Assembly (NCBI RefSeq): GCF_009931435.1
Contig: NZ_CP043414.1
Length of the DNA: 64,000 bases
Source of the DNA: Escherichia coli
Lineage (GTDB): Bacteria > Pseudomonadota > Gammaproteobacteria > Enterobacterales > Enterobacteriaceae
Direction: 5' to 3' (one strand)
Shown here: in pieces, positions 1-64,000 of the stretch
Layout: the number at the start of each line of letters is the position of its first letter
How positions within the stretch are numbered: position 1 is the first letter of the stretch
Notes under the pieces: model-generated
What the model was told of the DNA's origin: nothing
Databases searched by the model: none
What the model saw: only the letters and a program-made list of their open reading frames with translations
Program-made: the position numbers and the translations under genes

Positions 1-580
1 GATAATTACGCAGCGTTTCTTCGGCTATTTGTAATTGCGCATAAGCCAGTTGCTGATTGAAATAGCTTTGCGCGACATTAGAAACCAGCAGAATATGCAC
101 CGCGCGCTGAGCTTCCTCAGTAGCTAAATAATTTTGTCGCTCGGCTTCGCTCATATTCTTTAAGCGACCGAAAAAATCGAGATCAAAGCTGGCGTTAAGG
201 CCAGTCGAGAACTCCCGCGTCGTGGCGGTATTCCCTTTAAGATTGCCGCTCCAGCTGCCGCTACCCTCGCCATTGAGCTGTGGGTAGCGGTCGGCATCGG
301 TCAGACGATATTGCGCCCGCGCTTCCTGCACTTTCAGCGTCGCCATGCGCAAATCCCGGTTATTCACCAGCGCCTCGCTAATCAGCGTCTTCACCTGATT
401 ATCAACAAAAAAGGTGCGCCAGCCCGCGTTCTGGTAGTTATCTACCGCGTTAACCAGGCCGTTCTGGCTGAGTGAGAACTGCTGCGGCACGGGCATTGCC
501 GGACGCTGATAATCCGGTGCCAGTGAACAACCGGTTAGCGCAAGGGCCACACAAAATGGCAGAAGTTTACAAGGAGACAT
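1..580 (-). CDS. cusC: Copper/silver efflux outer membrane factor CusC, 5' portion only (gene runs off the window start)
   Basis: Reverse-strand translation from about 580 gives a lipoprotein signal peptide and OMF-like N-terminus; divergent from cusRS as in K-12. Confidence 0.8.
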   Translation of the reverse strand, partial: MSPCKLLPFCVALALTGCSLAPDYQRPAMPVPQQFSLSQNGLVNAVDNYQNAGWRTFFVDNQVKTLISEALVNNRDLRMATLKVQEARAQYRLTDADRYPQLNGEGSGSWSGNLKGNTATTREFSTGLNASFDLDFFGRLKNMSEAERQNYLATEEAQRAVHILLVSNVAQSYFNQQLAYAQLQIAEETLRNY

Positions 581-649
581 AGGCACATAATTTCTGGTGA
601 TTTTATGCCGCCAACTTTACACGCCAGGCTCTGATTTTCCGGTGACAGG

Positions 650-671
650 AAAATGACAAAATTGTCATTTT
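650..671. promoter_or_regulatory. CusR box: palindrome AAAATGACAA-nn-TTGTCATTTT in the cusC-cusR divergent intergenic region
   Basis: Perfect inverted repeat read directly; matches the known copper-box consensus by recall. Confidence 0.6.
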
Positions 672-736
672 GCCAATAAGCGATTGCCATCTGATCCCGC
701 TACTCTAGAATTGCCCGGGCAACATGCGGAGGAAAT

Positions 737-1420
737 ATGAAACTGTTGATTGTCGAAGATGAAAAGAAAACCGGCGAATACTTAACCAAAGGGTTAACCG
801 AGGCCGGTTTTGTGGTTGATTTGGCCGATAACGGGCTGAATGGATATCATCTGGCGATGACAGGTGATTATGACCTGATAATCCTCGATATTATGCTGCC
901 GGACGTGAACGGCTGGGATATTGTGCGCATGTTGCGTTCCGCCAATAAAGGGATGCCGATTCTGTTGCTTACCGCGCTTGGCACCATTGAACATCGCGTC
1001 AAGGGGCTGGAGCTGGGAGCGGATGACTATCTGGTGAAGCCGTTCGCTTTTGCTGAACTGCTGGCACGGGTGCGCACTCTACTGCGGCGCGGGGCGGCGG
1101 TAATTATCGAAAGTCAGTTTCAGGTTGCCGATTTAATGGTTGATCTGGTCAGCCGCAAAGTCACCCGCAGCGGCACGCGCATCACTTTGACCAGTAAAGA
1201 ATTTACTCTGCTGGAGTTTTTCCTCCGCCATCAGGGTGAAGTGCTGCCCCGCTCGCTTATCGCCTCGCAGGTGTGGGACATGAATTTCGACAGCGACACT
1301 AACGCTATTGATGTGGCGGTGAAGCGGCTACGCGGCAAAATCGACAATGATTTCGAGCCAAAGTTAATTCAGACCGTACGCGGCGTAGGTTACATGCTTG
1401 AGGTGCCGGATGGCCAGTAA
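737..1420 (+). CDS. cusR: Copper-responsive response regulator CusR (OmpR family)
   Basis: ORF track 227 aa; receiver domain plus winged-helix C-terminus; followed by overlapping sensor kinase gene. Confidence 0.93.
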
Positions 1421-2852
1421 GCCGTTTCAGCGCCCGTTTTCGCTGGCAACCCGCCTGACCTTTTTTATCAGCCTTGCCACCATTGCAGCGTTTTTCGTCT
1501 TTGCCTGGATCATGATCCACTCGGTAAAAGTGCATTTTGCCGAGCAGGATATTAATGATTTAAAAGAGATTAGCGCCACATTCAAGCGCGTTCTTAATCA
1601 TCCCGAAGAGACACAAGCCCGACGCTTAATGACGCTGGAAGATATCGTCAGTGGTTATTCCAACGTGTTGATTTCTCTGGCAGATAGCCACGGTAAAACG
1701 GTGTATCACTCCCCCGGTGCGCCGGATATCCGCGAGTTTGCACGTGATGCCATACCCGATAAAGACGCTCGGAGCGGCGAGGTGTATCTCCTTTCCGGCC
1801 CGACAATGATGATGCCAGGCCACGGTCACGGGCATATGGAACACAGCAACTGGCGGATGATTAACTTGCCGGTTGGCCCGTTGGTGGACGGCAAACCGAT
1901 TTATACGCTCTACATCGCGCTGTCTATCGATTTTCATCTTCATTACATTAATGATTTGATGAATAAACTTATTATGACCGCATCGATCATCAGCATCCTG
2001 ATCGTCTTTATCGTGCTGCTGGCGGTACATAAAGGCCACGCGCCAATTCGCAGCGTCAGCCGTCAAATCCAGAACATTACCTCGAAAGATCTCGACGTTC
2101 GCCTCGATCCACAGACCGTGCCCATTGAACTCGAACAACTGGTGCTGTCGTTCAACCATATGATCGAGCGTATCGAGGATGTCTTTACCCGCCAGTCCAA
2201 TTTCTCAGCGGATATCGCCCACGAAATTCGCACGCCGATTACGAATCTTATAACGCAAACGGAAATCGCCCTCAGCCAGTCGCGCAGCCAGAAGGAGCTG
2301 GAAGATGTGCTCTACTCTAATCTCGAAGAGCTGACGCGAATGGCGAAAATGGTCAGCGATATGCTGTTTCTCGCTCAGGCCGATAACAACCAGTTAATCC
2401 CCGAAAAGAAAATGCTCAACCTGGCGGATGAAGTCGGCAAAGTGTTCGATTTTTTCGAGGCGTTAGCGGAAGATCGCGGCGTGGAGTTGCGGTTTGTTGG
2501 TGACGAGTGTCAGGTTGCGGGCGATCCGCTGATGTTGCGTCGGGCGTTAAGCAACCTGCTTTCTAACGCCCTGCGTTATACGCCGCCCGGAGAGGCAATT
2601 GTAGTGCGCTGCCAGACGGTCGATCACCAGGTGCAAGTTACCGTCGAAAACCCCGGTACGCCCATTGCGCCCGAGCATTTACCGCGTTTGTTTGACCGTT
2701 TCTACCGCGTTGATCCTTCCCGCCAGCGAAAAGGTGAAGGTAGCGGTATTGGGCTGGCGATAGTGAAATCGATTGTTGTCGCGCATAAAGGCACGGTTGC
2801 GGTAACGTCAGATGCGCGGGGAACAAGGTTTGTTATCATATTACCCGCTTAA
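1410..2852 (+). CDS. cusS: Copper/silver sensor histidine kinase CusS
   Basis: ORF track 1398..2852; ATG at 1410 (MASKPF...) overlaps the cusR stop; two TM segments, H-box and HATPase motifs. Confidence 0.9.
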
Positions 2853-3001
2853 TCCTTCAGCAATCGGCAACTTTTATAACCAGTGTAAAAATAACGTGCC
2901 GCAATAATCCTACCTATTAATGATAAAAAGCTGTCACAATTCATAAAAAACTTTAATATACGCCACCCTAAACATAACCAGCGTTAATGTAAGGTTTTTG
3001 T

Positions 3002-5239
3002 GTGGACTGGCTTCTTGATGTTTTTGCAACCTGGCTATATGGCTTAAAAGTAATCGCGATAACGTTAGCGGTCATCATGTTCATCAGCGGGCTGGACGAT
3101 TTTTTTATTGATGTCGTCTACTGGGTACGCCGCATTAAACGCAAGTTGAGTGTTTATCGCCGCTACCCGCGAATGAGTTACCGCGAACTGTATAAACCAG
3201 ATGAAAAACCGTTAGCGATTATGGTTCCGGCGTGGAATGAAACGGGCGTCATCGGCAATATGGCCGAGCTGGCGGCGACCACGCTCGACTATGAAAACTA
3301 TCATATCTTTGTTGGCACCTACCCCAACGACCCCGATACTCAGCGTGATGTTGACGAAGTGTGCGCTCGCTTCCCAAACGTGCATAAGGTAGTCTGCGCT
3401 CGTCCTGGCCCCACCAGCAAAGCCGACTGCCTGAACAACGTGCTGGACGCCATCACCCAGTTTGAGCGTAGCGCCAATTTCGCTTTTGCTGGTTTTATTC
3501 TGCATGACGCCGAAGACGTAATTTCACCGATGGAATTGCGTCTGTTCAACTATCTGGTCGAGCGTAAAGATCTGATTCAGATCCCGGTATACCCATTCGA
3601 ACGCGAATGGACGCACTTCACCAGCATGACTTACATTGATGAGTTTTCAGAACTGCATGGCAAAGATGTTCCGGTGCGTGAAGCCCTCGCCGGACAGGTG
3701 CCCAGCGCAGGCGTCGGTACTTGTTTCAGCCGCCGCGCCGTGACCGCACTGTTAGCTGACGGTGACGGTATTGCTTTCGACGTGCAGAGTCTTACTGAAG
3801 ATTACGACATTGGTTTCCGCCTGAAAGAAAAAGGTATGACGGAAATTTTTGTCCGTTTTCCGGTGGTGGACGAAGCCAAAGAACGCGAGCAGCGTAAATT
3901 TTTACAGCACGCGCGGACGTCAAACATGATCTGCGTGCGCGAATATTTCCCCGATACCTTTTCGACGGCGGTTCGACAAAAGTCTCGCTGGATCATCGGC
4001 ATTGTTTTCCAGGGCTTTAAAACCCATAAATGGACCTCCAGCCTGACACTCAACTACTTTCTCTGGCGCGACCGCAAAGGGGCAATCAGTAACTTTGTCA
4101 GCTTCCTCGCGATGCTGGTGATGATCCAGCTTTTGCTGTTACTGGCGTATGAAAGTTTGTGGCCCGATGCCTGGCATTTCCTTTCTATTTTCAGCGGCAG
4201 CACATGGTTAATGACCCTGCTGTGGCTAAACTTTGGTTTGATGGTTAACCGCATCGTGCAGCGGGTGATTTTTGTCACTGGCTACTACGGTCTGACGCAG
4301 GGGCTGCTATCTGTCCTGCGTCTTTTCTGGGGCAACCTGATTAACTTCATGGCCAACTGGCGCGCGTTAAAACAGGTGCTTCAACACGGCGATCCACGTC
4401 GCGTCGCGTGGGATAAAACAACGCATGACTTCCCCAGCGTCACTGGCGATACCCGCTCGTTGCGCCCGTTAGGTCAAATTCTGCTGGAAAATCAGGTCAT
4501 CACTGAAGAACAACTCGATACGGCACTGCGTAATCGTGTCGAAGGTCTACGCCTGGGCGGTTCAATGCTGATGCAGGGGCTGATTAGCGCCGAACAGCTG
4601 GCACAGGCACTGGCAGAGCAAAACGGCGTGGCGTGGGAGTCCATCGATGCCTGGCAGATCCCTTCTTCGCTGATTGCCGCGATGCCGGCCTCCGTGGCGC
4701 TGCATTATGCGGTGCTACCGCTGCGTCTGGAAAATGATGAGTTAATTGTCGGCAGTGAAGATGGTATTGACCCGGTTTCGCTGGCAGCCCTGACGCGTAA
4801 AGTTGGACGCAAAGTGCGTTACGTCATTGTTCTGCGAGGACAAATTGTCACCGGATTACGTCACTGGTATGCACGTCGACGCGGTCACGATCCACGGGCA
4901 ATGTTGTACAATGCGGTTCAGCATCAGTGGCTCACGGAACAACAGGCCGGTGAAATCTGGCGGCAATATGTGCCGCATCAGTTCCTGTTCGCCGAAATAC
5001 TGACCACGCTCGGTCATATTAATCGTTCAGCAATTAACGTGTTGTTATTGCGCCATGAACGCAGTTCTCTGCCGCTCGGCAAGTTTTTGGTCACCGAAGG
5101 CGTTATCAGCCAGGAAACGTTGGATCGCGTCCTGACAATTCAGCGCGAATTACAAGTTTCGATGCAATCACTATTACTCAAAGCAGGTTTAAACACAGAA
5201 CAGGTTGCGCAACTGGAGTCCGAAAATGAAGGAGAATAA
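3002..5239 (+). CDS. nfrB: Phage N4 adsorption protein B (inner membrane glycosyltransferase family)
   Basis: ORF track 745 aa, alternative (GTG) start; recognised as NfrB; K-12 gene order. Confidence 0.88.
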   Translation: MDWLLDVFATWLYGLKVIAITLAVIMFISGLDDFFIDVVYWVRRIKRKLSVYRRYPRMSYRELYKPDEKPLAIMVPAWNETGVIGNMAELAATTLDYENYHIFVGTYPNDPDTQRDVDEVCARFPNVHKVVCARPGPTSKADCLNNVLDAITQFERSANFAFAGFILHDAEDVISPMELRLFNYLVERKDLIQIPVYPFEREWTHFTSMTYIDEFSELHGKDVPVREALAGQVPSAGVGTCFSRRAVTALLADGDGIAFDVQSLTEDYDIGFRLKEKGMTEIFVRFPVVDEAKEREQRKFLQHARTSNMICVREYFPDTFSTAVRQKSRWIIGIVFQGFKTHKWTSSLTLNYFLWRDRKGAISNFVSFLAMLVMIQLLLLLAYESLWPDAWHFLSIFSGSTWLMTLLWLNFGLMVNRIVQRVIFVTGYYGLTQGLLSVLRLFWGNLINFMANWRALKQVLQHGDPRRVAWDKTTHDFPSVTGDTRSLRPLGQILLENQVITEEQLDTALRNRVEGLRLGGSMLMQGLISAEQLAQALAEQNGVAWESIDAWQIPSSLIAAMPASVALHYAVLPLRLENDELIVGSEDGIDPVSLAALTRKVGRKVRYVIVLRGQIVTGLRHWYARRRGHDPRAMLYNAVQHQWLTEQQAGEIWRQYVPHQFLFAEILTTLGHINRSAINVLLLRHERSSLPLGKFLVTEGVISQETLDRVLTIQRELQVSMQSLLLKAGLNTEQVAQLESENEGE

Positions 5240-8198
5240 CCTTAATCGCGTCATCGGATGGTCTGGTTTACTGCTGACGTCTTTATTGAGTACCAGCGCA
5301 CTCGCAGACAATATCGGCACCAGCGCAGAAGAGCTGGGGCTGAGCGATTATCGCCATTTTGTTATTTATCCCCGTCTCGATAAGGCGCTGAAGGCACAGA
5401 AAAATAACGACGAAGCAACCGCCATCCGCGAATTTGAATATATACACCAGCAGGTGCCGGATAATATTCCGCTGACTTTATACCTTGCGGAAGCCTATCG
5501 CCATTTTGGTCATGATGACCGGGCGCGGCTGTTGCTTGAGGATCAACTGAAACGTCACCCAGGAGATGCCCGACTTGAGCGCAGTCTGGCGGCTATTCCA
5601 GTTGAAGTGAAAAGCGTTACGACTGTTGAAGAACTGCTTGCCCAGCAAAAAGCGTGCGACGCTGCGCCGACCCTGCGTTGTCGCAGTGAAGTCGGGCAGA
5701 ATGCCCTGCGGCTGGCACAATTACCTGTCGCCAGAGCGCAACTGAACGATGCGACGTTTGCTGCATCGCCGGAAGGAAAAACGCTGCGAACCGATCTGCT
5801 GCAACGCGCAATCTACCTGAAACAATGGTCCCAGGCAGATACGCTATACAATGAAGCACGCCAGCAGAACACATTAAGCGCGGCAGAACGCCGTCAGTGG
5901 TTTGACGTGCTTCTTGCCGGGCAGCTGGATGATCGGATCCTGGCGCTGCAATCACAGGGGATCTTCACCGATCCGCAGTCATATATTACTTACGCGACCG
6001 CGCTGGCTTATCGTGGCGAGAAAGCACGCCTCCAGCATTATCTCATTGAAAATAAGCCGCTGTTTACCACGGACGCACAAGAGAAAAGTTGGCTCTATCT
6101 GTTATCTAAATACAGCGCCAACCCCGTTCAGGCGTTGGCGAATTATACGGTACAGTTTGCCGATAACCGCCAGTATGTTGTTGGCGCGACGCTACCGGTG
6201 CTGTTAAAAGAAGGTCAGTACGACGCAGCGCAAAAACTGCTCGCCACCCTCCCCGCCAATGAAATGCTTGAGGAGCGTTATACCGTCAGCGTGGCGACTC
6301 ATAACAAGGCTGAAGCTCTGCGTCTGGCACGATTGCTGTATCAGCAAGAACCGACAAATCTTACCCGCCTGGATCAACTGACCTGGCAACTGATGCAGAA
6401 CGAGCAGTCACGCGAAGCTGCCGATTTGTTGCTGCAACGCTATCCCTTCCAGGGCGATGCGCGCGTCAGCCAGACTTTAATGACGCGACTAGCGTCTCTG
6501 CTGGAAAGTCATCCTTACCTGGCAACTCCGGCGAAGGTGGCGATTTTATCGAAACCCTTACCGCTGGCGGAGCAACGTCAGTGGCAAAGTCAGTTGCCGG
6601 GTATTGCAGATAATTGCCCAGCAATCGTTCGCTTGCTGGGCGATATGTCGCCTTCCTACGATGCCGCCGCCTGGAACCGTCTGGCAAAGTGTTATCGGGA
6701 CACGCTACCCGGTGTGGCGTTGTATGCATGGCTTCAGGCCGAACAACGGCAACCGAACGCCTGGCAACATCGTGCGGTAGCCTATCAGGCGTATCAGGTT
6801 GAGGATTACGCCACCGCACTGGCGGCCTGGCAGAAAATCAGTCTTCACGACATGAGCAATGAGGATCTGCTTGCTGCTGCCAATACCGCCCAGGCGGCAG
6901 GAAATGGTGCGGCTCGCGATCGCTGGCTTCAGCAGGCAGAACAACGTGGGCTGGGAAACAATGCCCTCTACTGGTGGCTGCATGCGCAACGTTACATTCC
7001 TGGTCAGCCGGAACTCGCACTGAACGATCTCACGCGCTCAATCAATATTGCGCCTTCTGCCAACGCTTACGTTGCGCGGGCGACAATTTATCGCCAACGT
7101 CATAATGTCCCGGCGGCGGTGAGTGATTTGCGCGCCGCTCTGGAACTGGAACCGAATAATAGCAACACCCAGGCAGCGCTCGGTTACGCCTTGTGGGATA
7201 GCGGTGATATCGCACAGTCGCGGGAAATGCTCGAACAGGCGCATAAAGGGCTACCGGACGATCCGGCACTTATCCGACAACTGGCCTACGTGAACCAGCG
7301 TCTGGATGATATGCCTGCGACGCAGCACTACGCCCGTCTGGTGATTGATGACATTGATAATCAGGCGCTGATAACCCCACTGACCCCAGAGCAAAATCAG
7401 CAACGCTTCAATTTCCGCCGTCTGCATGAGGAGGTCGGTCGCCGCTGGACGTTCAGTTTCGATTCTTCTATCGGCTTGCGTTCCGGCGCAATGAGTACCG
7501 CTAACAATAATGTTGGCGGCGCAGCGCCAGGGAAAAGCTATCGTAGCTACGGGCAACTGGAAGCCGAGTACCGCATCGGACGCAATATGCTGCTGGAAGG
7601 CGACCTGCTCTCGGTTTACAGCCGTGTATTTGCCGATACCGGAGAAAACGGGGTGATGATGCCGGTGAAAAATCCGATGTCCGGCACCGGTCTGCGCTGG
7701 AAGCCGCTGCGCGATCAGATCTTTTTCCTCGCCGTCGAACAGCAATTGCCGCTGAACGGACAAAACGGCGCATCCGATACCATGCTGCGCGCCAGCGCCT
7801 CATTCTTTAATGGCGGCAAATACAGCGACGAATGGCACCCGAACGGTTCAGGCTGGTTTGCCCAAAACCTGTACCTCGATGCGGCGCAATATGTCCGCCA
7901 GGATATTCAGGCGTGGACGGCAGATTATCGCTTAAGCTGGCATCAGAAGGTGGCGAACGGACAGACTATTGAGCCTTACGCTCACGTTCAGGACAACGGT
8001 TATCGTGATAAAGGCACTCAGGGCGCGCAGCTTGGCGGTGTCGGGGTCCGCTGGAATATCTGGACCGGCGAGACGCACTACGACGCCTGGCCGCACAAAG
8101 TCAGTCTCGGCGTCGAATATCAACATACCTTTAAGGCGATTAATCAACGTAACGGAGAGCGCAACAACGCGTTTCTCACCATTGGAGTGCACTGGTAA
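5226..8198 (+). CDS. nfrA: Phage N4 receptor outer membrane protein NfrA (TPR-containing)
   Basis: ORF track 5205..8198; internal Met (MKENNL) gives 990 aa; signal peptide; overlaps nfrB end. Confidence 0.88.
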   Translation: MKENNLNRVIGWSGLLLTSLLSTSALADNIGTSAEELGLSDYRHFVIYPRLDKALKAQKNNDEATAIREFEYIHQQVPDNIPLTLYLAEAYRHFGHDDRARLLLEDQLKRHPGDARLERSLAAIPVEVKSVTTVEELLAQQKACDAAPTLRCRSEVGQNALRLAQLPVARAQLNDATFAASPEGKTLRTDLLQRAIYLKQWSQADTLYNEARQQNTLSAAERRQWFDVLLAGQLDDRILALQSQGIFTDPQSYITYATALAYRGEKARLQHYLIENKPLFTTDAQEKSWLYLLSKYSANPVQALANYTVQFADNRQYVVGATLPVLLKEGQYDAAQKLLATLPANEMLEERYTVSVATHNKAEALRLARLLYQQEPTNLTRLDQLTWQLMQNEQSREAADLLLQRYPFQGDARVSQTLMTRLASLLESHPYLATPAKVAILSKPLPLAEQRQWQSQLPGIADNCPAIVRLLGDMSPSYDAAAWNRLAKCYRDTLPGVALYAWLQAEQRQPNAWQHRAVAYQAYQVEDYATALAAWQKISLHDMSNEDLLAAANTAQAAGNGAARDRWLQQAEQRGLGNNALYWWLHAQRYIPGQPELALNDLTRSINIAPSANAYVARATIYRQRHNVPAAVSDLRAALELEPNNSNTQAALGYALWDSGDIAQSREMLEQAHKGLPDDPALIRQLAYVNQRLDDMPATQHYARLVIDDIDNQALITPLTPEQNQQRFNFRRLHEEVGRRWTFSFDSSIGLRSGAMSTANNNVGGAAPGKSYRSYGQLEAEYRIGRNMLLEGDLLSVYSRVFADTGENGVMMPVKNPMSGTGLRWKPLRDQIFFLAVEQQLPLNGQNGASDTMLRASASFFNGGKYSDEWHPNGSGWFAQNLYLDAAQYVRQDIQAWTADYRLSWHQKVANGQTIEPYAHVQDNGYRDKGTQGAQLGGVGVRWNIWTGETHYDAWPHKVSLGVEYQHTFKAINQRNGERNNAFLTIGVHW

Positions 8199-9089
8199 AT
8201 GCGTAAGTTCATTTTCGTATTGCTGACACTGCTTTTGGTCAGCCCTTTTTCCTTTGCGATGAAAGGTATTATCTGGCAACCACAAAACCGTGATAGTCAG
8301 GTTACCGATACCCAGTGGCAGGGGCTGATGAGTCAGTTACGTTTGCAAGGCTTCGATACCCTGGTTTTGCAATGGACCCGTTACGGCGATGCATTCACCC
8401 AGCCAGAACAGCGCGCGTTATTGTTTAAGCGTGCCGCAGCTGCGCAACAGGCTGGCCTGAAGCTGATTGTCGGGCTGAATGCCGATCCGGAATTTTTTAT
8501 GCACCAGAAACAGTCATCCGCGGCGCTGGAAAGCTATCTTAATCGCCTGCTGGCTGCCGATCTCCAGCAAGCCAGATTATGGAGCGCCGTACCTGGCGTA
8601 ACGCCGGATGGCTGGTACATCAGCGCGGAAATTGACGACCTGAACTGGCGCAGCGAAGCCGCCCGTCAGCCTTTGCTGACATGGTTAAACAACGCGCAGC
8701 GGTTGATTAGCGATGTTTCAGCAAAACCGGTTTATATCAGTAGTTTTTTCGCCGGAAACATGTCGCCCGATGGCTATCGCCAACTGCTGGAACACGTTAA
8801 AGCAACCGGCGTTAATGTCTGGGTACAGGATGGCAGCGGCGTGGATAAACTTACTGCTGAACAGCGTGAACGTTATCTACAGGCCAGCGCCGATTGCCAA
8901 AGCTCCGCCCCAGCAAGCGGCATTGTTTATGAACTGTTTGTCGCCGGCAAAGGCAAAACCTTTACAGCGAAACCGAAACCGGATGCAGAGATCGCCTCGC
9001 TGTTAGCGAAACGTTCCTCTTGTGGTAAAGACACGCTCTATTTCTCTCTGCGCTATTTGCCCGTCGCGCACGGCATTCTCGAGTATTAA
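8199..9089 (+). CDS. ybcH: Secreted protein YbcH
   Basis: ORF track 296 aa with signal peptide; immediately downstream of nfrA as in K-12. Confidence 0.75.
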   Translation: MRKFIFVLLTLLLVSPFSFAMKGIIWQPQNRDSQVTDTQWQGLMSQLRLQGFDTLVLQWTRYGDAFTQPEQRALLFKRAAAAQQAGLKLIVGLNADPEFFMHQKQSSAALESYLNRLLAADLQQARLWSAVPGVTPDGWYISAEIDDLNWRSEAARQPLLTWLNNAQRLISDVSAKPVYISSFFAGNMSPDGYRQLLEHVKATGVNVWVQDGSGVDKLTAEQRERYLQASADCQSSAPASGIVYELFVAGKGKTFTAKPKPDAEIASLLAKRSSCGKDTLYFSLRYLPVAHGILEY

Positions 9090-9271
9090 ATCTCCTCCAG
9101 GTAAGTCGGGTACGACCTGGCTTACCTCTTTCGCTCTCGTCAGAATTCCATCAAGATTAATTGCTAAAAAGCGTGCTAAAGAAAGAAGATCGTTATCGGC
9201 GAACGGGCCGATCACTCATGCAGGAAGCATAGATCCTTTGAGCGGAGTTTCTGATATCTGAGGAGTGCGAA

Positions 9272-10033
9272 ATGCAATTGAGCAGCAGTGAACCTTGCGT
9301 GGTGATCCTGACCGAAAAAGAGGTAGAGGTAAGCGTCAATAACCATGCCACGTTTACCCTTCCGAAAAATTACCTGGCCGCCTTCGCGTGCAACAATAAC
9401 GTCATTGAACTCTCAACGTTAAATCACGTATTAATCACCCACATCAACCGTAACATCATCAACGATTATCTGTTGTTTTTAAATAAGAACTTAACCTGTG
9501 TAAAGCCCTGGTCGCGGCTGGCTACCCCGGTTATCGCTTGTCATAGCCGTACACCGGAAGTGTTCCGGCTAGCCGCCAACCACAGCAAGCAGCAACCCAG
9601 CAAACCCTGCGAAGCGGAGTTGACGCGCGCATTGCTTTTTACCGTATTGTCTAACTTTCTTGAGCAATCGCGGTTTATTGCCCTACTGATGTATATCTTA
9701 CGCAGCAGCGTCCGCGACAGCGTCTGCCGCATTATTCAAAGCGATATTCAGCATTACTGGAATCTGCGAATTGTCGCCAGTTCGCTCTGTTTAAGCCCCA
9801 GCCTGCTCAAAAAGAAATTAAAAAACGAAAATACCAGCTATAGCCAGATTGTCACAGAGTGTCGTATGCGTTACGCCGTACAGATGTTATTGATGGATAA
9901 CAAAAATATCACTCAGGTGGCACAATTGTGTGGGTATAGCAGCACGTCGTACTTTATCTCTGTTTTTAAGGCGTTTTACGGCCTGACACCGTTGAATTAT
10001 CTCGCCAAACAGCGACAAAAAGTGATGTGGTGA
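9272..10033 (+). CDS. envY: AraC-family porin thermoregulator EnvY
   Basis: ORF track 253 aa; C-terminal AraC-type HTH; K-12 position next to ompT. Confidence 0.8.
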   Translation: MQLSSSEPCVVILTEKEVEVSVNNHATFTLPKNYLAAFACNNNVIELSTLNHVLITHINRNIINDYLLFLNKNLTCVKPWSRLATPVIACHSRTPEVFRLAANHSKQQPSKPCEAELTRALLFTVLSNFLEQSRFIALLMYILRSSVRDSVCRIIQSDIQHYWNLRIVASSLCLSPSLLKKKLKNENTSYSQIVTECRMRYAVQMLLMDNKNITQVAQLCGYSSTSYFISVFKAFYGLTPLNYLAKQRQKVMW

Positions 10034-10078
10034 AGGGCAAAGCGGAAACAGATAAGACTGGCATAAATGAAGAAGAAA

Positions 10079-10123
10079 TGGCGCGCCCTGCAGGATTCGA
10101 ACCTGCGGCCCACGACTTAGAAG
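10079..10123 (-). repeat. 45-bp copy of the 3' end of tRNA-Arg (prophage attachment-site repeat, distal end)
   Basis: Sequence tggcgcgccctgcaggattcgaacctgcggcccacgacttagaag identical to 58383..58427; diverges afterwards. Confidence 0.8.
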
Positions 10124-10546
10124 TTCCTAGAACGACATTTTAAGTCAACAACTTACCGCGCCATCTCTGCGCTCACACGTCCCACTACCTCAAAACATGT
10201 AAAGCCTTGCAAGCCATTGCGAGGCCTTATGTGTCTCAGTTTTGTCCCTCTTTTTTGTACTAAAAAACATAGTAATTGAGGATAAACCTCATGCTATTTT
10301 CGCTTATATGCCTCTAAAGGCATGGCACTTAAATAGATAAAAGCACCACAAAAGCATAAAAAAACCACACAGTAAAACCGAAATATGAAACAATAACAGA
10401 TAATTAAACCAAAAACAGATAGCGCATTGTGATAATCATTCAATACTAAACAAAATATAAACAGTGGAGCAATATGTAATTGACTCATTAAGTTAGATAT
10501 AAAAAATACATATTCAATCATTAAAACGATTGAATGGAGAACTTTT

Positions 10547-11500
10547 ATGCGGGCGAAACTTCTGGGAATAGTCCTGACAACCCCTATTGCGATCAGCTCT
10601 TTTGCTTCTACCGAGACTTTATCGTTTACTCCTGACAACATAAATGCGGACATTAGTCTTGGAACTCTGAGCGGAAAAACAAAAGAGCGTGTTTATCTAG
10701 CCGAAGAAGGAGGCCGAAAAGTCAGTCAACTCGACTGGAAATTCAATAACGCTGCAATTATTAAAGGTGCAATTAATTGGGATTTGATGCCCCAGATATC
10801 TATCGGGGCTGCTGGCTGGACAACTCTCGGCAGCCGAGGTGGCAATATGGTCGATCAGGACTGGATGGATTCCAGTAACCCCGGAACCTGGACGGATGAA
10901 AGTAGACACCCTGATACACAACTCAATTATGCCAACGAATTTGATCTGAATATCAAAGGCTGGCTCCTCAACGAACCCAATTACCGCCTGGGACTCATGG
11001 CCGGATATCAGGAAAGCCGTTATAGCTTTACAGCCAGAGGTGGTTCCTATATCTACAGTTCTGAGGAGGGATTCAGAGATGATATCGGCTCCTTCCCGAA
11101 TGGAGAAAGAGCAATCGGCTACAAACAACGTTTTAAAATGCCCTACATTGGCTTGACTGGAAGTTATCGTTATGAAGATTTTGAACTCGGTGGCACATTT
11201 AAATACAGCGGCTGGGTGGAATCATCTGATAACGATGAACACTATGACCCGGGAAAAAGAATCACTTATCGCAGTAAGGTCAAAGACCAAAATTACTATT
11301 CTGTTGCAGTCAATGCAGGTTATTACGTCACACCTAACGCAAAAGTTTATGTTGAAGGCGCATGGAATCGGGTTACGAATAAAAAAGGTAATACTTCACT
11401 TTATGATCACAATAATAACACTTCAGACTACAGCAAAAATGGAGCAGGTATAGAAAACTATAACTTCATCACTACTGCTGGTCTTAAGTACACATTTTAA
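10547..11500 (+). CDS. ompT: Outer membrane protease OmpT (omptin)
   Basis: ORF track 317 aa; signal peptide; recognised omptin sequence; AT-rich flanks. Confidence 0.9.
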   Translation: MRAKLLGIVLTTPIAISSFASTETLSFTPDNINADISLGTLSGKTKERVYLAEEGGRKVSQLDWKFNNAAIIKGAINWDLMPQISIGAAGWTTLGSRGGNMVDQDWMDSSNPGTWTDESRHPDTQLNYANEFDLNIKGWLLNEPNYRLGLMAGYQESRYSFTARGGSYIYSSEEGFRDDIGSFPNGERAIGYKQRFKMPYIGLTGSYRYEDFELGGTFKYSGWVESSDNDEHYDPGKRITYRSKVKDQNYYSVAVNAGYYVTPNAKVYVEGAWNRVTNKKGNTSLYDHNNNTSDYSKNGAGIENYNFITTAGLKYTF

Positions 11501-11749
11501 GAACGCCAACTAAAATTTCCCCGAGGTGAAAATCGCCCCGGGGAATAACTAGCCATTTCAATGTAACAATTAACCCTTAAAATAAACCCAGAAGGTTATT
11601 AACTAAATCACATAGAAAACCATCAATTATAGTATGTATAAAATAGGCGACAGCAACCCAATTACAAATTAATGGTTCCAGAATATCACATCAAAAAAAA
11701 CGCTGTATAATATTATAATTAACATGTAGACAACTTGTAATAAACATTA

Positions 11750-12499
11750 TCAGTCAATTGTTTTGTTTATTCCATCTGTGACGCCGATTATTTTCTCAAA
11801 ATAATGAGATGGCGTGACACCATAATAATCTTTAAATGCACATATGAAATATGAAGTACTGTTATAGCCACATTTCTGGGCTACGACATTGATAGAATAA
11901 GAGTTTGAAGTTATGAGTTTTTTTGCATACCTCATCCTAGTATCTCTCAATATTTCAGTAAATGACGTTCCTTCATCCCTTAATCTTTTTTTTATTAAAC
12001 TTTCACTCGTATAAATCAATTCCGCAATATCTTTTAAATGCCATTGCCGCTCAATATTAAAACTGATTATTCCAGTAATTTTACAGGTAAATGTATTTAT
12101 ATTTGTTAGTATAAATGAATTTACACTTTCGCGTTTTTTGAACATGGCAAGTAAGGATATACATAGTCTTTCTTTTAACCAAAGGGAGTGTGAGTCTGCT
12201 ATTTTAATCCCTTCAAACAGAGAAAAAACAAGCGATAATGGAGGTTCCTCTTCAGCAATATAGCCATTCTTATCAAGAGTAAATTTGCCAGGCAGCTCAT
12301 TATTCACGTCGATAAAAAAGGATAAACATGTTTTCTTATCTATATCAACAATTCTTAGTTTAGAGGGGCATACTGGTAACTCCCTTCTAATTTTGTCGCT
12401 TACAATAAACAATGAATTTTTTTTGAACGAGATAACTCTCCTGTTTATAATTAAATCAAATGATTGACAGATGAAAACTACGGAGCAAACATAATCCAT
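11750..12499 (-). CDS. appY: AraC-family transcriptional activator AppY
   Basis: ORF track 249 aa; C-terminal AraC HTH; low-GC gene. Confidence 0.82.
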
Positions 12500-13119
12500 C
12501 TTGCACCTATCATAAAATTAAAACAAGTTGATAGTAGTCAAATAACAACCAATTAAATACACAATCATAATCAGGATGATGTGCATTTATATTTTTATAC
12601 ACAAAATTATAGTTTGCAAATTTTAATAAATTTCATTTAAGATTAAATTATTATATGTATGTTGTTTTTTATTCTAACTTATTTCAAAGTTACATTTTTC
12701 AACGCTTACTATGCTTTTTATTAACATAAACTCACTACAACGCACCTGAAACCTCTTGCTATATATATGTCAACCGTTTGAATTTAAAATAAAAAGAGTA
12801 TCATTTTTACTTGCATTTCTTATCAAGTCACATTCAACAACAGTAAAAAAACATTATTAGAACCATTCAATTAACAAAAAACCAACATCCAGCTTGCTTA
12901 ATTTTTCTTTATTAAACGATATTGAAAATCAATTGATAAAATACATCTAAACAACCTTTTGGGGCGCAAAAGCATAACATCAAACAAACAAATAACACAC
13001 CGAAAAAACTCACAATTAATAACCTATGATATACATACTGTTTATTATGGTTGAATAAGCCACTCGATATCTGGTGCTACGGAAGTGTCCACACGGTTTA
13101 GCAGCACCCGATACTTTTT

Positions 13120-13305
13120 TCAGGCTTCCAGCAACGATCTTTCTTCCTCCGTTGCGATTTCCAGATCTACAGCATCCTGCAGTGGCGCAATATACTCACT
13201 GAATTCCTGGATGTAGAACTGTGTAGTGACGGTCTTCCAGCCATTCGGCTCCTGCTGTATTGAAGCATACCAGGCTATTTCAATATCGCTATGCTGCGGC
13301 AGCAT
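13120..13305 (-). pseudogene. tfaX: Tail fibre assembly protein remnant (C-terminal fragment, tfaX-like)
   Basis: 61-aa ORF shares the motif [23 protein letters not shown] with Tfa at 14095..14679; about 130-bp DNA direct repeat. Confidence 0.6.
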
Positions 13306-13443
13306 TTAACCCCTTGTAATTCATTGCCATAATTGATTTAATTCACAAATAAAACTATAACATGGTGAAATTAATAAAAAAACACAGATGATGGGGCTAG
13401 AATTTACACACCACTTACCCTAAAGCTTTATGACTGGTGGGTT

Positions 13444-14040
13444 TTGGGAGTATCAAATCGGCTTGCATGGGGATGTCCTACAAAGGAACACCTTCTTCCA
13501 CACCTTCTTCCACACTTTCTGGAACATTTAGGTAACAACCATCTGGATATTGGTGTTGGAACTGGGTTTTACCTTACTCACGTACCTGAGAGTAGTCTGA
13601 TATCTTTAATGGATTTGAACGAAGCTAGCCTGAACGCGGCATCTACAAGGGCTGGGGAATCAAAAATTAAACATAAAATTAGCCATGATGTTTTTGAACC
13701 TTATCCCGCGGCGTTACATGGTCAATTTGATTCCATTTCCATGTCTTACCTTCTTCACTGCCTGCCTGGAAATATATCTACAAAAAGCTGTGTAATACGC
13801 AATGCGGCGCAGGCCTTAACTGACGATGGAACTCTATACGGAGCCACAATTCTTGGCGATGGAGTTGTGCACAATAGCTTCGGTCAAAAACTGATGCGCA
13901 TTTACAATCAGAAAGGCATCTTTTCAAACACAAAAGATTCCGAAGAAGGCTTAACACATATACTCTCAGAGCATTTCGAGAATGTTAAAACCAAGGTTCA
14001 AGGTACTGTAGTAATGTTTTCCGCTTCAGGAAAAAAATAG
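13444..14040 (+). CDS. ybcY: Putative SAM-dependent methyltransferase-like protein (YbcY-like)
   Basis: ORF track 198 aa; glycine-rich motif LDIGVGTG resembling methyltransferase motif I; lies between tfa and the tfa remnant. Confidence 0.55.
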   Translation: MGVSNRLAWGCPTKEHLLPHLLPHFLEHLGNNHLDIGVGTGFYLTHVPESSLISLMDLNEASLNAASTRAGESKIKHKISHDVFEPYPAALHGQFDSISMSYLLHCLPGNISTKSCVIRNAAQALTDDGTLYGATILGDGVVHNSFGQKLMRIYNQKGIFSNTKDSEEGLTHILSEHFENVKTKVQGTVVMFSASGKK

Positions 14041-14094
14041 CATCCAACCGCAGCATGTTCTTGCTTAAGACGTGCTGCGGCATAATCCCAATGA

Positions 14095-14679
14095 TTACTC
14101 CCTGACAGGGTTCGTAGGCCACTCAATATCAGGTGCAGTTGATGTATCAACACGGTTCAGCAACACCCGATATTTTTTCCAGGCTTCCAGCAATGAGGTT
14201 TCTTCCTCCGTTGCGATTTCCAGATCTACAGCATCCTGAAGTGGCGCAATATGCTCACTGGCTACCTGCATCAGGCTGTTTTTTGTTTCTTCCGCCTCCC
14301 GAATCCGGAACAGTTTTTCTGCTTCTGCATCTTTCACCCAGGCTGTACCGTTCCACTTCTGAAACTCCCCTTCCGGCGATAACCAGGTAACATTTTCCGG
14401 TAACGGACCGAGTTCAGAAATAAATAACGCGTCCCCTGACGCTACGTCATAAACCGTTTTACCCCGATGATCTTCAACGAGATGCCACGATGACTCATCA
14501 CTGTTGAAAACAGCCACGAAGCCAGCTGGAATATCTGGCGGTGCAATGTCGGTACTGTTTGCTGGCAGACCTGTATGAGGCGGAATATATGCGTCACCTT
14601 CACCAATAAATTCATTAGTTCCGGCCAGCAGATTATAAATTGTTATGGTCCGTGGTTGTTCACTCATTCTGAATGCCAT
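14095..14679 (-). CDS. tfa: Tail fibre assembly protein Tfa
   Basis: ORF track 194 aa; start overlaps the stf stop by 1 nt; lambda Tfa-like. Confidence 0.85.
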
Positions 14680-17600
14680 TATGCAAGCCTCACAATATAG
14701 TTAAATGCGATGTTTTTGACGGTGTTTTCCGCGTTACCAGCAGCGTTAACGGTGATGGTGTGTCCATGTGAGCCAATCGCAACCGAGTGCGTATGAGCAC
14801 CAATACCGACAGTATGTGCGTGTGCACCTGCGCTTGCTGCAGTGCCGGACAGTGAGTGGGTATGAGCACCATCTGATGATGTCTTCCCTGCATTACGAGT
14901 CTGGCCACTACCGCTTGTTGTGCTCATAATCCCCGCGCTTGGATTTGAAATCGCGGTATAACCATTAGGGAAAATGCTCGTGTTCGTGCCACCAAATGCA
15001 CCGGAACTCTTGTGTTGGTGCGCACCGGCACTATTTGCGGTCCCGCTAATACTATGGGTATGCGCCCCGGTGTTATTCGTGGATTTGGTTCCGTAATCAA
15101 ACGACGATGTGGTTTTCGTCCCCAAATCCGTACTGGATGCGCTGGCGCTGTGGGTATGCGATTTAATGCCGTCCTGTTCCTGAGACAATACGGCCCGACC
15201 ACTGGCAGGTTTGCCCTTAATCGTCCAGCCACGCATATCAGGGATCACGCCTGACGGATAAGCCGCTGCAAGTTTCGGGTAGGCAGATTTGTCAAAAGCC
15301 TGCCCCTGCATCAGGGCATAGCCAGACGGAACGGTATCTGATGGCCACGGGATTGGTGCGCCGACTGGGTAGCTTTCTGGTGGAAGATTTTTCGAGGTAT
15401 AAACTTCTGCCCAGTCTTCCTCAAAACCATAGCCATCTCTTGAGGAACGGTAGAACAGACCTCCATTTCTGTAATGCGCCTTCATCTGCAGGGTCCGGCA
15501 ACTTCCGACTCCGGTATAGAAGTTAACCAGAATATAGCTGTCGCCAGAGCGGGTGACATTGTAAGCGCCTGATTCGGCATTCCAGGGAACGCCACCATCC
15601 GCATCGGCATATGTATCCGTTGCCCTTCTGGCAAAAGCAGCCACATGCGCGGCGGTTAAAGTAATATCTTTGGAACCATCAAACTCAACACCAGAAACCA
15701 GTCTTGGCGTTTGCAGCTTTGTTGCTGTTAATGCATTACCGTTCAGACTTGCGGACAGTTTGGTTCCAATAATCAGTTCGCCGGTTGCGTTATCAATAGC
15801 AAACGGTCTTAATGTATTCCAGCCACCATAAACATCACCTTGATTGGTAAGCAGCAGGTAAGTTTTAGCGCCATCATTACGCCATAATGCACCATACTCC
15901 CCACCTATCATTCGAATCTGATTACCACCACGCGCTACAATTTCGTCTGTGGCAAAAAGTTTTTTGCACGACAAGTTATCGTTAACGATTAACGAATGAG
16001 ACTCATAAAAACCACGCCCACTCTTAAAATCAAGGATAACGTCCGCCGCGATACATTCAGTCGCCGGATTTGTTGCCCCAAACTTATAGGTCGTATCATT
16101 AACAACGAGATCAGCACCAGGTGCGGATATTGACAGGCCATCTTCGATAAACGCAAAAACAGGGAAAGCAGCGCCATCAACATAGAACACAGAGCGCAAA
16201 TCATCGCCCTTATTACTCATCATTATTGAGTGGATGGCTCGTTCATTGTTTTGATATTGCCAGAACATTCCATAAGCATAACGCCCCCTGTCAGTCCAGC
16301 CACCAGGCATAACAAATCCGTTAAACTCGCAGTTATTCATCGGATCGCCTGCGGTTCGCGTTGCCGTGGTGATAATGACCCTTGATGCCAGTTCGCTTAC
16401 TGAGCCAGCAGAACGCATAACAACAACAGGGTAATATTTTCCAGATGTTGCACCTGCAGGAGCGTTAACCCGCACATAACGCATACCACGCTTATCAGCA
16501 AAGTCTGTTTTACTGACCGCGTTAATGTTGTTCAGGAAGCGTCCCTTATCGGGTATATCAGCGCCGTTCTGGTCTTTCTGCAGACGTTTCTCTGCATTGT
16601 CATAGGCTGATTTTACTGCCTTTGGCGTTGCCGCCAGCGTTTCAGACGTACTGTTGGTCGCACTGCTGAGCTGTACTACCCCCTTTTTCGTCGTGCTCGC
16701 ATCCTCAAGCGCCACGGCGGATGCAATATCCTCTGCCCGTTTTGCCGCTGTCTCGGCGCGCGTTGCCGCGGATTCCGCCGTACTTTTGCTCTGAGCTGCC
16801 GCCGTCGCACTGCCAGCTGCCTCTGTCGCCTTCGTGGATGCCGTCGTGGCGCTGCTCTTCGCTGCTGACGCTTGTCTGGTCGCCTCATCTTTTGAAGCAG
16901 ACGCAGATGATGCCGATGACGCCGCCGAACTGGCTGACGATGCGGCAGCCGTTTTTGAGGATTCTGCGCTGGTTTCCGACGCTTTCGCGTTCGTTTCGGA
17001 TGTCTTCGCTGCGGAAGCAGAACTCGCTGCTGCGCTGGCCTGTTCAGTGGCTTCGCCAGCCTTCGTTGTGGCTGTTGAAGCAGACGATGCGGCACTTTCT
17101 GCCGACTTTCCGGCAGCGGTGGCACTGGCTGAGGCCTGCCCGGCACTTGTTGACGCGGCGCTGGCAGATGATGCAGCCGCTGTTTTTGAGTCTGCTGCTG
17201 CGGAGGCACTCTGTTCCGCTGCCGTCTCAGAAGACTTAGCGTTCGTCTCGGACGTTTTTGCCGCCTTCGCGGAATTTCCTGCCGCCGTTGCCGAGGAAGC
17301 TGCGCTACTGGCGCTCGAGGATGCGTTCGTTTCTGATGATTTCGCTGCCTCTTTTGAGGCCGCCGCATCCCTGGCTGAGGTGGCAGCTTCTGACGCTTTC
17401 CTGGTCGCGGTGGATGCAGAAGTGGCTGCTGATTGTTGTGACGCTGCGGCATTCGTTTCTGACGTTTTCGCCGCACCGGCACTGGTGGCCGCCGCGCTTT
17501 TTGAGGACTCTGCAGCGGCAGCACTTTTTTCCGCTTCAGTGGCCTTTGCTGATGCCGTTCCTGCGCTGGAAGATGCTGACTGAGCCGACGACGCGGCCTG

Positions 17601-18086
17601 TCCGGCTGACGTGCTGGCTGCGCGTGCTGAGCCTGCAGCATCAGTCGCATGGGTTGCCGCCTCACTGGCAGATGTGCTGGCATCGCCGGCTGACTTCTTC
17701 GCGGCTGCCGTGTTTTGTGCCACCGCGGACGCGTTACGCGCCACCTCTTCCACCATCAGTTCAAAACGGCGCAGAGCCTCCGGACGGGCATCATCCTCCG
17801 TCATGGCACCGAGAAAATCATTCAGCGTACCGGGTCGGGAATCTTCATACACGGTGATGGTCCCGGCATGTGACGGCGGGAATCCTTCCACCAACAGAAT
17901 AACGCTGTACTGACCGTACTCAACGTCCATGCTGTAACGCCCGGCTTCATCCGGATTTTCTGAGGCCAGCGTGTTCACCACCACCGCGGTGCTGTTACGT
18001 TTTGCTTTCAGCTGGATTGTGCAGTTCTGTACCGGTTTTCCTGTGCCGTCTTTCAGTACACCTGAAATCTTTACTGCCATATTCAC
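14679..18086 (-). CDS. stf: Side tail fibre protein Stf with Ala/Ser/Thr-rich repeat region and His-rich C-terminal repeats
   Basis: ORF track 1135 aa; N-terminus and C-terminal GAHTHS/GAHAHT repeats match lambda Stf by recall; central region differs. Confidence 0.85.
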
Positions 18087-18144
18087 CCCACAAAAAAGCC
18101 CGCCTGAACAGGCGGGCTGTCATAACACTGTGTTACCTGGCTAA

Positions 18145-18744
18145 TCAGAACTTATAACCGACACCCACGATGAAACCGTCAGTGCGCCAGTCGCCACTGC
18201 CGGAGCCTTCATAAGCAATATCAATGGCCACGGATTCGGTCGGGTTAAACTACACGCCAGCTCCCCACGCCAGAGACGTGTTGCTGTGGCGACCGTCATC
18301 ACTTCCGGTCAGCACGTCGTGCGTTTTCCCCTTGTTGTCAGTTACGCGGAGATAATCCCCGGAGAAAGTCGACACACGGCTGTAAGCCATACCCGCCATC
18401 GCATACGCGCTGAACCATTCATTCACGCGCACAGACGGCCCCACCATCACGCTGAACCAGCGGTTACGCACGGAATCTTCATGCCAGCGGGTATTGCTGT
18501 AACGGGTAAGCTGGCGATTCTTGTCTCCTGCATAGCTGAATGACGTCACCAGCCCCAGTGTGTCCGTAAACTCATAACGGTATTTCACGTTAATCCCGTT
18601 AAGATCATCGCTGCCGGGAACGTTCGTCGAGGCATGAAGATACCCCGCGCTCAGCGTGGACTGATGTTCAGATGCCCATGCAGGCGCACCGGATACGGTC
18701 AGACAAATGGCTGCGGACAAAATGGCGGCATAAAGTTTACGCAT
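18145..18744 (-). pseudogene. lom: Lom-family (Ail/Lom) outer membrane protein gene interrupted by an in-frame amber codon
   Basis: ORF track 18250..18744 (164 aa) ends at TAG; the same frame continues 35 codons to a beta-barrel-type C-terminus ...GVGYKF then TGA. Confidence 0.7.
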
Positions 18745-18813
18745 AATTACCTCTCGCTTTTCTGCAATAAAAAAGGCACCATTTCTGGTGCCCTTATATG
18801 GGTTATAACAATT

Positions 18814-21800
18814 TCAACGAATACTGATGCCGGAAGCGGCTTTTTTGGTCACAATCACCGTACAGTCGGTGATATTACCTGCCCACTGATTGCCTTTATG
18901 GAAAACCTTAAACTCCAGAGTGACGCTTCCCCTGCCACTCGGCATATCAATAACCGCACTGTAGCTACCGGGAATGGCCCCTTTAGTTTCTCTGGATGCG
19001 ATTAATACACCGTTTTTGCGAACTTCAAAACCATAACCCGTGTATCTTGTACCTCCCGGGTTATTACCACTTCCCGGATCGCTATACGCTATTCCGTTAA
19101 AGATAATGGGCGGAATAATGATTTGACGGTCAAAGTTATGATCATCGCTGATGGTGACTGTAACCGTCCCGTTTGGTGTTTCCGTGTTACCCCACGTACC
19201 AGCCTGTTTCGGAAATGATTTGGATACAGCTTTAACGAAGTCACCTCTGACCTGAGTCGCCTCCAGCATGCCCTTAATTGTACAGTTTTCATTTACCGTG
19301 ACATTGTTGAGCGTCCCGGCGTTCGCATTCACACTGCCACTGATATCCGCATTTTTAGCGGTCAGCTTTCCGTCTGATGTCAGGGAAAATACCGGTGGAT
19401 TTCCACCGCTGGTAATGGTGGGGGCCGTCAGGCGCTTCAGGAACACGTCGTTCATGAATATCTGGTTGCCCTGCGCCACAAACATCGGCGTTTCATTCCC
19501 GTTTGCCGGGTCAATAAACGCGATACGATTGGCGGCAACCAGAAACTGGCTCAGCTTGCCTTCCTCCGTGTCCTCCATGCTGAGGCCAATACCCGCGACA
19601 TAATGTTTGCCGTCTTTGGTCTGCTCAATTTTGACGCCCCACATCGCATTCCATTTATCGTTAGCGTCCTTCCACTCTTTCGAAAACTCATCCAGTCTGC
19701 TGGCGTTATCCTCCGTCAGATCAACTTTTTCCAGCAGCTCTTTACCGAGATGGGATTCGGTTATCTTGCCTTTGAAAAAATCCAGGTAACCTTCCGCATC
19801 ATCGCTCGCCCGACCAACAGCCTCCACGAATGCCGATTTGCCAACGGTGTTCACACTGCGAACGTAAAAATAATAATCATGGCCCGGTTTGATATTGATA
19901 CTGGCGGCTATCCAGTACAGTGCCGTACCAAGATAACGCGCGCTGGTTTCAACCTGCCTGATATCCGCAATCCGTTTTTCCGAGAACCAGAACTCAAACT
20001 GTACCGTCGGGTCATAAACCGCAAGATGCGGCGTGGCGGTTATCTGAAAATAGCCCGGCGTCAGCTCAATCCGCGACGGCGCTGCCGGTGCGGCAATCCG
20101 GAACGATACCGACGCCGGATCGCCCTGCTGTCCCCACGCATTTACCGCCCGGACTGTCAGCGTGTACCGTCCCAGCGCCAGTTGCGTGAAGCGGTATGTG
20201 GTTTCCGTCGTCCGGGCCGTGCTGACCAGCCGCTCACTGCCGTCATCCGCTGTTACGGTCAGACGGAGCAGGAAGCTCACGCCCTTCACCACCTTCGGCG
20301 TGTCCCAGCGCGCCAGCACCTGATATTCCCCGCTGTCTGCGGTGACTTCGGCAGTCAGGTGCTGCACCGCTGGCGGCGTGACACCATTCACCGTGCCGCT
20401 CTGGTCGCCGTCAAAGTGCGCCCCGTTATCCACGATGGCTTCTTTTTCCGGTACATGCTGCACGGCGGTGATGGCATACGTGCCGTCGTCGTTCTCACGG
20501 ATACTCACGCAGCGGAACAGGCGCTGGCGCAGCGTCGGCAGCTTCAGCCCCCACACGCTGTATTCAGCAACGCCGTCAGGAACACGGCTCACTTTCACCT
20601 TCACGCCGTCGGTGACGGACTGAACCTCCACGCTGACCGGATTGCCACTTCCGTCAACCAGGCTTATCAGCGTGGTACCGGAGGATGGCAGCGTGATTTC
20701 ACGGTCGAGCGTCAGCGTCCGGGTCTGGCTGTTTACCGCCAGCACGCGCCCGCCGGTGCTGATACCGGCATAGTCATCATCACAGATTTCAATGACATCG
20801 CCCGGCACATGGCGAAGCCCTTCTGCGCCCACGCTGAAGTCCACGGTCTGCGTTTCCAGCAGTTCTGTTTTAATCAGCCATAGCCCGGCGCGATGTGCCT
20901 GCCCCCGGCTGGTACAGCCAAAGGCATCCATCTTCGTGACGTTACGACCGTAACGGGCAATGGCCTGCGTGTCCTCCACAAGCTCTGTCGCCGTCTCCCA
21001 GCCGTTATTCGGGTCAATCCAGTTCACCTCAACGGCATTATGGCGGTCCTTCAGGGCGCTGAAGCTGTAGCGGAACGGCGCGCCATCATCCGGCATCACC
21101 ACATTACTGCGGTTATAGGTCCACACCTTATCCGATGGTCGGTCCTGCACGAACGTCAGCGTCTGCCCGTTCCATACCGGCATACAGCGCATCGCCGAGC
21201 AGAAATCACTGAGCACATCCCACGCCTTGCGCTGTGTGGTCAGGTACGCATTACAGGTGATGCGCGGCTCCGTGCCGCCAAAGCCGTCCGGCACTGACTG
21301 GTCGCAGTACTGGCCGATGACATACAGCGCCCATTTATCCACATCCGCCGCACCAAGACGTTTCCCCATGCCGTAGCGCGGATGGGTCAGCATATCCCAC
21401 AGACACCAGGCCATGTTGTTGCTGTATGCCGGTTTAAACGTTCCGTCCCAGATACCGCTGTATTGCCGCGTCTGCGGGTTATAGTTCGACGGCACCTGCA
21501 GAATGCGCCCGCGCAGATGATAATTACGGCTCACCTGCTGGCTGCCGAACTGCTCCGAATCCACCTGCACGCCGACCAGTGCCGTGTTCGGGTAGCCCTG
21601 TTTCACATCGATGATTTCGGTGTATGACGACCAGAGCGTTTTGTTCTGCAGCTGGTCTGTGGTGCTGTCCGGCGTCATCCTGCGCATCCGGATATTGAAC
21701 GGGCGCGGCGGCAGGTTACCCACCACCACCGAGGCCAGATACTGCGAGGTGGTTTTGCCCTTAATGGTGATGTCTTTTTCCGTCACCCAGCCACCATTAC

Positions 21801-22227
21801 GCTGGATCTGAACCAGCAGGCGGACTTCCGACGGATTCCTGTCCCCCTTTGAGGTGGTTTCCACCAGTGCCTGCACGCCGAAGGTAAAACGCAGTCGGTC
21901 AATGTTTGCCGACGTGATGGTCCGGGTGATCGGCGTGTCGTATTTCACTTCCGTACCCAGCACCGTCTCGGAGCCGGAGGATTCAAATCCCTCCGGCGGT
22001 GTCTGCTCCTGCTCACCGGCCCGGAACACCACCGTGACGCCGGAGATATTGGTATTCCCCTCACTGTCCAGCACTGGCGTACTGTTCAGCAGCACGCTTT
22101 TTAATCCATCCACCGGACCTTCAACCGGCCCTTCGCTGATGGCATCGATCACACTCAGCAACTGCGTGGACTTCAGGTTGTCCTTCGCTTCGCGCGGAGT
22201 ATGCCCCTTACTGCTGCCTTTACCCAT
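18814..22227 (-). CDS. J: Tail tip host specificity protein J
   Basis: ORF track 1137 aa; lambda gpJ-like; follows tail assembly genes. Confidence 0.93.
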
Positions 22228-22286
22228 TCCTCACGCTCCATAAACGACAAAACCGCCCGGAGGCGGTTTCACATAAACGTTTTTCA

Positions 22287-22958
22287 TCAGCGACCAATCA
22301 CCACAACCTGACCACCATCCCCTTCGTCTGCCGTGCTGATCTCCTGAGAGACCACCCGCGACCCCACGCGCATTTCACCGTACAGAACCGGCAGAACATT
22401 GCCCTGGGCAACCATGTTATCCAGTGAGGAGAAATAGGTGTTCTGTTTGCCGTTATCCGTTGTCTGTGTACGGGGAGTTCTGGCTTTCGGTGCCAGCATC
22501 TGCGCCACACCACCGAGCACCATACTGGCACCGAGAGAAAACAGGATGCCGGTCATACCACCGGCCCCAATGGCTGCCCCCCATGCTGCAAGGGTGGCCC
22601 CGGCGGTAAAGAATGATCCGGCAATGGCGGCAGCCCCCAGGACAATCTGGAATACGCCACCTGACTTGGCCCCGGCGACTCTGGGAACAATATGAATCAC
22701 AGCGCCATCAGGTAGAGTCTCATGTAACTGCGCCGTTAATCCGGACGTGCTGACATCCTGCCCGGCAATCCGTACCTGATACCAGCCGTCGCTCAGTTTC
22801 TGACGAAACGCCGGGAGCTGTGTGGCCAGCGCCCGAATGGCTTCAGCCCCCGTTTTCACACGAAGGTCGATGCGGCGGCCAAATCGTTGCAAATCCCCGT
22901 AAAGGCAGATGCGCGCCATGCCCGGTGACGCCAGAGGGAGTGTGTGCGTCGCTGCCAT
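22287..22958 (-). CDS. I: Tail assembly protein I
   Basis: ORF track 223 aa, same length as lambda gpI; position between K and J. Confidence 0.88.
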   Translation of the reverse strand: MAATHTLPLASPGMARICLYGDLQRFGRRIDLRVKTGAEAIRALATQLPAFRQKLSDGWYQVRIAGQDVSTSGLTAQLHETLPDGAVIHIVPRVAGAKSGGVFQIVLGAAAIAGSFFTAGATLAAWGAAIGAGGMTGILFSLGASMVLGGVAQMLAPKARTPRTQTTDNGKQNTYFSSLDNMVAQGNVLPVLYGEMRVGSRVVSQEISTADEGDGGQVVVIGR

Positions 22959-23599
22959 TTGTCGGTATACCTCTCTCGTTTGCTCAGTTGTTCAGGAATA
23001 TGGTGCAGCAGCTCGCCATCACCACAGTAAATGGCGGCATGATTCGGCACCGATGAACCAAAACAGCACAGCAGCACATCGCCCGGTTGTGCTGATGACA
23101 ACGGCACCTGATACAGCCCTGTGGCCTCCAGATTATCCAGATAGAGATTCTGACCGTGACGCCACCAGTCATCCTCGCGATGAAAATCCGGCATCTCAAT
23201 CCCCGCCAGATGATAAGCATCCCGGAATAGCGTGTAACAGTCCGTCACCCCGTGTTCAAAGCGCCGCCCGGTGAGATGCGGCACACAGCGGAACTTATGA
23301 ATCGTCCCCCGGCAGACCAGCCACCACGGCAAATCACTCTGCACCTGCAGCCGCCGGTCAGCCTCACTCAGCCAGGGCAGACCACCGGGGTGGCTGTGGA
23401 CCAGCGCCACAATCTCACCCTGCATCTCTGCCCGCAGCCAGTCCTCCGGCGACATCCGGAAATACTCCTCCGGCTCACCGGAGATATTCACGCAGGGAAA
23501 ATATCTTTCCCCTTCCGGCGTTCTCACCACGAAGCCGCACGACTCCGCTGGCGCACATCGCCGGGCGTGCGCCAGAATCGCTGATTCTGTCTCTGTCAT
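22856..23599 (-). CDS. K: Tail assembly protein K (NlpC/P60-type domain); 3' boundary uncertain
   Basis: ORF track 247 aa overlapping I; lambda gpK-like. Confidence 0.8.
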   Translation of the reverse strand: MTETESAILAHARRCAPAESCGFVVRTPEGERYFPCVNISGEPEEYFRMSPEDWLRAEMQGEIVALVHSHPGGLPWLSEADRRLQVQSDLPWWLVCRGTIHKFRCVPHLTGRRFEHGVTDCYTLFRDAYHLAGIEMPDFHREDDWWRHGQNLYLDNLEATGLYQVPLSSAQPGDVLLCCFGSSVPNHAAIYCGDGELLHHIPEQLSKRERYTDKWQRRTHSLWRHRAWRASAFTGICNDLAAASTFV

Positions 23600-23604
23600 G
23601 GGAT

Positions 23605-24303
23605 TTACTGCGAAAGTTTGTTAATGGAAAGGAAGCCGCCAAAGTTGCCGACATTATTGCGGAACTTACAGCCACTCAGGCATTTGCTGCATTTATCCTT
23701 CGTGATATCGGACGTCGGCTGATCATATTCATCCGCGACAGCCGGACCTTGATAACCGCACTCATCACCGCGATAGGTCCAGGTGCAGGTATTAGCCAGC
23801 ATGATGCGCCCCGGAAAAACGGCACCATCCGTTTCCGTCGGTGTGGACAACACAAAGGAGGCACTGACCGCACTCAGTTCGCTGCACTGCTCGATGCGCC
23901 AGCGGCTGATCACCTCCTGCTCCGGATCGGCGTCGCTGTTTCCGTTGACGAAGTTCACCGCATCCAGAAAACGGGCGTAAACCTTACGCCTGACCACCGT
24001 TCCGCCGACCAGACTCTGCAGGTCTTCCGCCATCCCCGTGACCATGCCGTGCAGGTTAGAAACCGTCAGTATCGGACGGGCAGCACTGCCCTTGCCGTTC
24101 AGTTCAAATCCCGTCCCCTGAATGGGGTATGCCTGATACTGCCGCCCCTGCCAGGTAACCGGCTCACCTTTTTCGTTTTGCTCATTACAGAAAAAATAAC
24201 GTTCTCCACCGACCTCTGTCAGGTCGATTTCCCAGAGCACCACGCTGGCCGACTGCTCCGCACGGGTGCATTCATTCAGTGTTTCCTGCCGGATATCCTG
24301 CAT
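23605..24303 (-). CDS. L: Minor tail protein L
   Basis: ORF track 232 aa; lambda gpL length and position. Confidence 0.9.
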   Translation of the reverse strand: MQDIRQETLNECTRAEQSASVVLWEIDLTEVGGERYFFCNEQNEKGEPVTWQGRQYQAYPIQGTGFELNGKGSAARPILTVSNLHGMVTGMAEDLQSLVGGTVVRRKVYARFLDAVNFVNGNSDADPEQEVISRWRIEQCSELSAVSASFVLSTPTETDGAVFPGRIMLANTCTWTYRGDECGYQGPAVADEYDQPTSDITKDKCSKCLSGCKFRNNVGNFGGFLSINKLSQ

Positions 24304-24632
24304 CAGTTCACCACCTGTTCAAACTCTGCGCTGAACTCAACACGCAGCATACTGACCCGCGACGACCATTTTGCGCAGGTCACCTTTATCTGCCGCCACT
24401 CATAAGGCGGCGTCCACAGAAAGGATTTCCAGCCCCCGTGCTCTTCCAGAAACGACTCCAGTACCGTGGCCTCCTCACGGGGGACAGAAAGCGTCACGCT
24501 GTACGTTTTCAGGTTGGCATTCAGCCCGGCAGGCGCTCGCTGGGAATAGCCATCACCAAAGCGCACCTTTCTTACAGAAGGGACCGAAGCCACATCCATA
24601 CCGGGTTTCACTTTCCAGCGGAAGGTCTTCAT
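24303..24632 (-). CDS. M: Minor tail protein M
   Basis: ORF track 109 aa; lambda gpM length and position. Confidence 0.9.
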   Translation of the reverse strand: MKTFRWKVKPGMDVASVPSVRKVRFGDGYSQRAPAGLNANLKTYSVTLSVPREEATVLESFLEEHGGWKSFLWTPPYEWRQIKVTCAKWSSRVSMLRVEFSAEFEQVVN

Positions 24633-27208
24633 CGTCCACCTCCGGAGAACAGGCCACCATCACGCATCTGTGTCTGAATTTCATCACGGGCACCCTTGCG
24701 GGCCATGTCATACACTGCTTTCATCATCTGTGGACCTGGCAGACCATTCGTACCGTCGTTCTGAATCACCACGTTGTTGTTCTGCTCAAACCTGATACCC
24801 TCTGAACGCCGCATTTGCGCCGGACTTCCGGTGCCACCGACATAACCGCCGGTGGCATAGCCGCGCATCAGCCGGTAGAGATTTCCCACGCCAATCCGGC
24901 TGGTTGCCTCCTTCGTGAAGACAAATTCACCACGGTGAACAATCCCCGCTGGCTCATATTTGCCGCCGGTTCCCGTAAATCCTCCGGTTGCAAAATGGAA
25001 TTTCGCCGCAGCGGCCTGAATGGCTGTGCCGCCTGACGCGGATGCGCCGCCACCAACAGCCCCGCCAATGGCGCTGCCGATACTCCCGACAATCCCCACC
25101 ATTGCCTGCTTAAGCAGAATTTCTGTCATCATGGACAGCACGGAGCGGGTGAAGCTGCGCCAGTTCTGCTCACTGCCGGTCAGCATCGCCGCCATATTCT
25201 GTGCAATACCATCAAAGGTCTGCGTGGCTGCACTTTTTACCTGCGACATACTGTCCGTGGCGCTCTCTTCCCACTCACTCCAGCCGGACTTCAGGCCTGC
25301 CATCCAGCTCCCGCGAAGCTGGTCTTCAGCCGCCCAGGTCTTTTTCTGCTCTGACATGACGTTATTCAGCGCCAGCGGATTATCGCCATACTGTTCCTTC
25401 AGGCGCTGTTCCGTGGCTTCCCGTTCTGCCTGCCGGTCAGTCAGCCCCCGGCTTTTCGCATCAATGGCGGCCCGTTTTGCCCGTTGCTGCTGTGCGAATT
25501 TATCCGCCTGCTGCGCCAGCGCGTTCAGGCGCTCCTGATACGTAACCTTGTCGCCAAGTGCAGCCAGCTGGCGTTTGTACTCCATCGTCTCATCTTTATG
25601 CGCCAGCAGGGATTTCTCCTGTGCGGACAGCTGGCGACGTTGTGCCGCCTCCTCCAGTACCGCGAACTGACTTTCTGCCTTCCACAAATCCCGGCGCTGC
25701 TGGCTGATTTTCTCATTTGCTCCGGCATGCTTCTCCAGCGTCCGGAGTTCAGCCTGAAGCGTCAGCAGGGCAGCATGAGCACTGTCTTCCTGACGATCGC
25801 CCGCAGACACCTTCACGCCGGACTGTTTCGGCTTTTTCAGCGTCGCTTCATAATCCTTTTTCGCCGCCGCCATCAGCGTGTTGTAATCCGCCTGCAGGAT
25901 TTTCCCGTCTTTCAGTGCCTTATTCAGTTCTTCCTGACGGGCGGTATATTTCTCCAGCGGCGTCTGCAGGCGTTCGTAAGCCTTCTGCGCCTCTTCGGTA
26001 TATTTCAGCCGTGATGCCTCAGACTCGACCCAGTCCTTTGCTGCCATCTCTCTGGCCTTTTCAAGATCGGCCTGCAACGTGGCGGCTGAAAGCCCAAGTT
26101 GCGCATTCGCTCTGTCCTCCCATGCTCCCCGGAGATTGGCAAGAAATGCTGAGGTTTTACCGCGCCGGTGGCTCCGGCTCTGATACCACTGCCATTTTTT
26201 GTCCGCCTCATCAAAAGCCTTTTCTGCTTTCTCCAGCATTCCCTGGGCAGTGTCCGGGCGACCAATATCCAGCACCGAATCCCACATGGATTTGAATGCC
26301 CGTGCTGTCCTGTCTGCCCAGGTCTCCAGCGTGCCCATGTTCTCTTTCAGGCGGCGGGTCTGGTCATCAAACCCTTTCGTTGCGGCCTCGTTCGCCGCCT
26401 GCAATGCCCCGGCTTCATCGCCGGAACGCTGCAACTGAGCAACATACGCAATCTGCTCCGCCGTCACGTTATGGAACTGGCGTGCCATCGCCGTCAGCCC
26501 CGACGTCGGGTCTGTGGTCAGCTTCCCGAAGGCTTCAGCGACCTTGTCCACCTCCACGCCGGATGCAGAGGAGAAACGCGCCACACTCTGGCTGATGGAC
26601 GCAATCTGAGCCTCACCGCTTACCCCCGCCTTAACCAGTGCGCTGAGTGACTCGCTGGTCTGGTTAAACGTCAGCCCTGCCGCCTGCCCGGCTCTGGACA
26701 GGACCAGCATGCGATCTGCCGTCAGACCCGACTGATTGCCGGAAAGGACCAGCGTTTTGTTGAAATCGGACAGGGTTGAGTTGCCCTGATACCAGGCATA
26801 CGCCAGCGCACCGGTCGCCACCGCCAGCGAGGTGGCCCCGACCATCGGCAGGGTGATCGCACCGGCAAGCCCCCTGAACATGGGGATCATCCCGCCGAAG
26901 GAGTCCTTAACCTGACCACCCTGTTGCAGCAGGATCAGCCACGGACTTTGCCCGCCTGCAAACTGCGTGGCCACGTCGGTGAACTGTGCAGGCAGCATAC
27001 GCATGGCGGCTTTATACTGCCCGACGGAAATCCCCGCTTTCTGTGCAGCCAGCGCCTGTCGGCTCAGCGACTGTTCAACGACTGCCGCTGTTTTTTTCGC
27101 ATCAGTTTCCGTACCGGAAAAATGACGCCTGACTCTGGCCATCTGCTCGTCAAATCTGGCCGCATCCAGACTTAAATCAACGACCAGATCGCCTACCGGT
27201 TCAGCCAT
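24629..27208 (-). CDS. H: Tail tape measure protein H
   Basis: ORF track 859 aa; coiled-coil/Ala-rich; downstream of G-T. Confidence 0.9.
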   Translation of the reverse strand: MAEPVGDLVVDLSLDAARFDEQMARVRRHFSGTETDAKKTAAVVEQSLSRQALAAQKAGISVGQYKAAMRMLPAQFTDVATQFAGGQSPWLILLQQGGQVKDSFGGMIPMFRGLAGAITLPMVGATSLAVATGALAYAWYQGNSTLSDFNKTLVLSGNQSGLTADRMLVLSRAGQAAGLTFNQTSESLSALVKAGVSGEAQIASISQSVARFSSASGVEVDKVAEAFGKLTTDPTSGLTAMARQFHNVTAEQIAYVAQLQRSGDEAGALQAANEAATKGFDDQTRRLKENMGTLETWADRTARAFKSMWDSVLDIGRPDTAQGMLEKAEKAFDEADKKWQWYQSRSHRRGKTSAFLANLRGAWEDRANAQLGLSAATLQADLEKAREMAAKDWVESEASRLKYTEEAQKAYERLQTPLEKYTARQEELNKALKDGKILQADYNTLMAAAKKDYEATLKKPKQSGVKVSAGDRQEDSAHAALLTLQAELRTLEKHAGANEKISQQRRDLWKAESQFAVLEEAAQRRQLSAQEKSLLAHKDETMEYKRQLAALGDKVTYQERLNALAQQADKFAQQQRAKRAAIDAKSRGLTDRQAEREATEQRLKEQYGDNPLALNNVMSEQKKTWAAEDQLRGSWMAGLKSGWSEWEESATDSMSQVKSAATQTFDGIAQNMAAMLTGSEQNWRSFTRSVLSMMTEILLKQAMVGIVGSIGSAIGGAVGGGASASGGTAIQAAAAKFHFATGGFTGTGGKYEPAGIVHRGEFVFTKEATSRIGVGNLYRLMRGYATGGYVGGTGSPAQMRRSEGIRFEQNNNVVIQNDGTNGLPGPQMMKAVYDMARKGARDEIQTQMRDGGLFSGGGR

Positions 27209-27635
27209 ACCGGACTCCTCCTGCGATCCCTTCTGATACTGTCATCAGCATTACGTCATCCTCCGTCATGTCCGCCACATCCGGGGAAGCGGGGATAACT
27301 TCATTCCCGTCCGGGCCAAAGCGGACACCTCCGGCAAGCCCTGCCGCTTTCTGCATCAGCACATCATCTTCAGGCTCTTCGTCAGCCTCGCGCCGGTTAA
27401 GCAGACTGAAATCCAGCGGATGCATATCCGGATCGCTGAAAAACAGGCTGAGCACGGTGTACGTCAGCCCGGAAAAGTGCATATCCAGCAGAACATCATG
27501 AAAATAATGGGTACTGTAAAAGCGGTGCCAGTCGGCATACTCCGTGGATGACATCCCGGCAAGCATGGCACGCCAGTCGGGTCGCCCCATCTCACGCGCC
27601 AGTTTCAGGGCAAAACTCAGCTCACCGTCGAACAC
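27201..27635 (-). CDS. T: Tail assembly protein T frame (expressed as G-T fusion by -1 frameshift)
   Basis: ORF track 144 aa in -1 frame relative to G, opening at the slippery site GGGAAAG (about 27635..27641). Confidence 0.82.
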   Translation of the reverse strand: MFDGELSFALKLAREMGRPDWRAMLAGMSSTEYADWHRFYSTHYFHDVLLDMHFSGLTYTVLSLFFSDPDMHPLDFSLLNRREADEEPEDDVLMQKAAGLAGGVRFGPDGNEVIPASPDVADMTEDDVMLMTVSEGIAGGVRYG

Positions 27636-28039
27636 TTTCCCGCAGAAACAGGCTCTGCAGGCCCGGCGTCCTCTGTCTGTTCAGGGGTATTATTCACAAC
27701 AAACTCATACATTCCGGACAGCCGGTACACCACGTTTTCAGCATGAGAAATTGCCTCTGTGGGCCAGGTGGTAAGCACTTCCTGTTCAATCTGTTTAACG
27801 GCTTCATTCATGGACGGCATCTGCGTCTTCTTCGGATGGTTATGCCACAGGGACATCGCCACCACACAAGCACCGGTTCTGATGACGTCTTCCACAGTAA
27901 CCTGCCGGTTGCTGTCTGACTCCGCCTGTTCTGCCTGCCGTTTCATCAGGGCGAGATGCTCAATACGCTGCAGGGCTGACAGTTCAGAAAGCGTGACGGT
28001 CACGCCGTTATGTTCAAATGATTCGGTTTTCAGGAACAT
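27617..28039 (-). CDS. G: Tail assembly chaperone G
   Basis: ORF track 140 aa; lambda gpG-like; slippery heptamer 7 codons before stop. Confidence 0.88.
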   Translation of the reverse strand: MFLKTESFEHNGVTVTLSELSALQRIEHLALMKRQAEQAESDSNRQVTVEDVIRTGACVVAMSLWHNHPKKTQMPSMNEAVKQIEQEVLTTWPTEAISHAENVVYRLSGMYEFVVNNTPEQTEDAGPAEPVSAGKCSTVS

Positions 28040-28054
28040 CGCTGACTCTCCGGA

Positions 28055-28825
28055 TTAACTGGCGGTGACGGTGATTTCTGCAACCGCAGCAAACTCACCA
28101 TTACCGGATACGACCGGAATGTTGACCTTACCTGCAGCAACGCCATTCACGGTGATGGTCATACCACTGACCGACACGGTGGCTTTTGTTTTATCCGCTG
28201 ACACCGCACGGAAGCTCTTGTCGGTTGCGCCTTCCGGCTGGAATGCCACGGTCAGCGTGGTGCTCTGCCCTTTCACCACCGAGGTGCTGGCAGGCGTCAC
28301 AGTCATGCCGGTTGTCGCCGTCACCGTGCTGCGATCTTCTGCCATCGACGGACGGCCCACATTGGTGACCTTCACCGTGCGGGTGATCACTTCCTTCGCC
28401 GTCACCGCCTTACCGATACTGCTGACCCAGCCGCGGAACACATCGACCGTGCCGTTCGGGAAGCGGATTTTATAGGCTCGGGTATCCCCTTCATTAAACC
28501 ACGCCAGCAGCGCCTGCTGCCCCTGCTCTCCGGGCATCCACGCCAGCGTGAAGCTGGTATCTCCGGCAGATTTCTGCCCCTGTCCGGTCGCGGTCCAGTC
28601 CGCATCTTCATCATCGAGATAACTGTCGTCATAGGACTCAGCGGTCAGTTCGCCGGGCGTCAGGTCTTTAACTTTAGCCAGACGCGACCAGTCAACGTCT
28701 GAAAGCGGGTTCGCATAAGGGTCACCGTTCCCCTTATAAACCCACAGTGTGGTCCCGGCCCCTTTCACCGGTGCCAGAGGATTTGGTGTTGGCATATCGT
28801 CCTCACATTTCATAGGTAATGACAT
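28055..28825 (-). CDS. V: Major tail protein V
   Basis: ORF track 256 aa; lambda gpV-like. Confidence 0.9.
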
Positions 28826-29198
28826 AAGTCAGATCGGCTGAACTCCACAGGCCCGCATCATCGTCGCGCCGGTAGTCATAGCCACTGGCCACCATACTGG
28901 TGATCAAATCTGACAGTGCCGGGATATCGCTCATCACCGGATAAATCCGGGACTCCATCCACGAATCCAGCTCTGAATCCGGCACCTGAGCAGGCAGGAA
29001 AACTTCAATATGCAGCTCCGCCTGCCAGGTATCGCTGTCCAGCTCTTCGCCCGTGTATTCAGCGCCGGTGAGATAAACGGCAACTGCCGGAAAATCCGCC
29101 TCATCAAAAACAGCGGGGCGACCATCAAAAAACGTCGCCCCGGTGTCATGCTTCTCCAGTGCATCCAGTACGGCTGCACGGAGTTCAGTATGTTTCAT
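28803..29198 (-). CDS. U: Tail terminator protein U
   Basis: ORF track 131 aa; lambda gpU length and position. Confidence 0.88.
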
Positions 29199-29773
29199 CG
29201 CTTTATTACCATCCTCAGTTGATGCTGCAGCGCATAGCCCAGCTCTTTCGGAAGACGCTCACGCCGTATCCGCTCAATATTCTGTTTAAACGCCGTGGTC
29301 AGCGGCACCGCCATCGGAATTTTCACCACATCAATGGGGTAACGATTTTTCCCGGCCACACGCTGCATAACATGCCAGCGGCCATTTTTCAGTTGCTGAA
29401 TAAACGCGCCGGGAATACGACGGTTTCCCACCACAAGCACGCTGCCGCCACCTTTCAGGGCTGAACGCTGCCCCTTTTTACGACGCCTGCGTCGGGACAG
29501 GACAATCCGCGCGTTACCCAGCTTTATTACGGGCAAATCCCCCCGGTTAACCTTGATTCTGGCCTGCGGATTTTTGACCGTGGCCCTTTTCAGCCTGGCC
29601 CTTTCCTTTACCAGTTTCCGGCGTACCTTTGTCTCACGGGCAACCTGTGACGCCGACTGCGATATCGCGGATGAAGCAACGCGGTTAATGGCCATTGCGG
29701 CGGCACCGGGCACCGCCGTTCTGCTGATACGGCTGAGGTTTTCAACGGCCTGCTCAAGACCTTTTATGGCCAT
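29195..29773 (-). CDS. Z: Tail completion protein Z
   Basis: ORF track 192 aa; lambda gpZ length and position. Confidence 0.85.
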   Translation of the reverse strand: MAIKGLEQAVENLSRISRTAVPGAAAMAINRVASSAISQSASQVARETKVRRKLVKERARLKRATVKNPQARIKVNRGDLPVIKLGNARIVLSRRRRRKKGQRSALKGGGSVLVVGNRRIPGAFIQQLKNGRWHVMQRVAGKNRYPIDVVKIPMAVPLTTAFKQNIERIRRERLPKELGYALQHQLRMVIKR

Positions 29774-29784
29774 ACATCCCCCTT

Positions 29785-30138
29785 TCAGCGGCGACGGTTA
29801 ACGGCAGGCGGTACGCCCCGCCCAAGCCAGAGATGACAGCTTCCGCCATCATCCGGCGAAATCCGGTCTATCCAGAAGTTTTCCTCACCGATGGTCAGCG
29901 TGTCGCCGCGCCGCAGCTGCCGCACATCATCAGTCCGGACAAACAGGAACGGGCTGGAGCCTTCAACGCGCACGCCCTGTCCGGCATAGCTGATATTTTC
30001 AGGATCATCAAAAACACCACGTATCACAGCACCGGACTGCTCACCGGATGTCATGGTGGCTGACGTTCCCATGTACCCGCGTATCGTTTCATCGGCGCGG
30101 GCAATGGCAGCATCGAACAGGTTATCGAAATCAGCCAC
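29785..30138 (-). CDS. FII: Head-tail connector protein FII
   Basis: ORF track 117 aa; lambda gpFII length and position. Confidence 0.85.
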   Translation of the reverse strand: MADFDNLFDAAIARADETIRGYMGTSATMTSGEQSGAVIRGVFDDPENISYAGQGVRVEGSSPFLFVRTDDVRQLRRGDTLTIGEENFWIDRISPDDGGSCHLWLGRGVPPAVNRRR

Positions 30139-30149
30139 AGCGCCTCCCG

Positions 30150-30545
30150 TTATTGCATTCTGGCCAGGCCGCGCTCTGTCATTTCAGCTGCCACACCGGC
30201 AGAGACACGGAACGCCGTTCCCGGCAGCACAAATGCCACAGCCTCATCCCGCGTGGCGTGAAGTGCATCAGTATGCAGCGTCACCAGTGCCACAACCGTG
30301 ACCAGATCAGCCGTATCAGTCACGGTATCCGGCTGCGCTGATACAACCTCATTTTCATGTCCGGTCAGCGCATTTTCCGGGCTGACAGATGTGTCCTGAC
30401 CAGCAGCGTCATCCGTGTCATCAAGCTCCTCTTCCAGCTCTGCCACACGGAGTGCCAGTTCTTCTTTCGTCCCCGTCAGGCTGACATCACGGTTCAGTTG
30501 CTCACCCAGCACCTGAAGACGGGCAATCAGTTCATCTTTCGTCAT
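30150..30545 (-). CDS. FI: DNA packaging protein FI
   Basis: ORF track 30150..30584; internal Met (MTKDEL...) start chosen. Confidence 0.78.
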   Translation of the reverse strand: MTKDELIARLQVLGEQLNRDVSLTGTKEELALRVAELEEELDDTDDAAGQDTSVSPENALTGHENEVVSAQPDTVTDTADLVTVVALVTLHTDALHATRDEAVAFVLPGTAFRVSAGVAAEMTERGLARMQ

Positions 30546-30586
30546 GGACTCCTCCACAGAGAGAAAATGGCCCCGAAGGGCCATGA

Positions 30587-31612
30587 TTACGCCAGTTGTA
30601 CGGACACGAACGCATCAGGATCAGCCAGCAGCATCAGCGGTGCTGACTGAATCATGGTGAACTCACGCGCCGGATCGCCGGTGGTCACCCAGTTTTTCGG
30701 GTAGCGGGCAGAGGCGTTAATACCTTCGCGCTGTGCGTCCGCATCCTGAATGCAGCCATAGGTGCGCAGACCGCGTGCCTGAGTGTTCCCCAGCACCATC
30801 GTGTTGTCCGGCAGGAAGTTCTTTTTGACGTCGTTTTCCACGTACTGTCCGGAATACACGACGATCGCCGTATCGCCATACATCCCCTTATAGGACACCG
30901 CTTCGCCCAGATCTTTTACCGCTGTCTCCAGCTCGGAATGAGAGCCGCGACGGGTATCCAGCTTCTCCTTGACGGCTTTGAAGGAACGGAACAGCGCCCA
31001 GCCTTTCGGATCAAACACGATGATATTCACCACACCGCTGGCGTTCAGCGCGTAGGCTTCGATATCGTCGGTCGGGTCATACGTGGACTTGTCACGCTTG
31101 CTCCACTCCGTACCGCCGGACTGCGTGATGTTGTTCGCCACACTGCGGCCCATATCCACTTCAACCGGATCGAAGGCTTCACCGGTCATGGTATATTTGC
31201 CCTTAAGCACGGCAGAAACGGCCTGCATCTCTTCGACCTGAGCAATGGCCAGCTCTTCGTCTCGCATGTTCTGCAGAATGATGCGACGGCGGCGGTAAGC
31301 CGGGTCCGCCAGATTCTGTGGATCTTCATCCGGCAGGCGACGCAGGGTCATCTGCGGATTCACCTCATGCTTCGGCTTGACATATCCCGGTGTAAATTCA
31401 GAGGTGGAGCCGCCACGGGAGCGGATAACCTCACCGGAAACAATCGGCGAAACGTACAGCGCCATGTTTACCAGTCCCGGAATTTGTGAGAGATAGACTT
31501 TCTCCGTGGTGAAGGGATAGCTCTCACGGAAAAAGAGACGCAGAAACAGCGGATCAAACTTAAATTTCTTCTCATTTGCCGCCAGCAGCTGGGCGGTTGT
31601 GTACATCGACAT
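30587..31612 (-). CDS. E: Major capsid protein E
   Basis: ORF track 30587..31639; start at MSMYTT gives 341 aa; lambda gpE-like. Confidence 0.9.
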   Translation of the reverse strand: MSMYTTAQLLAANEKKFKFDPLFLRLFFRESYPFTTEKVYLSQIPGLVNMALYVSPIVSGEVIRSRGGSTSEFTPGYVKPKHEVNPQMTLRRLPDEDPQNLADPAYRRRRIILQNMRDEELAIAQVEEMQAVSAVLKGKYTMTGEAFDPVEVDMGRSVANNITQSGGTEWSKRDKSTYDPTDDIEAYALNASGVVNIIVFDPKGWALFRSFKAVKEKLDTRRGSHSELETAVKDLGEAVSYKGMYGDTAIVVYSGQYVENDVKKNFLPDNTMVLGNTQARGLRTYGCIQDADAQREGINASARYPKNWVTTGDPAREFTMIQSAPLMLLADPDAFVSVQLA

Positions 31613-31667
31613 AAAAAAATCCCGTAAAAAAAGCCGCACAGGCGGCCTTTAGTGATGAAGGGTAAGG

Positions 31668-32000
31668 TTAAACGATGCTGATTGCCGTTCCGGCAAACGC
31701 GGTCCGTTTTTTCGTCTCGTCGCTGGCAGCCTCCGGCCAGAGCACATCCTCATAACGGAACGTGCCGGACTTGTAGAACGTCAGCGTGGTGCTGGTCTGG
31801 TCAGCAGCAACCGCCAGAATGCCAACGGCAGCACCGTCGGTGGTGCCATCCCACACAACCAGCTTACGGGTGGAGGTGTCCAGCATCAGCGGGGTCATTG
31901 CAGGCGCTTTCGCACTCAATCCGCCGGGCGCGGTTGCCGTATGTGCCGGGTCACTGTTGCCCAGCGGCTGGTAATGGGTAAAGGTTTCTTTGCTCGTCAT
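31668..32000 (-). CDS. D: Head decoration protein D
   Basis: ORF track 31668..32006; start at MTSKETF gives 110 aa. Confidence 0.9.
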
Positions 32001-32009
32001 AAACATCCC

Positions 32010-33309
32010 TTACACTGGTGTGTTCAGCAAATCGTTAACGGCATCAGATGCCGGGTTACCTGCAGCCAGCGGTGCCGGTGCCCCCTGCATCAGACGATCC
32101 AGCGCAGTGTCACTGCGCGCCTGTGCACTCTGTGGTGCAGCTGCCAGAATGCGGCGGGCCGTTTCCACGGTCATACCGGGGGTTTCGGCCAGCACGCGTG
32201 CCTGTTCTTCGCGTCCGTGAGCCTCCTCACAGTTGAGGATCCCCATAATGCGACTGTTTTCTGCCGCAACCGCTGCGGTGATCTGCGCGTTCACGTCCGG
32301 CTGCGCCGCGCTGGCGTTCTCGCCCTCCGTCGCTTGCACCACGCCAGTAACGTCAGCCTGCGAAGCAGTGGCTGAAACAGTTGTTGATTGAGTCTCTTTG
32401 GTCATTCGCCCTCCTGAGAGACGGGATTTACGTGCATCCAGTGCATCACGCATGACGGTGATCGCATCGGTACTGTTAACAAGTTCATCAGCCAGTCCGG
32501 CATCAATGGCCTCCTGACCGCTGTACACTGCAGCCTCGGTATCCAGCACAGCCTGCACGGACAGGCCGGTATATGCCGACACCTTCTGTGCAAACATCCG
32601 GCGGGTTGCATCCATCCGGGACTGCAGTGTTTCCCGGACATCATCCGGTAGATGGCTGTAGGGGTTGCCATCCACCTTATGGCTGCCGCTGTAAATCAGC
32701 GTGATTTCCACGCCCTGTTTCTCCAGCGCAGCACCGTAATTACTGTGAGCCATCATGACGCCGATGGAGCCTGTCCGGGCGGTCTGCGTGACCAGACGTC
32801 GGGAGGCGGCGCTGGCAAGCAACTGACCTGCACTGCAGTTCATGTCGTTGGCCAGCGCCCATACCGGCTTTATGTCACGCACACGGGCGATGATGTCAGC
32901 GCAGTCAAATGCCCCTGCCACCATCCCGCCTGGCGTATCCATATCGAGCAGAATGCCGTCCACCATCGGGTCGCTGGCAGCCTGTTGCAGACGGGCGATA
33001 ATGCCGTTGTAACCGGTCATCCCCGAATACGGCTGCAGCGCCCGTGTCCGGCTGACCAGCGTGCCGGAAACCGGCAGCACGGCGATGCCGTTCATGACCT
33101 GATAACTGCGGGCCTGTCGTGGTCCGTCATCATCAACGGATAACGCCAGCGCCGCGGGTGCCTCTCCGGCAGTCAGGCTGTCGCCGGATACCGCATCCGT
33201 CAGGCGGCTGATCCCAAGCTGGCCTGCAAGCGCACAAAAGAAAACCCGCGCATAGGCGGGTTCAAGCATCAGCGGCTCATTAAAGGCCATACTGGCAATA
33301 TGCGGGAGA

Positions 33310-33329
<20 letters not shown>
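32010..33329 (-). CDS. C: Capsid assembly protease C (scaffold Nu3 read from an internal in-frame start)
   Basis: ORF track 32010..33464; 439-aa product if initiated at a Val codon (probable GTG) at about 33329, overlapping the B stop; ClpP-like fold. Confidence 0.8.
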
Positions 33330-37010
<3,681 letters not shown>

Positions 37011-37036
<26 letters not shown>

Positions 37037-37556
37037 TCAGCAACCCCGGTATCAGTTCATCCAGCGCGGCTGCTTTGTTCATGGCTTTGATGATATCCCG
37101 TTTCAGGAAATCAACATGTCGGTTTTCCAGTTCCGGAAAACGCCGCTGCACCGACAGGGGGATCCCGTCGAGAATACTGGCAATTTCACCTGCGATCCGC
37201 GACAGCACGAAAGTACAGAATGCGGTTTCCACCACTTCAGCGGAGTCTCTGGCATTTTTCAGCTCCTGTGCGTCGGCCTGCGCACGCGTAAGTCGATGGC
37301 GTTCGTACTCAATAGTCCCTGGCTGGAGATCTGTCTCGCTGGCCTGCCGCAGTTCTTCAACTTCCCGGCGCAGCTTTTCGTTCTCAATTTCAGCATCCCT
37401 TTCGGCATACCATTTTATGACGGCGGCAGAGTCATAAAGCACCTCATTACCCTTGCCACCGCCTCGCAGAACGGGCATTCCCTGTTCCTGCCAGTTCTGA
37501 ATGGTACGGATACTCGCACCGAAAATGTCAGCCAGCTGCTTTTTGTTGACTTCCAT
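37011..37556 (-). CDS. Nu1: Terminase small subunit Nu1
   Basis: ORF track 181 aa; N-terminal HTH; immediately next to cos. Confidence 0.9.
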
Positions 37557-37733
37557 TGCTCATTCCACGGACAAAAACAGAGAAAGGAAACGACAGAGGC
37601 CAAAAAGCTCGCTTTCAGCACCTGTCGTTTCCTTTCTTTTCAGGGGGTATTTTAAATAAATACATTAAGTTACGACGAAGAAGAACGGAAACACCTTAAA
37701 CCGGAAAATTTTCATAAATAGCGAAAACCCGCG

Positions 37734-37746
37734 AGGTCGCCGCCCC
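37734..37746 (-). other. cos cohesive-end site (cosN; cosB lies between it and Nu1)
   Basis: Reverse complement of 37560..37760 matches the lambda left-end sequence GGGCGGCGACCTCGCGGGTTTTCGCTATTTATGAAAATTTTCCGG... by recall; about 190 bp from the Nu1 start. Confidence 0.75.
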
Positions 37747-37944
37747 GTAACCTGTCGGATCGCCGGAAAGGACCCACAAAATGATAATAATTATCATCTA
37801 CATGTCACAACGTGCATCTACGCCATCAAACCACGTCAAATAATCAATTATGACGCAGGTATCGTATTAATTGATCTGCATCAACTTAACGTAAAAACAA
37901 CTTCAGACAATACAAATCAGCGACACTGAATACGGGGCAACCTC

Positions 37945-38139
37945 ATGTCAACGAAGAACAGAACCCGCAGAACAACAACCCGCAACATCCGCTTTCCTAA
38001 CCAAATGATTGAACAAATTAACATCGCTCTTGAGCAAAAAGGGTCCGGGAATTTCTCAGCCTGGGTCATTGAAGCCTGCCGTCGGAGGCTAACGTCAGAA
38101 AAGAGAGCATATACATCAATTAAAAGTGATGAAGAATGA
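37945..38139 (+). CDS. ylcI: Small hypothetical protein (YlcI-like)
   Basis: ORF track 64 aa; position between cos and bor as in lambda/DLP12. Confidence 0.55.
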   Translation: MSTKNRTRRTTTRNIRFPNQMIEQINIALEQKGSGNFSAWVIEACRRRLTSEKRAYTSIKSDEE

Positions 38140-38303
38140 ACATCCCGCGTTCTTCCCTCCGAACAGGACGATATTGTAAATTCACTTAATTACGAGGGCA
38201 TTGCAGTAATTGAGTTGCAGTTTTACCACTTTCCTGACAGTGACAGACTGCGTGTTGGCTCTGTCACAGGTTAAGTAGTTTGAATGATTAGCAGTTATGG
38301 TGA

Positions 38304-38510
38304 TCAGTCAACCACCAGGGAATAATCCTTCATATTATTATCGTGCTTCACCAACGCTGCCTCAATTGCCCTGAATGCTTCCAGAGACACCTTATGTTCT
38401 ATACATGCAATTACAACATCAGGGTAACTCATAGAAATGATGCTATTAAGCATATTTTTTACACGAATCAGATCCACGGAGGGATCATCAGCAGATTGTT
38501 CTTTATTCAT
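38304..38510 (-). CDS. ybcW: Small hypothetical protein (YbcW-like)
   Basis: ORF track 68 aa; conserved position near cos. Confidence 0.55.
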
Positions 38511-38672
38511 TTTGTCGCTCCATGCGCTTGCTCTTCATCTAGCGGTTAAAATATTACTTCAAATCTTTCTGTATGAAGGTTTGAGCACGTTGGCCTTACA
38601 TACATCTGTCGGTTGTATTTCCCTCCAGAATGCCAGCAGGACCGCACTTTGTTACGCAACCAATACTATTAA

Positions 38673-39206
38673 TTGAAAACATTCCTAATATTTGACATAA
38701 ATCATCAACAAAACACAAAGAGGTCAGACCAGATTGAAGCGATAAAAACGATAATGCAAACTACGCGCCCTCGTATCACATGGAAGGTTTTACCAATGGC
38801 TCAGGTTGCCATTTTTAAAGAAATATTCGATCAAGTGCGAAAAGATTTAAACTGTGAATTGTTTTATTCTGAACTAAAACGTCACAATGTCTCACATTAT
38901 ATTTACTATCTAGCCACAGATAATATTCACATTGTGTTAGAAAACGATAACACCGTGTTAATAAAAGGACTTAAAAAGGTTGTAAATGTTAAATTCTCAA
39001 GAAATACGCATCTTATAGAAACGTCCTATGATAGGTTGAAATCAAGAGAAATCACATTTCAGCAATACAGGGAAAATCTTGCTAAAGCAGGAGTTTTCCG
39101 ATGGATTACAAATATCCACGAACATAAAAGATATTACTATACCTTTGATAATTCATTACTATTTACTGAGAGCATTCAGAACACTACACAAATCTTTCCA
39201 CGCTAA
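38673..39206 (+). CDS. ybcV: Hypothetical protein (YbcV-like)
   Basis: ORF track 177 aa; AT-rich; conserved position next to bor. Confidence 0.55.
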
Positions 39207-39496
39207 ATCATAACGTCCGGTTTCTTCCGTGTCAGCACCGGGGTGTTGGCATAATACAATACATGTACGCGCTAAACCCTGTGTGCATCGTTTTTAATTA
39301 TTCCCGGACACTCCCGCAGAGAAGTTCCCCGTCAGGGCTGTGGACATAGTTAATCCGGGAATACAATGACGATTCATCGCACCTGGCATACATTAATAAA
39401 TATTAACAATATGAAATTTCAACTCATTGTTTAGGGTTTGTTTAATTTTCTACACATACGATTCTGCGAACTTCAAAAAGCATCGGGAATAACACC

Positions 39497-39790
39497 ATGA
39501 AAAAAATGCTACTCGCTACTGCGCTGGCCCTGCTTATTACAGGATGTGCTCAACAGACATTTACTGTTCAAAACAAACAGACAGCAGTAGCACCAAAGGA
39601 AACCATCACCCATCATTTCTTCGTTTCTGGAATTGGGCAGAAGAAAACTGTCGATGCAGCTAAAATTTGTGGCGGCGCAGAAAATGTTGTTAAAACAGAA
39701 ACCCAGCAAACATTCGTAAATGGATTGCTCGGTTTTATTACTTTAGGCATTTATACTCCGCTGGAAGCGCGTGTGTATTGCTCAAAATAA
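39497..39790 (+). CDS. bor: Bor lipoprotein (serum resistance)
   Basis: ORF track 97 aa; lipobox LITGC; recognised Bor sequence. Confidence 0.9.
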   Translation: MKKMLLATALALLITGCAQQTFTVQNKQTAVAPKETITHHFFVSGIGQKKTVDAAKICGGAENVVKTETQQTFVNGLLGFITLGIYTPLEARVYCSK

Positions 39791-39821
39791 TTGCATGAGT
39801 TGCCCATCGATATGGTCAGCT

Positions 39822-40283
39822 CTATCTGCACTGCTCATTAATATACTTCTGGGTTCCTTCCAGTTGTTTTTGCATAGTGATCAGCCTCTCTCTGAGGGTG
39901 AAATAATCCCGTTCAGCGGTGTCTGCCAGTCGGGGGGAGGCTGCATTATCCACGCCGGAGGCCGTGGTGGCTTCACGCACTGACTGACAGACTGCTTTGA
40001 TGTGCAACCGACGACGACCAGCGGCAACATCATCACGCAGAGCATCATTTTCAGCTTTCGCATCAGCTAACTCCTTCGTGTATTTTGCATCGAGCGCAGC
40101 AACATCACGCTGACGCATCTGCATGTCAGTAATTGCCGCGTTCGCTAGCTTCAGTTCTCTGGCATTTTTGTCGCGCTGGACTTTGTAGGCGATTGCGTTA
40201 TCACGGTAATGATTGACCGCCCATGACAGGCTGACGATGATGCAGATAATCAGAGCGGATATAATCGCGGTTACTCTGCTCAC
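39822..40283 (-). CDS. Rz: Spanin inner membrane subunit Rz
   Basis: ORF track 39822..40295; 153-aa product if started at the GTG overlapping the R stop (GTGA); N-terminal TM plus coiled coil. Confidence 0.85.
39881..40063 (-). CDS. Rz1: Spanin outer membrane lipoprotein Rz1, embedded in Rz in another frame
   Basis: ORF track 60 aa; lipobox VVGC; proline-rich; nested inside Rz. Confidence 0.85.
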
Positions 40284-40777
40284 TGTTGCCCCCACAAACA
40301 GACTTCACGCTCAATCTCACGACGAGTCATCAGGCCTTTCCATTGCTTACCGCCAGCGTATGTCCAGCGACGCAGCTGATCACATGCGCCTTTGATATCG
40401 CCCTGGTTTATTTTGCGAAGAAGCGTCGATGTTCTAAAATTGCCAGCACCCACGTTGTAAACGAATGAGTAAAGAGCGCCGCGCGTTGTTTCCGGTATAT
40501 CGACTTTGATATACGGGTTAATTTGTCTGGCGACAGTGGCAAGGTCTTTATTCAAGAGTGCTTTGCATTCTGCTTTGGTATACGTTTTACCGAGCATGAT
40601 GTCTTTTCCGGTGTGTCCGTGACATACAGTCCATACACCAACAATATCTTTGTATGGTATGTAGCTGACACCTTCCAGACCATCGTTACCACTTGGGCCA
40701 GTGATTAACACTGATGCTATAGCAATTGCTCCGCCACCAATAGCAGCAGCAACGGCTTTTCGTAATGATGGAGGCAT
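40280..40777 (-). CDS. R: SAR endolysin (lysozyme with N-terminal signal-arrest-release segment, phage 21 R-like)
   Basis: ORF track 165 aa; hydrophobic Gly/Ala-rich N-terminus followed by lysozyme-type domain. Confidence 0.88.
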
Positions 40778-40992
40778 TATTCACCTCTCGCAGCCTTGCG
40801 CTTATCTTCTTTAATCTTGAAATAAAGGTTTGTCAGGTACGTCAGCAGGCCAAATACCAGGCTACCCAGCACACCTATTGCTGCCCACTGTGAGGGAGTG
40901 ACTTTATCTAGCAGCTGTAAAAACCAGTACCCGGCACTACCTGCTGAGGTGCCATAGGCGACACCCGTTGTTAACTTATCCATGGATTTCAT
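40777..40992 (-). CDS. S: Pinholin (phage 21 S-like) with dual-start motif MKSM
   Basis: ORF track 71 aa; two TM segments; Met1 and Met4 starts. Confidence 0.88.
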
Positions 40993-41108
40993 AACCCCAC
41001 CTCGCAGACAAAGCGGGTGTAAATTGAGGGAATACTACGAAACGTAACAGACTCGGAGTCAGTGAATAACTCAGGTATTGGGTTATCAGCTAATATCGAG
41101 ACTCAAAA

Positions 41109-41140
41109 AATGGAAAAACCCGCTCGACGGCGGGTTTAAG
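41109..41140 (-). terminator. Intrinsic terminator-like hairpin on the late-gene strand, about 115 bp upstream of S
   Basis: Reverse strand reads cccgccgtcgagcggg followed by a T-run. Confidence 0.5.
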
Positions 41141-41564
41141 CTGTGTGACGAAGTAACCACTCTTAACAGCATAACCAATTTTTTACGTACGTAAACCACT
41201 AAATGATATTTGAGAGAATGCTACCGAGTATTGAAAACACCACTACAAATACATAAGCAAATCTCAACAAATAACCAAAAAATAATTTCCAGTGTTATTT
41301 TTAGCCGGTTTAAATTGAACCTTCAAATTATAGAACACTTATAAATAACAGCCGTTAATATAAATTGGCTAATAGATTTATTTTTATTCAGCCAAGAGCC
41401 ATGAATAGGATTCGATAGAAAAAAGTTCAGATAAAAATAGAGATCTACTTCACAAATCAAACGAGAAACCAAAACTTACATCTTGAAATAATCACATTGA
41501 TTAGATGAATATTTATCGCGCAGTGACATCATTTTTTAATAATAGTTCAAAAAAAGGGCTCACG

Positions 41565-42662
41565 ATGAAAAAATTAACAGTGGCAATTTCTGCTGTAGCT
41601 GCATCAGTACTGATGGCGATGTCTGCTCAGGCAGCTGAAATTTATAATAAAGACAGTAACAAGCTGGATCTGTACGGGAAAGTTAATGCTAAGCACTACT
41701 TCTCCTCTAATGATGCAGATGATGGTGATACTACTTATGCCCGTCTTGGCTTCAAAGGTGAAACCCAAATCAACGATCAACTGACTGGTTTCGGTCAGTG
41801 GGAATATGAATTCAAAGGCAACCGCGCTGAATCTCAAGGTTCCTCCAAAGATAAAACCCGTCTTGCCTTCGCTGGCCTGAAATTCGGTGACTACGGCTCC
41901 ATCGATTACGGCCGTAACTACGGTGTAGCATACGACATCGGTGCGTGGACTGACGTCCTGCCAGAATTCGGTGGTGACACTTGGACTCAAACCGACGTGT
42001 TCATGACTCAACGTGCAACTGGTGTTGCAACCTATCGTAACAACGACTTCTTTGGTCTGGTTGATGGTCTGAACTTTGCTGCTCAGTACCAAGGCAAAAA
42101 CGATCGTAGCGATTTCGATAACTACACTGAAGGTAACGGTGATGGCTTCGGTTTCTCTGCTACCTATGAATACGAAGGATTCGGTATCGGTGCAACTTAT
42201 GCGAAATCTGATCGTACCGACACTCAAGTTAATGCAGGGAAAGTTCTTCCTGAAGTATTTGCTTCCGGTAAAAATGCAGAAGTTTGGGCCGCAGGTCTGA
42301 AATATGACGCTAACAACATTTACCTGGCCACTACCTATTCTGAAACCCAGAATATGACTGTATTTGCTGATCACTTCGTTGCTAATAAAGCCCAAAACTT
42401 CGAAGCTGTTGCACAATATCAGTTCGATTTCGGTCTGCGTCCGTCCGTTGCTTACCTGCAATCTAAAGGTAAGGATCTTGGAGTATGGGGCGATCAGGAC
42501 TTAGTCAAATATGTTGATGTAGGTGCAACCTATTACTTCAACAAAAATATGTCTACTTTCGTTGATTACAAAATCAACCTGCTTGACAAAAATGACTTCA
42601 CTAAAGCACTCGGTGTAAGCACTGATGACATCGTTGCTGTAGGTCTGGTTTACCAGTTCTAA
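41565..42662 (+). CDS. nmpC: Outer membrane porin NmpC (OmpC/OmpD family), intact
   Basis: ORF track 41505..42662; start at MKKLTVAIS with signal peptide; C-terminal Phe; no IS interruption. Confidence 0.9.
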
Positions 42663-42851
42663 TCTGATTACGAAAAAGATATGTTGCGGGAGGCGTTGCC
42701 TCCCCAACATATAAGTGGCTCCCTCAAGCCACTTCCTTTAGAAGCACAACCTTGCTTCTAACTATATAAACCTTCTGTTATATATTACCCTTTATTTTTG
42801 GGGGCGTCTCAACGCCCCATTTTTAATAATTTTTAGTAAACAATTGGCATA

Positions 42852-43235
42852 TTAATTAGAGTTATTAACAACGATATCCATCTCTAACCGGATATCTAAT
42901 GCCATTAACATCCCTTCAATTATGCCCTCAGCCTTCTGTAACCTTTTCCCGATATAACCATCAGAGCAGCAATGCTTACCTGCCAGTGACATGAATGTCA
43001 TACCGACTACATAATAATCTACTAATAAATCGTGCAAATCGCTGTTGTTCTTTTTCAGACGGGCCATGCACCCGCAAATGATCATCGCGTCATCGTCACA
43101 ACATTGCGGGCGAGATTTTACTTTTGAAGTAATTAATCCCTTAAAACCGGCGGCAATGGACGACCAGGTCACATCTTCATGATTATTAGCCGCCCACGCT
43201 CCCCAACGCTCAAGAACCATCTGAATATCACGCAT
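42852..43235 (-). CDS. quuD: Late gene antiterminator Q (QuuD-like)
   Basis: ORF track 42852..43250; internal Met gives 127 aa; Cys-rich zinc-binding region. Confidence 0.82.
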
Positions 43236-43457
43236 CAACTTACTCCACAAAAATCAGACCAGAACGCCAATTACAAGCAAAAATCAACAAAACAGTATTA
43301 GTTGATTGTTATCTCTGACTTCATACTCCTGCTCCTGTCAGGGTTTTGGCGTAATTCTTCAGTATTCGGTAATCGGTCAAAACAGAACCGGGGAAACGAT
43401 ATAAGCGCAGACGCCCCCAGCGGTGGCGAAGAAGTTCTGCCATATTAAACTCAAACA

Positions 43458-43820
43458 TCATTCATTCCCCATTTCGGTGATGGTCAGTTCCAGCCTCCCA
43501 CCTTTGGTAACAGGCATCTTCACAACGCGGTAATCAACGACCTGAGCATCATCCAGCCAGAAACCTGCTTTAGTGAGTGCGTCAAAAGCGGCTTTTTGCA
43601 GATTATCCAGGTCACGGCGACGGCGATCCGGCATGTGGCACTCAATGCGGATTTTCACAGGCATAGCCAGGCCGATATCCAGCATTGCGTTTTTAATGAT
43701 TCGGGCGACGTTATCGCGGTATGCCTGCCCCTCTGCGCTGACGTGCGTGCGCCCGCGATTATGGCGGTAATAGCGATTATTGCTCGGAGGCCAGGGTAAT
43801 GTGATGCTGTAGGTATTCAC
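43458..43820 (-). CDS. rusA: Holliday junction resolvase RusA
   Basis: ORF track 120 aa; recognised RusA sequence. Confidence 0.9.
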
Positions 43821-44146
43821 GCCTTAATAACCCCCTCTTTCAGCCAGATAACCTGTGTTCTCGCCATACCTTCCAGCGCGCATTCTTTTGCATATCCAGC
43901 GTCAACAAAATGCGTGCGGCGGTCGATTTCGTCGTGGCAGGCAGAACATGCAATGGTGGCAATCAGGTCTGGCGGTTTCGTACCGGTGCCGCACAATCCA
44001 GTCAGCCGGATATGTGCCAGTACAGACGTTTCAGGGTTGCCATTACATACGCCAGGGATTCTTACCTGGCATTCCCGACCACGCGCTGCTTTTCTCAAAT
44101 CAGCCATGACTCCTCCTTGCTGCCAGTCGCAACCATTTTTTATCAA
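43817..44146 (-). CDS. ybcO: Cys-rich nin-region protein (YbcO-like)
   Basis: ORF track 109 aa; position between ninE and rusA. Confidence 0.65.
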
Positions 44147-44270
44147 CCAAGCTGGCGGTATATCCGAGCAGTGTTGGTATTTCGGATGGCTTCAGCTCAG
44201 GTTTACGCTTACGACGATTTGGTACTCTGTAGATGTGTCCGTTCATGACACGAATAAGCGGTGTAGCCAT
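44100..44270 (-). CDS. ninE: NinE-like protein
   Basis: ORF track 44100..44333; internal Met chosen (56 aa), start overlapping the ybcN stop. Confidence 0.6.
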   Translation of the reverse strand: MATPLIRVMNGHIYRVPNRRKRKPELKPSEIPTLLGYTASLVDKKWLRLAARRSHG

Positions 44271-44725
44271 TACGCCTCCTGCTTGTCGCGCAGCAGCTGG
44301 AACTCGCAGCTCTGTGGAATAGTCAGGTGGCAACCAATATTCATCGCCCAGGCTTCAACCTTACACAGGAAGACATACATCTCTCCGGTATCAAGATCGG
44401 AGGTATGGCGTAACGACTGGATAGTGGTGATATCACCGGTTACGACATCAACCAGGTCTTTGGTTTCATAACCGAGATATGTGTGTTTGAGAGCATCTTT
44501 TACCCAAGCTGGAGTGGCGAACGTTTTACCCCTGCTGATGAGGTATTCACTGATTTCGCTGTACCACATGTGGCTGAGTGCATTCTGGGAAAGACTGCGT
44601 TTCTCACGCCACGGTTTAAGCACCATGCGAAAGCATTTGCCCTCCTCCAGATAAGGCTGGATCTGCCGACCGATAGCGGTGAAGTTGCCGCGATGTAATT
44701 TGATGCCGTCTTGTGAGAGGTTCAC
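44270..44725 (-). CDS. ybcN: nin-region protein YbcN
   Basis: ORF track 151 aa; K-12 DLP12 gene order. Confidence 0.75.
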
Positions 44726-44939
44726 GCTTCCCCTCCGCAGAGGTCAAACGCTAGATGCAAAGAATTGCAGGTGCATTTCTGCATCTGTGAAGGGAGAAGA
44801 GAGTTTGGATTGTATGTGCGCATAAACGTCCCCGTTTAGCGCAGAAGTCACCGGAGTTGTTCAGGCTCCGGTGACATAATTATGCCGTGTTGATTTCCCA
44901 AAATCAAAATCGATAGAATTGCTCCTTCTTAAAACACTT

Positions 44940-45737
44940 TTACTCTCTGGAAGCTTTTCTTATCTCTCTTGGTGTTATATTAAAACGATTATGAAATCTT
45001 TCAGTAAAACGAGAAGGACACTTATAACCATTTTCTCTGGCAATCTCGCTTATAGGTTTTACCGTCGTTTGTATAGCAGACAACGCATTATTTAACCTCA
45101 CATCGTCCAGTATACTTTGGAAACTTACCCCCTCGCTTGCTAGACGGCGATGTAATGTAGAAACAGAAATGTAGAGATATCGAGCAACCTTGTTTGCTGT
45201 CCATTTTGTGCCGGGTTCGGATAGCAGCAGGTTATAACAACGACTTATCAATGATTGTTTACTATATGATAAAAGTAAATGATTAACATGATTCACTCCT
45301 AACGAAAGTAGAACGCCCATTGCTAAGTGCTCCTGAATTTTAGTTGAGAAGCCTCGGGAAACAGATGTTTTTAGTTGCTCCCAACAATATATTAACTCAG
45401 GATTCTGAGGTAAAAAGAAACTTGTTTTGTTACGTATTTGATCAGTTACCGTATAAAGTTTTTGGAAACTCTCAATTAAATCAATGGGTAAGTAAAGCAT
45501 TTCTGCAAGATAAAGCCCTGCTTCAGGATAATTCTCAATATAAAATTCATAACCACAAGGAAATAATATTATTTGATTATTATCAACAGTTAAAGTATGC
45601 GTCTCCCAATTGATAACTTTCTTTCCCTGACGGATACGACACAAAGCTGGCATAAGAGGCTTAACCCTATGAATCTCATGATGTTTATGCATCCGTATTT
45701 CTTCGATCTTTAAGTTAGTCTTACCTCTTGCCAGCAT
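44940..45737 (-). CDS. ybcM: AraC-family transcriptional regulator YbcM
   Basis: ORF track 265 aa; C-terminal AraC HTH; low GC. Confidence 0.78.
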
Positions 45738-45746
45738 ACTCTCACC

Positions 45747-46298
45747 CTACTTTATCTCATAAACTGGTGTTATCTCAGCGGTTGCGATTTTATTAGCATT
45801 AAGCATATAACCAACTAACGCTCCGCTGGAGTTAGAATCTACAGGAATCTTTTCAGTTTTTAGAGCCCATACTTTAAACTGGTAATGATGTGGTTTATCT
45901 CCTTTAGGAGGACATGCGCCACCAAACCCAGCATAGCCAAAATCATTTCGGCCTTGAACAGCACCAGTCGGCAGTTTTGTTCCATCACGTCTCCCTGCAT
46001 CAACGGGCAAATATGTTACTGTTGCTGGAATATTAACAACAGTCCAATGCCACCAACCACTGCCTGTAGGTGCATCTGGATCATATACAGTTACGGCAAA
46101 GCTTTTGGTACCTTCAGGAACACCAGACCAGGTTAATGAGGGCGATGTATTACCACCTTCACACCCAAATCCAGAAAAGACATGAGACGTTGTAAGTTGC
46201 TCTCCTGTTTTTATTTCATTACTAGTGACCTGAAATGCTGCAGCCTGCGCAGAAAATGTTATGAATGCCAATACAGTTGAAACGATAAGTGTTTTCAT
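45747..46298 (-). CDS. ybcL: Periplasmic PEBP-family protein YbcL
   Basis: ORF track 183 aa; signal peptide; recognised YbcL sequence. Confidence 0.82.
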   Translation of the reverse strand: MKTLIVSTVLAFITFSAQAAAFQVTSNEIKTGEQLTTSHVFSGFGCEGGNTSPSLTWSGVPEGTKSFAVTVYDPDAPTGSGWWHWTVVNIPATVTYLPVDAGRRDGTKLPTGAVQGRNDFGYAGFGGACPPKGDKPHHYQFKVWALKTEKIPVDSNSSGALVGYMLNANKIATAEITPVYEIK

Positions 46299-46762
46299 AA
46301 AAACCTCTTTGTTATGACCTATCGTTATTTTATTTGATATTCCTTTATCTCATTATGCATAAAGGCGCAATGTTCATGCAAAAGCAATCACAATTGTACC
46401 CCCAACCCAATTATTTGCCACAATATACACAAAGCACATTGATACTATCTAAAAACTCTGCTTTATTATTAGTAACACCTACGAAAGTCGGTGTTATTTT
46501 TTAACCTACCATTCAAAATACGTGACATACACCATTTTGCTCATAATAATTTGTCACGTATTTTCAGTATTTGAATCTGCGACCAAGAGTTCTCACCTAA
46601 CAAATGATTAAGATTGTATAGCTCATTTACTACCCCAATACAGCCGTACAAAACTCGCTTGTGGGAGCAAACAAAGTAATTACCCATTAAGTTTCGTCAA
46701 AGATAATTAATTCTGTCTTGCACTTTATCACCATAGCATAACTTAAAATCCGAGATCATTAT

Positions 46763-48289
46763 TTAGAAATAAATCTCACCATCAACCATATATTTGAGAG
46801 CACTTATCGCCTGCTGGGCGGATATTACTTTCATTAAAGGATAGTGTTTAAAAACAATGCCATTCATAAAATAGATATCACAGGTTTTATTATCCGTATT
46901 AATTATGATTTTTTCGAATGTTTTATAGGCAAGTGTACGGCATAACTCTCGTCCATTTTTACTGGTTAAGTCAATAGCATAAAAATCACTGAATGAATTT
47001 ACACCTTTACTCTTCAAAGTTTTCAATGATACCGAAGCCCTTCGTAATTCCTTATCTAATAGTCTTATTTTCTCTGCTATAGCGGTAACTTCAGGCGCGA
47101 CAGACAATGCAACGATTAAATTATTAATTTTCATCTGAAGCTCAATAATTTTTAACTCTAAAGTTTCATTAGCATCTTTCTTGTTTTCAACTGGTTGAAT
47201 TTTGCTACAATTAAAAAGCAATTCATTAATGATATTATAATCAACCAAATCTCTTTTTATTGATGGCCTGTCACATCGATGTAATCTTCTCATCGGACAA
47301 ACATAATAGCCATGCAAACTTCCAGATACCGCATGAACAATCATGGTATTACCACAAGCCTCACACTTCATAACTGTTCGAAGTAGATTTATTAGCATAG
47401 GATTCTTGCTACTATTGCTAATACCAAAAGGTGCCAACCGAATTTCCTGTACAGCGTAAAACAAATCATCTGATATGACTCTGGGATAATAGCCAGCGAT
47501 TTCACTTATCCCTTTCCCTCTTGCACGATATGAAGGTACGCAAATACCTATCAGAGCTTTATTCGCTAATAATTTTTCAATTACAGAAGGTCCCCATGCA
47601 CTTTCTTTTCCTGAGAAATTCTTTACAGCATGATCATTTAAATACTTGGCTATTGCATTCAATGAGCGCCTTTCCATCCTGAGTTTAAAAATTAGCTCAA
47701 TAGTTTTCACCCTGTCTGGGTCTGGAACAAAAGCCGTTCTTTTGTCATCTAAGGAGAGCCATCTCGGATAAGACGCCGTCATAATCGTACCTGATTCCAG
47801 TGCATCCTGCCGTTTTTTCTTCCATGATAATTTAACCCGACTTGACTTTATCTCGCTTTCTTCATTTGCCCTTTGTGCTATAAGTATGGCTTTTATTAAT
47901 GAATATGGCTCATTCAAAGAGTCAATATTATAGACTGTATTGTCGCAAAGAGTTATAACATCAATACCGTGATTCAAAATCAATTTCAGACGTTCAATCG
48001 CTTCACCGACTTTTTCTCTTGAAAGTCTGTCCAGACTTTCAACTAACAATGTAGTTCCTGGCAATATATAACCATGCTCTATAGCATCTAAAAATTCCGA
48101 AAAAGCTCCTGATTGTGCATGCTTTCCTTTGAATGCACTTAATCCTAAATCTTCATATGTTATGGTATCAAGATAATAATCACTATTTACCTTTAACCAT
48201 TCAGCAATAAGTCTTCTCTGTCGGTTTAATGAGTCGCCAGACATCTGACCTGGTGATGAAAATCGCATATATGCTATGGCTTTTTTCAT
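46763..48289 (-). CDS. ybcK: Large serine recombinase (YbcK-like)
   Basis: ORF track 508 aa; N-terminal resolvase catalytic motif (YMRFSS), Cys-rich zinc ribbon, C-terminal coiled coil. Confidence 0.82.
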   Translation of the reverse strand: MKKAIAYMRFSSPGQMSGDSLNRQRRLIAEWLKVNSDYYLDTITYEDLGLSAFKGKHAQSGAFSEFLDAIEHGYILPGTTLLVESLDRLSREKVGEAIERLKLILNHGIDVITLCDNTVYNIDSLNEPYSLIKAILIAQRANEESEIKSSRVKLSWKKKRQDALESGTIMTASYPRWLSLDDKRTAFVPDPDRVKTIELIFKLRMERRSLNAIAKYLNDHAVKNFSGKESAWGPSVIEKLLANKALIGICVPSYRARGKGISEIAGYYPRVISDDLFYAVQEIRLAPFGISNSSKNPMLINLLRTVMKCEACGNTMIVHAVSGSLHGYYVCPMRRLHRCDRPSIKRDLVDYNIINELLFNCSKIQPVENKKDANETLELKIIELQMKINNLIVALSVAPEVTAIAEKIRLLDKELRRASVSLKTLKSKGVNSFSDFYAIDLTSKNGRELCRTLAYKTFEKIIINTDNKTCDIYFMNGIVFKHYPLMKVISAQQAISALKYMVDGEIYF

Positions 48290-48543
48290 GGTGACACCTG
48301 CTAACGTATGCTTTTATAAACCTTAGTGGTGGGATATAATTTTTGTTTATTTTTTATTTAAAAAGACAATTAAGGTCACATTATCTTGAATATACAACAA
48401 TAATCGTATTGCAATTTTCTTACGCCATAATCTTGAAAGCACAAAAGAATACATAAAAAATAAAGACATTAACAAAAAGCATAAAACGAGGCTCATATAA
48501 ATATAAGAGCCTCCATATTTTAGTCGTTTAGAAACAAATTATT

Positions 48544-48876
48544 TTAATGTGGTGTGCTTCGTGACAATAAATTAATAATCAACACACCGGCACAAATCAA
48601 CATCATGCCTATAATGGCTGGCAGGTCCAGCCGTTGGCCGAAAAATCCCCATGACAGTAAGCTAATCAGGACAATACCGACTCCTGACCAGATAGCATAA
48701 GCAATCCCTGTAGGAATATAAGCCAGCGTCTGAGCTAATAACCAGAATGATGCACAATAACAAATAATTGTACCAACAGATGGCCATAACCGTGTAAAAC
48801 CTTCTGAAAACTTCATTAAGGTTGTACCAATGACCTCTGCAAGTATTGCACCACCAAGATAAATATAAGGGTTCAT
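48544..48876 (-). CDS. emrE: SMR-family multidrug efflux transporter EmrE
   Basis: ORF track 48544..48930; start at MNPYIYLGG gives 110 aa; four TM segments. Confidence 0.9.
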   Translation of the reverse strand: MNPYIYLGGAILAEVIGTTLMKFSEGFTRLWPSVGTIICYCASFWLLAQTLAYIPTGIAYAIWSGVGIVLISLLSWGFFGQRLDLPAIIGMMLICAGVLIINLLSRSTPH

Positions 48877-48943
48877 AGCATATTCTTTCCTGTTCAAACT
48901 GGAGAGAATTGTACTACAGTTTGAACTCAACTCACCTGTTTCA

Positions 48944-49246
48944 TCATTGTGTTCCCATTGATGTTCTTTTATATACCCTCAATACCCGTTTCATCGCGGC
49001 ACTCTGGCGACACTCCTTAAAAATCAGATTCGTGCTCACCTTTCCTTCCCATTCTTCTCTGGTAGCGAACCGGTAATACACCGTTCGCCAGACCTTACCA
49101 TCAACGACCAGGATTCCTGCCCGCGCCATTTTAGCCGCAGCCTGATTTATGCTGGTTACGGTTGCGCCTGTTACCGCGGCAACGTCCTGTGCACAGAAGC
49201 TCTTATGCGTCCCCAGGTAATGAATAATTGCCTCTTTGCCCGTCAT
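48944..49246 (-). CDS. ren: Ren-like protein
   Basis: ORF track 100 aa; immediately downstream of P as in lambda. Confidence 0.7.
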   Translation of the reverse strand: MTGKEAIIHYLGTHKSFCAQDVAAVTGATVTSINQAAAKMARAGILVVDGKVWRTVYYRFATREEWEGKVSTNLIFKECRQSAAMKRVLRVYKRTSMGTQ

Positions 49247-49944
49247 ACACTTGCTCCTTTCAGTCCGAACTTAGCTTTAATTTCTGCGATCTTCGCCAGA
49301 GCCTGTGCACGATTTAGAGGTCTACCGCCCATAACAGGAAGTTGTTTTACTGGTTCAGGTATCGTCTCACCACGGTTAATTCGCGCTGTCATACAGGTCA
49401 GTTCATCGGCAGCCTTGCGCCGTAATTCCGCGTCAGCCAGCGCATTGGCCCGCATGTTCTGGTACAAGTTGGTAACCAACCAGTAATGCGCGTTCGATTT
49501 CCACGGATAAGACTCTGCATCCGGATACAGGCCACGCTTCCGGCAATACTCGTAAACCATATCAACCAGCTCGCTGACGTTTGGCAGCCCGGCGTTAACA
49601 GATGCTTCTTCCCGGCACCAGGCGACAAACTGCCCGGGTGATGGCAGGAATGGTCGATTCTGCCGACGGGCTACGCGCATTCCAGCGTTAACCTGTTCCA
49701 TTGTGGTGATCCCGTTTTCCCGGAAAGCCAGAACCCACTGGCGGCGGATTTCGTTCAGTTCATTCTGGTCACGGTTAGCCAGGCTAGCCGGGAAAGTTGC
49801 CAGTAACTGGCTGAACACACCGTTGATGATCTGCGCTACCTGCTGTACCTGCGGCTTTTCGTCGTACTGTTCCGGCATATTGTTGGCGATCCGGCGCATC
49901 TGCTCACGGTCAAAGTTAACCATCTGTGCGGCGATGTTTTTCAT
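49243..49944 (-). CDS. P: Replication protein P (DnaB helicase loader)
   Basis: ORF track 233 aa, lambda gpP length. Confidence 0.9.
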   Translation of the reverse strand: MKNIAAQMVNFDREQMRRIANNMPEQYDEKPQVQQVAQIINGVFSQLLATFPASLANRDQNELNEIRRQWVLAFRENGITTMEQVNAGMRVARRQNRPFLPSPGQFVAWCREEASVNAGLPNVSELVDMVYEYCRKRGLYPDAESYPWKSNAHYWLVTNLYQNMRANALADAELRRKAADELTCMTARINRGETIPEPVKQLPVMGGRPLNRAQALAKIAEIKAKFGLKGASV

Positions 49945-50960
49945 AAATCCACCCCGTAAATCCAGTCAGTGTTCGTCAGGTCGAGTTTTGGTTTGCCGGC
50001 TGTCACGCCAGCCTGTTGCTTGTTTCGGTTGATTTCGAGCTGGGTCCACTTGTCGCGGAGTTTGGCCGGACTCAGCACGTTACCGGACCAGAAGTTGTCC
50101 TGGCATGCCCAGCGGAACAGCACGCACATGTCGCGGTGGTTACGTCCGTCACGTTCACGCATCAGGCGGATATCGTTAGCCCACCCTGCAAAATTCGGTT
50201 TTCTGGCTGATGGCGCGATGGTCTTCACCATGTCAAACATCCACTCTGCGGCGGTCAGGTCTTCTGCTGTCCCCCACTTGCTGCCACTCTGAATTGCAGC
50301 ATCCGGTTTCACCACAGGAAGGTCGTTTTCTGGCTGGTCAGAGGATTCGCCAGAATTCTCGGACGAAAAAGGTTTTATATTGTCTTTTGTTAGTTTGTCT
50401 TTTGTGTTTACCTGATTCGGGTAAACGCCTTTACCTGATTTGGGTAAACTTTTCTTACCTGATTCAGGTAAATTTACCTCTTTCAGGTAAACTTTATTTT
50501 TCTTACCTGATTCGGGTAATGTTGACCATTCACTGACCACATTATTAATGCCGATATTTCGCCCGCTCTGAATAAGAATCCCACGCTTTACCAGAACGCT
50601 TTTTGCAGCAGAACACTTGTGCGGCAATATCCCGGTCAATTCGGAAAGTTGCTCGTTGCTCACCCAATCCAGTCTTTTATTAAAGCCATATGTTTTGCGC
50701 ATGACAGCCAGGAAGACCAGAAGCTGGTGCTGTGTTAATCCGGCCAGCATCACAGCTTCCAGCAACTCATTTGCAATGCGCGTATAACCATCATCGAGAT
50801 CTGCCACGCGCGGCTCCTTTTGTGCCGCATCCGGCACTGGAAAATTGAATATCTCAGCAGTGTTTGCCATAATTCCTCCCGCAATGAGTGTGTTACGATT
50901 TGCACCTGAAAGTCGGTTCTGTTCCCGCAGACCGACTTTCGCCATTTCTGAACCTATCAT
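49941..50960 (-). CDS. O: Replication initiator O (lambda-like C-terminal half; non-lambda N-terminal half and iterons)
   Basis: ORF track 339 aa; contains ori iterons and AT-rich segment; start overlaps upstream stop (ATGA). Confidence 0.85.
   Translation of the reverse strand: MIGSEMAKVGLREQNRLSGANRNTLIAGGIMANTAEIFNFPVPDAAQKEPRVADLDDGYTRIANELLEAVMLAGLTQHQLLVFLAVMRKTYGFNKRLDWVSNEQLSELTGILPHKCSAAKSVLVKRGILIQSGRNIGINNVVSEWSTLPESGKKNKVYLKEVNLPESGKKSLPKSGKGVYPNQVNTKDKLTKDNIKPFSSENSGESSDQPENDLPVVKPDAAIQSGSKWGTAEDLTAAEWMFDMVKTIAPSARKPNFAGWANDIRLMRERDGRNHRDMCVLFRWACQDNFWSGNVLSPAKLRDKWTQLEINRNKQQAGVTAGKPKLDLTNTDWIYGVDL
50405..50525. repeat. Phage replication origin: about five iterons of the form TACCTGATTCGGGTAAAC inside the O gene
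   Basis: Direct repeats each with internal dyad TACC..GGTA, read on the + strand; adjacent AT-rich stretch. Confidence 0.7.
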
Positions 50961-51496
50961 ATTGCCCCCAGCATGGTGGTCACCATCGCCATTAATGGAC
51001 CAGCCAGATCCGGGTCCACACGAAACATCGACACAATACCTTCACTCATTTCCTTCAGTTTCTGGTGGCGTGGTGCGTTGAGAATGACAGCCTGTTTTGC
51101 CTCACTGAGTTCCTTTTCCATTTCAGCCAACCGAGTCATGAAGCTATCCTGCTCAACCAGGTAACCGCGATATTCCAGCGGTAGTACCGCCAGAATTGCC
51201 GGGGTCAGTTCACGCACGTTATTTCGGTATTTTTCAGAATCGAATTTGTTATCGAGGAAGCGGAACAGCTTCTGGCGTGCACGGCTGACATCATCAGGGA
51301 AATCGATGGTGCCGTCGCCCTGCTCCCGATACTCATTCACAATGAGTGCGGCAACGACATCCTGATTATCTACAGCCGACCAGGCGCGGACGGCATCACG
51401 GATTTTTTCGTGGCCTGGAGCTTGTTTTGTTTGAGAACGATTTATCACCGCAGTCGGAATAAATCCGCTAGTCTGTTGGTATGTAAGTGGTTGCAT
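50957..51496 (-). CDS. YdaT-like protein at the cII position
   Basis: ORF track 179 aa; follows the Cro-like gene and is coupled to O. Confidence 0.55.
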   Translation of the reverse strand: MQPLTYQQTSGFIPTAVINRSQTKQAPGHEKIRDAVRAWSAVDNQDVVAALIVNEYREQGDGTIDFPDDVSRARQKLFRFLDNKFDSEKYRNNVRELTPAILAVLPLEYRGYLVEQDSFMTRLAEMEKELSEAKQAVILNAPRHQKLKEMSEGIVSMFRVDPDLAGPLMAMVTTMLGAI

Positions 51497-51565
51497 AATT
51501 GACTCCTTTAGTTTGAATTGACTGTTAAGTTGATTGCTTATTGTTAAAGAGCGTGAAATGGAAAT

Positions 51566-51796
51566 TTAAGCTGCGTTCTTTTCGGTGTGTGGAAACAACT
51601 TCGGAAGATCCGGGCGAATCTGGTATGCCTTCACAACTCCACCAGTAGCCGTAACAATGCTGCCGACATGTTCAGGGGATACCTTTGCTTTGTTGTGAAG
51701 CCACTTATAGACGGCCTGCTGTGAAACTTCGCAGGCATCGCCTAGTTTCTTTTGTGAACCAACGATATTGATCGCTGTTTTGATTGCTGGGTTCAT
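51566..51796 (-). CDS. Cro/YdaS-like HTH regulator
   Basis: ORF track 76 aa; HTH (QQAVYKWL); divergent from repressor gene. Confidence 0.7.
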   Translation of the reverse strand: MNPAIKTAINIVGSQKKLGDACEVSQQAVYKWLHNKAKVSPEHVGSIVTATGGVVKAYQIRPDLPKLFPHTEKNAA

Positions 51797-51900
51797 AACA
51801 ACCTCCGTGGTTAATCCGAATCAAGATTAAAACTATGGTTGTTTTTAGTCAACAACCATTTTCGTTTGATGAAATAAAACCTTGGTTGTACATTTGATCT
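51797..51900. promoter_or_regulatory. Right operator/divergent promoter region with ATGGTTGTT-N7-AACAACCAT palindrome and extra TGGTTGT half-sites
   Basis: Inverted repeat read at about 51835..51859 between the divergent repressor and cro-like genes. Confidence 0.55.
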
Positions 51901-52590
51901 ATGAAAACAACACTCTCAGAAAGACTTAAAGAAGCCAGATTAGCGCGAGGCCTTACACAAAAGGCGCTTGGGGATTTGGTCGGGGTTAGCCAGGCTGCTA
52001 TTCAGAAAATCGAAACAGGGAAAGCTAACCAAACAACTAAAATCGTGGAGATCGCGAACGCTTTGGGTGTACGCGCAGAATGGTTATCTTCTGGCGTTGG
52101 AAATATGTCAGACAGTACAGTGCAACCAATACAATCAACTGTCAGCCATTCCAAATACTTCAAAATTGACGTTCTTGATATAGAAGTCAGTGCCGGGCCA
52201 GGTGTAATCAACCGTGAGTTTGTAGAAGTTCTACGCTCGGTTGAGTACTCGTTTGACGATGCTCGTCACATGTTCGATGGCAGGAAGGCGGAAAATATCC
52301 GCATCATTAACGTGCGAGGTGACAGCATGTCAGGGACGATCGAACCAGGTGACCTGCTGTTCGTTGATATCACTGTTAAATCTTTCGACGGTGATGGCAT
52401 CTATGCGTTTCTGTACGACGACACTGCCCATGTAAAACGTCTTCAAATGATGAAGGATAAGCTGCTGGTTATCTCTGATAACAAGAGCTACTCGCCGTGG
52501 GACCCGATCGAGAAAGACGAGATGAACCGGGTGTTCATATTCGGTAAGGTCATTGGAAGCATGCCGCAGACGTACAGGAAGCATGGTTAA
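51901..52590 (+). CDS. Prophage repressor, LexA/S24-peptidase type (CI analogue)
   Basis: ORF track 229 aa; N-terminal HTH plus C-terminal autoproteolysis domain. Confidence 0.85.
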   Translation: MKTTLSERLKEARLARGLTQKALGDLVGVSQAAIQKIETGKANQTTKIVEIANALGVRAEWLSSGVGNMSDSTVQPIQSTVSHSKYFKIDVLDIEVSAGPGVINREFVEVLRSVEYSFDDARHMFDGRKAENIRIINVRGDSMSGTIEPGDLLFVDITVKSFDGDGIYAFLYDDTAHVKRLQMMKDKLLVISDNKSYSPWDPIEKDEMNRVFIFGKVIGSMPQTYRKHG

Positions 52591-52819
52591 TTTATCTACG
52601 ACTTAAGGGAGCGAAGGTTAAGGTTTATACCACTCGGATTAGATATTGCACTAAATTCTCTATAAGAACGCCAAATCTGTTTGCATATTTCAGTAAATAT
52701 TCTCGTTGTTAGCTGAGATTTGTTGCTACTGTCAGCAAAATGTCTCCCTATCTCGTAGCGGTTTTTATTTCGAATCATTATGTTAAGATGTTTCTGATTA
52801 TAATGAATGGAAACATAAA

Positions 52820-53200
52820 ATGAGAAAAATCCTAATCGCTGCCATGATGGCATCTGTATTGGCTGGGTGTGCTTCTTCAGGCAACCAGCAACTCAAAAAT
52901 GAAACTGAAATTAGTGTCCAGTCTAAACTTCAGGAAGGTAAAACAACCAAGAATGAGGTTAAATCTTACTTTGGTTCTCCTGATGCTGTTTCATATACTG
53001 ACAGTGGAAAGGAGATCTGGAAGTACGCCTTTGCAAAAGTAAAAGTTAATGGCACCACTTTTATTCCATTCTATGGATTATTCCATAACGGAACGAACGG
53101 TACGAAAAAAGAACTTACTATTCTTTTTAACGATGACACGATTAAGAAATACACAATGTCAGAAACCCAAATAAACTCGAAATCAGGTTGGGCTGACTGA
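52820..53200 (+). CDS. Putative lipoprotein, unknown function (cargo gene downstream of repressor)
   Basis: ORF track 126 aa; signal peptide with lipobox LAGC; own terminator downstream. Confidence 0.7.
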   Translation: MRKILIAAMMASVLAGCASSGNQQLKNETEISVQSKLQEGKTTKNEVKSYFGSPDAVSYTDSGKEIWKYAFAKVKVNGTTFIPFYGLFHNGTNGTKKELTILFNDDTIKKYTMSETQINSKSGWAD

Positions 53201-53217
53201 TAATCATACCCGGCAAC

Positions 53218-53246
53218 CGCGCCGGGTTTTCTTTTCCTCCCCCTCA
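53218..53246 (+). terminator. Intrinsic terminator after the lipoprotein gene
   Basis: Hairpin cccggc-aaccgc-gccggg followed by ttttctttt. Confidence 0.65.
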
Positions 53247-53476
53247 TAACTCATACCGTCCAAAAAACCACCACACCTCACTTCAGTTATCGCTATGCGA
53301 TGCAAGTCACAAAATAAATCCATCCTAAATACAACCAGTTATATTTAAAACAACCGATAAAACAACTTTTGTTGTTGACGATAAAACAACTATAGTTTTA
53401 AATAAATTCATCGCAACGACACAACGATACGGTAACCACCTGTTTCACCGTTGCGATGACCGCTTAGATCCGCAGT

Positions 53477-53887
53477 TTGAATTTCAGCAGGCTTCGGGGA
53501 GTGCGAGGGGTGAAACGGACGCGTGAACGTCGGTGTGACCAGCTGAAATCAACACAACACTTTATACCTCAGTCGCTTCAACGAGGCGGCTTAGTTATGA
53601 CAACCGGCGGCCATCCACCGCCTGAATACGCGCAGAAGTCTCTATATGTTCAGCAGCCCAGCTTACGGGCAGGAGTTTTTATGGTTCATCAACATTACGG
53701 AACGCAGACCGTTAATCGAGGTGCGGTCATGCCAGGAATGCTGGTCAAACACAAAGATGGTACCTGGACTGCATCAGCTAATTTACGCGGACGGCTTTAT
53801 CTGCATCGCGGCATCGAGCGCACTTATACCCGTGATTTGCTCGTGGAAGTTTTTCTCGACGGACGCGGTAACGGCCTGAATCGCTAA
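53477..53887 (+). CDS. Hypothetical protein at the early-left position (possible start at 53597)
   Basis: ORF track 136 aa from a non-ATG start; first ATG (MTTGG...) has a weak RBS; in frame with and 75 bp upstream of gam. Confidence 0.4.
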
Positions 53888-53962
53888 TCCCCTTTCCTGT
53901 TTTCCTAATCAGCCTGGCATTTCGCGGGCGATATTTTCACAGCCATTTTCAGGAGTTCAGCC

Positions 53963-54259
53963 ATGAACGCTTATTACATTCAGGATCGTCTTGAGGCTCA
54001 GAGCTGGGCGCGTTACTACCAGCAGATCGCCCGTGAAGAGAAAGAGGCAGAACTGGCAGACGACATGGAAAAAGGCCTGCCCCAGCACCTGTTTGAATCG
54101 CTATGCATCGATCATTTGCAACGCCACGGGGCCAGCAAAAAAGCCATTACCCGTGCGTTTGATGACGATGTTGAGTTTCAGGAGCGCATGGCAGAACACA
54201 TCCGGTACATGGTTGAAACCATTGCTCACCACCAGGTTGATATTGATTCAGAGGTATAA
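53963..54259 (+). CDS. gam: RecBCD inhibitor Gam (short form)
   Basis: ORF track 98 aa; recognised lambda Gam C-terminus ...[10 protein letters not shown]. Confidence 0.9.
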
Positions 54260-54264
54260 AACGG

Positions 54265-55050
54265 ATGAGTACAGCACTCGCAACGCTGGCAGGGAAGCTG
54301 GCTGAACGTGTCGGCATGGATTCTGTCGACCCACAGGAACTGATCACCACTCTTCGCCAGACGGCATTTAAAGGTGATGCCAGCGATGCGCAGTTCATCG
54401 CATTGCTGATCGTCGCCAACCAGTACGGCCTTAATCCGTGGACGAAAGAAATTTACGCCTTCCCTGATAAGCAGAACGGCATCGTTCCGGTGGTGGGCGT
54501 TGATGGCTGGTCCCGCATCATCAATGAAAACCAGCAGTTTGATGGCATGGACTTTGAGCAGGACAACGAATCCTGTACATGCCGGATTTACCGCAAGGAC
54601 CGTAATCATCCGATCTGCGTTACCGAATGGATGGATGAATGCCGCCGCGAACCATTCAAAACCCGCGAAGGCAGAGAAATCACGGGGCCGTGGCAGTCGC
54701 ATCCCAAACGGATGTTACGGCATAAAGCCATGATTCAGTGTGCCCGTCTGGCCTTCGGATTTGCTGGTATCTATGACAAGGATGAAGCCGAGCGCATTGT
54801 CGAAAATACTGCATACACTGCAGAACGTCAGCCAGAACGCGACATCACTCCGGTTAACGATGAAACCATGCAGGAGATTAACACTCTGCTGATCGCCCTG
54901 GATAAAACATGGGATGACGACTTATTGCCGCTCTGTTCCCAGATATTTCGCCGCGACATTCGCGCATCGTCAGAACTGACACAGGCCGAAGCAGTGAAAG
55001 CTCTTGGATTCCTGAAACAGAAAGCCACTGAGCAGAAGGTGGCAGCATGA
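54265..55050 (+). CDS. bet: Single-strand annealing recombinase Bet
   Basis: ORF track 261 aa; lambda Bet-like. Confidence 0.95.
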
Positions 55051-55727
55051 TACCGGACATTATCCTGCAGCGTACCGGGATCGACGTGAGAGCTGTCGAA
55101 CAGGGGGATGATGCATGGCACAAATTACGGCTCGGCGTCATCACCGCTTCAGAAGTTCACAACGTGATAGCAAAGCCCCGCTCAGGAAAGAAGTGGCCTG
55201 ACATGAAAATGTCCTACTTCCACACCCTGCTGGCTGAGGTTTGCACCGGTGTGGCTCCGGAAGTTAATGCTAAGGCGCTGGCCTGGGGAAAACAGTACGA
55301 GAACGACGCCAGAACCCTGTTTGAATTCACTTCCGGCGTGAATATTACTGAATCCCCGATCATCTATCGCGACGAAAGTATGCGCACCGCCTGCTCTCCC
55401 GATGGTTTATGCAGTGACGGCAACGGCCTTGAACTGAAATGCCCGTTTACCTCCCGGGATTTCATGAAATTCCGGCTCGGTGGTTTCGAGGCAATAAAAT
55501 CGGCTTACATGGCCCAGGTGCAGTACAGCATGTGGGTGACGCGAAAAGATGCCTGGTACTTTGCCAACTATGACCCGCGCATGAAGCGTGAAGGCCTGCA
55601 TTATGTCGTGATTGAGCGGAATGAAAAGTACATGGCGAGTTTTGACGAGATGGTGCCGGAGTTCATCGAAAAAATGGACGAGGCACTGGCTGAAATTGGT
55701 TTTGTATTTGGGGAGCAATGGCGATGA
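55047..55727 (+). CDS. exo: 5'-3' exonuclease Exo
   Basis: ORF track 226 aa; lambda Exo-like. Confidence 0.95.
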
Positions 55728-55906
55728 CGCATCCTCACGATAATATCCGGGTAGGCGCGATCACTTTCGTCTACTCCGTTACAAAGCGAGGCTGGGTATT
55801 TCCCGGCCTTTCTGTTATCAGAAATCCACTGAAAGCACAGCGGCTGGCTGAGAAGATAAATAATAAACGGGAGGCGGTATGCACAAAGCATCTCCTGTTG
55901 AGTTAA
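55718..55906 (+). CDS. Small hypothetical protein (lambda orf60a-like)
   Basis: ORF track 62 aa; overlaps exo stop. Confidence 0.5.
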
Positions 55907-56070
55907 GAACGAGTATTGAGATGGCACATAGCCTTGCTCAAATTGGAGTCAGGTTTGTGCCAATACCAGTAGAAACAGACGAAGAATTTCATACGTTAGC
56001 CACATCCCTTTCACAAAAGCTGGAAATGATGGTGGCGAAAGCAGAAGCAGATGAGAGAGACCAGGTATGA
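55879..56070 (+). CDS. Small hypothetical protein (lambda orf63-like)
   Basis: ORF track 63 aa. Confidence 0.5.
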   Translation: MHKASPVELRTSIEMAHSLAQIGVRFVPIPVETDEEFHTLATSLSQKLEMMVAKAEADERDQV

Positions 56071-56146
56071 CAACCACTGAATGCATTTTTCTGGCAGCGG
56101 GCTTCATATTCTGTGTGCTTATGCTTGCCGACATGGGGCTTGTTCA

Positions 56147-56362
56147 ATGACACCTCAGCAAGAAAACGCCCTTCGCAGCATTGCCCGTCAGGCTAATTCT
56201 GAAATCAAAAAAGCCAGACAGCATTTTCCGGATAAAAACGTCGATGACATTTGCCGTAGCGTACTAAAGAAGCACCGCGAAACGGTAACGCTGATGGGAT
56301 TCACACCGACTCATTTAAGCCTGGCGATCGGCATGTTGAACGGCGTCTTTAAGGAACGGTGA
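56147..56362 (+). CDS. Small hypothetical protein (lambda orf61-like)
   Basis: ORF track 56081..56362; internal Met (MTPQQEN...) chosen. Confidence 0.5.
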   Translation: MTPQQENALRSIARQANSEIKKARQHFPDKNVDDICRSVLKKHRETVTLMGFTPTHLSLAIGMLNGVFKER

Positions 56363-56460
56363 ACATGAAAAGCAAAATCATCAGGGAGCTACAGGCTCCT
56401 TTTTTATTATTCGCATTTACCCTCAAGCGTATTAACCAACAATTCAGGGATTAATGAAAG

Positions 56461-56679
56461 ATGGCAGACATCATTGATTCAGCATCAGAAATCGAAGAAT
56501 TACAGCGCAATACAGCAATAAAAATGCGTCGTCTGAACTACCAGACTGTATCCGCAACTCATTGTTGTGAGTGTGGCGATCCGATAGATGAGCGAAGACG
56601 CCTGGCTGTTCAGGGTTGTCGGACTTGTGCGAGTTGCCAGGAGGAGATCGAACTTAAGAACAAACAATGGGGACTGTGA
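56461..56679 (+). CDS. DksA/TraR-family C4 zinc-finger protein (lambda Orf73-like)
   Basis: ORF track 72 aa; CxxC...CxxC motif. Confidence 0.7.
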   Translation: MADIIDSASEIEELQRNTAIKMRRLNYQTVSATHCCECGDPIDERRRLAVQGCRTCASCQEEIELKNKQWGL

Positions 56680-56726
56680 TGGCCTCAAAGCAGCAAATTT
56701 CAACATCGTCCAACTGAGGTGTAAAA

Positions 56727-57005
56727 ATGTTCAGAATCATTTTTCCTAACACCTGGTACGTCGACCACCACGGCACTCCCTGCAAAATCCTGCGTTCTAC
56801 CCACAACAAAGTTCACTACATCCGAAAAGGCAGAACATGTATCGCCAGCATGTTCCGCTTTAATCATGACTTTGAACCTGTGAATAAAGCTGATGCAGAT
56901 CGGATAGCAGAAGAGATCGAAACGGCAGAACACATTAAGAAGTTACGTGACATGCGTTCAAAAAGCAGAGGTAACCATGGAATCATACAGCCTCACACTC
57001 GATGA
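56727..57005 (+). CDS. Hypothetical protein
   Basis: ORF track 92 aa; between the traR-like gene and xis. Confidence 0.4.
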   Translation: MFRIIFPNTWYVDHHGTPCKILRSTHNKVHYIRKGRTCIASMFRFNHDFEPVNKADADRIAEEIETAEHIKKLRDMRSKSRGNHGIIQPHTR

Positions 57006-57348
57006 GGCCTGTCAGTTTCTTAAGATATCCAGACCAACCGCCACCAACTGGATACGAACAGGCCGCCTACAGGCAACACGTAAAGATCCAACCAAGCCAA
57101 AATCTCCTTACCTCACAACACGGCAAGCCTGCATTGCGGCGCTTCAGTCTCCGCTGCATACTGTCCAGGTGAGCGCGGGTGATGGCATAACAGAGGAAAG
57201 AAAATGTCACTCTTCCGCAGAAATGAAATATGGTATGCCTCGTATTCGCTCCCGGGCGGGAAACGAATTAAGGAATCTCTTGGCACAAAGGACAAGCGGC
57301 AAGCTCAGGAGTTGCACGACAAGCGAAAAGCAGAACTCTGGCGAGTAG
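56977..57348 (+). CDS. xis: Putative excisionase (HTH, AlpA/Xis-like N-terminus); 3' end uncertain, overlaps int
   Basis: ORF track 56947..57348; internal Met MESYSL..; N-terminal HTH; position upstream of int. Confidence 0.5.
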
Positions 57349-58367
57349 AAAAGCTAGGGGATTTACCTGATGTCACTTTTGAAGAGGCCTGCCTAAGATG
57401 GCTTGAGGAAAAAGCTGATAAAAAATCTCTCGATTCAGATAAAAGCCGGATTGAGTTCTGGCTTGAACATTTTGAGGGTATAAGGCTTAAAGATATCTCG
57501 GAGGCAAAGATTTACTCTGCTGTAAGCAGAATGCATAACAGAAAGACGAAAGAAATATGGAAACAGAAAGTTCAGGCCGCCATCAGGAAAGGTAAAGAAC
57601 TGCCTGTTTATGAACCAAAGCCAGTATCAACTCAGACAAAGGCAAAGCATCTTGCCATGATAAAGGCCATTCTCCGTGCTGCAGAACGCGACTGGAAGTG
57701 GCTGGAAAAAGCGCCTGTCATCAAGATACCAGCGGTCAGAAACAAGCGAGTCAGATGGCTGGAAAAGGAGGAAGCAAAACGCCTTATTGATGAGTGCCCC
57801 GAACCACTGAAATCTGTCGTCAAGTTTGCGCTGGCAACTGGTCTGAGAAAGTCGAACATCATAAATCTGGAATGGCAACAAATCGACATGCAGCGACGAG
57901 TTGCCTGGGTGAATCCAGAAGAGAGCAAATCAAACCGCGCCATTGGTGTGGCGCTGAACGATACCGCCTGTAAAGTGTTGCGTGATCAAATAGGCAAGCA
58001 TCACAAATGGGTGTTTGTACATACCAAGGCGGCTAAGCGAGCAGATGGAACATCAACGCCTGCGGTCAGGAAGATGCGCATCGACAGCAAGACATCATGG
58101 CTATCAGCTTGTCGTCGTGCAGGAATTGAAGATTTCCGTTTCCATGACCTCAGACACACCTGGGCAAGCTGGCTGATTCAGTCAGGCGTCCCATTATCAG
58201 TGCTTCAGGAAATGGGCGGATGGGAGTCCATAGAAATGGTTCGTAGGTATGCTCACCTTGCGCCTAATCATTTGACAGAGCATGCGAGGAAAATAGACGA
58301 CATTTTTGGTGATAATGTCCCAAATATGTCCCACTCTGAAATTATGGAGGATATAAAGAAGGCGTAA
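57204..58367 (+). CDS. intD: Tyrosine integrase (DLP12 IntD-like)
   Basis: ORF track 387 aa; C-terminal catalytic domain; adjacent to tRNA-Arg. Confidence 0.9.
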
Positions 58368-58382
58368 CTGATTGAATTGTAA

Positions 58383-58459
58383 TGGCGCGCCCTGCAGGAT
58401 TCGAACCTGCGGCCCACGACTTAGAAGGTCGTTGCTCTATCCAACTGAGCTAAGGGCGC
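58383..58459 (-). tRNA. argU: tRNA-Arg (anticodon UCU, argU)
   Basis: 77-nt sequence with CCA end matching argU by recall; its 3' 45 nt is the prophage attachment repeat. Confidence 0.88.
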
Positions 58460-58701
58460 GTTGATACCGCAATGCGGTGTAATCGCGTGAATTATACGGT
58501 CAACCCTTGCTGAGTCAATGGCTTTTGATCTGGTTGCTGAACAAGTGAACGACCGCGTCTGATTTTCTGATTTATTTCGCTATAGCGGCAAACAAACGTA
58601 CACCGCTGCGCGTCTGAATCAAGAAAACCCGTATTTTCATGTATCAAAGTACAATTTCCCGCCCTAACGGAAAATTGTCCGATCCTATGAGACTGATAAC
58701 T

Positions 58702-59334
58702 ATGAAACCAACGTCGGTGATCATTATGGATACTCATCCTATCATCAGAATGTCTATTGAAGTTCTGTTGCAAAAAAACAGTGAATTGCAGATTGTCCTG
58801 AAAACGGATGATTACCGCATAACCATCGACTATCTCCGAACCCGTCCTGTTGATTTAATCATTATGGATATAGACTTGCCCGGTACAGACGGTTTTACCT
58901 TCCTGAAAAGGATCAAACAAATCCAGAGTACAGTGAAAGTATTATTTTTATCATCGAAATCAGAATGCTTTTATGCTGGCAGAGCGATACAAGCTGGTGC
59001 TAACGGTTTTGTCAGTAAATGCAATGATCAGAATGATATTTTTCATGCCGTTCAGATGATTCTCTCTGGATACACTTTTTTTCCCAGCGAAACGCTCAAC
59101 TATATAAAAAGCAATAAATGCAGTACGAATAGTTCAACGGTCACTGTGCTATCTAATCGTGAAGTGACCATATTACGTTATCTGGTTAGTGGATTATCTA
59201 ATAAAGAAATTGCCGATAAGTTATTACTTAGCAATAAAACAGTTAGTGCGCATAAATCTAATATTTATGGCAAGCTAGGTTTGCATTCAATTGTAGAGCT
59301 TATCGACTACGCCAAATTATATGAATTAATATAA
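58702..59334 (+). CDS. fimZ: LuxR-family response regulator FimZ
   Basis: ORF track 58639..59334; start at MKPTSVIIMD gives 210 aa; receiver plus LuxR HTH. Confidence 0.85.
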   Translation: MKPTSVIIMDTHPIIRMSIEVLLQKNSELQIVLKTDDYRITIDYLRTRPVDLIIMDIDLPGTDGFTFLKRIKQIQSTVKVLFLSSKSECFYAGRAIQAGANGFVSKCNDQNDIFHAVQMILSGYTFFPSETLNYIKSNKCSTNSSTVTVLSNREVTILRYLVSGLSNKEIADKLLLSNKTVSAHKSNIYGKLGLHSIVELIDYAKLYELI

Positions 59335-59336
59335 TA

Positions 59337-59852
59337 TTAATTATAATTGATCATGAATATCGCATCCGCTTTCGCCACACCTGGTTGGACACCGCTGGCT
59401 AACGCTCGATAATTGGCAAAAAAGTTTAGCGTTACATTGCCATTTGCATCTACCTCCTCAGTCGGGCTCGCCTCGCCCAGCGCAAGCCGGGAGCGATCGC
59501 TCTTGCGTAATTCGATGGCGACGGTTTGTGCCATTGCGGGATCGTCCAGGGCCAGCAGGTTGGCATCGGATGCCGGCGTTCCCGTAAATAAAATCGCGAC
59601 TGATCCCGGAGGACATCCTTCCAGGCGCAGACTAAAAGGAACAAGTGCCGTGGTATCGCCAGCGGCCAGCAATTGTGTCGTGGGCCATCTGCCTAAATCT
59701 ACCGTCTTATCAACATCCGCTGTGTTTACGGTACAGGAGAAATCAACAACGTTACCGTGCAAATTGATATTAATCGTTCCTAAAGGGTCAGCTGCCCATC
59801 CACTGGAACTCCACAGTAGCCCGCAGAAACAGCTAAAGATTACTCTTCTCAT
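59337..59852 (-). CDS. sfmF: Fimbrial minor subunit SfmF
   Basis: ORF track 59337..60047; internal Met with signal peptide gives 171 aa. Confidence 0.78.
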   Translation of the reverse strand: MRRVIFSCFCGLLWSSSGWAADPLGTININLHGNVVDFSCTVNTADVDKTVDLGRWPTTQLLAAGDTTALVPFSLRLEGCPPGSVAILFTGTPASDANLLALDDPAMAQTVAIELRKSDRSRLALGEASPTEEVDANGNVTLNFFANYRALASGVQPGVAKADAIFMINYN

Positions 59853-59862
59853 TCTCCGTACC

Positions 59863-60870
59863 TCATTGATAATCGACGCGTAAATACCCCAGCGCGCTAA
59901 ACGGTCCTTCGGCAGGTTTTTGACCAGTAATACTGATAGGCCAGGCGCGAAGTGTGACATTGGCTGCCGCAGCTGCATCCAGACGGAAAGGAATAACGCT
60001 ATTGAGATCGTTAGGCGTGATCGGCGTATCGTTCTGATCGGCGACAATAAAACCTAAATCCTGATTGTCCGACACCATCGCCTGACCAGAAACGGCACTG
60101 GCTTCCAGACGCATTGTTAAATAAGCCTGCGCAGCAACATTCGTACATTTGATCGCAATATTCTTGGTTTGTGGCATGACACCATTAGGTCGATTCCCCG
60201 GCCCTGCCGCACTAAATAACGATGCACCGATATCACCAAAATCAAATTCAACAATTTGCCCGGCATTTAATTCGCAGTTTTGCGGTACTTCAACCCGGCC
60301 ACCAAAACTAATGGTATAAACAGGTGTAACCAACGGATCGTAAGGCGTTGATGTCACATACACGGTAAACATCACCTGTCTGGGGATCTCCACCATGTTA
60401 ATAAAAGGACGAATAACCTTTAAACGAAATATCAAACGAGAATCCATCACCCCGAACGGAAGGTTTTGCGAAACGTTAGGATCTGTTCCCATACGGATAT
60501 AATTTTGCGGGGGAAACTGAATATCCATCACGCTATCAACCAGACTCATCGCACCTAATAGATAATCATTTAATTGCATATATTTATAATTATCGATAGT
60601 TTCCTGAACAACAAAGTTGGTGACATAACTACGGTATGTATAATTCACCAGCGTGCCGGGTGGGCAAATTGCTGACACACCTACCCAGCCGGATTTTTCC
60701 GGTAAAACAACAATCTGACCTGGCTGGTTATTGGTGCTATTAAAGACATTTGAGAGATCATAGTGTTCATCTTCTGCTACGCCAGTACTATTTGCACAAA
60801 CAGTAGCCCAGGATATGTTTGTTAACCACAAACATGCCATTGCCAATAATGACCTGCAGATTATCTTCAT
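59863..60870 (-). CDS. sfmH: Fimbrial adhesin-like protein SfmH
   Basis: ORF track 335 aa; signal peptide; between usher and sfmF. Confidence 0.78.
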   Translation of the reverse strand: MKIICRSLLAMACLWLTNISWATVCANSTGVAEDEHYDLSNVFNSTNNQPGQIVVLPEKSGWVGVSAICPPGTLVNYTYRSYVTNFVVQETIDNYKYMQLNDYLLGAMSLVDSVMDIQFPPQNYIRMGTDPNVSQNLPFGVMDSRLIFRLKVIRPFINMVEIPRQVMFTVYVTSTPYDPLVTPVYTISFGGRVEVPQNCELNAGQIVEFDFGDIGASLFSAAGPGNRPNGVMPQTKNIAIKCTNVAAQAYLTMRLEASAVSGQAMVSDNQDLGFIVADQNDTPITPNDLNSVIPFRLDAAAAANVTLRAWPISITGQKPAEGPFSALGYLRVDYQ

Positions 60871-60882
60871 TGATAATTTCCT

Positions 60883-63492
60883 TTATGAGCCAGGATGTGT
60901 GCAAACTGCCGAAATAACAGTGACGGCTTGCTGTAAGCTTTGCTTCGGCAATACATAGTGCGCAATGCAACGTGAGTTCGCGCCGTCTCCCCACTGAACC
61001 AGTAATTCACCAGACAATGGCGCACCACTTAAATAAACTTGCCCGTCATCACCCACCATACTGGTTATTCCGGTACTGTTTTCCCGTACCAGTGATCCAA
61101 ACGGCACCGGTTTTCCGCCCTGGGTAACGGTAATGAGCGCCCGCACGCCTATGCGGGTATCAAAATTGGCACGAACCAACGCGCCTTGCGTCGGCACAAC
61201 GCTGCTAATATTTTTTTCAACATCAATGGAATTCCCCATCGTATTGGTATCAAGCGCGATACGGTTATACCGATAAACCGTGGCATACGGCATCACCGCA
61301 TAGCCGCGCCAGTCGGTTAAAATTCCAGTTTGATTTTCAATGCGTACACCGCCTGCGCCAGGCGCTTTAATCAAAACATTGGTATCCCCTAAAGGCTGGC
61401 TCAGCGTTATACCATTTTCATGCCCGACCACACCGCCAGACAGCTGCCAGTTAACGTCATGTTGATCGCGGTCGTAGTTATACCCGACCCCCAGCGTACC
61501 GTAAGCGGCCTGCCAGTTTGCCGTGGCGCTGCCCGTGTACCCATTATTCGAGGTATCGCCCTGGCTTACGTGATAACTCAGGTTGTGGCCTTCCAGTAAG
61601 GTCCCTCCAACGCCTGCCAGCCAGCTATTTTGCCCGTTGCTGTTACGGTTGGCGTTAAAGGAGGCATAAGCGCGATCGAGCGCATTTTCCCGGGTGTAGC
61701 GACGTTTGGTCAGAACATTGAAAGGCACTGAAACATTAAGTCCGACAATACGTTCGTTATCGGGGATCCCTACAGATTCATTCCACGAAAATGAGAGTGA
61801 ATAACTGATGCCAACCCAGCTGCTGGTATACCCCACCTGATACCAGGTATCTGAATCCGAAGTATTCCAGTATTTTTGATGGGTACCAGAAATATAAAGC
61901 GAGCCAAAGTCATTAAGTGATTGTGAAATATTTAACTGCAAACGGTCTTTACGACTAAAGCGTAAATTGTGGTAATTCACGATTATCGGTTCATCGCGAT
62001 GCTCACCGTCATAATCGTAATCATATTCGTACCCCTCCATTCGACGATACGCAACATCATCAAGGGTATAAAAACCTTGTGTCGAATAGCGGTAACCCAT
62101 TAACTGAAAATTGGTGCCGAAAGTGTTCATTGATTTCGCATAGAGGAAGCGAATGGAATCCCCCTCATGACGACTGTCGTCGGCTAACTGACTGCGCGCA
62201 TGCGTTACATCCAGCGACACTGCGCCCCAGTTCCCGAGGTTGCGCCCCAGCCCTAACAAAAAGGCGGTGTAATTTGCAGATAATTGCGTCCCGCCGTAGG
62301 CAGTAAATTCCTGTGGTAAACCGCCGAGTGCCGTGCCCTGAAAAAAGAAAGGCGACGATTGCTGACTATTACCGCTACGAAAATCGCCCGCCGTCAGGTC
62401 AAATTTGAAACGCCCTTCGCGTTGTAAAATTGGCACTGTTGAATACGGAATAGTGTAATTCTGCTGATTACCATCGCGCTCATCGATGGTGACGTCCAGA
62501 TCGCCATTTGAAGATGTCGGGTGCAAATCTGTAATTTCGAAAGCGCCGGGGGAAACATAGCTTTGATAGATAATAAAACCATTTTGCCGAATCGTTAGCT
62601 GGGCCGCCGTACGGGCAATCCCACGTACCGTTGGGGCAAACCCTTGCTGGCTATCTGGATACATATTATCAGAAGAATAAAGCCGTACACCTCGAAATCC
62701 GACGCCATCGAAAATATCACTCCCTGTATTACCGTCTCCCATTACCAGTTCACTTTTCAGCGGAATAATGGCGCGCTGTACCCAGGTGCCAATATTATTC
62801 CACTGTTCTGAATGATATCCATTTCCGCGAAAATAGTTCCAGGAACCATTGTTGCGTAAACGCCACGGGCCAATATTAATCCCACTGAGTTCACTAAAAA
62901 AATAGCTATCGTTACCATTACCTCTGTTACCGGTAAAATTATAATTCAGGAGTAAAGCAGGAATACCTTCATCCCACTCTTCAGGCGGAATGTAACCGTG
63001 AGCGCTACTCAACAACGCTATCTGAGGAATAGTGATGTTCAGGCGCATCGCTGCAAAATCAAAGTTAATTGTGGCATCAGGTACAGCTTTCAGTAAATTA
63101 ATGCATTTATTATTTTGCTGCTGGGCTAACTCGGGGAATGCACTGCTATTAAGGCCAATTCGTTCAAGGAGTGCCTGGTTAAAACAAGGCATTAACCCAC
63201 CTGATTTATCACCTGTATTTACTGTCGTCGATTCAAATACGATATCCTGTGAACCAATGAACTCATCATTACGCCAGAGATCCACCCGATACACACCCGC
63301 AGGTTGATGATTACCTTTCTCAAAGCGCGATAAATCAGCAACGGATGTACCATTCTCTAATAAAAATGCCGGGTTGAAATAACTTTCCGCATAGCTTAAA
63401 AAGGAGGGTAAAATGGCAATAGATGAATAACAAATTCCGGCCAGACACCAGGTATACCTCTGCGGAATATCCGTAGTAGTGGGTATTTTCAT
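60883..63492 (-). CDS. sfmD: Fimbrial usher SfmD
   Basis: ORF track 869 aa; usher family. Confidence 0.9.
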
Positions 63493-63522
63493 AATTAGCT
63501 CTGATATTGTCAGATGATTCGG

Positions 63523-64000
63523 TTAGTTTAAGTTCACTTCTCTGACCGGGGTTACTGAACCATAATCATTAACGGTCTGAAATTTCAGCTTTCCCTGTAC
63601 TCCTGAGGGTAAGGGAATTTGTGAATTAACTCTGGGTGCAGCCATAGCATTCCCCAACTTTTGGCTGCCCACTTGCAGGTTAACCAGGGTGACATAAAAA
63701 GGTGATGGATTATGAACATTGATATAGTTACCGGATCGCGAAAACTTGAGTGTGTCCGGCGCTTCTGCGGGTAATTCTTGTAGTTGAATTGGACGGAGAA
63801 ATAACTTCATGCGCGATAAAATCGCCAGTTGCAAAACATTCCTGCCGTTCAATGCATTTTTATCTACCGAAGGGATCGTCTTAACATTCATCCAGAACAA
63901 AGACTCACGATCTGCCGCCAGCGGTGGACCGGTGTAAATAATACGCAAGGTATTTTCGCTTTTGGGTTCACTAACAAACAGTGGCGGTGTAATGATGAAT
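63523..64000 (-). CDS. sfmC: Periplasmic fimbrial chaperone SfmC, 3' portion (gene runs off the window end)
   Basis: ORF track 63523..63948 is chaperone-like; reading frame continues to the window edge. Confidence 0.78.

Follow-up and report, generated by a model that had tools for sequence, protein, structure and literature searches.

The window analysed here, a stretch of 64,000 nucleotides of Escherichia coli DNA, contains a lambdoid prophage at the DLP12 attachment region, which is marked by tRNA-Arg, intD, emrE and ybcK-ybcM. The open reading frame of exactly 179 aa described in the earlier note at 50957-51496 is present in the ORF list and lies on the minus strand, which that note had not stated. 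Its first ATG and the first ~7 codons are kept across the family in the alignment. A Cro-like gene had been placed directly before it; this gene encodes 76 aa, and its Pfam YdaS_toxin match bears the placement out; the P22_Cro and HTH_3 matches of the same gene are weak. The frame thus lies directly 3' of a YdaS/Cro-like gene, with a divergent repressor on the other side and replication genes downstream, the next ORF 3' being O (Phage_rep_O, E = 4e-34). Collinearity of the window with strain GPEC1446 was considered and rejected, as GPEC1446 carries an IS3 in ybcN and an integrase-primase-capsid island inside the capsid gene and the window has neither. The genes of the immunity region are as follows.

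51901..52590, plus strand: CI-type repressor (HTH and S24 peptidase), divergent from cro-cII (Pfam Peptidase_S24, E = 1e-18; HTH_3, E = 5e-13)
51566..51796, minus strand: Cro-like repressor of the YdaS family, 76 aa (Pfam YdaS_toxin, E = 7e-17; P22_Cro, E = 7e-5; PHROG 35, transcriptional repressor)
51503..51508, minus strand: Shine-Dalgarno sequence AAGGAG of cII, 6 nt 5' of the ATG, read from the sequence
50957..51496, minus strand: cII, phi80 type (YdaT family), 179 aa (ORF, Pfam, phi80 CII identity, PHROG 163, PhiR26_1 cII, AF2 model)

The homology search against YdaT/DUF1019 proposed in the earlier note revealed a significant match to Pfam PF06254 (YdaT_toxin, formerly DUF1019), with 104.5 bits against a cutoff of 21 and E = 4e-30 over profile positions 1-90 of 92. 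Sequence matches in the PDB were 8bt1 and 3c4r, and Rac YdaT shares 34% identity over 96 aa (E = 3e-11). The description as a YdaT-like protein in the cII position therefore holds, by the Pfam match, the identity to Rac YdaT and the fold match given below. The resemblance to the Rac YdaT family stands as regards the family, but Rac YdaT is not the closest relative, since the phi80 CII is 66% identical over 180 aa (E = 7e-92). This similarity runs over the full length, including the N-terminal extension and the C-terminal hydrophobic helix. In addition, PHROG 163, 'CII-like transcriptional activator', covers residues 17-179 (E = 1e-66), and the protein is 100% identical to the annotated cII product of the isolated phage PhiR26_1. 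Relatives annotated as cII are found in PhiR26_1, 4A7, Perceval, mEp237, HK639, HK225 and phi80. The lambda Phage_CII HMM of Pfam gave no match at E ≤ 0.1, and NCBIfam holds no model for the 179-aa protein. A search of a representative library returned a small family, 107 clusters with E ≤ 1e-3 of which many are fragments; it added diversity to the alignment and no further domain information.

The AF2 model has a mean pLDDT of 83, with residues 1-25 disordered and helices at 29-43, 45-59, 70-82, 88-104, 107-113, 119-138, 143-159 and 162-178. Foldseek placed YdaT chains (8bt1/3c4r) in all of its best five positions, with probability 1.0 and TM-scores of 0.66-0.67 normalised to the target, and, like 8BT1/3C4R, the model comprises a POU-like HTH domain of five helices and, after it, a long helix. 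This helix, 119-138 in the AF2 model of the monomer, carries the conserved E129, and the C-terminal architecture differs from that of the solved YdaT. No lambda CII structure, such as 1ZS4 or 1XWR, was among the Foldseek matches of the model; the combination that the earlier note had set against its own claim, no YdaT homology together with a clear CII-like fold, is thus the reverse of what was found. The recognition helix reads RQKLFRFLDN here and TQKIFRWLDK in CP-933P. Within its F78-R79-F80 segment, F78 and R79 hardly vary among 32 sequences, and the next aromatic residue is F here and W in most members. R79 aligns with the conserved DNA-contact arginine, R57 of Rac and R60 of CP-933P.

The protein belongs to the YdaT family by sequence and by predicted fold, its gene lies between cro (ydaS) and O, and it is identical to the cII product of a temperate phage. 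We conclude with good confidence that the ORF is cII of a DLP12-like lambdoid prophage, of the phi80 type and the long (~180 aa) branch of the YdaT family, and that it encodes a lysogeny regulator. The CII of phi80 type is well known, and the gene is an ordinary one. A need for it in setting up lysogeny would follow from the gene name used in phi80 records, and the phi80 genetics of Ogawa et al. (1988) reportedly assigned cII to the establishment of lysogeny, with clear plaques when it is mutated.

The earlier note regarded the function of YdaT as still debated between a regulator and a toxin-like protein, a question that papers of 2021-2025 have largely settled: YdaS and YdaT are Cro and CII analogues, and the YdaT family comprises tetrameric transcription factors, not toxins (PMC8630535, PMC9986795, PMC11879457). 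YdaT of CP-933P is homologous to phi80 CII and activates PRE933P, and YdaS/YdaT do not form a TA pair (PMC8630535). It is a tetramer with a POU-like domain and gives a footprint on its box; in the Rac and CP-933P homologues each subunit combines the POU-like helix-turn-helix with a long oligomerisation helix (PMC9986795). Rac YdaT binds its box, activates a reverse promoter 29-fold and activates expression of the repressor gene racR; the Rac and CP-933P boxes are cross-recognised, and the H56A R57A mutant has lost DNA binding (PMC11879457). The box consensus is (A/T)TGATT-N6-AATCAA (PMC9986795, PMC11879457). In both homologues a leftward pRE-type promoter is switched on, resulting in more repressor (PMC8630535, PMC11879457).

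A candidate for the corresponding promoter was found within the first codons of cII.

51431..51448, no strand: YdaT-box-like element TTGAGA-acgatt-TATCAC (plus strand) in cII codons 17-22, predicted CII operator of pRE; conserved position
51469..51474, plus strand: predicted pRE-type -10 TAGTCT, reading through cro (antisense) into cI, TSS ~51481; conserved TAnnnT
51530..51547, no strand: second, weaker box-like site TTGATT-gcttat-TGTTAA in the cro-cII spacer; lineage-specific

The element at 51431-51448 agrees with the published consensus at 8 of 12 positions and was therefore missed in a scan allowing up to 3 mismatches. It lies at the same position in all ten phi80-type phages compared and is near-consensus in mEp237, ST846 and Kp5, the mEp237 box agreeing at 11 of 12 positions with the Rac box and at 10 of 12 with the CP-933P consensus. 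Among 17 distinct close variants it is invariant, and an adjoining lineage-specific inverted repeat is polymorphic. A TAnnnT follows the box at exactly 20 nt in the same ten phages, with T1, A2 and T6 invariant and the middle free. In Rac, TATGAT stands at the same 20-nt distance on the antisense strand, and in Tritos, a CP-933P-like phage, TAGTTT stands at 21 nt. The third position of codon 9 is always T though the amino acid varies (T/N/G/S), and the rare isoleucine codon ATA (or ATT) is retained in the box. Here, within codons, the conservation of box and -10 is confounded with that of the protein and with the common ancestry of the phages. The second site, at 51530-51547, has TAAGCT 19 nt later and is flanked by AATTGACT direct repeats. 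As another operator, the perfect 7-bp inverted repeat GATTTAT-N13-ATAAATC (51439-51465) was discarded, its left arm being polymorphic in close relatives and the repeat being absent from phi80-type relatives.

Based on these features, we propose how the regulator might act. After infection, cII would be transcribed from pR behind cro, and CII would bind the predicted site in the first 22 codons of its own gene. The centre of the site would lie at about -41.5 with respect to a weak opposite-strand promoter, with TAGTCT as -10 and no usable -35, to which CII may recruit RNA polymerase as a class-II-type activator. The pRE transcript would run antisense through cro into cI, and lysogeny would be established. 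The disordered N-terminal extension of 25-28 aa of the phi80 type would then be largely coding sequence laid over pRE. Against this, the activated promoter of Rac was given as PracR4, 190 bp from the box and not adjacent to it (PMC11879457), and the CP-933P authors placed the strong box downstream of their predicted PRE. The promoter-like TTCACA-17-AACAAT in cro (51630-51658, plus strand) may be a PracR4 analogue at 190 bp from the box, but it is the TAnnnT next to the box that is conserved. A search for a motif common to the cro-cII junction, Q (41500-42100) and the sequence upstream of int (56600-57260) returned chance-level matches only. A PWM and -10 scan detected no box-plus-promoter upstream of int or antisense in Q; therefore, targets like lambda pI and paQ are not evident.

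A second candidate target was revealed by the box scan at the start of the nin-Q region.

44890..44907, no strand: perfect YdaT box TTGATT-N6-AATCAA between ybcM and ylcH/ybcN
44879..44884, minus strand: -10 CATAAT of a rightward promoter (TTGATT-17-CATAAT), with the left box half as -35; nearly invariant in the phage alignment
44817..44875, minus strand: conserved two-hairpin leader 3' of the nin promoter, the second hairpin holding the RBS and start codon of ylcH (MFE, covariation)

This box is the sole 12/12 match in the 64 kb, and 100 shuffles gave none. The record X92588 of phage 82 gives the same -35 and -10 as putative. The leader has an MFE of -32.7 kcal/mol (z = -5.9), with compensatory changes in both stems; Rfam has no match for it, and comparison by eye with the phi80 nutL region gave no convincing similarity. 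Tentatively, CII might bind the perfect box, which covers the -35 and spacer of the conserved promoter before ylcH-ybcN...Q, where it would most simply repress and delay late-gene activation.

It is quite possible, though we lean the other way, that neither this palindrome nor the box-like site in cII is a target of CII, the former being a -35 with chance symmetry or the site of another protein. TTGATT is by itself a fair -35, and FNR half-sites equal those of the YdaT box at a different spacing, which counts for this reading. The Enterobacter phage ENT1, which has no detectable YdaT/CII homologue, still carries the leader and a degenerate palindrome resembling the box. However, an alignment of eight phages shows no less invariance in the right half-site than in the left, with free variation in the 6-bp spacer and in the flank upstream, and in phi80 and HK225 both halves are changed symmetrically to TTGATA..TATCAA. 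The nin box has the same sequence as the operator footprinted for CP-933P (PMC9986795). A phi80-type cII is also present in each of the 25 phage records in which the match extends over the nin box, and among 50,697 records the module occurs only in phages with such a cII, a co-occurrence which could nevertheless reflect common descent of a linked module. In mEp237, the only other TGAT-N8-ATCA lies just upstream of ninB.

The junction of cII and O was claimed in the earlier note to be an ATGA overlap with translational coupling. The tetranucleotide is indeed at 50957-50960, but its ATG is most likely not the start of O, as the conserved start lies 90 nt downstream at 50870 and the extension is not conserved in relatives; the claim of coupling is not supported. 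The features of the junction are the following.

49941..50870, minus strand: replication gene O from the conserved start, 309 aa; SD and ATG align with lambda O and phi80 gene 15, and the database annotation extends to 50960
50881..50949, plus strand, 3' end approximate: oop/M3-like antisense RNA filling the cII-O spacer; its 5' end corresponds in the alignment to the one annotated for phi80 M3 RNA
50908..50940, plus strand: terminator-type hairpin of this RNA (MFE, covariation)
50845..50873, plus strand: pO-like promoter TTGAAT-17-tgCATAAT, its -10 overlapping the O start codon (promoter scan; -35 and -10 columns conserved in 10 phages)

The ATGA is present because the last cII codon (ATA/ATG/GTG) is followed by TGA. 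The sequence GGGAGGAATT-ATG-GCA-AAC-ACT, comprising the SD, the ATG at 50870 and the following codons, aligns position by position with the starts annotated for lambda O and phi80 gene 15. A cII-O gap of 84-89 nt and the downstream SD-ATG are kept in every relative checked. We consider that the apparent overlap is most likely an artefact of gene calling. It is unlikely, with perhaps a small chance, that O does start at 50960 and is coupled to cII, which would give a 339-aa O with a 30-aa N-terminal extension. The ATG at 50960 opens an uninterrupted frame into O, is preceded at 4 nt by a GGGGG run and was chosen by RefSeq/PGAP and by the PhiR26_1 annotators. The frame is also open in 79 of 80 close relatives, and KO-TP1 has an in-frame GTGA. 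An open frame of 29 codons is, however, expected by chance in about 1 of 4 cases (estimated as (61/64)^29), and the counterpart of the lambda O and phi80 gene 15 starts lies at 50870 and has a strong SD. In five relatives with a homologous spacer (phi80, mEp237, HK639, HK225 and PHB10) reading from the (A/G)TGA at the end of cII meets stop codons and is in a different frame from the O-like start as annotated. One of the 80 near-identical metagenomic loci (L075) has lost 1 nt of the spacer, which would disrupt the long O frame. By our own count, the spacer has about 7 non-synonymous substitutions for 4 synonymous ones, and its variation resembles that of an RNA hairpin, showing G.U and compensatory changes when read on the opposite strand.

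Instead of a coupled O start, the cII stop would be followed by an 86-nt spacer encoding an oop/M3-like antisense RNA. The terminator hairpin has an MFE of -24.6 kcal/mol (z = -4.4), and 0 of 200 shuffles were as stable. It comprises 14 pairs, 8 of them with compensatory changes, and its G.U pairs fit the plus strand only. In the HK639 record an 'M3-like RNA' is annotated in the same gap; Rfam has no family matching the RNA. The pO-like promoter has near-identical hexamers at the same position in the reverse complement of the lambda O start region, which we take to be lambda pO. O is most likely annotated 30 codons too long as a matter of routine, hiding the gene of an oop/M3-like antisense RNA, and correction of the start would be useful because the surrounding 1.1 kb is present in 2302 of 5426 complete E. 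coli genomes (~42%).

That cII is a decaying remnant without current function, as in a cryptic prophage, is very improbable. The locus is the DLP12 attachment region, and the DLP12 of K-12 is defective and lacks the cII segment. Here, however, the ORF is intact with SD and start conserved, the insertions of GPEC1446 are missing from the prophage, and the region occurs at ≥95% identity in more than 2000 genomes. In addition, PhiR26_1, to whose cII the gene is identical, is a deposited 48-kb phage genome with K-12 MG1655 as listed host. Even less tenable, and largely refuted already, is that the immunity region by chance includes a YdaS/YdaT toxin-antitoxin pair with YdaT as toxin or toxin-like growth inhibitor: the Pfam and RefSeq names ('Bacterial toxin YdaT', 'toxin YdaT domain-containing protein') say toxin and expression of Rac YdaT is lethal with filamentation (PMC5700377, PMC11879457), but the name is a product of a TA-prediction program, CP-933P YdaT is non-toxic and part of no TA module (PMC8630535), activation of rcsA transcription accounts for the toxicity of Rac YdaT (PMC11879457), the 179-aa protein has an HTH fold with the conserved DNA-contact arginine, the identical gene is annotated cII in an isolated phage, and the adjoining gene is a Cro-type HTH repressor.

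For the gene itself, the outcome is the identification of a prophage gene very common in E. coli, under the label 'toxin YdaT domain-containing protein', as a phi80-type CII lysogeny regulator, and little else changes. The side results yield testable predictions for the YdaT family, namely the position of pRE, the role of the N-terminal extension and a possible second operator at nin/Q. From sequence comparison we put forward, as a speculative proposal that may well prove wrong, that YdaT/phi80-type CII proteins share a common, so far undescribed promoter architecture, a box at about -41.5 of a -35-less antisense promoter with TAnnnT at 20-21 nt, and a second target at nin-Q. If true, pRE of the phi80 type would be buried in the codons of the disordered N-terminal extension, which would explain the extension, and the activation from 190 bp away described for Rac may come from a box-adjacent promoter. 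CII could also directly gate late-gene activation at nin-Q, replacing paQ of lambda. In K-12, Rac YdaT would be predicted to act on the identical DLP12 box, which would amount to cross-prophage control of ylcH-ybcN-rusA-quuD.

Among known systems, phi80 is similar in most respects. Its CII (YP_007947970; PHROG 163) shares the N-terminal extension and the C-terminal PLM..MLG tail with the 179-aa protein, and its genes follow the same order of cI, cro-like gene, cII, a ~85-nt spacer with M3 RNA and an O-like gene. The layout of box, 20 nt and -10 in the first 22 codons is the same, with half-sites TTGAGC/TATCAT in phi80 and TTGAGA/TATCAC here. The box module of the nin region is also shared. However, phi80 has another immunity module (cI/cro specificity), whereas a YdaS-type Cro of 76 aa is found here, and it has replication genes 15/14 in place of the lambda-type O/P.

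YdaT of CP-933P (8BT1; homologue 3C4R) shares with the 179-aa protein the fold over residues ~28-140 (Foldseek probability 1.0, 27-28% identity), the slot between ydaS and the replication gene and, nearly unchanged, the recognition helix. It has 141 aa, with neither the last helix nor the N-terminal extension of 25-28 aa. Box and start codon overlap in this gene, whereas the box-like site here is 48 nt inside cII. The α6 of CP-933P YdaT is a single helix of 29 residues, whereas the C-terminal part is modelled here as three helices, a shorter α6 and two extra ones, so the tetramer geometry of the solved YdaT may not carry over. Rac YdaT (b1358, E. coli K-12) has 140 aa, is toxic on expression via rcsA activation and also binds the racR-ydaS intergenic region.

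Lambda CII occupies the same slot and follows the same logic, being made from pR and activating a leftward promoter whose -35 region lies inside cII and whose transcript is antisense to cro. An oop-type RNA is encoded at the cII/O junction in lambda as here. In contrast, lambda CII, of 97 aa, forms an unusual dimer of dimers on the direct repeat TTGC-N6-TTGC, whereas the YdaT type recognises an inverted repeat (PMC9986795).

The 179-aa ORF proposed in the earlier note was confirmed as real, and it does follow a Cro-like gene, a 76-aa gene located 5' of it on the same strand. The features of this neighbourhood are:

50957-51496, minus strand: cII ORF, 179 aa, confirmed as real
6 nt 5' of the cII ATG, minus strand: Shine-Dalgarno AAGGAG of cII, read from the sequence
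51566-51796, minus strand, same as cII: 76-aa gene matching Pfam YdaS_toxin (E=7e-17), with weaker matches to P22_Cro/HTH_3
51901-52590, divergent from the 76-aa gene: repressor with HTH and S24 peptidase

Genes for a Phage_rep_O protein, P and ren follow in this order 3' of cII. The 179-aa protein matched Pfam YdaT_toxin unambiguously (104.5 bits vs a cutoff of 21), a phmmer search against PDB sequences retrieved only two YdaT structures (8BT1 and 3C4R), and BLASTP against Rac YdaT revealed 34% identity over 96 aa (E=3e-11). The suggested resemblance to Rac YdaT therefore holds at the family level; however, the closest characterised relative is a phage phi80 protein annotated as cII, with a full-length identity of 66% (E=7e-92). 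The protein also matches PHROG 163, 'CII-like transcriptional activator' (E=1e-66). Searching 50,697 phage records by tblastn yielded 39 matching records, nearly all annotated as cII and including PhiR26_1, 4A7, Perceval, mEp237, HK639, HK225 and phi80; the cII of PhiR26_1 (listed host K-12 MG1655) is 100% identical to the window protein. An alignment of 32 sequences revealed two branches, the long phi80-type (~180 aa) and the short Rac/CP-933P-type (140-160 aa), with W39, F78, R79, L97, P99, I101, P106 and E129 invariant or nearly so. The long branch is marked by an N-terminal extension of 25-28 residues and by a hydrophobic helix conserved at the C-terminus (PLMAMVT.MLG..). In the AlphaFold2 model (mean pLDDT 83), residues 1-25 are disordered and eight helices follow. 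Its top five Foldseek matches against PDB are all YdaT chains (probability 1.0, target-normalised TM 0.66-0.67, 27-28% identity), and no lambda CII structure is among the PDB matches listed. The combination of absent YdaT homology and a clear CII-like fold, which the earlier note had named as refuting, was therefore not observed. The protein thus belongs to the YdaT family in the cII slot, and is more precisely a phi80-type CII.

The function of YdaT, which the earlier note regarded as still debated, has largely been resolved. In CP-933P, YdaS and YdaT do not form a toxin-antitoxin pair; YdaT acts as an activator of a pRE-like promoter, and its homology to phi80 CII was pointed out in the same study (Jurenas et al., PMC8630535). 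The YdaT structure consists of a POU-like HTH domain and a long helix forming an antiparallel four-helix-bundle tetramer, and the footprinted operator is 5'-TTGATT-N6-AATCAA-3', here called the box (Prolic-Kalinsek et al., PMC9986795). Rac YdaT, in which H56/R57 are required, binds ATGATT-N6-AATCAA overlapping its own start codon, cross-recognises the CP-933P box, raises racR expression 29-fold and exerts toxicity through rcsA activation (Wons et al., PMC11879457). The recognition helix RQKLFRFLDN of the window protein is close to TQKIFRWLDK of CP-933P YdaT, and its R79 aligns with the essential Arg of Rac YdaT. Therefore, cII here is an already known kind of gene, with a family function already characterised. 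It is also extremely common: of 5426 complete E. coli genomes, 2302 contain the 1.1-kb cII region, nearly all of them with an identity of at least 95%.

In a RefSeq strain 100% identical across this 1.1 kb, the annotation labels the ORF 'toxin YdaT domain-containing protein' and assigns the region to a lambdoid prophage occupying the DLP12 site (tRNA-Arg, intD ... emrE, ybcK-ybcM, ybcN, rusA, quuD). The window prophage is more intact than that of GPEC1446, its best-matching RefSeq strain (compared at 31368-31377 and 44430-44433), which carries an IS3 in ybcN and an ~11-kb integrase-primase-capsid island in the major capsid gene, both absent from the window. Two Rfam matches at gathering level were found on the minus strand: IS009 (RF02111, 228 bits) at 14138-14336, and a tRNA at 58386-58459 that adjoins the prophage integrase and is likely the attachment site; the matching RefSeq record annotates it as tRNA-Arg. 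The cI-cro intergenic region (51828-51889) contains a perfect 9-bp inverted repeat, ATGGTTGTT-N7-AACAACCAT, at 51835-51859 and direct repeats TAAAAC(T/C)(A/T)TGGTTGT at 51828 and 51875; these are likely to be the OR operators for this type of immunity. Between cI and kil (52590-53900) there is no evident N-like antiterminator gene but a 126-aa lipoprotein-like ORF (52820-53200); PhiR26_1, with the identical module, likewise has no annotated N. Four to five copies of an ~18-bp iteron like TTACCTGATTCGGGTAAA occur inside O (50400-50530) and presumably mark the origin of replication, comparable to lambda ori.

Translational coupling of cII to O through an overlapping ATGA had also been proposed. 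The tetranucleotide is present at 50957-50960, its frame is open into O, and both PGAP and the phage annotators start O at the 50960 ATG. However, the annotated starts of lambda O and phi80 gene 15 line up with GGGAGGAATT-ATG-GCA-AAC-ACT at 50870, and in every relative 84-89 nt separate the cII stop from an SD-ATG-(S/A)-N-T start. The ATGA itself is formed by TGA together with the cII codon before it, and in 5 of 6 relatives checked the corresponding (A/G)TGA does not share the frame of the O-like start and runs into stops. Therefore, the long O is very probably an ORF-calling artefact in this lineage, and the coupling falls with it.

The over-extended O annotation hides a predicted oop/M3-like antisense RNA gene, which fills the cII-O spacer:

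50845-50956, plus strand: predicted oop/M3-like RNA gene
50845-50873, plus strand: promoter-like TTGAAT-17-tgCATAAT, its -10 on the O start codon
50908-50940, plus strand: strong hairpin, putative terminator (-24.6 kcal/mol, z=-4.4)

This promoter-like sequence mirrors TTGAGT-17-CATAAT, which lies on the opposite strand at the start of lambda O and which we take to be lambda pO. This gap is annotated in phi80 as 'M3 RNA, homolog of lambda oop RNA' and in HK639 as 'M3-like RNA', and alignment places the 5' end of phi80 M3 at G50881, the approximate predicted start of the RNA here. The hairpin covaries, with compensatory changes in 8 of 14 pairs among nine sequences; several are G.U pairs on the plus strand, whose mRNA-strand counterparts would be A.C mismatches. 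The 3' end is approximate (about 50941-50949), since the U-tract is interrupted (GCCAUUUCUG). No Rfam family covers this RNA. Experimentally, M3 is known as an RNA induced by phi80 and a substrate of RNase P (PMC11143913, citing Bothwell et al. 1976).

The sole 12/12 match to the box in the 64-kb window lies in the nin region, between the ybcM stop and ylcH/ybcN; none occurred in 100 shuffles.

44890-44907: nin box
44879-44884, minus strand: -10 of the conserved putative promoter TTGATT-17-CATAAT, whose -35 is the left half of the nin box read rightward
44875-44817, minus strand: conserved two-hairpin leader (z=-5.9), compensatory changes in both stems

The same -35/-10 hexamers are annotated as a putative promoter in the phage 82 record X92588. 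The second leader hairpin contains the ylcH RBS and ATG, and the loop CCUGAACAA and linker GACUUCUGCGC are invariant. Among PhiR26_1, 4A7, HK639, KO-TP1, CobraSix, HK225 and phi80 the half-sites are invariant, save a symmetric change to TTGATA..TATCAA in phi80 and HK225, while the 6-bp spacer and upstream flank are unrelated. Since the box covers -35 to -18, CII bound there would most simply repress the promoter, thereby directly gating entry to the nin-Q operon. The module is matched by 29 phage records, 25 with the box in the match, and all 25 carry a phi80-type cII. The remaining records are a 2.3-kb partial one of phage 82, which retains the box and has no immunity region, and three Enterobacter phages with a leader match only; mEp237 has no nin module, and its only TGAT-N8-ATCA outside cII is just upstream of ninB. 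This association may also reflect linkage by descent, and the Enterobacter phage ENT1 is a counter-example to strict association: it keeps a degenerate form of the palindrome, has TGAT-N8-ATCA at 16017 and 10536 and retains a portion of the nin leader, yet neither a YdaT-type nor a lambda-type CII homologue is detectable in it. DLP12 of K-12 carries an identical box (NC_000913.3, about 572285-572302), and Rac YdaT is predicted to act on it, because it cross-binds this sequence type (PMC11879457).

Near cII, the published box was not found at up to 3 mismatches, apart from a weak site between cro and cII (51530-51547). When ten phi80-type phages were compared in register on the antisense strand, they shared an element resembling the box at cII codons 17-22, with TAnnnT exactly 20 nt beyond it:

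51431-51448, antisense strand: box-like element TTGAGA-acgatt-TATCAC
51469-51474, antisense strand: TAnnnT hexamer TAGTCT

The element reads TTGATT-gcgatt-TATCAT in mEp237, TTGATT-tcgctt-TATCAG in Kp5 and TTGAGC-gcggtt-TATCAT in phi80, and a rare Ile codon ATA, or ATT, is kept within it. T1, A2 and T6 of the hexamer are invariant and its middle bases variable (TATTGT, TATTTT, TACCTT and TACTCT elsewhere); the invariant A corresponds to the third position of codon 9, which is always T even where the encoded residue changes among T, N, G and S. Seventeen distinct close variants are identical from +42 to +73, and the adjoining lineage-specific inverted repeat is polymorphic. Taking TAnnnT as the -10 puts the box centre at -41.5 and leaves a poor -35 hexamer (CACCGC), from which we infer a class-II activator-dependent promoter. 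Its CII-dependent transcript would start near 51481 and run antisense through cro into cI. The N-terminal extension, conserved though predicted disordered, would then be kept because the promoter lies in its codons. Taken jointly, the promoter architecture and the nin-region box form a tentative proposal drawn from sequence comparison, with the odds somewhat against it.

On the antisense strand of Rac (NC_000913.3 1420600-1420700), TTGATT-ttcatg-AATCAT is followed after 20 nt, the same spacing as in the window, by TATGAT, which agrees with the -10 consensus at 5 of 6 positions and suggests a box-adjacent class-II promoter; this conflicts with the view of the Rac authors, who attribute activation to PracR4 at a distance of 190 bp (PMC11879457). 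Tritos, a CP-933P-like phage, has TAGTTT at 21 nt from the box. The predicted promoter of the window is analogous to lambda pRE, whose -35 region likewise lies inside cII.

Follow-up and report, generated by a model that had tools for sequence, protein, structure and literature searches.

Repeats on both sides of a 434-like prophage repressor gene of Escherichia coli are probably its right and left operators

Phages 434 and lambda and the prophages CP-933P and Rac are the described systems to which the immunity region analysed here can be compared. In phage 434, the repressor carries an S24 C-terminal domain and binds operators of 14 bp in which the outer ACAA/TTGT is conserved, whereas the centre varies and is recognised by indirect readout (Koudelka et al. 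1987, as cited in PMC3317979). OR and OL comprise three sites each, and the recognition helices of cI and Cro are alike. In lambda, cI and cro diverge, the operators are 17 bp long, O1 falls within the PR spacer and -10, and the end of O2 overlaps the TTGACT -35. The lambda sites span 47 bp from O1 to O3, with O2 placed for PRM activation and O3 for PRM repression. Lambda cI and CP-933P paaR2 are leaderless (PMC8630535). For PaaR2 of CP-933P in E. coli O157:H7, binding was shown by EMSA and footprinting (PMC8630535, PMC9986795); this lambdoid switch has a YdaS-like Cro, a YdaT-family CII equivalent, four OR repeats, and a PL-like promoter with OL sites that match them. In Rac, the repressor gene is followed by a divergent ydaS-like cro and then a ydaT-family gene.

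We analysed a 64-kb stretch of DNA (the window), in which the immunity region belongs to a lambdoid prophage with 99.7% identity to Escherichia phage PhiR26_1. Sequence comparison makes it highly probable that the AACAAC/GTTGTT repeats in this region are the right and left operator sets of a lambda-style switch with a 434-like repressor. The switch design is the textbook one, without a new mechanism; what is new is the predicted DNA specificity. In the ORF list, cro and cI are divergent, as in lambda, with 104 bp between them (Table 1), and the corresponding PhiR26_1 genes are annotated as Cro and cI. Downstream of cro, a 179-aa protein (50957-51496) matches Pfam YdaT_toxin (E 7e-30) and is a putative YdaT-family CII equivalent; the order of repressor, YdaS-like cro, and ydaT-family gene is shared with Rac and its components with CP-933P. 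TTGAY-N6-TTGATT repeats are present at 51518-51535 and 51768-51785. As in lambda, cI is followed by a cargo slot, and OL is situated on PL, ahead of recombination genes (kil, gam, bet, and exo are downstream of PL; P, O, gam, bet, and exo are lambda-like). Differences from lambda are that no N gene follows PL and that the CII equivalent is of the YdaT family. Homoimmune phages carry a GevT/GevA or HipA-like cassette in the slot instead, and the cI-to-OL distance ranges from 235 to 1844 bp among 80 loci; the terminator ahead of OL is kept in relatives. An Rfam search of 51000-54500 gave no meaningful match. The same immunity module, made up of cro, OR, and the DNA-binding domain of cI, was found in 1,523 of 5,426 complete E. 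coli genomes (28%), with up to four copies in a single genome.

Table 1. Genes, predicted operators, and promoter elements of the immunity region (window positions)
Feature	Sequence	Position	Strand	Remarks
cro		51566..51796	-	76 aa, lytic repressor; ORF; PHROG 35 transcriptional repressor, E 1e-27
O-SD, candidate fourth operator	ACAACCTCCGTGGT	51798..51811	.	One mismatch to pattern; centred on cro Shine-Dalgarno
PR -10, putative	TAATCT	51824..51829	-	Cross-genus register
O1R	AAAACTATGGTTGT (ACAACCATAGTTTT on - strand)	51829..51842	.	Exact pattern match; in PR spacer, touches -10
PR -35, putative	TTGACT	51847..51852	-	Overlaps first base of O2R
O2R	ACAACCATTTTCGT	51852..51865	.	Between divergent -35 elements of PR and PRM
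PRM -35, putative	TTGATG	51866..51871	+	Directly after O2R
O3R	AAAACCTTGGTTGT	51876..51889	.	Exact pattern match; in PRM spacer, last base inside PRM -10
PRM -10, putative	TACATT	51889..51894	+	cI ATG 6 nt further on
cI		51901..52590	+	Repressor, 229 aa; 434-like HTH_3 N-terminal domain and S24 autopeptidase domain
Cargo gene		52820..53200	+	126-aa lipoprotein; ORF, PHROG 3135; in cI-OL slot, rexAB equivalent; outside the switch
Intrinsic terminator		53208..53227	+	Ends cI-cargo transcript ahead of OL; 7-pair stem with 6 G-C pairs, then T run
O3L, tentative candidate	ACAACCAGTTATAT	53331..53344	.	Left half matches well, right half poorly; 31 bp from O2L
Extra repeat copy	AAAACAAC	53347..53354	+	Probably unconstrained as half-site
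O2L	ACAACTTTTGTTGT	53362..53375	.	Perfect palindrome, exact match on both strands; last base is first of PL -35
PL -35	TTGACG	53375..53380	+	
O1L	ACAACTATAGTTTT	53386..53399	.	Exact pattern match; in PL spacer and -10; 24 bp from O2L
PL -10, putative	TTAAAT (17-bp spacer) or TAAATA (18 bp)	53398..53404	+	Placed by analogy with PR

The cI product matches Pfam HTH_3 (E 1e-12) and Peptidase_S24 (E 1.8e-18). Its translation contains an Ala98-Gly99 site and the autopeptidase residues Ser142 and Lys179, which are 37 residues apart, as are the corresponding Ser and Lys in LexA. Residues 5-68 matched the 434 repressor N-terminal domain (1per_L; phmmer E 4.5e-9), and the best solved relatives were the DNA-binding domains of the 434 repressor and 434 Cro (E 1.7e-9 to 2.7e-7). 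A specificity unlike that of lambda cI had been suggested from the sequence, and this agrees with a DNA-binding domain and a predicted operator that are both 434-like; the lambda operators are unrelated in sequence and 17 bp long, versus 14 bp here. PaaR2 differs in having no reported S24 domain, in its 18-bp palindromic motif (consensus GTTTAGTAA), and in the toxin-antitoxin pair downstream of its gene. RacR is short (annotated as 477 nt) in comparison with the HTH-S24 repressor, and the proposed comparison with the racR-ydaS operator of K-12 revealed no ACAAC-N4-GTTGT site there and unrelated repeats of the TTAGGC type. The Cro encoded here is a member of the lambda-Cro/YdaS-like family (PHROG 35), as opposed to the 434 Cro fold family, and matched Xfaso-1 Cro (PDB 3bd1) weakly.

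The initial annotation had described a ATGGTTGTT-N7-AACAACCAT inverted repeat and additional TGGTTGT half-sites between cI and cro, and AACAAC-TTTT-GTTGTT with flanking AAAACAAC direct repeats and a -35-like TTGACG upstream of the early-left ORF. These elements are present: the inverted repeat is a perfect 9-7-9 at 51835-51859, the half-sites lie at 51883 and, on the opposite strand, at 51852, and AACAAC-TTTT-GTTGTT spans 53361-53376. The direct repeats start at 53347, 53359, and 53383; the copy at 53347 is poorly conserved, with independent substitutions at 53348, 53350, 53351, and 53353 in E. coli loci. The two regions are the densest AACAAC/GTTGTT clusters of the window, with 4 copies per 110 nt versus 0.98 per kb overall. 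The refined pattern ACAACNNNNGTTKT occurs in the 64 kb only at 51829, 51876, 53362, and 53386, giving 5 strand-matches where 0.28 ± 0.59 were expected; none of 100 shuffles had 5 or more. A 19-nt stretch is 95% identical between the OR and OL regions (51827-51845 and 53383-53401). Perfect 9-7-9 repeats number 9 in the window versus about 2.6 in shuffles, and the palindrome on its own is unremarkable. The signal is the motif common to both regions rather than the palindrome.

The recognition unit is, in all probability, a 14-bp ACAAC-N4-GTTGT site, whose length and outer ACAA/TTGT are those of phage 434 operators. The 9-N7-9 palindrome corresponds to the adjoining consensus halves of O1R and O2R around the PR -35 rather than to one operator. 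A 17-bp lambda-like unit, AAAAC-N7-GTTTT, was first suggested by the 47-bp span from O1 to O3, the same as in lambda. It was dropped because the AAA flank is unconserved (positions -3 to -1 carry low information, and 53360 has a variant) and because O2L, O3R, and the 434 homology all suit 14 bp. A site-like sequence inside cI (52033-52046) has two mismatches and codes for a conserved QTTKIV; it was judged incidental. A literature search with the exact operator strings returned one irrelevant match; this Cro/OR pair may have an entry among the Cro half-sites compiled by Hall et al. (2005/2011).

In 82 and 77 E. coli loci, 1 of 50 outer positions of the five strong sites varies, compared with 7 of 20 central and 34 of 107 flanking positions (Fisher tests, p = 7e-6 and 4e-4). 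This within-species sample is shallow, since the loci are related and all 80 IMG/VR loci encode an identical repressor. The cross-genus set comprises 16 loci from at least 12 genera with repressors carrying the SQAAIQK helix. The expected conservation in relatives was found there: the sites keep fixed positions while their central 4 bp and flanks drift. Counted from the cI ATG, the OR sites are at -25, -49, and -72 (O3R at -25/-26 in all loci with the SQAAIQK helix, O2R at -49/-50 in the 16 loci, and O1R at -72/-73 across genera). The spacings of 23 bp (O1-O2) and 24 bp (O2-O3) recur in 14 and 15 of the 16 loci, respectively, and the O2L/O1L pair is 0.8-2.7 kb from cI. O1R has invariant outer and variable central bases in the 82 E. 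coli loci, and O3R is mostly a perfect ACAAC-N4-GTTGT with 4 free central bp. Among 128 half-sites, the counts were A1 127, C2 96, A3 116, A4 127, C5 118, and Y6 117. A Pectobacterium group keeps the helix and O3R and has a different left side of OR.

PR, PL, and PRM were all absent from the list of a generic promoter scan because their -10 hexamers match T1, A2, and T6 only; promoter positions were assigned by cross-genus conservation instead. The predicted transcript starts are about 51817 for PR, about 53410 for PL, and 51901 for PRM. For both PR and PRM, TTGnnn-17-TAnnnT is in register with the sites in the 16 loci. At PRM, TTG is kept right after O2R and the 17-bp spacer is found in 15 of 16 loci. 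The right half of O2R (TTCGT), which abuts the PRM -35, is non-consensus yet conserved. In the 16 loci, TAnnnT is followed after 6-8 nt by the cI ATG, without a Shine-Dalgarno sequence. Because only 6 nt separate the PRM -10 from the ATG, cI is probably translated from a leaderless mRNA, as in lambda and CP-933P; 434 cI, by comparison, has an annotated ribosome-binding site.

PL is laid out like PR: GTTGT runs directly into TGAC of the -35, a junction common to both, and an operator follows within the spacer. O2L is invariant in 77 E. coli loci and perfect or near-perfect, in the same register, in 15 loci; it is followed by TTGAC in 13 of these 15, by TTGAT in one, and by TGACAC in one. O1L varies in E. 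coli at central bases only, its 24-bp spacing to O2L recurs in 14 of 15 loci, and TA-rich hexamers occupy the PL -10 place in all loci. For O3L, ACAACC at 53331 provides the left half of the candidate, kept in the 77 E. coli loci bar one variant, and other genera have sequences of the ACAACC-AAAT-A type upstream of O2L. Its distance from O2L equals the 31 bp between OL2 and OL3 of phage 434. The AAAACAAC copy at 53347 was rejected as O3L, as its ACAAC varies at four positions and it has a 2-bp overlap with O2L; 53331-53344 is tentatively preferred.

The cI recognition helix is Q31-A32-A33-I34-Q35-K36, and the Cro helix SQQAVYKW runs parallel to it; cI and Cro helices are alike, as in 434. The Cro helix covaries with the cI helix and with the operator half-site. 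The cI helix SQAAIQK occurs with the Cro helix SQQAVYK or SQAAVQK and the half-site ACAAC, SQPAIQK with SQPAVHK and ATAAC, and AQPTIWR with AQPTVWR and ATA(G/C)(C/G). In 434, for which the operators were taken from the annotated genome OL657226, TQQSIEQ and KQQSIQL are found with ACAA(G/T/A). By 434 numbering, A or Q at position 29 corresponds to C at half-site position 2 and P to T, and K or R at position 33 corresponds to C, G, or S at half-site position 5. In the heteroimmune relatives Lambda_4C10 and PhiR30_1, the flanks are homologous, and replacement is confined to cro, OR, the N-terminal domain of cI, and the OL block; OR and OL there share another motif, with ATA(G/C)(C/G)-N4 sites. 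The proposal that the two regions are OR and OL operators of one repressor is supported at every point open to sequence analysis: the motif lies between cI and cro, recurs at PL in the same layout, keeps its positions across genera, and is swapped together with the helices. Sequence and comparison show the sites, their registers, their conservation, and this co-replacement with the recognition helices.

The likeness to 434 extends to homologous N-terminal domains, the S24 domain, and three sites each at OR and OL (O3L being a candidate here). The 434 helix contacts Q28, Q29, S30, and Q33 align with Q31, A32, A33, and K36, so that between QQSIEQ and QAAIQK three of four contact positions differ. 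Half-site position 5 is C here (118 of 128 halves) versus G, T, or A in 434. Given the differences in the helix and at position 5, we predict heteroimmunity with 434. The OR spacings are 23 and 24 bp here versus 22 and 23 bp in 434, which has overlapping -35 elements and an OR1 positioned downstream of the PR -10; the arrangement here, with O1 in the PR spacer and separate -35 elements, is lambda-like, as are the overlap of O2 with TTGACT and the placing of O2 and O3 relative to PRM.

A site over the cro ribosome-binding site, O-SD, would be a further difference from lambda. Its CTCC is GGAG on the - strand, and within the PR transcript it would occupy about +6 to +19. Across genera, 13 of 16 loci have it in the same place with at most one mismatch, its spacing from O1R varying between 27 and 32 bp, and in the heteroimmune group this place holds a cognate half-site. 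Like the candidate O3L, O-SD has one good half. Its conservation could instead serve translation. We consider it possible, if somewhat doubtful, that OR has four working sites rather than three, with the extra one on the cro Shine-Dalgarno sequence kept in at least 10 genera, and that helices and half-sites follow a parallel code. CP-933P also has four OR repeats. If the proposal is true, O-SD would give CI or Cro a post-initiation hold on cro that is absent in lambda, and the parallel would amount to a small natural code with which prophage immunity could be predicted or re-engineered.

In the proposed mode of operation, CI dimers would bind the 14-bp sites through the half-site A-C-A-A-C-Y, with the outer 5 bp of each half contacted and the central 4 bp free. 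By analogy with lambda and 434, CI on O1 and O2 would shut PR and PL in the lysogen. At O2R, CI may touch RNA polymerase at PRM and stimulate the leaderless cI transcript, and O3R would mediate negative autoregulation, possibly with the help of OL-OR looping. RecA-stimulated cleavage at Ala98-Gly99 would inactivate CI, and Cro would then take the same sites and shut PRM. The weaker O-SD may impose an additional block just past the PR start. For the order of binding, cooperativity, activation, looping, and what the fourth site does, we argue from analogy with described switches.

Binding of the motifs by one regulator (e.g., Cro alone), by the YdaT-family CII-like activator, or by a host factor, so that they would not be CI operators, is very unlikely. 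The YdaT-family gene adjoins cro, and since the operators, cro, and the N-terminal domain of cI are invariably exchanged as a set, comparison alone does not assign the sites to one protein. However, changes in the half-site are accompanied by parallel changes in both the cI and the Cro helix, the homologous 434 repressor domain has the same 14-bp ACAA...TTGT geometry, and the sites overlap PRM precisely where CI autoregulation is expected. A YdaT relative that has been solved and footprinted recognises TTGATT-N6-AATCAA (PMC9986795), and the TTGAY-N6-TTGATT repeats of the window lie elsewhere than these sites.

Still less probable is that the 25-bp palindrome (51835-51859) is the unit, acting as a long operator or as a hairpin terminator or insulator between cI and cro. 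It is a perfect repeat and is kept in a Providencia phage; a terminator scan lists both strands with T-rich tails, and the hairpins are predicted at -8.9 and -10.8 kcal/mol (z = -1.95 and -3.9). Against this, the stem is A/U-rich with only 3 G-C pairs, and the palindrome would be untranscribed by the two main promoters, since it is upstream of the putative PR and PRM starts and holds the PR -35 in its loop. The opposite arrangement at OL (AACAAC-N4-GTTGTT) is reconciled only by the 14-bp unit. In Brenneria, the O1R orientation is flipped and the long palindrome is gone, whereas the 14-bp sites remain, and the identity outside the pentamers is explained by a Y6-A7 preference of all half-sites. 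We give the lowest probability to common ancestry or duplication of A/T-rich PR and PL regions without selection for repressor binding. PR and PL do share about 45 nt of similar layout in an A/T-rich region, and the A-rich tracts found upstream of PL may function as UP elements. However, O3R matches on another promoter, PRM, the outer pentamers stay while centre and flanks drift in E. coli (p = 7e-6) and across genera, and heteroimmune relatives keep the promoter scaffold and change the pentamers with the helices. Repressor operators of 14 bp remain the preferred reading.

The picture of how such switches operate is unchanged by these operators. From the 14-bp site and its layout one can predict homoimmunity between prophages, with mutual repression or exclusion, and can locate PL, PR, and PRM as well as the variable slot for defence genes that separates cI from OL. 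The half-sites ACAAC, ATAAC, ATA(G/C)(C/G), and 434 ACAAG/T would represent natural specificity variants on one scaffold for studies of HTH-DNA recognition.

The initial annotation had proposed AACAAC/GTTGTT motifs as OR and OL operators of one repressor. These motifs lie in the immunity and early region of a lambdoid prophage (window 49-56 kb), which is reversed relative to the lambda map. Escherichia phage PhiR26_1 is 99.7% identical over 2.1 kb around the operators, and its gene annotations match those of the window. The repressor contains the Pfam domains HTH_3 (1e-12) and Peptidase_S24 (1.8e-18), and among solved structures its nearest relatives are the 434 repressor and 434 Cro, in their DNA-binding domains (E 1.7e-9 to 2.7e-7). 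As read from the sequence, its residues Ala98-Gly99, Ser142, and Lys179 fit the LexA-type self-cleavage motif, with the spacing of LexA.

Features of the immunity and early region (window positions)
Feature	Position	Strand	Remark
P	49243-49944	-
O	49941-50960	-
CII equivalent, 179 aa (annotated cII)	50957-51496	-	YdaT family, Pfam PF06254, E 7e-30
cro	51566-51796	-
PR	-35 TTGACT 51852-51847; -10 TAATCT 51829-51824	-	cross-genus register
PRM	-35 TTGATG 51866-51871; -10 TACATT 51889-51894		cross-genus register
O1R	51829-51842
O2R	51852-51865
O3R	51876-51889
cI	51901-52590	+
Lipoprotein gene, 126 aa	52820-53200	+
Terminator	53208-53227		3' of lipoprotein gene
O3L	53331-53344		weak candidate
O2L	53362-53375
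O1L	53386-53399
kil, gam, bet, exo		+

We recovered the perfect 9-7-9 inverted repeat (51835-51859), the additional TGGTTGT copies, AACAAC-TTTT-GTTGTT (53361-53376), the AAAACAAC repeats (53347, 53359, and 53383), and the TTGACG -35-like element (53375-53380). AACAAC/GTTGTT clusters elsewhere in the 64 kb are all less dense than those of the cI-cro and PL regions, which have a 19-nt stretch in common (95% identity). Nine perfect palindromes with 9-bp arms occur in the window versus ~2.6 in shuffles; such a palindrome alone is thus not rare here, and the signal is the motif common to both regions. All motif copies fit a 14-bp unit, ACAAC-N4-GTTGT, in which the weaker half is often GTTTT. Across the whole window, ACAACNNNNGTTKT has matches at 51829, 51876, 53362, and 53386 alone (0.28 expected), and O2R (ACAACCATTTTCGT, two mismatches) completes the OR set. 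It follows from this unit that the 9-7-9 palindrome consists of consensus halves of O1R and O2R facing across the PR -35. AACAAC-TTTT-GTTGTT is O2L itself.

When aligned, PR (- strand, GGTTGT|TGACT-AAAA-ACAACCATAGTTTT-AATCT) and PL (+ strand, TTGTTGT|TGACG-ATAA-ACAACTATAGTTTT-AAATA) follow one layout. The spacer of PR or PL contains O1, and that of PRM contains O3R. O2 abuts the -35 of PR or PL and, at OR, also that of PRM. A generic promoter scan did not report PR, PRM, or PL; across 16 loci from different genera, TTGnnn-17-TAnnnT elements for PR and PRM, one on each strand, keep a constant register to the sites. In these loci, 6-8 nt without a Shine-Dalgarno sequence separate the PRM -10 from the cI ATG, implying a leaderless cI mRNA. 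Lambda cI and CP-933P paaR2 are leaderless (PMC8630535).

The 16 loci, all with the SQAAIQK recognition helix and a cro-type neighbor, comprise the window, Providencia phage PSTCR7lys, and 14 of the 33 loci that a scan with the helix peptide found in one genome for each species. The genera represented are Escherichia, Providencia, Kosakonia, Klebsiella, Izhakiella, Serratia, Morganella, Xenorhabdus, Rosenbergiella, Arsenophonus, Erwinia, and Brenneria, plus one Chryseobacterium-labeled record. Sites are located at -25, -49, and -72 from the cI ATG, with O1-O2 spacing of 23 bp in 14/16 and O2-O3 spacing of 24 bp in 15/16. In 14 of 15 loci, two sites 24 bp apart were found on a TTGAC promoter 0.8-2.7 kb downstream of cI. 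Half-site counts (n = 128) were A1 127, C2 96 (A 29), A3 116, A4 127, C5 118, Y6 117, and A7 85, with low information in flanks and center. In the Chryseobacterium sp. 18061 record (L108), the immunity region is of enterobacterial type and has OR and OL in their full layout, which suggests a contaminated or mislabeled assembly. In ten Pectobacterium/Samsonia loci (L090-L098, L120), the repressor has the SQAAIQK helix and O3R at -25 is perfect, but OR has a different left half, and an ORF search found no cro-type neighbor in them; the same specificity seems to serve a differently wired switch.

Within E. coli, 80 IMG/VR loci encode an identical repressor, with differing cargo between cI and OL. 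Over 82 OR and 77 OL sequences, 1/50 outer positions of the five strong sites varied, versus 7/20 central (Fisher test, p = 4e-4) and 34/107 flanking positions (p = 7e-6). Candidate O3L is better conserved than the AAAACAAC copy at 53347, which has substitutions at four positions.

A further operator-like sequence, ACAACCTCCGTGGT (51798-51811), is centered on the cro Shine-Dalgarno. It has at most one mismatch to the pattern in 13 of the 16 loci, at a variable 27 to 32 bp from O1R and with the better half on different sides, and heteroimmune relatives carry a cognate half-site at this place. Lambda has no equivalent, and translation constraints between Shine-Dalgarno and ATG could partly explain the conservation. 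Whether this fourth site is functional seems to us evenly balanced. Inside cI, ACAACTAAAATCGT (52033-52046; two mismatches) encodes the conserved QTTKIV, and in Pectobacterium homologues these codons differ from the operator pattern by one mismatch; the likeness is probably incidental to coding.

Lambda_4C10 and PhiR30_1 have the OL-flanking sequences and the whole early-left region in common with this prophage. In both, cro, OR, the N-terminal domain of cI, and about 90 nt at OL are replaced, and ATA(G/C)(C/G)-N4 sites in unchanged registers are common to the new OR and OL.

Recognition helices and half-sites of four types
Type	cI helix	Cro helix	Half-site
Window's module	SQAAIQK	SQQAVYK or SQAAVQK	ACAAC
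Stx phage PA28	SQPAIQK	SQPAVHK	ATAAC
4C10 type	AQPTIWR	AQPTVWR	ATA(G/C)(C/G)
Phage 434	TQQSIEQ	KQQSIQL	ACAA(G/T/A)

Both Gln at the place of 434 Gln28 and A at half-site position 1 are invariant. The base at half-site position 2 follows the residue at the place of 434 Gln29 (C with A or Q, T with P). These correlations point to 434-like docking of the repressor. The 434 operators in the annotated genome (ACAAGAAAGTTTGT, ACAAGATACATTGT, ACAAGAAAAACTGT, ACAAGGAAGATTGT, ACAATAAATATTGT, ACAAACTCCATTGT) resemble the window's sites in the 14-bp length and outer ACAA/TTGT. In contrast, OR1 of 434 is downstream of the -10, with overlapping -35 elements, whereas lambda has the window's site/promoter arrangement. 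The Rac racR-ydaS region, which the initial annotation had suggested for comparison, has a different motif, and CP-933P differs in both repressor and motif. The operator strings had no match in the literature searched, a search that did not extend to the Hall/Cordes Cro-OR compilation.

The palindrome could instead be read as a hairpin or terminator. However, the hairpin is weak (-8.9 and -10.8 kcal/mol, 3 G-C pairs), is located upstream of the two transcription starts, and has lost its palindromic form in Brenneria. Binding of the motifs by another protein is at odds with the parallel changes of the cI and Cro helices, and the YdaT-family CII equivalent is better suited by separate TTGAY-N6-TTGATT repeats. 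Promoter ancestry alone would explain common sequence at PR and PL, but O3R matches the pattern although it belongs to another promoter, and the pentamers of heteroimmune relatives are changed in an unchanged scaffold. The operator reading is retained.

The direct repeats TTGACT-N6-TTGATT and TTGATC-N6-TTGATT (51518-51535, 51768-51785) are located, respectively, between cro and the YdaT-family gene, the expected place of PRE, and within the cro 5' end. They are candidate binding sites of the YdaT-family protein; a characterized YdaT binds TTGATT-N6-AATCAA (PMC9986795). The cI-OL interval (52591-53330), equivalent in position to lambda rexAB, is a variable cargo slot of 235-1844 bp in 80 loci (L001-L004, L007-L086). 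In this prophage the slot is filled by the lipoprotein gene, whereas PhiR47_2 has GevT/GevA and PhiR5_1 a HipA-like pair; in many other loci it is nearly empty. The same terminator ends every version. No N-like gene was found between PL and kil/gam (53405-53600). The ~150-nt leader there is 94-99% conserved, heteroimmune relatives included, and its first hairpin is strong (CAUCGCAACG...CGUUGCGAUG, ~53408-53459). The leader matched no Rfam family and did not resemble HK022 at the DNA level; a put-like antiterminator RNA that acts independently of protein is one possibility.

Sequence and comparison establish the sites with their registers and conservation, and the replacement of sites and helices together. 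By analogy to lambda and 434, PR and PL would be repressed by CI dimers at O1 and O2, and PRM would be activated by CI at O2R. O3R would mediate autorepression, perhaps helped by looping between OL and OR, ~1.5 kb apart. Prophage induction would follow RecA-stimulated cleavage at Ala98-Gly99, and Cro would shut PRM by binding to the same sites as CI. The immunity module (cro, OR, and cI N-terminal domain; 51566-52140) is present at ≥95% identity in 1,523 of 5,426 complete E. coli genomes, at up to four places per genome, showing that many strains carry several homoimmune prophages or remnants. The immunity specificity is real, common, and apparently uncharacterized, and the architecture is textbook.

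Follow-up and report, generated by a model that had tools for sequence, protein, structure and literature searches.

Among the outer-membrane lipoproteins carried by phages and plasmids, Cor, Llp and TraT are known as exclusion factors. Cor (phages phi80, N15 and HK022) and Llp (phage T5) are small phage-encoded lipoproteins of the outer membrane that inactivate FhuA. Bor/Iss and TraT, which are proven envelope lipoproteins of such elements, confer serum resistance. Lpp021 and Lpp010 of the mEp-immI phages, lipoproteins of the structural-gene cluster of temperate coliphages, were found experimentally to exclude OmpA-/LamB-dependent phages (PMC11893012). Here we describe a lipoprotein gene from a stretch of 64,000 nucleotides of Escherichia coli DNA (contig NZ_CP043414.1; this whole stretch is called the window below). 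The gene belongs to PHROG 3135, a previously uncharacterised family that forms a separate branch within the BamE superfamily, and a search of the literature library at hand found no paper on this family.

The prophage present in the window is complete, of the DLP12 type among lambdoid phages, and lies in reverse orientation. At an identical RefSeq locus the integrase gene is followed by tRNA-Arg, and emrE, ybcK, rusA, quuD and essD are found on the other side. The lipoprotein ORF begins 229 nt past the stop codon of the repressor gene, which is labelled cI or S24 family peptidase in PhiR26_1 and RefSeq. On its other side, about 100 nt past the terminator, is an OL-like cluster having the densest AACAAC/GTTGTT hexamers of the 64-kb window as judged by hexamer density. 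A second such cluster, OR, is located between cro and cI, and the two clusters have half-sites in common; a search with a relaxed operator pattern gave one match only, which was not significant. The pL-like promoter (TTGACG-17-TTAAAT) was read by eye and is followed by kil, gam, bet and exo. The gene is therefore situated between cI and the OL/pL operator cluster, which is the position of rexAB in lambda, just as the original prediction had placed it. The same prophage also encodes Lom, Bor/Iss and a porin, and the C-terminus of its J protein is 95% identical to that of phage 434 J, making it 434-type and not FhuA-type. An Rfam search of positions 51400-54100 gave no credible match. A minus-strand ORF (52596-52853) was taken as spurious; it sits in unconserved spacer DNA. 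The coordinates of the features are collected in Table 1.

Table 1. Features of the lipoprotein locus and of the prophage around it, in window coordinates
Feature	Position	Strand	Remarks
Bor/Iss gene	39497-39790		same prophage
cro	51566-51796	-	diverges from cI
cI-type repressor gene (HTH + S24 peptidase)	51901-52590	+	ORF; upstream border of the slot, outside the cassette
AT-rich spacer	52591-52745	.	lineage-specific; not kept with the gene in other phages
Degenerate hairpin and T-run	52746-52770	+	decayed copy of the clean pre-cassette hairpin in relatives
Extended -10-like element (TGnTAnnAT), TGTTAAGAT	52781-52789	+	predicted transcription start about 52796
RcsB-box-like pseudo-palindrome, TAAGATGTTTCTGA	52784-52797	+	exact consensus match; overlaps the -10-like element
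TATAAT hexamer, alternative -10	52799-52804	+	read from sequence; TGCAAT in most relatives
GGAA, weak Shine-Dalgarno-like	52809-52812	+	7 nt before ATG; (T)GGAA or AGGGA in relatives
Prolipoprotein gene, 126 aa, ATG start	52820-53200	+	ORF, profile, homologue and dN/dS evidence
Signal peptide, residues 1-16	52820-52867		MRK-ILIAAMMASV-LAGC, ending before Cys17
Cys17, predicted lipidated residue	52868-52870		mature part 110 aa
Intrinsic terminator	53208-53236	+	7-bp G+C-rich stem ACCCGGC/GCCGGGT, 6-nt loop, hairpin to 53227, then TTTTCTTTT
OL-like operator cluster and rightward pL-like promoter	about 53330-53402	+	downstream border of the slot, context only
Palindrome ACAACTTTTGTTGT within the OL-like cluster	53362-53375		
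Integrase gene	57204-58367		

The original prediction of a 126-aa lipoprotein gene with lipobox LAGC downstream of the repressor was confirmed. The protein starts with MRKILIAAMMASVLAGC and has a textbook lipoprotein signal peptide. Its lipobox L-A-G-C (residues 14-17) fits the pattern [LVI][ASTVI][GAS]C, and none of the 72 family members lacks Cys17. PHROG 3135, a family of unknown function, was matched end to end with an E-value of 8e-48. A protein database clustered at 90% contained 227 homologues, most of them 126 aa long and 71-99% identical, from Citrobacter, Enterobacter, Cronobacter, Kluyvera and Leclercia, and an exhaustive search returned 1339 cluster representatives at E<=1e-3. Among 5426 complete E. 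coli genomes, 87 had the gene, the carrier strains being largely gut, ETEC or clinical isolates; it was also found in the sequenced phage PhiR26_1, where it has 99.6% DNA identity and is labelled hypothetical protein or putative lipoprotein. The matches to NCBIfam models (Ag473, TrsH/TraH, YgdI/YgdR, Lpp/OprI, OsmE and TrbH) were all below threshold and driven by the signal peptide, and none of these was accepted as the family. Likewise, the sole find of a pairwise search of PDB sequences, apolipoprotein E, was a spurious signal-peptide match.

The selection acting on the gene was estimated for the mature part only, from 92 close relatives that comprise 65 distinct gene sequences and 43 distinct proteins. 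Median dN was 0.033 and median dS was 1.67 (saturated), giving a dN/dS of 0.024 with a maximum of 0.068, and almost all of the amino-acid variation among close relatives lies in the signal peptide. This is a genuine gene, constrained by very strong purifying selection. That most prophages with the same immunity region lack the gene would suit a chance ORF or a decaying, functionless remnant; against this stand the low dN/dS at saturated dS, the hundreds of intact 126-aa homologues, the confident fold and the flanking signals that are kept with the gene. The probability that we leave to such a remnant is close to nil, and a non-functional ORF is refuted by the conservation data.

The Pfam BamE domain (SmpA/OmlA, PF04355) gave a weak match to residues 35-110 (i-E 4e-4). 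When 72 diverse family members were scanned singly, 43 matched the same domain at E<=1e-3, the best at 5.8e-9, and hhalign against E. coli BamE gave 90.6% with an E-value of 1.3e-6. The model has two helices on a three-stranded sheet, which is the fold of the BamE superfamily. BamE is the best match of the lipoprotein both by structure and by profile, and the fold relatives include OsmE, a stress-induced lipoprotein; among entries of BFVD the related ones are only SmpA/OmlA lipoproteins of Pseudomonas phages. The core motifs G-x-P, W-x-Y and L-T-x-x-F align with BamE. Conservation in the family is highest in FGSPD, where G52 is invariant and P54 is present in at least 90% of members; in the alignment these two residues match the G-T-P turn (GTP motif) of E. 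coli BamE. The likeness to SmpA/OmlA that had been read from a glycine/proline motif is thus borne out.

Membership in the superfamily does not make the protein a BamE. The BamE of E. coli has a 12-residue N-terminal extension carrying the conserved Tyr28, whereas the phage lipoprotein has a 3-residue tether that is followed by a family-invariant Gly-Asn. The phage protein also has a longer C-terminal hairpin and a family-specific insertion of 14 residues (residues 77-90), flexible in the model and having a conserved F-I-P motif, and it is phage-borne, additional to the host's own bamE. Residues Y28, Y37, M64 and D66 of BamE are important for contact with BamA/BamD (bioRxiv 10.1101/2024.10.31.621230). 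They align with Leu25, a gap, Ala56 and Thr60 (then Asp61), so that at most one of them may be kept. No BamE model was among the NCBIfam matches at E<=1, and no BamE chain was found by phmmer in the PDB at E<=10; as a control, BamE proteins of other genera reached E. coli BamE at 1e-9 to 1e-16, with Neisseria and Xanthomonas at about 1e-9. Because these links are missing, the tether is short, the insertion is present and the contact residues are mostly lost, the phage lipoprotein is, judged from its sequence, not a BamE orthologue. RefSeq calls some alleles "outer membrane protein assembly factor BamE", a name that is a domain label only, is too specific and does not imply a BAM subunit.

The gene is found in different slots of unrelated temperate phages, with 76-100% identity across the slots. 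Among the carriers, the prophages of Citrobacter, Enterobacter and Salmonella differ in their replication modules (O/P, DnaB or DnaC types) and in their recombination modules (RecET, Erf and Bet/Exo). The slots were classified for the 92 close relatives (80 IMG/VR loci and others): in 63 the gene follows a cI-like gene, in 24 it lies just upstream of the tape-measure gene, and five are elsewhere. Three of these five are just upstream of the GtrB O-antigen-conversion gene (gtrABC) and convergent with a tail-spike-like gene. The assignment of the tape-measure gene was backed by PHROGs and, in related loci, by Pfam and annotation; the neighbours in this slot include antirepressor/Rha genes and other genes for small secreted proteins or lipoproteins. 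In prophages of Citrobacter, Enterobacter and Salmonella a gene 76-88% identical is always downstream of an S24 repressor gene and on the same strand.

At 30-50% identity, more distant relatives are found in temperate phages of Klebsiella, Alteromonas and Pseudomonas. Distant relatives are also present on 139 plasmids, of which 100 are predicted to be conjugative, mostly from Burkholderia glumae, and on a 48-kb phage-like plasmid of E. coli, where the gene precedes a tape-measure-like gene. In Gilliamella, Serratia and an alphaproteobacterial endosymbiont they are ordinary chromosomal genes with no phage nearby, and so the ancestral role of the family would be cellular. Within E. coli, prophages with an identical cI (WP_000858975.1) and the same OL-kil segment show three further states of the slot. 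It is empty in the first (1840 bp, compared with 2335 bp in the query), holds a DUF6932 protein and a 310-aa protein in the second, and a 353-aa protein and an ASCH protein in the third; both filled states match PADLOC candidate systems, PDC-M63 and PDC-M11. A slot that is polymorphic behind an identical cI is what marks a moron, and the cassette is a mobile moron in a variable cargo hot spot.

Across loci, upstream similarity is limited to about 45 nt before the gene. It is lost entirely in the AT-rich spacer, which at the empty-site locus differs and is about 130 bp. Thus, of the AT-rich upstream region originally assigned to the cassette, the last 45 nt or so are conserved with the gene, and the remainder is lineage-specific spacer. 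In relatives, a terminator-like hairpin (CCAGCAAAGTGCTGG-TTTTTT or CCCGGC..GCCGGG-TTTTT) separates a promoter-like block from the genes upstream; the fold at the corresponding position of the window is weak (-3.6 kcal/mol, z -0.2). The block TG(T/A)TA(A/G)GAT is present in most distinct upstream sequences of the cI and tape-measure slots and is the sole promoter-like block kept in both slot types. Some relatives have in addition a -35 element, TTGACC or TTGAAC, at 16-nt spacing (read by eye). A standard sigma-70 -35/-10 scan found no plus-strand promoter upstream of the gene. From this conservation, the extended -10-like element is a candidate promoter of the gene. One subgroup is without the promoter-like block; there a short hairpin precedes the gene, which begins 48-49 nt past the cI stop codon in what is a putative operon fusion with the repressor gene. 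Both arrangements, a candidate own promoter and a fusion to cI, would argue for expression in the lysogen.

The hairpin downstream of the gene was picked up by the terminator scan. Its fold has -14 kcal/mol with a z of -3.5, and of 200 shuffled sequences not one was as stable. A hairpin and T-run follow the stop codon in nearly all relatives, with a sequence that varies by context. Since the empty site also has a near-identical hairpin, the terminator may serve the immunity region as well. The intrinsic terminator claimed in the original prediction therefore exists, about 10 nt to the left of where it had been put, and the view that it belongs to the cassette alone holds only partly.

The -10-like element is overlapped by a sequence that agrees exactly with the RcsB box consensus, TN(G/A)GAN4TC(T/C)NA (PMC7913699). 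The whole window contains three matches to this consensus, with 2.6 expected, so that a single match is not significant alone. Of 61 distinct upstream sequences, 40 retain the box, changed at most at degenerate or N positions, and it is only this conservation of the candidate box that carries weight. The candidate box ends 22 nt from the ATG. This distance and the overlap with the sole conserved -10-like element rule out RcsB as an activator, and RcsB, if it binds, could only repress. We regard the candidate RcsB box as an unexplained lead.

What then could such a protein do for the phage or for its host? Our tentative proposal, to which we give somewhat less than an even chance, is that the lipoprotein attaches, on the periplasmic face, to a conserved component of the envelope and in this way causes superinfection or entry exclusion. 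The prolipoprotein would be cleaved and lipidated at Cys17. By the Lol rule of E. coli, a residue other than Asp at position +2 predicts the outer membrane; here the residue is Ala, and the protein would be sorted to the inner leaflet of the outer membrane. The compact BamE-fold domain, only 3-4 residues from the lipid anchor, would face the periplasm, with the invariant Gly-Asn after the anchor and the flexible F-I-P loop as candidate contacts. The lysogen would thereby become refractory to the entry of other phages or other mobile elements. The step blocked would be at the outer membrane or in the periplasm, as with Cor, Llp and TraT, which have an unrelated fold. The promoter, expression in the lysogen, the outer-membrane location, a conserved partner and the exclusion phenotype are all points that we infer; the partner is implied by the conservation of the lipoprotein across genera.

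Exclusion is favoured because all three slots are classic sites of exclusion or conversion genes, because the other cargo of the cI slot consists of candidate defence systems, and because phage and plasmid outer-membrane lipoproteins of known role are mostly exclusion factors. Several observations speak against it. The gene does not go with any single receptor-binding type, since J is 434-like here and the phages that harbour relatives are quite different; proteins in an arms race seldom have a dN/dS as low as 0.02; and the distant members are plain chromosomal genes. Furthermore, no family of PADLOC-DB v2 was matched at E<=1, and PHROG and viral fold searches gave no relation in sequence or fold to any proven exclusion lipoprotein.

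Other roles have to be weighed on the same evidence. The protein could be a lysogenic-conversion factor for fitness or virulence of the Bor/Iss or TraT kind, one that gives resistance to complement, detergent, bile or osmotic/envelope stress and leaves phages unaffected. In line with this, the gene is an accessory lipoprotein gene that phages and conjugative plasmids carry, OsmE and similar fold relatives are stress-induced, the carrier strains are largely gut, ETEC or clinical isolates, and strong purifying selection is typical of physiological functions. Nevertheless, the prophage already has Bor/Iss, the other cargo of the slot consists of candidate anti-phage systems and the protein is not homologous to Bor or TraT; we consider such a factor rather unlikely. 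Very unlikely, in our estimate, is an orphan immunity protein, i.e. a periplasmic BamE-fold inhibitor of a T6SS/CDI effector, of a bacteriocin or of a phage-tail cell-wall hydrolase. The BamE fold does have precedent among immunity and inhibitor proteins, but no toxin gene is adjacent in any locus examined, and the dN/dS of 0.024 is the opposite of the rapid evolution described for proteins of this kind.

The fold itself invites another explanation, namely that the lipoprotein mimics BamE or modulates BAM or Rcs by docking on BAM or on its client RcsF, in place of BamE or beside it. Outer-membrane protein assembly or Rcs signalling would then be altered, for example to tune the capsule or surface or to assemble the phage's own Lom and porin, and the RcsB-box-like operator over the promoter would provide feedback. 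BamE is the closest match with its core motifs aligned, a conserved essential partner would suit the very strong conservation, the exact RcsB box consensus is kept with the gene in two genomic contexts, and Lom, Bor/Iss and a porin are encoded in the same prophage. The contact residues, on the other hand, are mostly lost with at most one that may be kept, a 3-residue tether replaces the 12-residue extension, a 14-residue insertion has been added, phmmer reaches no BamE with E allowed up to 10, and the geometry of the box, a single match of which is not significant alone, permits repression by RcsB only. On balance we find this explanation unlikely. Its broader form is more doubtful still: phages and conjugative plasmids of Proteobacteria would share a BamE-derived lipoprotein that docks on BAM and/or RcsF-Rcs and remodels the surface, with a promoter wired to RcsB. 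If it were true, this would be the first known factor of a mobile element that targets BAM/Rcs from inside the periplasm, and a protein acting on BAM or Rcs would offer a natural means of probing an antibiotic target.

Returning to exclusion by binding of an envelope component, the mobility of the gene among three slots and plasmids, together with its tight conservation, suggests that the host target is conserved, probably important, and located in the outer membrane or periplasm. If the lipoprotein does exclude phages, the few lipoproteins that block receptors or entry would gain a new fold and probably a new target, with a bearing on the host range of phages in therapy for E. coli, Salmonella, Citrobacter, Enterobacter and Klebsiella. 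For protective genes expressed in the lysogen, the slot beside cI in lambdoid prophages is worth searching. Here it is occupied by a single-gene cassette with a predicted envelope location, conserved as tightly as a housekeeping gene. The original interpretation as a whole is partly supported by our analysis.

In size and type the window protein resembles Cor and Llp, relatives of its gene are also found inside tail-gene clusters, and the proposed binding of an envelope protein from the periplasmic side is the mode of Cor and Llp. It differs from them in that its gene follows cI and is not beside a receptor-binding gene, in a phage of the 434 type and not the FhuA type. The Cor profile (PHROG 1119) was matched at E 0.064 over residues 1-47 only, the region of the signal peptide, and Cor is absent from the viral fold matches; as regards Llp, PHROG 3135 is the only profile matching beyond the signal peptide, and no fold match to Llp was found in BFVD. 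For Lpp021 and Lpp010 the text of the paper (PMC11893012) gives no sign of kinship, and they are set apart by description only. Lambda rexAB, PDC-M63 and PDC-M11 share the slot of the window gene and its orientation relative to cI, as interchangeable cargo. RexAB and the candidate systems are, however, two-gene systems of the cytoplasm or inner membrane, whereas the window gene encodes a single secreted lipoprotein without homology to them. Bor/Iss and TraT are also outer-membrane lipoproteins on mobile elements, expressed from the resident element, and belong to families unrelated to the window protein. BtiO, BLIP and the immunity proteins of Lipocone toxins share the BamE fold with it, are periplasmic and work by binding proteins. 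These are encoded next to toxins and evolve fast, whereas the window gene is without a toxin neighbour and is extremely conserved. The window protein is therefore outside Cor, Llp, Bor/Iss, TraT, RexAB and all PADLOC families. A lipoprotein moron of a temperate phage is a well-known kind of gene; what is of interest here is the combination of a BamE fold, conservation at the level of a housekeeping gene, three slots and carriage by plasmids.

The slot between the S24-type repressor gene cI and the OL operators, where the lipoprotein gene resides, is a hot spot of variable cargo. We compared three E. coli loci homologous to positions 51566-53900 of the window (L103, L104 and L105), and some prophages whose cI protein is identical to the window's and whose OL-kil region is the same have an empty slot. 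Others carry two-gene cargo in one of two forms, a DUF6932 protein with a 310-aa protein, matching the PADLOC candidate defence system PDC-M63, and a 353-aa protein with an ASCH protein, matching the candidate system PDC-M11.

In one subgroup of IMG/VR loci (L045, L047-L050, L054, L059-L062, L066, L068 and L094), the gap between the S24 repressor gene and the lipoprotein gene is only 48-49 nt and holds a short AGCTTC...GAAGCT hairpin, and the promoter block is missing. From this arrangement, the lipoprotein gene of the subgroup is apparently fused into the cI operon. In the window, an exact match to the RcsB-box consensus, TAAGATGTTTCTGA, at 52784-52797 overlaps the conserved -10-like element upstream of the gene and is retained in different cassette contexts. 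A second match, TGAGAAAAATCCTA, lies across the start codon (52821-52834) and is confined to the window's lineage.

Elsewhere the gene has other company. A convergent ORF abuts the lipoprotein terminator in Citrobacter, Enterobacter and Salmonella prophages; it has no Pfam match and is absent from the window. Before the tape-measure gene, other small signal-peptide or lipobox genes stand beside the lipoprotein gene, and their families differ between phages; this slot appears to gather envelope-targeted cargo. The gene is also found on 111 Burkholderia plasmids. On the conjugative MPF_F plasmid p4_BGR15S of Burkholderia glumae (L106), a family member with 46% identity lies downstream of a TraG-N-domain gene, in surroundings that include zeta-toxin, phospholipase D, DsbD-N and YadA-like adhesin genes.

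Features of the prophage (window positions) and of related loci (positions within each locus, L-numbers)
Feature	Position	Strand	Remark
Lom	18250-18744	-	same prophage as cassette
Central tail fibre J	18814-22227	-	C-terminal 240 residues compared with phage J proteins
Bor/Iss	39497-39790	+	same prophage as cassette
Porin, 385 aa	41505-42662	+	same prophage as cassette
YbcK recombinase	46763-48289	-	same prophage as cassette
EmrE	48544-48876	-	same prophage as cassette
Convergent ORF, 68-75 aa	L003-L010 ~6410-6720; L017 5423-5650	- (both)	
Small signal-peptide/lipobox genes, tape-measure slot	L073 7420-7815; L077 7369-7794; L082 7815-8285; L097 7487-7993; L046 6609-6878		

For a single element, Lom, Bor/Iss, the porin, EmrE and YbcK are an unusually rich collection of accessory genes directed at the envelope. 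Over its C-terminal 240 residues, the J protein of this prophage shares 95% identity with J of phage 434 and 99.6% with the J proteins of phage Perceval and many Stx1a and Stx2c phages. Such near-identity implies a predicted host range of the 434 type, for which OmpC is the receptor.

The window has no N-like gene between OL/pL and kil (53681-53887). The leader at 53405-53600 has a perfect 11-bp stem inside 53408-53459 plus more hairpins, and folds with a minimum free energy of -60.9 kcal/mol (z -1.9). An Rfam search returned no match for this leader, which could be an RNA-based antitermination element resembling put of HK022.

Follow-up and report, generated by a model that had tools for sequence, protein, structure and literature searches.

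A conserved structured leader element between PL and a KilR-family kil gene in an apparently N-less lambda-like prophage of Escherichia coli

We analyzed a stretch of 64,000 nucleotides from Escherichia coli (GCF_009931435.1, NZ_CP043414.1; called the window below, with positions counted from its first letter) and conclude, with a probability of about 90%, that the region between its lipoprotein gene and gam is the OL/PL region of an N-less lambda-like prophage, followed by an untranslated leader of ~270 nt and by kil as the first and only gene before gam-bet-exo. A preliminary description of this DNA had instead placed an unassigned early-left gene of 96 to 136 codons there. The value of our analysis is corrective in that the gene at 53681-53887 is already known and annotated as a cell-division inhibitor, i.e., it is not a new early function, and in that the conflicting lengths given for it in different records are settled at 68 aa. 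Beyond this, the leader holds a conserved structured element (element X below) that had been missed in the preliminary description and that also precedes many other early-left genes and occupies the experimentally defined tL1 region of phage phi80.

The immunity region and early-left arm of the window belong to a lambda-like prophage in which leftward (PL) transcription runs on the plus strand. The genomic setting comprises the following features:

49941-50960, minus strand: replication gene O.
50957-51496, minus strand: gene for a YdaT-domain protein of 179 aa in the cII position (RefSeq "toxin YdaT domain-containing protein").
51566-51796, minus strand: cro-like gene.
51901-52590, plus strand: gene for a cI-like S24 repressor.
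52820-53200, plus strand: lipoprotein moron between cI and OL.
53208..53236, plus strand: intrinsic terminator closing the lipoprotein moron, found by terminator scan.
53888..53962, plus strand: spacer between kil and gam, with homology to the long gam frame of the lambda type (5' part).
53963-54259: gam, 98 aa, followed by bet, exo, and more small genes.
57204-58367: int, next to a tRNA gene.

The lipoprotein moron occupies the slot that is filled by rexAB in lambda. The terminator that had been noticed behind it is indeed present as a 7-bp stem (53208-53227, 6 G-C pairs) followed by the T run TTTTCTTTT, and this stem is kept in 10/10 related phages despite a different upstream gene. The block between the moron terminator and OL (53240-53320) is conserved in two immunity types and contains the palindrome ATCGCTATGCGAT (53289-53301); it might act as an upstream promoter element or bind a protein. 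At the other end of the region, the kil stop codon marks a mosaic junction, behind which the kil-gam spacer matches the 5' coding part of the long lambda-type gam, so that only a 98-aa Gam can be made here. In phage D2 (L010 788-1451), the same leader is followed by the end of a cIII gene and by a kil gene that we take, from our own reading of the sequence, to be those of lambda, as well as by a 417-nt gam. The YdaT-domain protein in the cII slot resembles Rac-type immunity regions, while the recombination arm is otherwise lambda-like. A tRNA gene (58386-58459, minus strand, 72 bits) with the anticodon loop CUUCUAA, presumably Arg-UCU, is found 19 nt past the integrase gene and is likely the prophage attachment site. 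The query is 100% identical to E. coli 2011C-3911 (NZ_CP015240.1) over its length, and leader plus kil are present in 2,238 of 5,426 complete E. coli genomes (41%).

The region between the moron terminator and the end of kil is composed of these parts:

53325..53401, no strand: OL operator region with two full operators and AACAAC half-sites.
53375..53403, plus strand: PL promoter with -35 TTGACG (53375-53380), 17-nt spacer, and -10 TTAAAT (53398-53403).
53408..53459, plus strand: stem-loop with an 11-bp inverted repeat that begins near the probable 5' end of the PL transcript.
53444..53559, plus strand: non-coding leader segment with an arginine-rich open frame, ~95-99% conserved in three immunity types.
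53560..53622, plus strand: element X, consisting of (C/T)ATACC, a first hairpin (hp1), GTT-ATG-ACAACC, and a second hairpin (hp2).
53623..53680, plus strand: leader tail with the conserved block GCGCAGAAGTCT, a tentative third hairpin (hp3), and a Shine-Dalgarno sequence.
53681..53887, plus strand: kil, encoding a 68-aa cell-division inhibitor of the KilR family, based on profiles, RefSeq, and codon pattern.

The preliminary description had pointed out a promoter-like element of the form TTGACG-17-TTAAAT amid AACAAC repeats, and both are present, the former as PL and the latter as parts of perfect matches to the operator pattern AAAACAACNNNNGTTNT that overlap it. One full operator (53359-53375) covers part of the -35 hexamer and the other (53383-53399) covers parts of the spacer and the -10 hexamer with a spacing of 24 bp, and further AACAAC half-sites lie at about 53328-53335 and 53347-53354. 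The third and last perfect match to the pattern in the 64 kb is found between cI and cro (51829-51845), where 51827-51845 is reverse-complementary to 53383-53401 at 95%. With up to 2 mismatches, 17 matches were obtained compared to 7.3 +/- 2.9 expected, a number reached by none of 100 shuffles. In relatives, a patch of ~95 bp (53322-53418) is swapped for unrelated operators (of the CAATAGC type) that represent two other immunity types, with flanks that are 90-99% identical. The promoters of these other types, TTGATA-17-TATTAT and TTGACT-17-TATTGT, are found at the equivalent position, and the first falls into the same alignment columns. As judged from a consensus common to the cI-cro operators, operators that overlap the promoter hexamers, and an immunity-specific block swap, all of them hallmarks of lambdoid phages, the promoter in the AACAAC repeats is OL/PL, and we infer that transcription starts around position 53410. 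PL escaped a consensus promoter scanner, whose rule demands that the second base of the -10 hexamer be A.

The preliminary description had correctly placed a gene in the kil position next to gam, and this is the sole gene between PL and gam. It matches PHROG 294 ("Kil protein for bacterial septation inhibition") with E=3e-38 over profile positions 4-79 of 83 as well as NCBIfam NF008465 (KilR) with E=1.8e-16 and 59.9 bits, which is below the curated cut-off of 92; positions 1-67 of this profile align to residues 69-133 of the 136-aa ORF. KilR of the Rac prophage is 36% identical over 61 residues by BLASTP (E=9e-13, Met1 to Met1), and RefSeq WP_000233577.1, a "phage encoded cell division inhibitor protein", corresponds exactly to 53681-53887. 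The view of an unassigned gene without recognizable similarity was thus overturned by confident matches to a characterized protein. The product also shows the hallmarks of its family, i.e., a length of ~68-73 aa and a start of the form M-x-x-x-H-(Y/F)-G-T, and by these comparisons, kil is a member of the broad KilR family outside the narrow Rac subfamily. No Pfam model matches the kil ORF, and there is no solved structure for any of its relatives. An AF2 model built from 13 relatives reached a pLDDT of 87 and displays six beta strands, with order declining toward both termini (mean pLDDT of 75 over the first ten residues and 74 over the last ten), and 25/25 Foldseek matches of this model at E<=1e-3 are Kil/KilR-type division inhibitors. 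Rac KilR is an experimentally established inhibitor of FtsZ and MreB with a disordered C-terminal tail that is essential for toxicity (PMC12482147). By homology, the Kil protein of the window would block FtsZ-ring formation and may possibly also act on MreB. Its C-terminal tail has 9 residues compared to 12 in Rac KilR and is unrelated in sequence; because the tail essential in Rac KilR is not conserved, the mechanism could differ in detail.

The open frames that had been reported exist as described, with 136 codons from a TTG start (53477-53887) and 96 from ATG 53597. Public records give kil five lengths or frames, i.e., 68, 77 (in another frame), 96, 125, and 139 aa (L001, L003-L010, UniProt), and one UniProt entry names the 125-aa version "modular protein". 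Across more than 300 loci examined, every kil relative has the same Met start and length. In phage PhiR30_1, a T inserted directly ahead of ATG 53681 breaks the long frame and leaves only the 68-aa ORF intact, and among 70 unique copies, 13 carry an in-frame TAG at 53570 and one carries a TAA at 53579. Variable sites are distributed over the three codon positions as 5/4/22 in kil (24 synonymous and 8 nonsynonymous), compared to 4/3/4 in the arginine-rich frame (4 synonymous, 7 nonsynonymous) and 3/4/6 between ATG 53597 and kil (6 synonymous, 8 nonsynonymous). Given these stops, indels, and the missing third-position excess, the arginine-rich stretch is not translated within a conserved protein. 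The comparative evidence therefore supports 68 aa alone, in line with the RefSeq CDS and in place of the 96 to 136 aa proposed earlier. Translation would begin at ATG 53681, which is preceded by the Shine-Dalgarno sequence GGAG (53672-53675) at a distance of 5 nt, and by the same pattern of variation, the 136-, 125-, and 96-aa readings are an open frame crossing a non-coding leader.

Near the probable 5' end of this leader is a perfect 11-bp inverted repeat that had been seen before, with arms at 53408-53418 and 53449-53459 that are 30 nt apart. The repeat on its own is unexceptional, as the window has 17 inverted repeats of this size or larger (>=11 nt, within 60 nt) and this one belongs to the shortest. 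Its conservation is partial, in that two immunity types retain 8 to 10 of the pairs and the third retains 5: G53418 is an A in 8/10 relatives, immunity type B loses the first two stem pairs, and only CATCG/CGATG is left able to pair in immunity type C. Another group of kil phages has a similar hairpin (GACAAC/GTTGTC) upstream of kil, directly behind the promoter-like region. The stem-loop may plausibly stabilize the 5' end of the mRNA. Homology to all relatives starts at 53444 or earlier, and the segment 53444..53559 is found only in 16 close relatives within our phage collection. The leader shows weak similarity to the lambda PL leader 3' of nutL (7/1000 shuffles for the core and 17/500 for the whole leader), for which blastn did not report an alignment, so that homology between the two may at most be raised as a possibility. 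The overall folding energy of the leader is no better than that of shuffled sequence (z = -0.1 to -0.3).

Element X was discovered via more distant kil loci (HK225, KO-TP1) as a conserved module upstream of kil. A covariance model (R1) finds it in the window with 85.7 bits (E about 1e-21) as the sole copy in the 64 kb. In hp1, positions 53567-53578 pair with 53583-53594 around the apex TTC-AAC-GAG, and 8 of the 12 pairs change on both sides among variants. Its covariation score is 0.40 compared to at most 0.10 in slid registers, and 0/500 shuffles reach 0.40. The fraction of cells that are paired is 88% on the plus strand versus 74% on the minus strand, with 44 G.U wobbles, and this better pairing on the plus strand is as expected for a sense RNA. 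The hp1 helix is real. The second hairpin, hp2, is formed by GGCGG (53606-53610) and CCGCC (53618-53622) with the loop CCATCCA; it served as search key and is therefore invariant among the variants, and phi80 has one mismatch in it. Altogether, 26 nt of X are invariant while both flanks vary, and the AUG of X is invariant in 59 variants, including rare ones in which indels shift the frame yet hp2 is kept; what is conserved is not the peptide. We disfavor a leader peptide stalling at Pro-Pro-Pro (MTTGGHPPP), given that five rare X variants shift the frame between AUG and hp2 and that the conserved nucleotides past the prolines are read in all three frames. We also rejected a promoter, whether within X or on the opposite strand, because inspection revealed no acceptable hexamer spacing and the covariation of hp1 favors RNA.

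The element is not specific to kil. Of 110 motif matches with enough downstream sequence, 65 have no kil within 900 nt and carry other, unrelated genes behind the same leader. X is single-copy per phage and was found in phages or prophages of Escherichia, Klebsiella, Enterobacter, Citrobacter, and Salmonella, i.e., only in Enterobacteriaceae. It directly follows an intrinsic terminator in 78/142 unique contexts, and the genes upstream of this terminator-plus-X arrangement are N in some phages and unrelated in most. The tail behind it is a mosaic of short blocks that also occur in leaders of unrelated genes, and its GCGCAGAAGTCT block is read in all three frames across different phages. The tentative hp3 in the tail (GCCC 53656-53659 / GGGC 53667-53670) was not recovered by RNAalifold, and its register shifts among variants. 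An IMG/VR contig (L400) has an X-kil leader with a 37-nt tandem duplication of the tail (GCAGAAGTCTCTATATGTTCAGCAGCCCAGCTTACGG) that doubles the tentative hp3. Rfam gave no match in 53200-53900 even at E<=10, no homology of the leader to the KilS RNA of Rac is visible, and neither the X motif nor its peptide was found in the searchable literature. As far as comparative evidence goes, X is a genuine conserved structured motif that is undescribed in the RNA library and the literature that we searched.

A first indication of what X might do comes from phage phi80, where it scores 71.8 bits with R1 (L469 2506-2567) and is, together with its tail, 90% identical to the HK225 version. The annotated order of the phi80 early-left region is PL, nutL, N, the rho-independent terminator tL1A, X with its tail, a membrane ORF, another ORF, and kil. 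Located between tL1A and tL1B, X thus falls within what has been defined as the tL1 terminator signal of phi80. Behind the X tail of phi80 follows an unannotated ORF of 69 codons (L469 2644-2853, MSDLELGLKIYALWFVG...) that looks membrane-spanning and recurs in several IMG/VR phages, with the annotated rho-dependent tL1B (2682-2719) inside.

The most attractive reading of X, which we nevertheless regard as doubtful, is that of a Rho-dependent attenuator, the counterpart of phi80 tL1B: Rho would load onto X and its tail, so that less transcription reaches kil and the recombination genes, and this limit might be relieved by translation from the X AUG or, where present, by N. This proposal would fit with the annotated position of the Rho-dependent tL1B of phi80 only ~40-75 nt beyond the tail end, with an excess of C over G across X in both phages (ratio 1.3-1.6), and with the frequent location of X directly behind an intrinsic terminator. 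It also agrees with the silencing of Rac kilR by Rho and NusG that was reportedly described by Cardinale et al. in 2008. Depletion of NusG has been linked to kilR-dependent toxicity (PMC5793797). On the other hand, two stable hairpins are atypical of Rho loading sites, the C/G excess is modest, the placement of the phi80 terminator is taken from its annotation, and the phage in the window has no N to override an attenuator yet must express gam, bet, and exo.

Could the invariant AUG of X instead be a genuine start of kil? In this case, two Kil isoforms would be made, the 68-aa core and a 96-aa form from ATG 53597 inside X. Besides the invariance of this codon in 59/59 X variants, the sequence GAG(G) 10-11 nt upstream, a frame that is continuous with kil in the window and most window-type copies, and several records that annotate a 291-nt CDS speak for such a form. 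We consider it unlikely because the frame is broken in PhiR30_1 (by the extra T) as well as in a leader variant shared by L340, L364, and L406, because the same AUG opens ORFs of only ~9-30 codons with different ends or frames in other phages, because the codon-position pattern of 3/4/6 is weak, and because the putative Shine-Dalgarno sequence lies within hp1 and hp2 starts 9 nt after the AUG.

That X and its tail might have no regulatory role at all and merely serve as a conserved linker for the homologous exchange of early-left cassettes appears slightly less probable still. Such a linker would account for a leader that is joined, at the start codon or close to it, to very different genes, and for the mosaic of short blocks in the leader. 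However, a neutral linker would not keep a helix by compensatory changes at 8/12 pairs with a strand bias, nor would it hold 26 nt invariant between varying flanks.

A further proposal builds on the lack of N. No N-like match was obtained in PHROGs or Pfam, the curated annotations of Perceval and PhiR26_1 contain no N, and neither a boxA within 2 mismatches (searched in 53400-53700) nor a nutL between PL and kil was found. The arginine-rich frame was rejected as a relic of lambda N since a Smith-Waterman comparison with the N coding region is not significant (243/1000 shuffles). The preliminary description was right in holding an N-like assignment unsupportable, given stops in 14 unique variants and no match to any N family, and it was also right about missing N, cIII, and ral homologues but wrong about kil, which is of the KilR family. 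Between PL and gam, there are only weak terminator-like hairpins, one within kil and another in a stretch that codes for Gam in lambda-type phages, and in the absence of a strong terminator, expression of kil-gam-bet-exo should not need antitermination or N. On the PR side, a boxA (CGCTCTTTAACAA, 51541-51553, minus strand) is located between cro and the YdaT-type gene, i.e., at the nutR position, as the only perfect match in the 64 kb and with no boxB-like hairpin behind it; it has 12/13 matches to what we take to be the rrn boxA and may recruit host Nus factors alone.

It is very improbable that X is a processive antiterminator RNA of the nut/put kind, or a factor-loading site, that replaces N. 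What speaks for it is an N-less phage with a two-hairpin RNA early in the PL transcript and a consensus boxA downstream of cro. Yet each phage has a single X and no copy on its PR side, a comparison of the PL leader with the PR side in the window shows no significant similarity (134/500 shuffles), X follows a terminator in most phages and is thus on the wrong side to act on it, and phi80 has X in addition to its own N and nutL. In comparisons with the put RNAs of phage HK022, X scores 21 with putL (shuffle mean 18.0, 83/500) and 20 with putR (shuffle mean 17.4, 87/500), while the control comparison of putL with putR scores 44 against a mean of 15.3 (0/500), and a put RNA of the HK022 type is ruled out by sequence and copy number.

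The reading that fares worst, and that is largely refuted already, is a novel early-left protein of 125-136 aa with an N-type arginine-rich RNA-binding N-terminus fused to a Kil domain. In its favor, no stop codon interrupts the frame from 53477 on in the window, GTG 53510 has GGGGAG 8 nt upstream and is an ATG in three unique variants, and versions of 125 and 139 aa are given by some pipelines and in UniProt, but besides the stop codons at 53570 and 53579, the codon pattern, and the insignificant similarity to N coding DNA reported above, GTG 53510 is GGG in one variant, no PHROG or Pfam match extends beyond the Kil core, the fold search aligns only the 68-aa core of the long entries (with a target-normalized TM-score of 0.54 for the 125-aa entry), and the PL leader has no boxA or boxB.

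The most far-reaching view of X and its tail, which we consider less likely than not, is that they constitute an undescribed cis-regulatory leader RNA of lambdoid prophages of Enterobacteriaceae, a structured gate with an AUG that would most plausibly be a translation-sensitive attenuator depending on Rho like tL1B. In the mechanism that we propose, inactivation of the cI-like repressor (51901-52590) would allow RNA polymerase to start around 53410, and the PL transcript would cover first the leader and next kil, gam, bet, and exo with no need for N. Kil would be translated from ATG 53681 with the help of the GGAG as an all-beta protein of 68 residues and, by homology, would block FtsZ-ring formation and possibly MreB so that induced cells filament. 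From its position in phi80, its structure, and its invariant AUG, X may gate the transcription or translation that reaches the toxic early-left genes. Since Kil is toxic and Rac kilR is kept in check by transcription termination, X upstream of kil is a testable candidate for such control, and a gate of this kind, if true, would explain how kil can stay silent yet inducible in the N-less prophages that ~40% of E. coli genomes carry.

The OL/PL region of the window resembles that of lambda in its tandem operators with 24-bp spacing over a sigma-70 promoter, in the consensus that these share with the cI-cro operators, and in its location downstream of a moron and its terminator. It differs from lambda in the operator itself (AAAACAAC-N4-GTT in the window), in the YdaT-type protein in the cII position, and in that neither nutL nor N follows downstream. 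The put RNAs of HK022 are likewise two-stem RNAs early in the PL transcript of an N-less lambdoid phage, but they share no sequence similarity with X, which lacks a second copy on the PR side and is usually found behind a terminator. In phi80, a KilR-type kil is combined with element X and its tail as in the window, but X follows N and tL1A there and is separated from kil by two ORFs, whereas in the window X comes directly after the PL leader in a region without N, nutL, or tL1A. Rac KilR (K-12 b1352, 73 aa) is homologous to the Kil protein of the window, matches the same PHROG and NCBIfam profile, has a predicted beta-rich core with a less ordered C-terminus, and is likewise encoded in an early-left operon beside recombination genes and behind a long leader. 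The two proteins differ in their tails (GRDGLPVKAESW in Rac KilR and DGRGNGLNR in the window), and element X is absent from the Rac leader, which encodes the sRNA KilS. Kil of lambda (47 aa), a ZipA-dependent inhibitor of FtsZ, is not homologous to Kil of the window, which matches no Pfam model at all, and lambda Kil and KilR are unrelated and act differently (PMC12482147). However, both kil genes occupy the slot directly upstream of gam and would belong to the same phenotype class, and phage D2 carries the lambda gene exactly where its relatives have a kil of the window type.

Follow-up and report, generated by a model that had tools for sequence, protein, structure and literature searches.

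Termination followed by reinitiation at ATGA sequences couples overlapping genes in phage and bacterial operons. Among the hydrophobic proteins of E. coli and its prophages that measure 50 amino acids or fewer, single-helix membrane micropeptides have been found by ribosome profiling and tagging, and the type I toxin peptides (Ibs, ShoB, DinQ, TisB, and Hok) are comparable in length and hydrophobicity to the peptide described in this work.

No phage has been studied more than lambda. Its exo-xis region affects lysogeny, prophage induction and the behaviour of Shiga-toxin phages, and is for this reason being taken apart one gene at a time. The gene set given for this region in the literature consists of orf60a, orf63, orf61, orf73, ea22, ea8.5, and orf55, together with ORFs of 7 and 31 amino acids, the two last being noted as ORFs detected by ribosome profiling (PMC8614690, citing Liu et al., 2013). 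The lambda Orf61 protein has been described as looking truncated and unfolded (PMC8614690). Mutants of lambda and phi24B lacking orf61 were obtained by replacing the annotated orf61 or vb_24B_7c sequence, respectively (PMC6213356).

We report here on a 27-codon ORF of the same region, hereafter sORF27, in a prophage of E. coli. With a probability of roughly 60%, sORF27 is a real, translationally coupled gene, which would encode a hydrophobic micropeptide and pass ribosomes on to the gene that follows. This reading is built on sequence comparison, from which we infer translation, the coupling mechanism, the membrane location and any effect of sORF27 on the host.

Prophage Setting and Distribution

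The window (the whole stretch of 64,000 nucleotides that was analysed) is E. coli chromosome with a lambdoid prophage at argU, where intD and a tRNA-Arg (tct) gene at 58383-58459 adjoin. sORF27 lies at 56067-56150 on the plus strand and encodes MTTTECIFLAAGFIFCVLMLADMGLVQ. It belongs to the exo-xis region of the early leftward (pL) operon, whose order is repressor-side genes, kil, gam, bet, exo, orf60a, orf63, sORF27 and a 72-codon gene, followed by a 31-codon ORF (sORF31), orf73 (TraR-like), further genes and int. The early genes from bet through exo, orf60a, orf63, sORF27 and the 72-codon gene to sORF31 form a chain of overlaps. The upstream neighbour, orf63 (55879-56070, plus strand), encodes a 63-aa DUF1382 protein (phrog_292, PF07131). 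The downstream neighbour is the 72-codon (71-aa) gene at 56147-56362 (plus strand; phrog_303), a full-length homologue of lambda 'orf61' with a weak Shine-Dalgarno (SD) sequence of its own, to which NCBI assigns the names 'hypothetical protein' or 'cell division protein ZapA'. sORF31 (56359-56454, plus strand) continues the chain as its next small ORF; its GTG start overlaps the stop of the 72-codon gene as GTGA, and a 29-aa form of it starts at the ATG at 56365.

Positions 55700-56500 share 97% identity with phage lambda and were found in 180 phage records and in 3,624 of the 5,426 complete E. coli genomes. sORF27 itself was counted in about 3,100 of these genomes, over half of them, with roughly 4,000-5,500 copies in total. 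Lambda encodes the identical peptide (locus L002, 968-1051, corresponding to J02459 complement(30925..31008)), as do phage 434, Stx phages and others; of 176 phage records, 138 have a 100% identical peptide. At the nucleotide level no copy falls below 94% identity, and all come from Escherichia; relatives below approximately 94% nucleotide identity were found in none of the phage, IMG/VR, metagenome and species-representative genome collections. A tblastn search with the peptide against 50,697 phage records returned lambda-type copies and one spurious match only, and comparison of the peptide with PHROGs, NCBIfam and PDB sequences yielded nothing above noise. Seemingly distant matches to the protein of the 72-codon gene (51-72% identity) turned out to be frameshift-ridden assemblies or an IS3-disrupted copy and were excluded.

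Given that all copies are at least 94% identical, conservation alone proves little. It is equally what would be expected if the stretch between orf63 and the 72-codon gene were an untranslated spacer, with the conservation due to recent common ancestry and with the open frame and the ATGA overlaps arising by coincidence. The omission of sORF27 from the RefSeq and lambda annotations and the few loci that have lost its start or stop point in the same direction. As set out in the following sections, we consider such a spacer scarcely probable.

Gene Overlaps and Initiation Signals

The 3' end of orf63 reads CAG GTA TGA, and the A of GTA together with the following TG provides the sORF27 ATG at 56067. 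According to the first-pass annotation, this ATG overlaps the stop of the 63-aa gene as ATGA and the TGA of the small ORF overlaps the ATG of the downstream gene in the same way. Both overlaps are indeed present on the plus strand, the first at 56067-56070 (orf63 stop TGA 56068-56070, sORF27 start ATG 56067-56069) and the second at 56147-56150 (sORF27 stop TGA 56148-56150, start ATG of the 72-codon gene 56147-56149), and each terminus of sORF27 therefore shows the stop/start overlap of a translationally coupled gene. Among 340 loci compared, the 5' ATGA was present in 338, in two unrelated upstream contexts (orf63 and a dam methylase gene), and the 3' overlap with the 72-codon gene was ATGA or GTGA in 339, with GTGA in about one quarter.

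The coding strand of this segment holds a second frame of interest. The frame of the 72-codon gene can be extended upstream to an ATG at 56081, and this extension (56081-56146, plus strand), which overlaps sORF27 in another frame, makes the 93-aa 'Orf61' of phi24B and PHROGs. In the following, frame A denotes sORF27 and frame B the extended frame of the 93-aa model. A purine-rich, SD-like sequence, GAGAGAGA (56053-56060, plus strand), is located 6 nt 5' of the sORF27 ATG. Its pairing energy with the anti-SD is -5.6 kcal/mol at a spacing of 7, as compared to -3.8 kcal/mol at a spacing of 14 for the frame-B ATG and -4.7 kcal/mol for the start of the 72-codon gene.

These signals suggest a simple order of events. 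Ribosomes finishing orf63, or the dam methylase gene in other loci, would terminate at the TGA within ATGA and restart on the overlapping ATG, with the purine-rich SD aiding the restart. The product would be a 27-residue peptide, very hydrophobic and slightly acidic, and termination on the second ATGA or GTGA would hand the ribosomes to the 72-codon gene with its weak ribosome-binding site. Most probably the peptide would form one short helix within or at the surface of the inner membrane and act in early lytic development.

The contribution of chance was assessed by shuffling the 76-nt spacer with both flanks fixed. The frame was left open in 31% of the shuffles, a figure that an untranslated spacer would readily accommodate; a frame both open and with a GRAVY of at least 1.6 was obtained in only 0.26%, which speaks against it. 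Among the open shuffles, 0.8% were as hydrophobic as sORF27.

The same evidence bears on a narrower reading, in which sORF27 is translated just to carry ribosomes across the 76-nt gap and its peptide is functionless and degraded. The ATGA overlaps at both ends suit such a role, as do the weak SD of the 72-codon gene, the GTG start of that gene in 87 of 340 loci, and the company that sORF27 keeps, since in every sequence retrieved it was seen solely together with the 72-codon gene. A bridge, however, needs just an open frame, and the extreme hydrophobicity of the product, attained by so few of the open shuffles, would be left unexplained.

Mosaic Contexts

Lambdoid genomes offer several rearranged versions of the locus. 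In PhiR30_1, E. coli DG341-1 and E69, orf63 is replaced by the gene of a 185-aa N6-adenine methylase (dam). In this second, widespread context the sequence becomes similar to the window precisely at the ATG of sORF27, the methylase stop overlaps that ATG as ATGA, and the sequence GGGAGG is located 5 nt 5' of it, where the orf63 context has its purine-rich sequence. The dam-sORF27 junction was found in 310 of the 5,426 complete E. coli genomes, and sORF27 was intact in all 47 dam-type loci from IMG/VR and genomes. A junction placed at the ATG, with an independently supplied SD and the ATGA kept, counts against an untranslated spacer.

A different arrangement is seen in SfI and E. coli FDAARGOS_1251, where a 250-aa gene is followed by the 72-codon gene, which starts MTIEHNNALRSI at the equivalent ATG. 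These loci carry neither sORF27 nor the 93-aa extension, and the 72-codon gene has a GAGG SD of its own. The true start of the downstream protein is therefore the ATG of the 72-codon form, which leaves the 93-aa model unneeded. The small ORF can evidently be done without if the gene after it is equipped with a ribosome-binding site. The separate SD of the SfI-type loci, which lack the small ORF, is also what would be expected of a mere bridge. Divergent orf63 paralogues (75-83% identity) run into ea22-like genes, with neither sORF27 nor the 72-codon gene behind them, and are uninformative on sORF27 because the ea22-like genes come directly after.

The fourth arrangement, a counter-example, is known from Escherichia sp. 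E1V33. A 251-aa gene with a DGQHR domain ends in ATGA, and the ATG of this overlap reads frame B, with GGAGG upstream. The product (MTISSGGLHILCAYACRHGACSMTHQPENALRSI..., 93 aa) contains the same GLHILCAYACRHGACS segment, and the locus is devoid of the sORF27 N-terminus. Either a 14-nt deletion in sORF27 joined the sORF27 start to frame B, or the junction lies at the ATG of frame B. Frame B can therefore be expressed, and the small peptide is not indispensable. The exchange of coupling for an in-frame fusion again suits a bridge, and it fits the idea that the delivery of ribosomes to the 72-codon gene is what must be preserved. A search of the 5,426 complete E. coli genomes did not find the E1V33 junction.

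Polymorphism and Codon Usage

As deep homologues of sORF27 do not exist in the collections searched, polymorphism was used to determine which frame codes. The analysis covers 340 loci (149 haplotypes) from phage records, IMG/VR, metagenomes and representative genomes; this set was enlarged from 82 loci, and the coding conclusion rests on it. Between 56071 and 56146, 37 events were recorded, 19 of which are synonymous in frame A, where an expected fraction of 0.269 gives about 10 (P = 0.0013), and 11 in frame B (P = 0.46). Restriction to 56084-56146, where both frames are open, left 29 events, with 15 synonymous in frame A (P = 0.0034) and nine in frame B (P = 0.49). The direct discordance between events synonymous in A only and in B only, at 18:10 and 14:8, is weak (P = 0.08-0.09). 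The commonest variants, at 56138, 56078, 56105 and 56090, are synonymous in A only; read in B, the frequent A-silent variants amount to T>A, stop>G, F>S, H>Y and S>P. Synonymous changes are accordingly in excess in the sORF27 frame only, as purifying selection produces, in a sample that is shallow; the selection test rests on 37 events because the family itself is shallow.

An earlier permutation run on 268 loci gave P = 0.013 for sORF27 and 0.29-0.95 for the other frames. The same run gave P = 0.01 for the 72-codon gene and P = 0.44 for orf63, the product of which has a solved NMR structure. sORF27 thus gives a signal on a par with those of the accepted genes beside it; at this depth the power of the test is limited. 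Two minus-strand ORFs, at 55949-56134 and 55989-56153, were rejected. The minus frame whose wobble positions coincide with those of frame A mimics the signal of A; it mimics the signal of the accepted neighbours in the same manner, and the other minus frames look neutral.

Codon usage gives a similar picture. The log-likelihood per codon is -4.10 for frame A and -4.0 to -4.1 for the neighbouring genes, and frame B, at -4.55, resembles an off-frame reading. The first-pass annotation had named conservation of the frame in related lambdoid phages as a check. Among the 340 closely related loci, the 27-codon ORF is intact in 333, and the peptide sequence is unchanged in 283. The defects consist of an ATA start in two loci, an end one codon early in four and a missing stop in one, which also loses the downstream ATG.

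Taken against the untranslated spacer, the synonymous enrichment is specific to one frame and the codon usage is gene-like. Neither is the enrichment demanded of a bridge, for which any open frame would do; moreover, frequent non-synonymous changes are conservative (F8L) and most loci retain the identical peptide. We therefore regard a bridge with a functionless product as unlikely, and favour sORF27 as a coupled gene with a product of its own.

The converse possibility is that frame B codes, as a 93-aa 'Orf61' from the ATG at 56081, and that sORF27 is an untranslated frame overlapping it. The 93-aa form appears in many records, the PHROG 303 profile covers it, and in E1V33 the ATGA-coupled ATG with its GGAGG SD leads to a 93-aa protein that shares the segment named above. 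Frame B nevertheless shows no synonymous enrichment in the polymorphism data, its common variants are, as listed above, not silent, and its codon usage is that of an off-frame. The ATG at 56081 is without a usable SD and comes directly after an in-frame TGA, PGAP chooses the 72-codon start, the SfI-type homologues start there too, and the E1V33 junction is absent from the complete E. coli genomes. We judge frame B to be probably non-coding in lambda-type loci, and consider the 93-aa reading very unlikely. It could also be argued that the same 66 nt are used twice, for sORF27 and, in a different frame, for an N-terminally extended Orf61. Most loci have the two frames open, frame B is expressible, as seen in E1V33, and in lambda it is open from an upstream ATG; frame B is, however, neutral, has no ribosome-binding site in lambda-type loci and is absent from the SfI-type homologues, which makes dual coding exceedingly improbable.

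Annotation Status and the orf61 Gene of Lambda

sORF27 is absent from the annotations of lambda (J02459 and a 2025 lambda record) and of phages 434, phi24B, Turner and mEp332, and RefSeq PGAP leaves 56071-56146 empty. GenBank and UniProt nevertheless list the exact 27-aa sequence under the name 'hypothetical protein' (A0A0A2SGE8_ECOLX and ETI79567.1, among others), and it has been gene-called on at least 981 contigs. The description of the ORF as unannotated in the first-pass annotation consequently holds for the phage records named and for RefSeq PGAP but not for all GenBank and UniProt entries; sORF27 is sporadically predicted in databases, yet unrecognised in lambda biology. It is not mentioned in the exo-xis literature searched, and its peptide string was found neither in the literature searched nor in two small-ORF supplements.

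The downstream gene is annotated inconsistently as well. PGAP, 434 and mEp332 have the 72-codon form, and phi24B and Turner the 93-aa form from the ATG at 56081. Lambda orf61 (lambdap37; J02459 complement 30839..31024, 61 aa) is different again, and sORF27 lies wholly inside it in another frame. An alignment of the window, lambda, 434 and one E. coli prophage was used to dissect it. The frame-B stop TGA at 56078-56080 (plus strand) is GGA in lambda, which opens frame B up to the annotated orf61 start, and the A6 run at 56207-56212 (plus strand) has grown to A7 in the lambda lineage, so that the 72-codon gene is thrown out of frame; both changes are specific to lambda in the four-sequence alignment. 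Because of these two changes, lambda orf61 is a chimera that combines the 5' end of the 72-codon gene with the region overlapping sORF27. Its first 32 residues are frame B over sORF27, the following 22 are the true N-terminus of the 72-codon product (MTPQQENALRSIARQANSEIKK), and the final seven are out of frame owing to the additional A. Calling the downstream gene orf61-like was correct, but the orf61 of lambda itself is this frameshifted chimera. In lambda the 72-codon gene is frameshifted while sORF27 is intact.

These relationships affect published constructs. With the orf61 deletion design, lambda loses sORF27 entirely and phi24B loses the greater part of it, and the published plasmids 'bearing orf61, orf60a and orf63' also carry sORF27. 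Since the mutants delete sORF27 and the plasmids carry it, the phenotypes and footprints assigned to orf61 are inseparable from it. It may be speculated that the 27-residue peptide, and not 'Orf61', is the active product of the locus in lambda, and that the lysis-lysogeny and host-survival phenotypes of the deletions and the orf61 footprints are at least in part those of a membrane-acting micropeptide, although we hold this to be rather doubtful.

If sORF27 is real, the lambda gene list misses a gene that more than half of the complete E. coli genomes possess, lambda 'orf61' would be an artefact of a frameshift and an overlapping frame, and the 93-aa model used for structure prediction would contain 22 residues that are probably never made. 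sORF27 would also show in compact, natural form how one small gene may serve as product and ribosome relay at once.

Properties of the Peptide and of the RNA

With a GRAVY of 1.62 and a 19-residue Kyte-Doolittle value of 2.33, the sORF27 peptide possesses a hydrophobic segment of sufficient length to span the bilayer or be embedded in it, as in a single-helix small membrane protein. Its uncharged core, C6-A21, comprises 16 residues, which is short for a transmembrane helix. There is no Lys or Arg in the peptide, E5 and D22 give it a net charge of -2, and a positively charged flank of the kind described by the positive-inside rule was not found. A sub-threshold match to a transmembrane segment of MtrF reflects composition only. 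These properties would allow the peptide to form a short helix in the membrane or to be otherwise embedded there. The first-pass annotation had proposed a real small membrane peptide, and its two halves fared differently: the gene is supported by the synonymous excess, the codon usage, the junction at the ATG and the lack of a competing RNA structure, whereas the membrane assignment draws on composition, in a peptide with no Lys/Arg flank.

The RNA between 56040 and 56175 folds less stably than its shuffled versions (minimum free energy z = +1.24; 184 of 200 shuffles were equally or more stable), as expected of translated RNA, and this counts against an untranslated spacer. No Rfam family was found at E<=1 in 55500-57300, and with neither a stable fold nor an Rfam match an RNA element or a leader peptide-attenuator was rejected. 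A simple scan found no promoter-like site facing sORF27; promoter-like sites on the minus strand were located only at 56435-56406 and 55627-55600, outside sORF27, and were no commoner than in shuffles.

Several points count against sORF27 as a gene, namely the start and stop losses, the E1V33 arrangement, the SfI-type phages without it, the lack of Lys and Arg, the shallow family, and the review of lambda ribosome profiling, in which the only new ORFs given for this region are those of 7 and 31 amino acids (PMC8614690).

Comparison with Known Systems

Type I toxins were rejected as a model for sORF27: no sequence similarity to them was found, no Rfam antisense RNA accompanies it, and it is embedded in the pL operon rather than forming a stand-alone, tightly repressed locus. 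sORF27 resembles the small hydrophobic proteins of E. coli in size, in its single hydrophobic segment, in having been missed by annotation pipelines and in belonging to no Pfam, PHROG or NCBIfam family; it differs from them in being without positive flanks and in its location in a phage early operon instead of a stand-alone gene.

Within the exo-xis region itself, lambda orf61 and the 93-aa vb_24B_7c of phi24B use the same DNA as sORF27 in another reading frame, with lambda orf61 containing all of sORF27 and vb_24B_7c most of it. sORF31 is probably the 31-aa 'orf2313' that ribosome profiling brought to light in lambda (Liu et al., 2013, cited in PMC8614690). Like sORF27, it is tiny, part of the same coupled chain and omitted from classical annotation; unlike sORF27, it is not hydrophobic (GRAVY -0.18) and is reported as translated (PMC8614690).

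A further parallel is with the ATGA-coupled genes of operons, with which sORF27 shares the same-strand orientation and the four-base stop/start overlaps, here at both ends. It departs from typical ATGA coupling in that what would be a whole 27-codon gene fills the gap between its neighbours, and sORF27 may therefore be both a product and a relay.

Annotation of Lambda orf61 and Its Full-Length Homolog

Sequence comparison with the 72-codon gene at window 56147-56362 (+) indicates that the annotated orf61 of lambda (J02459 30839..31024) is a frameshifted chimera, the product of two lambda changes that map to window 56078 and 56207-56212. At the first, a TGA>GGA substitution opens the upstream frame, and at the second, a run of A7 in lambda vs. 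A6 truncates the real gene. The extra A is common to independent lambda-lineage records, including PV340536, HK630, DE3, and others.

The start codon of the 72-codon gene (window 56147) is itself polymorphic: roughly three quarters of loci carry ATG, roughly one quarter GTG, and the change is silent (CAA/CAG) in sORF27, the overlapping 27-codon hydrophobic ORF (window 56067-56150, +). Many copies of the encoded 71-aa protein are named "cell division protein ZapA" by NCBI; the protein has no Pfam or NCBIfam match here, and the label seems to have been passed on by annotation transfer, not assigned on evidence. A different arrangement is seen in Escherichia sp. E1V33 (NZ_RHJI01000010.1; L291, 981-1262), where sORF27 is missing and a 93-aa version of the downstream gene, extended upstream in that gene's own frame (frame B), is ATGA-coupled to a 251-aa DGQHR-domain gene. 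This arrangement was found in none of 5,426 complete E. coli genomes.

Database Entries With Unexpected Labels

Lambda-type sequence is present in metagenome-assembled genomes labeled Segatella copri and Nanosynbacter (loci L289 and L292), and the "Campylobacter phage CJLB-4" record MW057783 shares 97% identity with the window across 800 bp. Similarly, the DUF1382 proteins P0124, P0171, P0184, and P0214 are labeled Pseudomonas, Streptococcus, Helicobacter, and Staphylococcus. Mis-binning or contamination with lambda or E. coli DNA is the probable source of these entries. The 90% cluster of P0076, to which the 27-aa sORF27 peptide belongs, also includes two unrelated 428-aa glycosyltransferase-like proteins, which are a clustering artifact.

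Other Features of the Prophage and the Window

The start of orf60a (DUF1317) is ambiguous: lambda and PGAP use the ATG at window 55724 (60 aa), whereas in the records for phages 434 and phi24B the ORF begins at ATG 55718 (62 aa), and both starts overlap the end of exo. Upstream of intD, a helix-turn-helix (excisionase-like) gene (window 56977-57042) is classed by PGAP as an incomplete pseudogene in a 99.5%-identical genome, and the prophage may be excision-defective. Far from sORF27, an Rfam IS009 match (227.8 bits) lies at window 14138-14336 on the minus strand.

The 72-codon gene is followed by a 31-codon ORF (window 56359-56454, +), the GTG start of which overlaps the preceding stop as GTGA; an alternative 29-aa form begins at ATG 56365. 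Within this ORF lies a terminator-like hairpin, AGGGAGC-TAC-GCTCCTT (window 56383-56401, +), followed by TTTTATTATT, and window 56385-56408 is without variation in the first 82 loci. One possibility is that the hairpin acts as a terminator of the pL operon, with N antitermination allowing readthrough. Some phage records annotate the 31-codon ORF, which, judged by length and position only, is probably the 31-aa "orf2313" that ribosome profiling of lambda is reported to have revealed.
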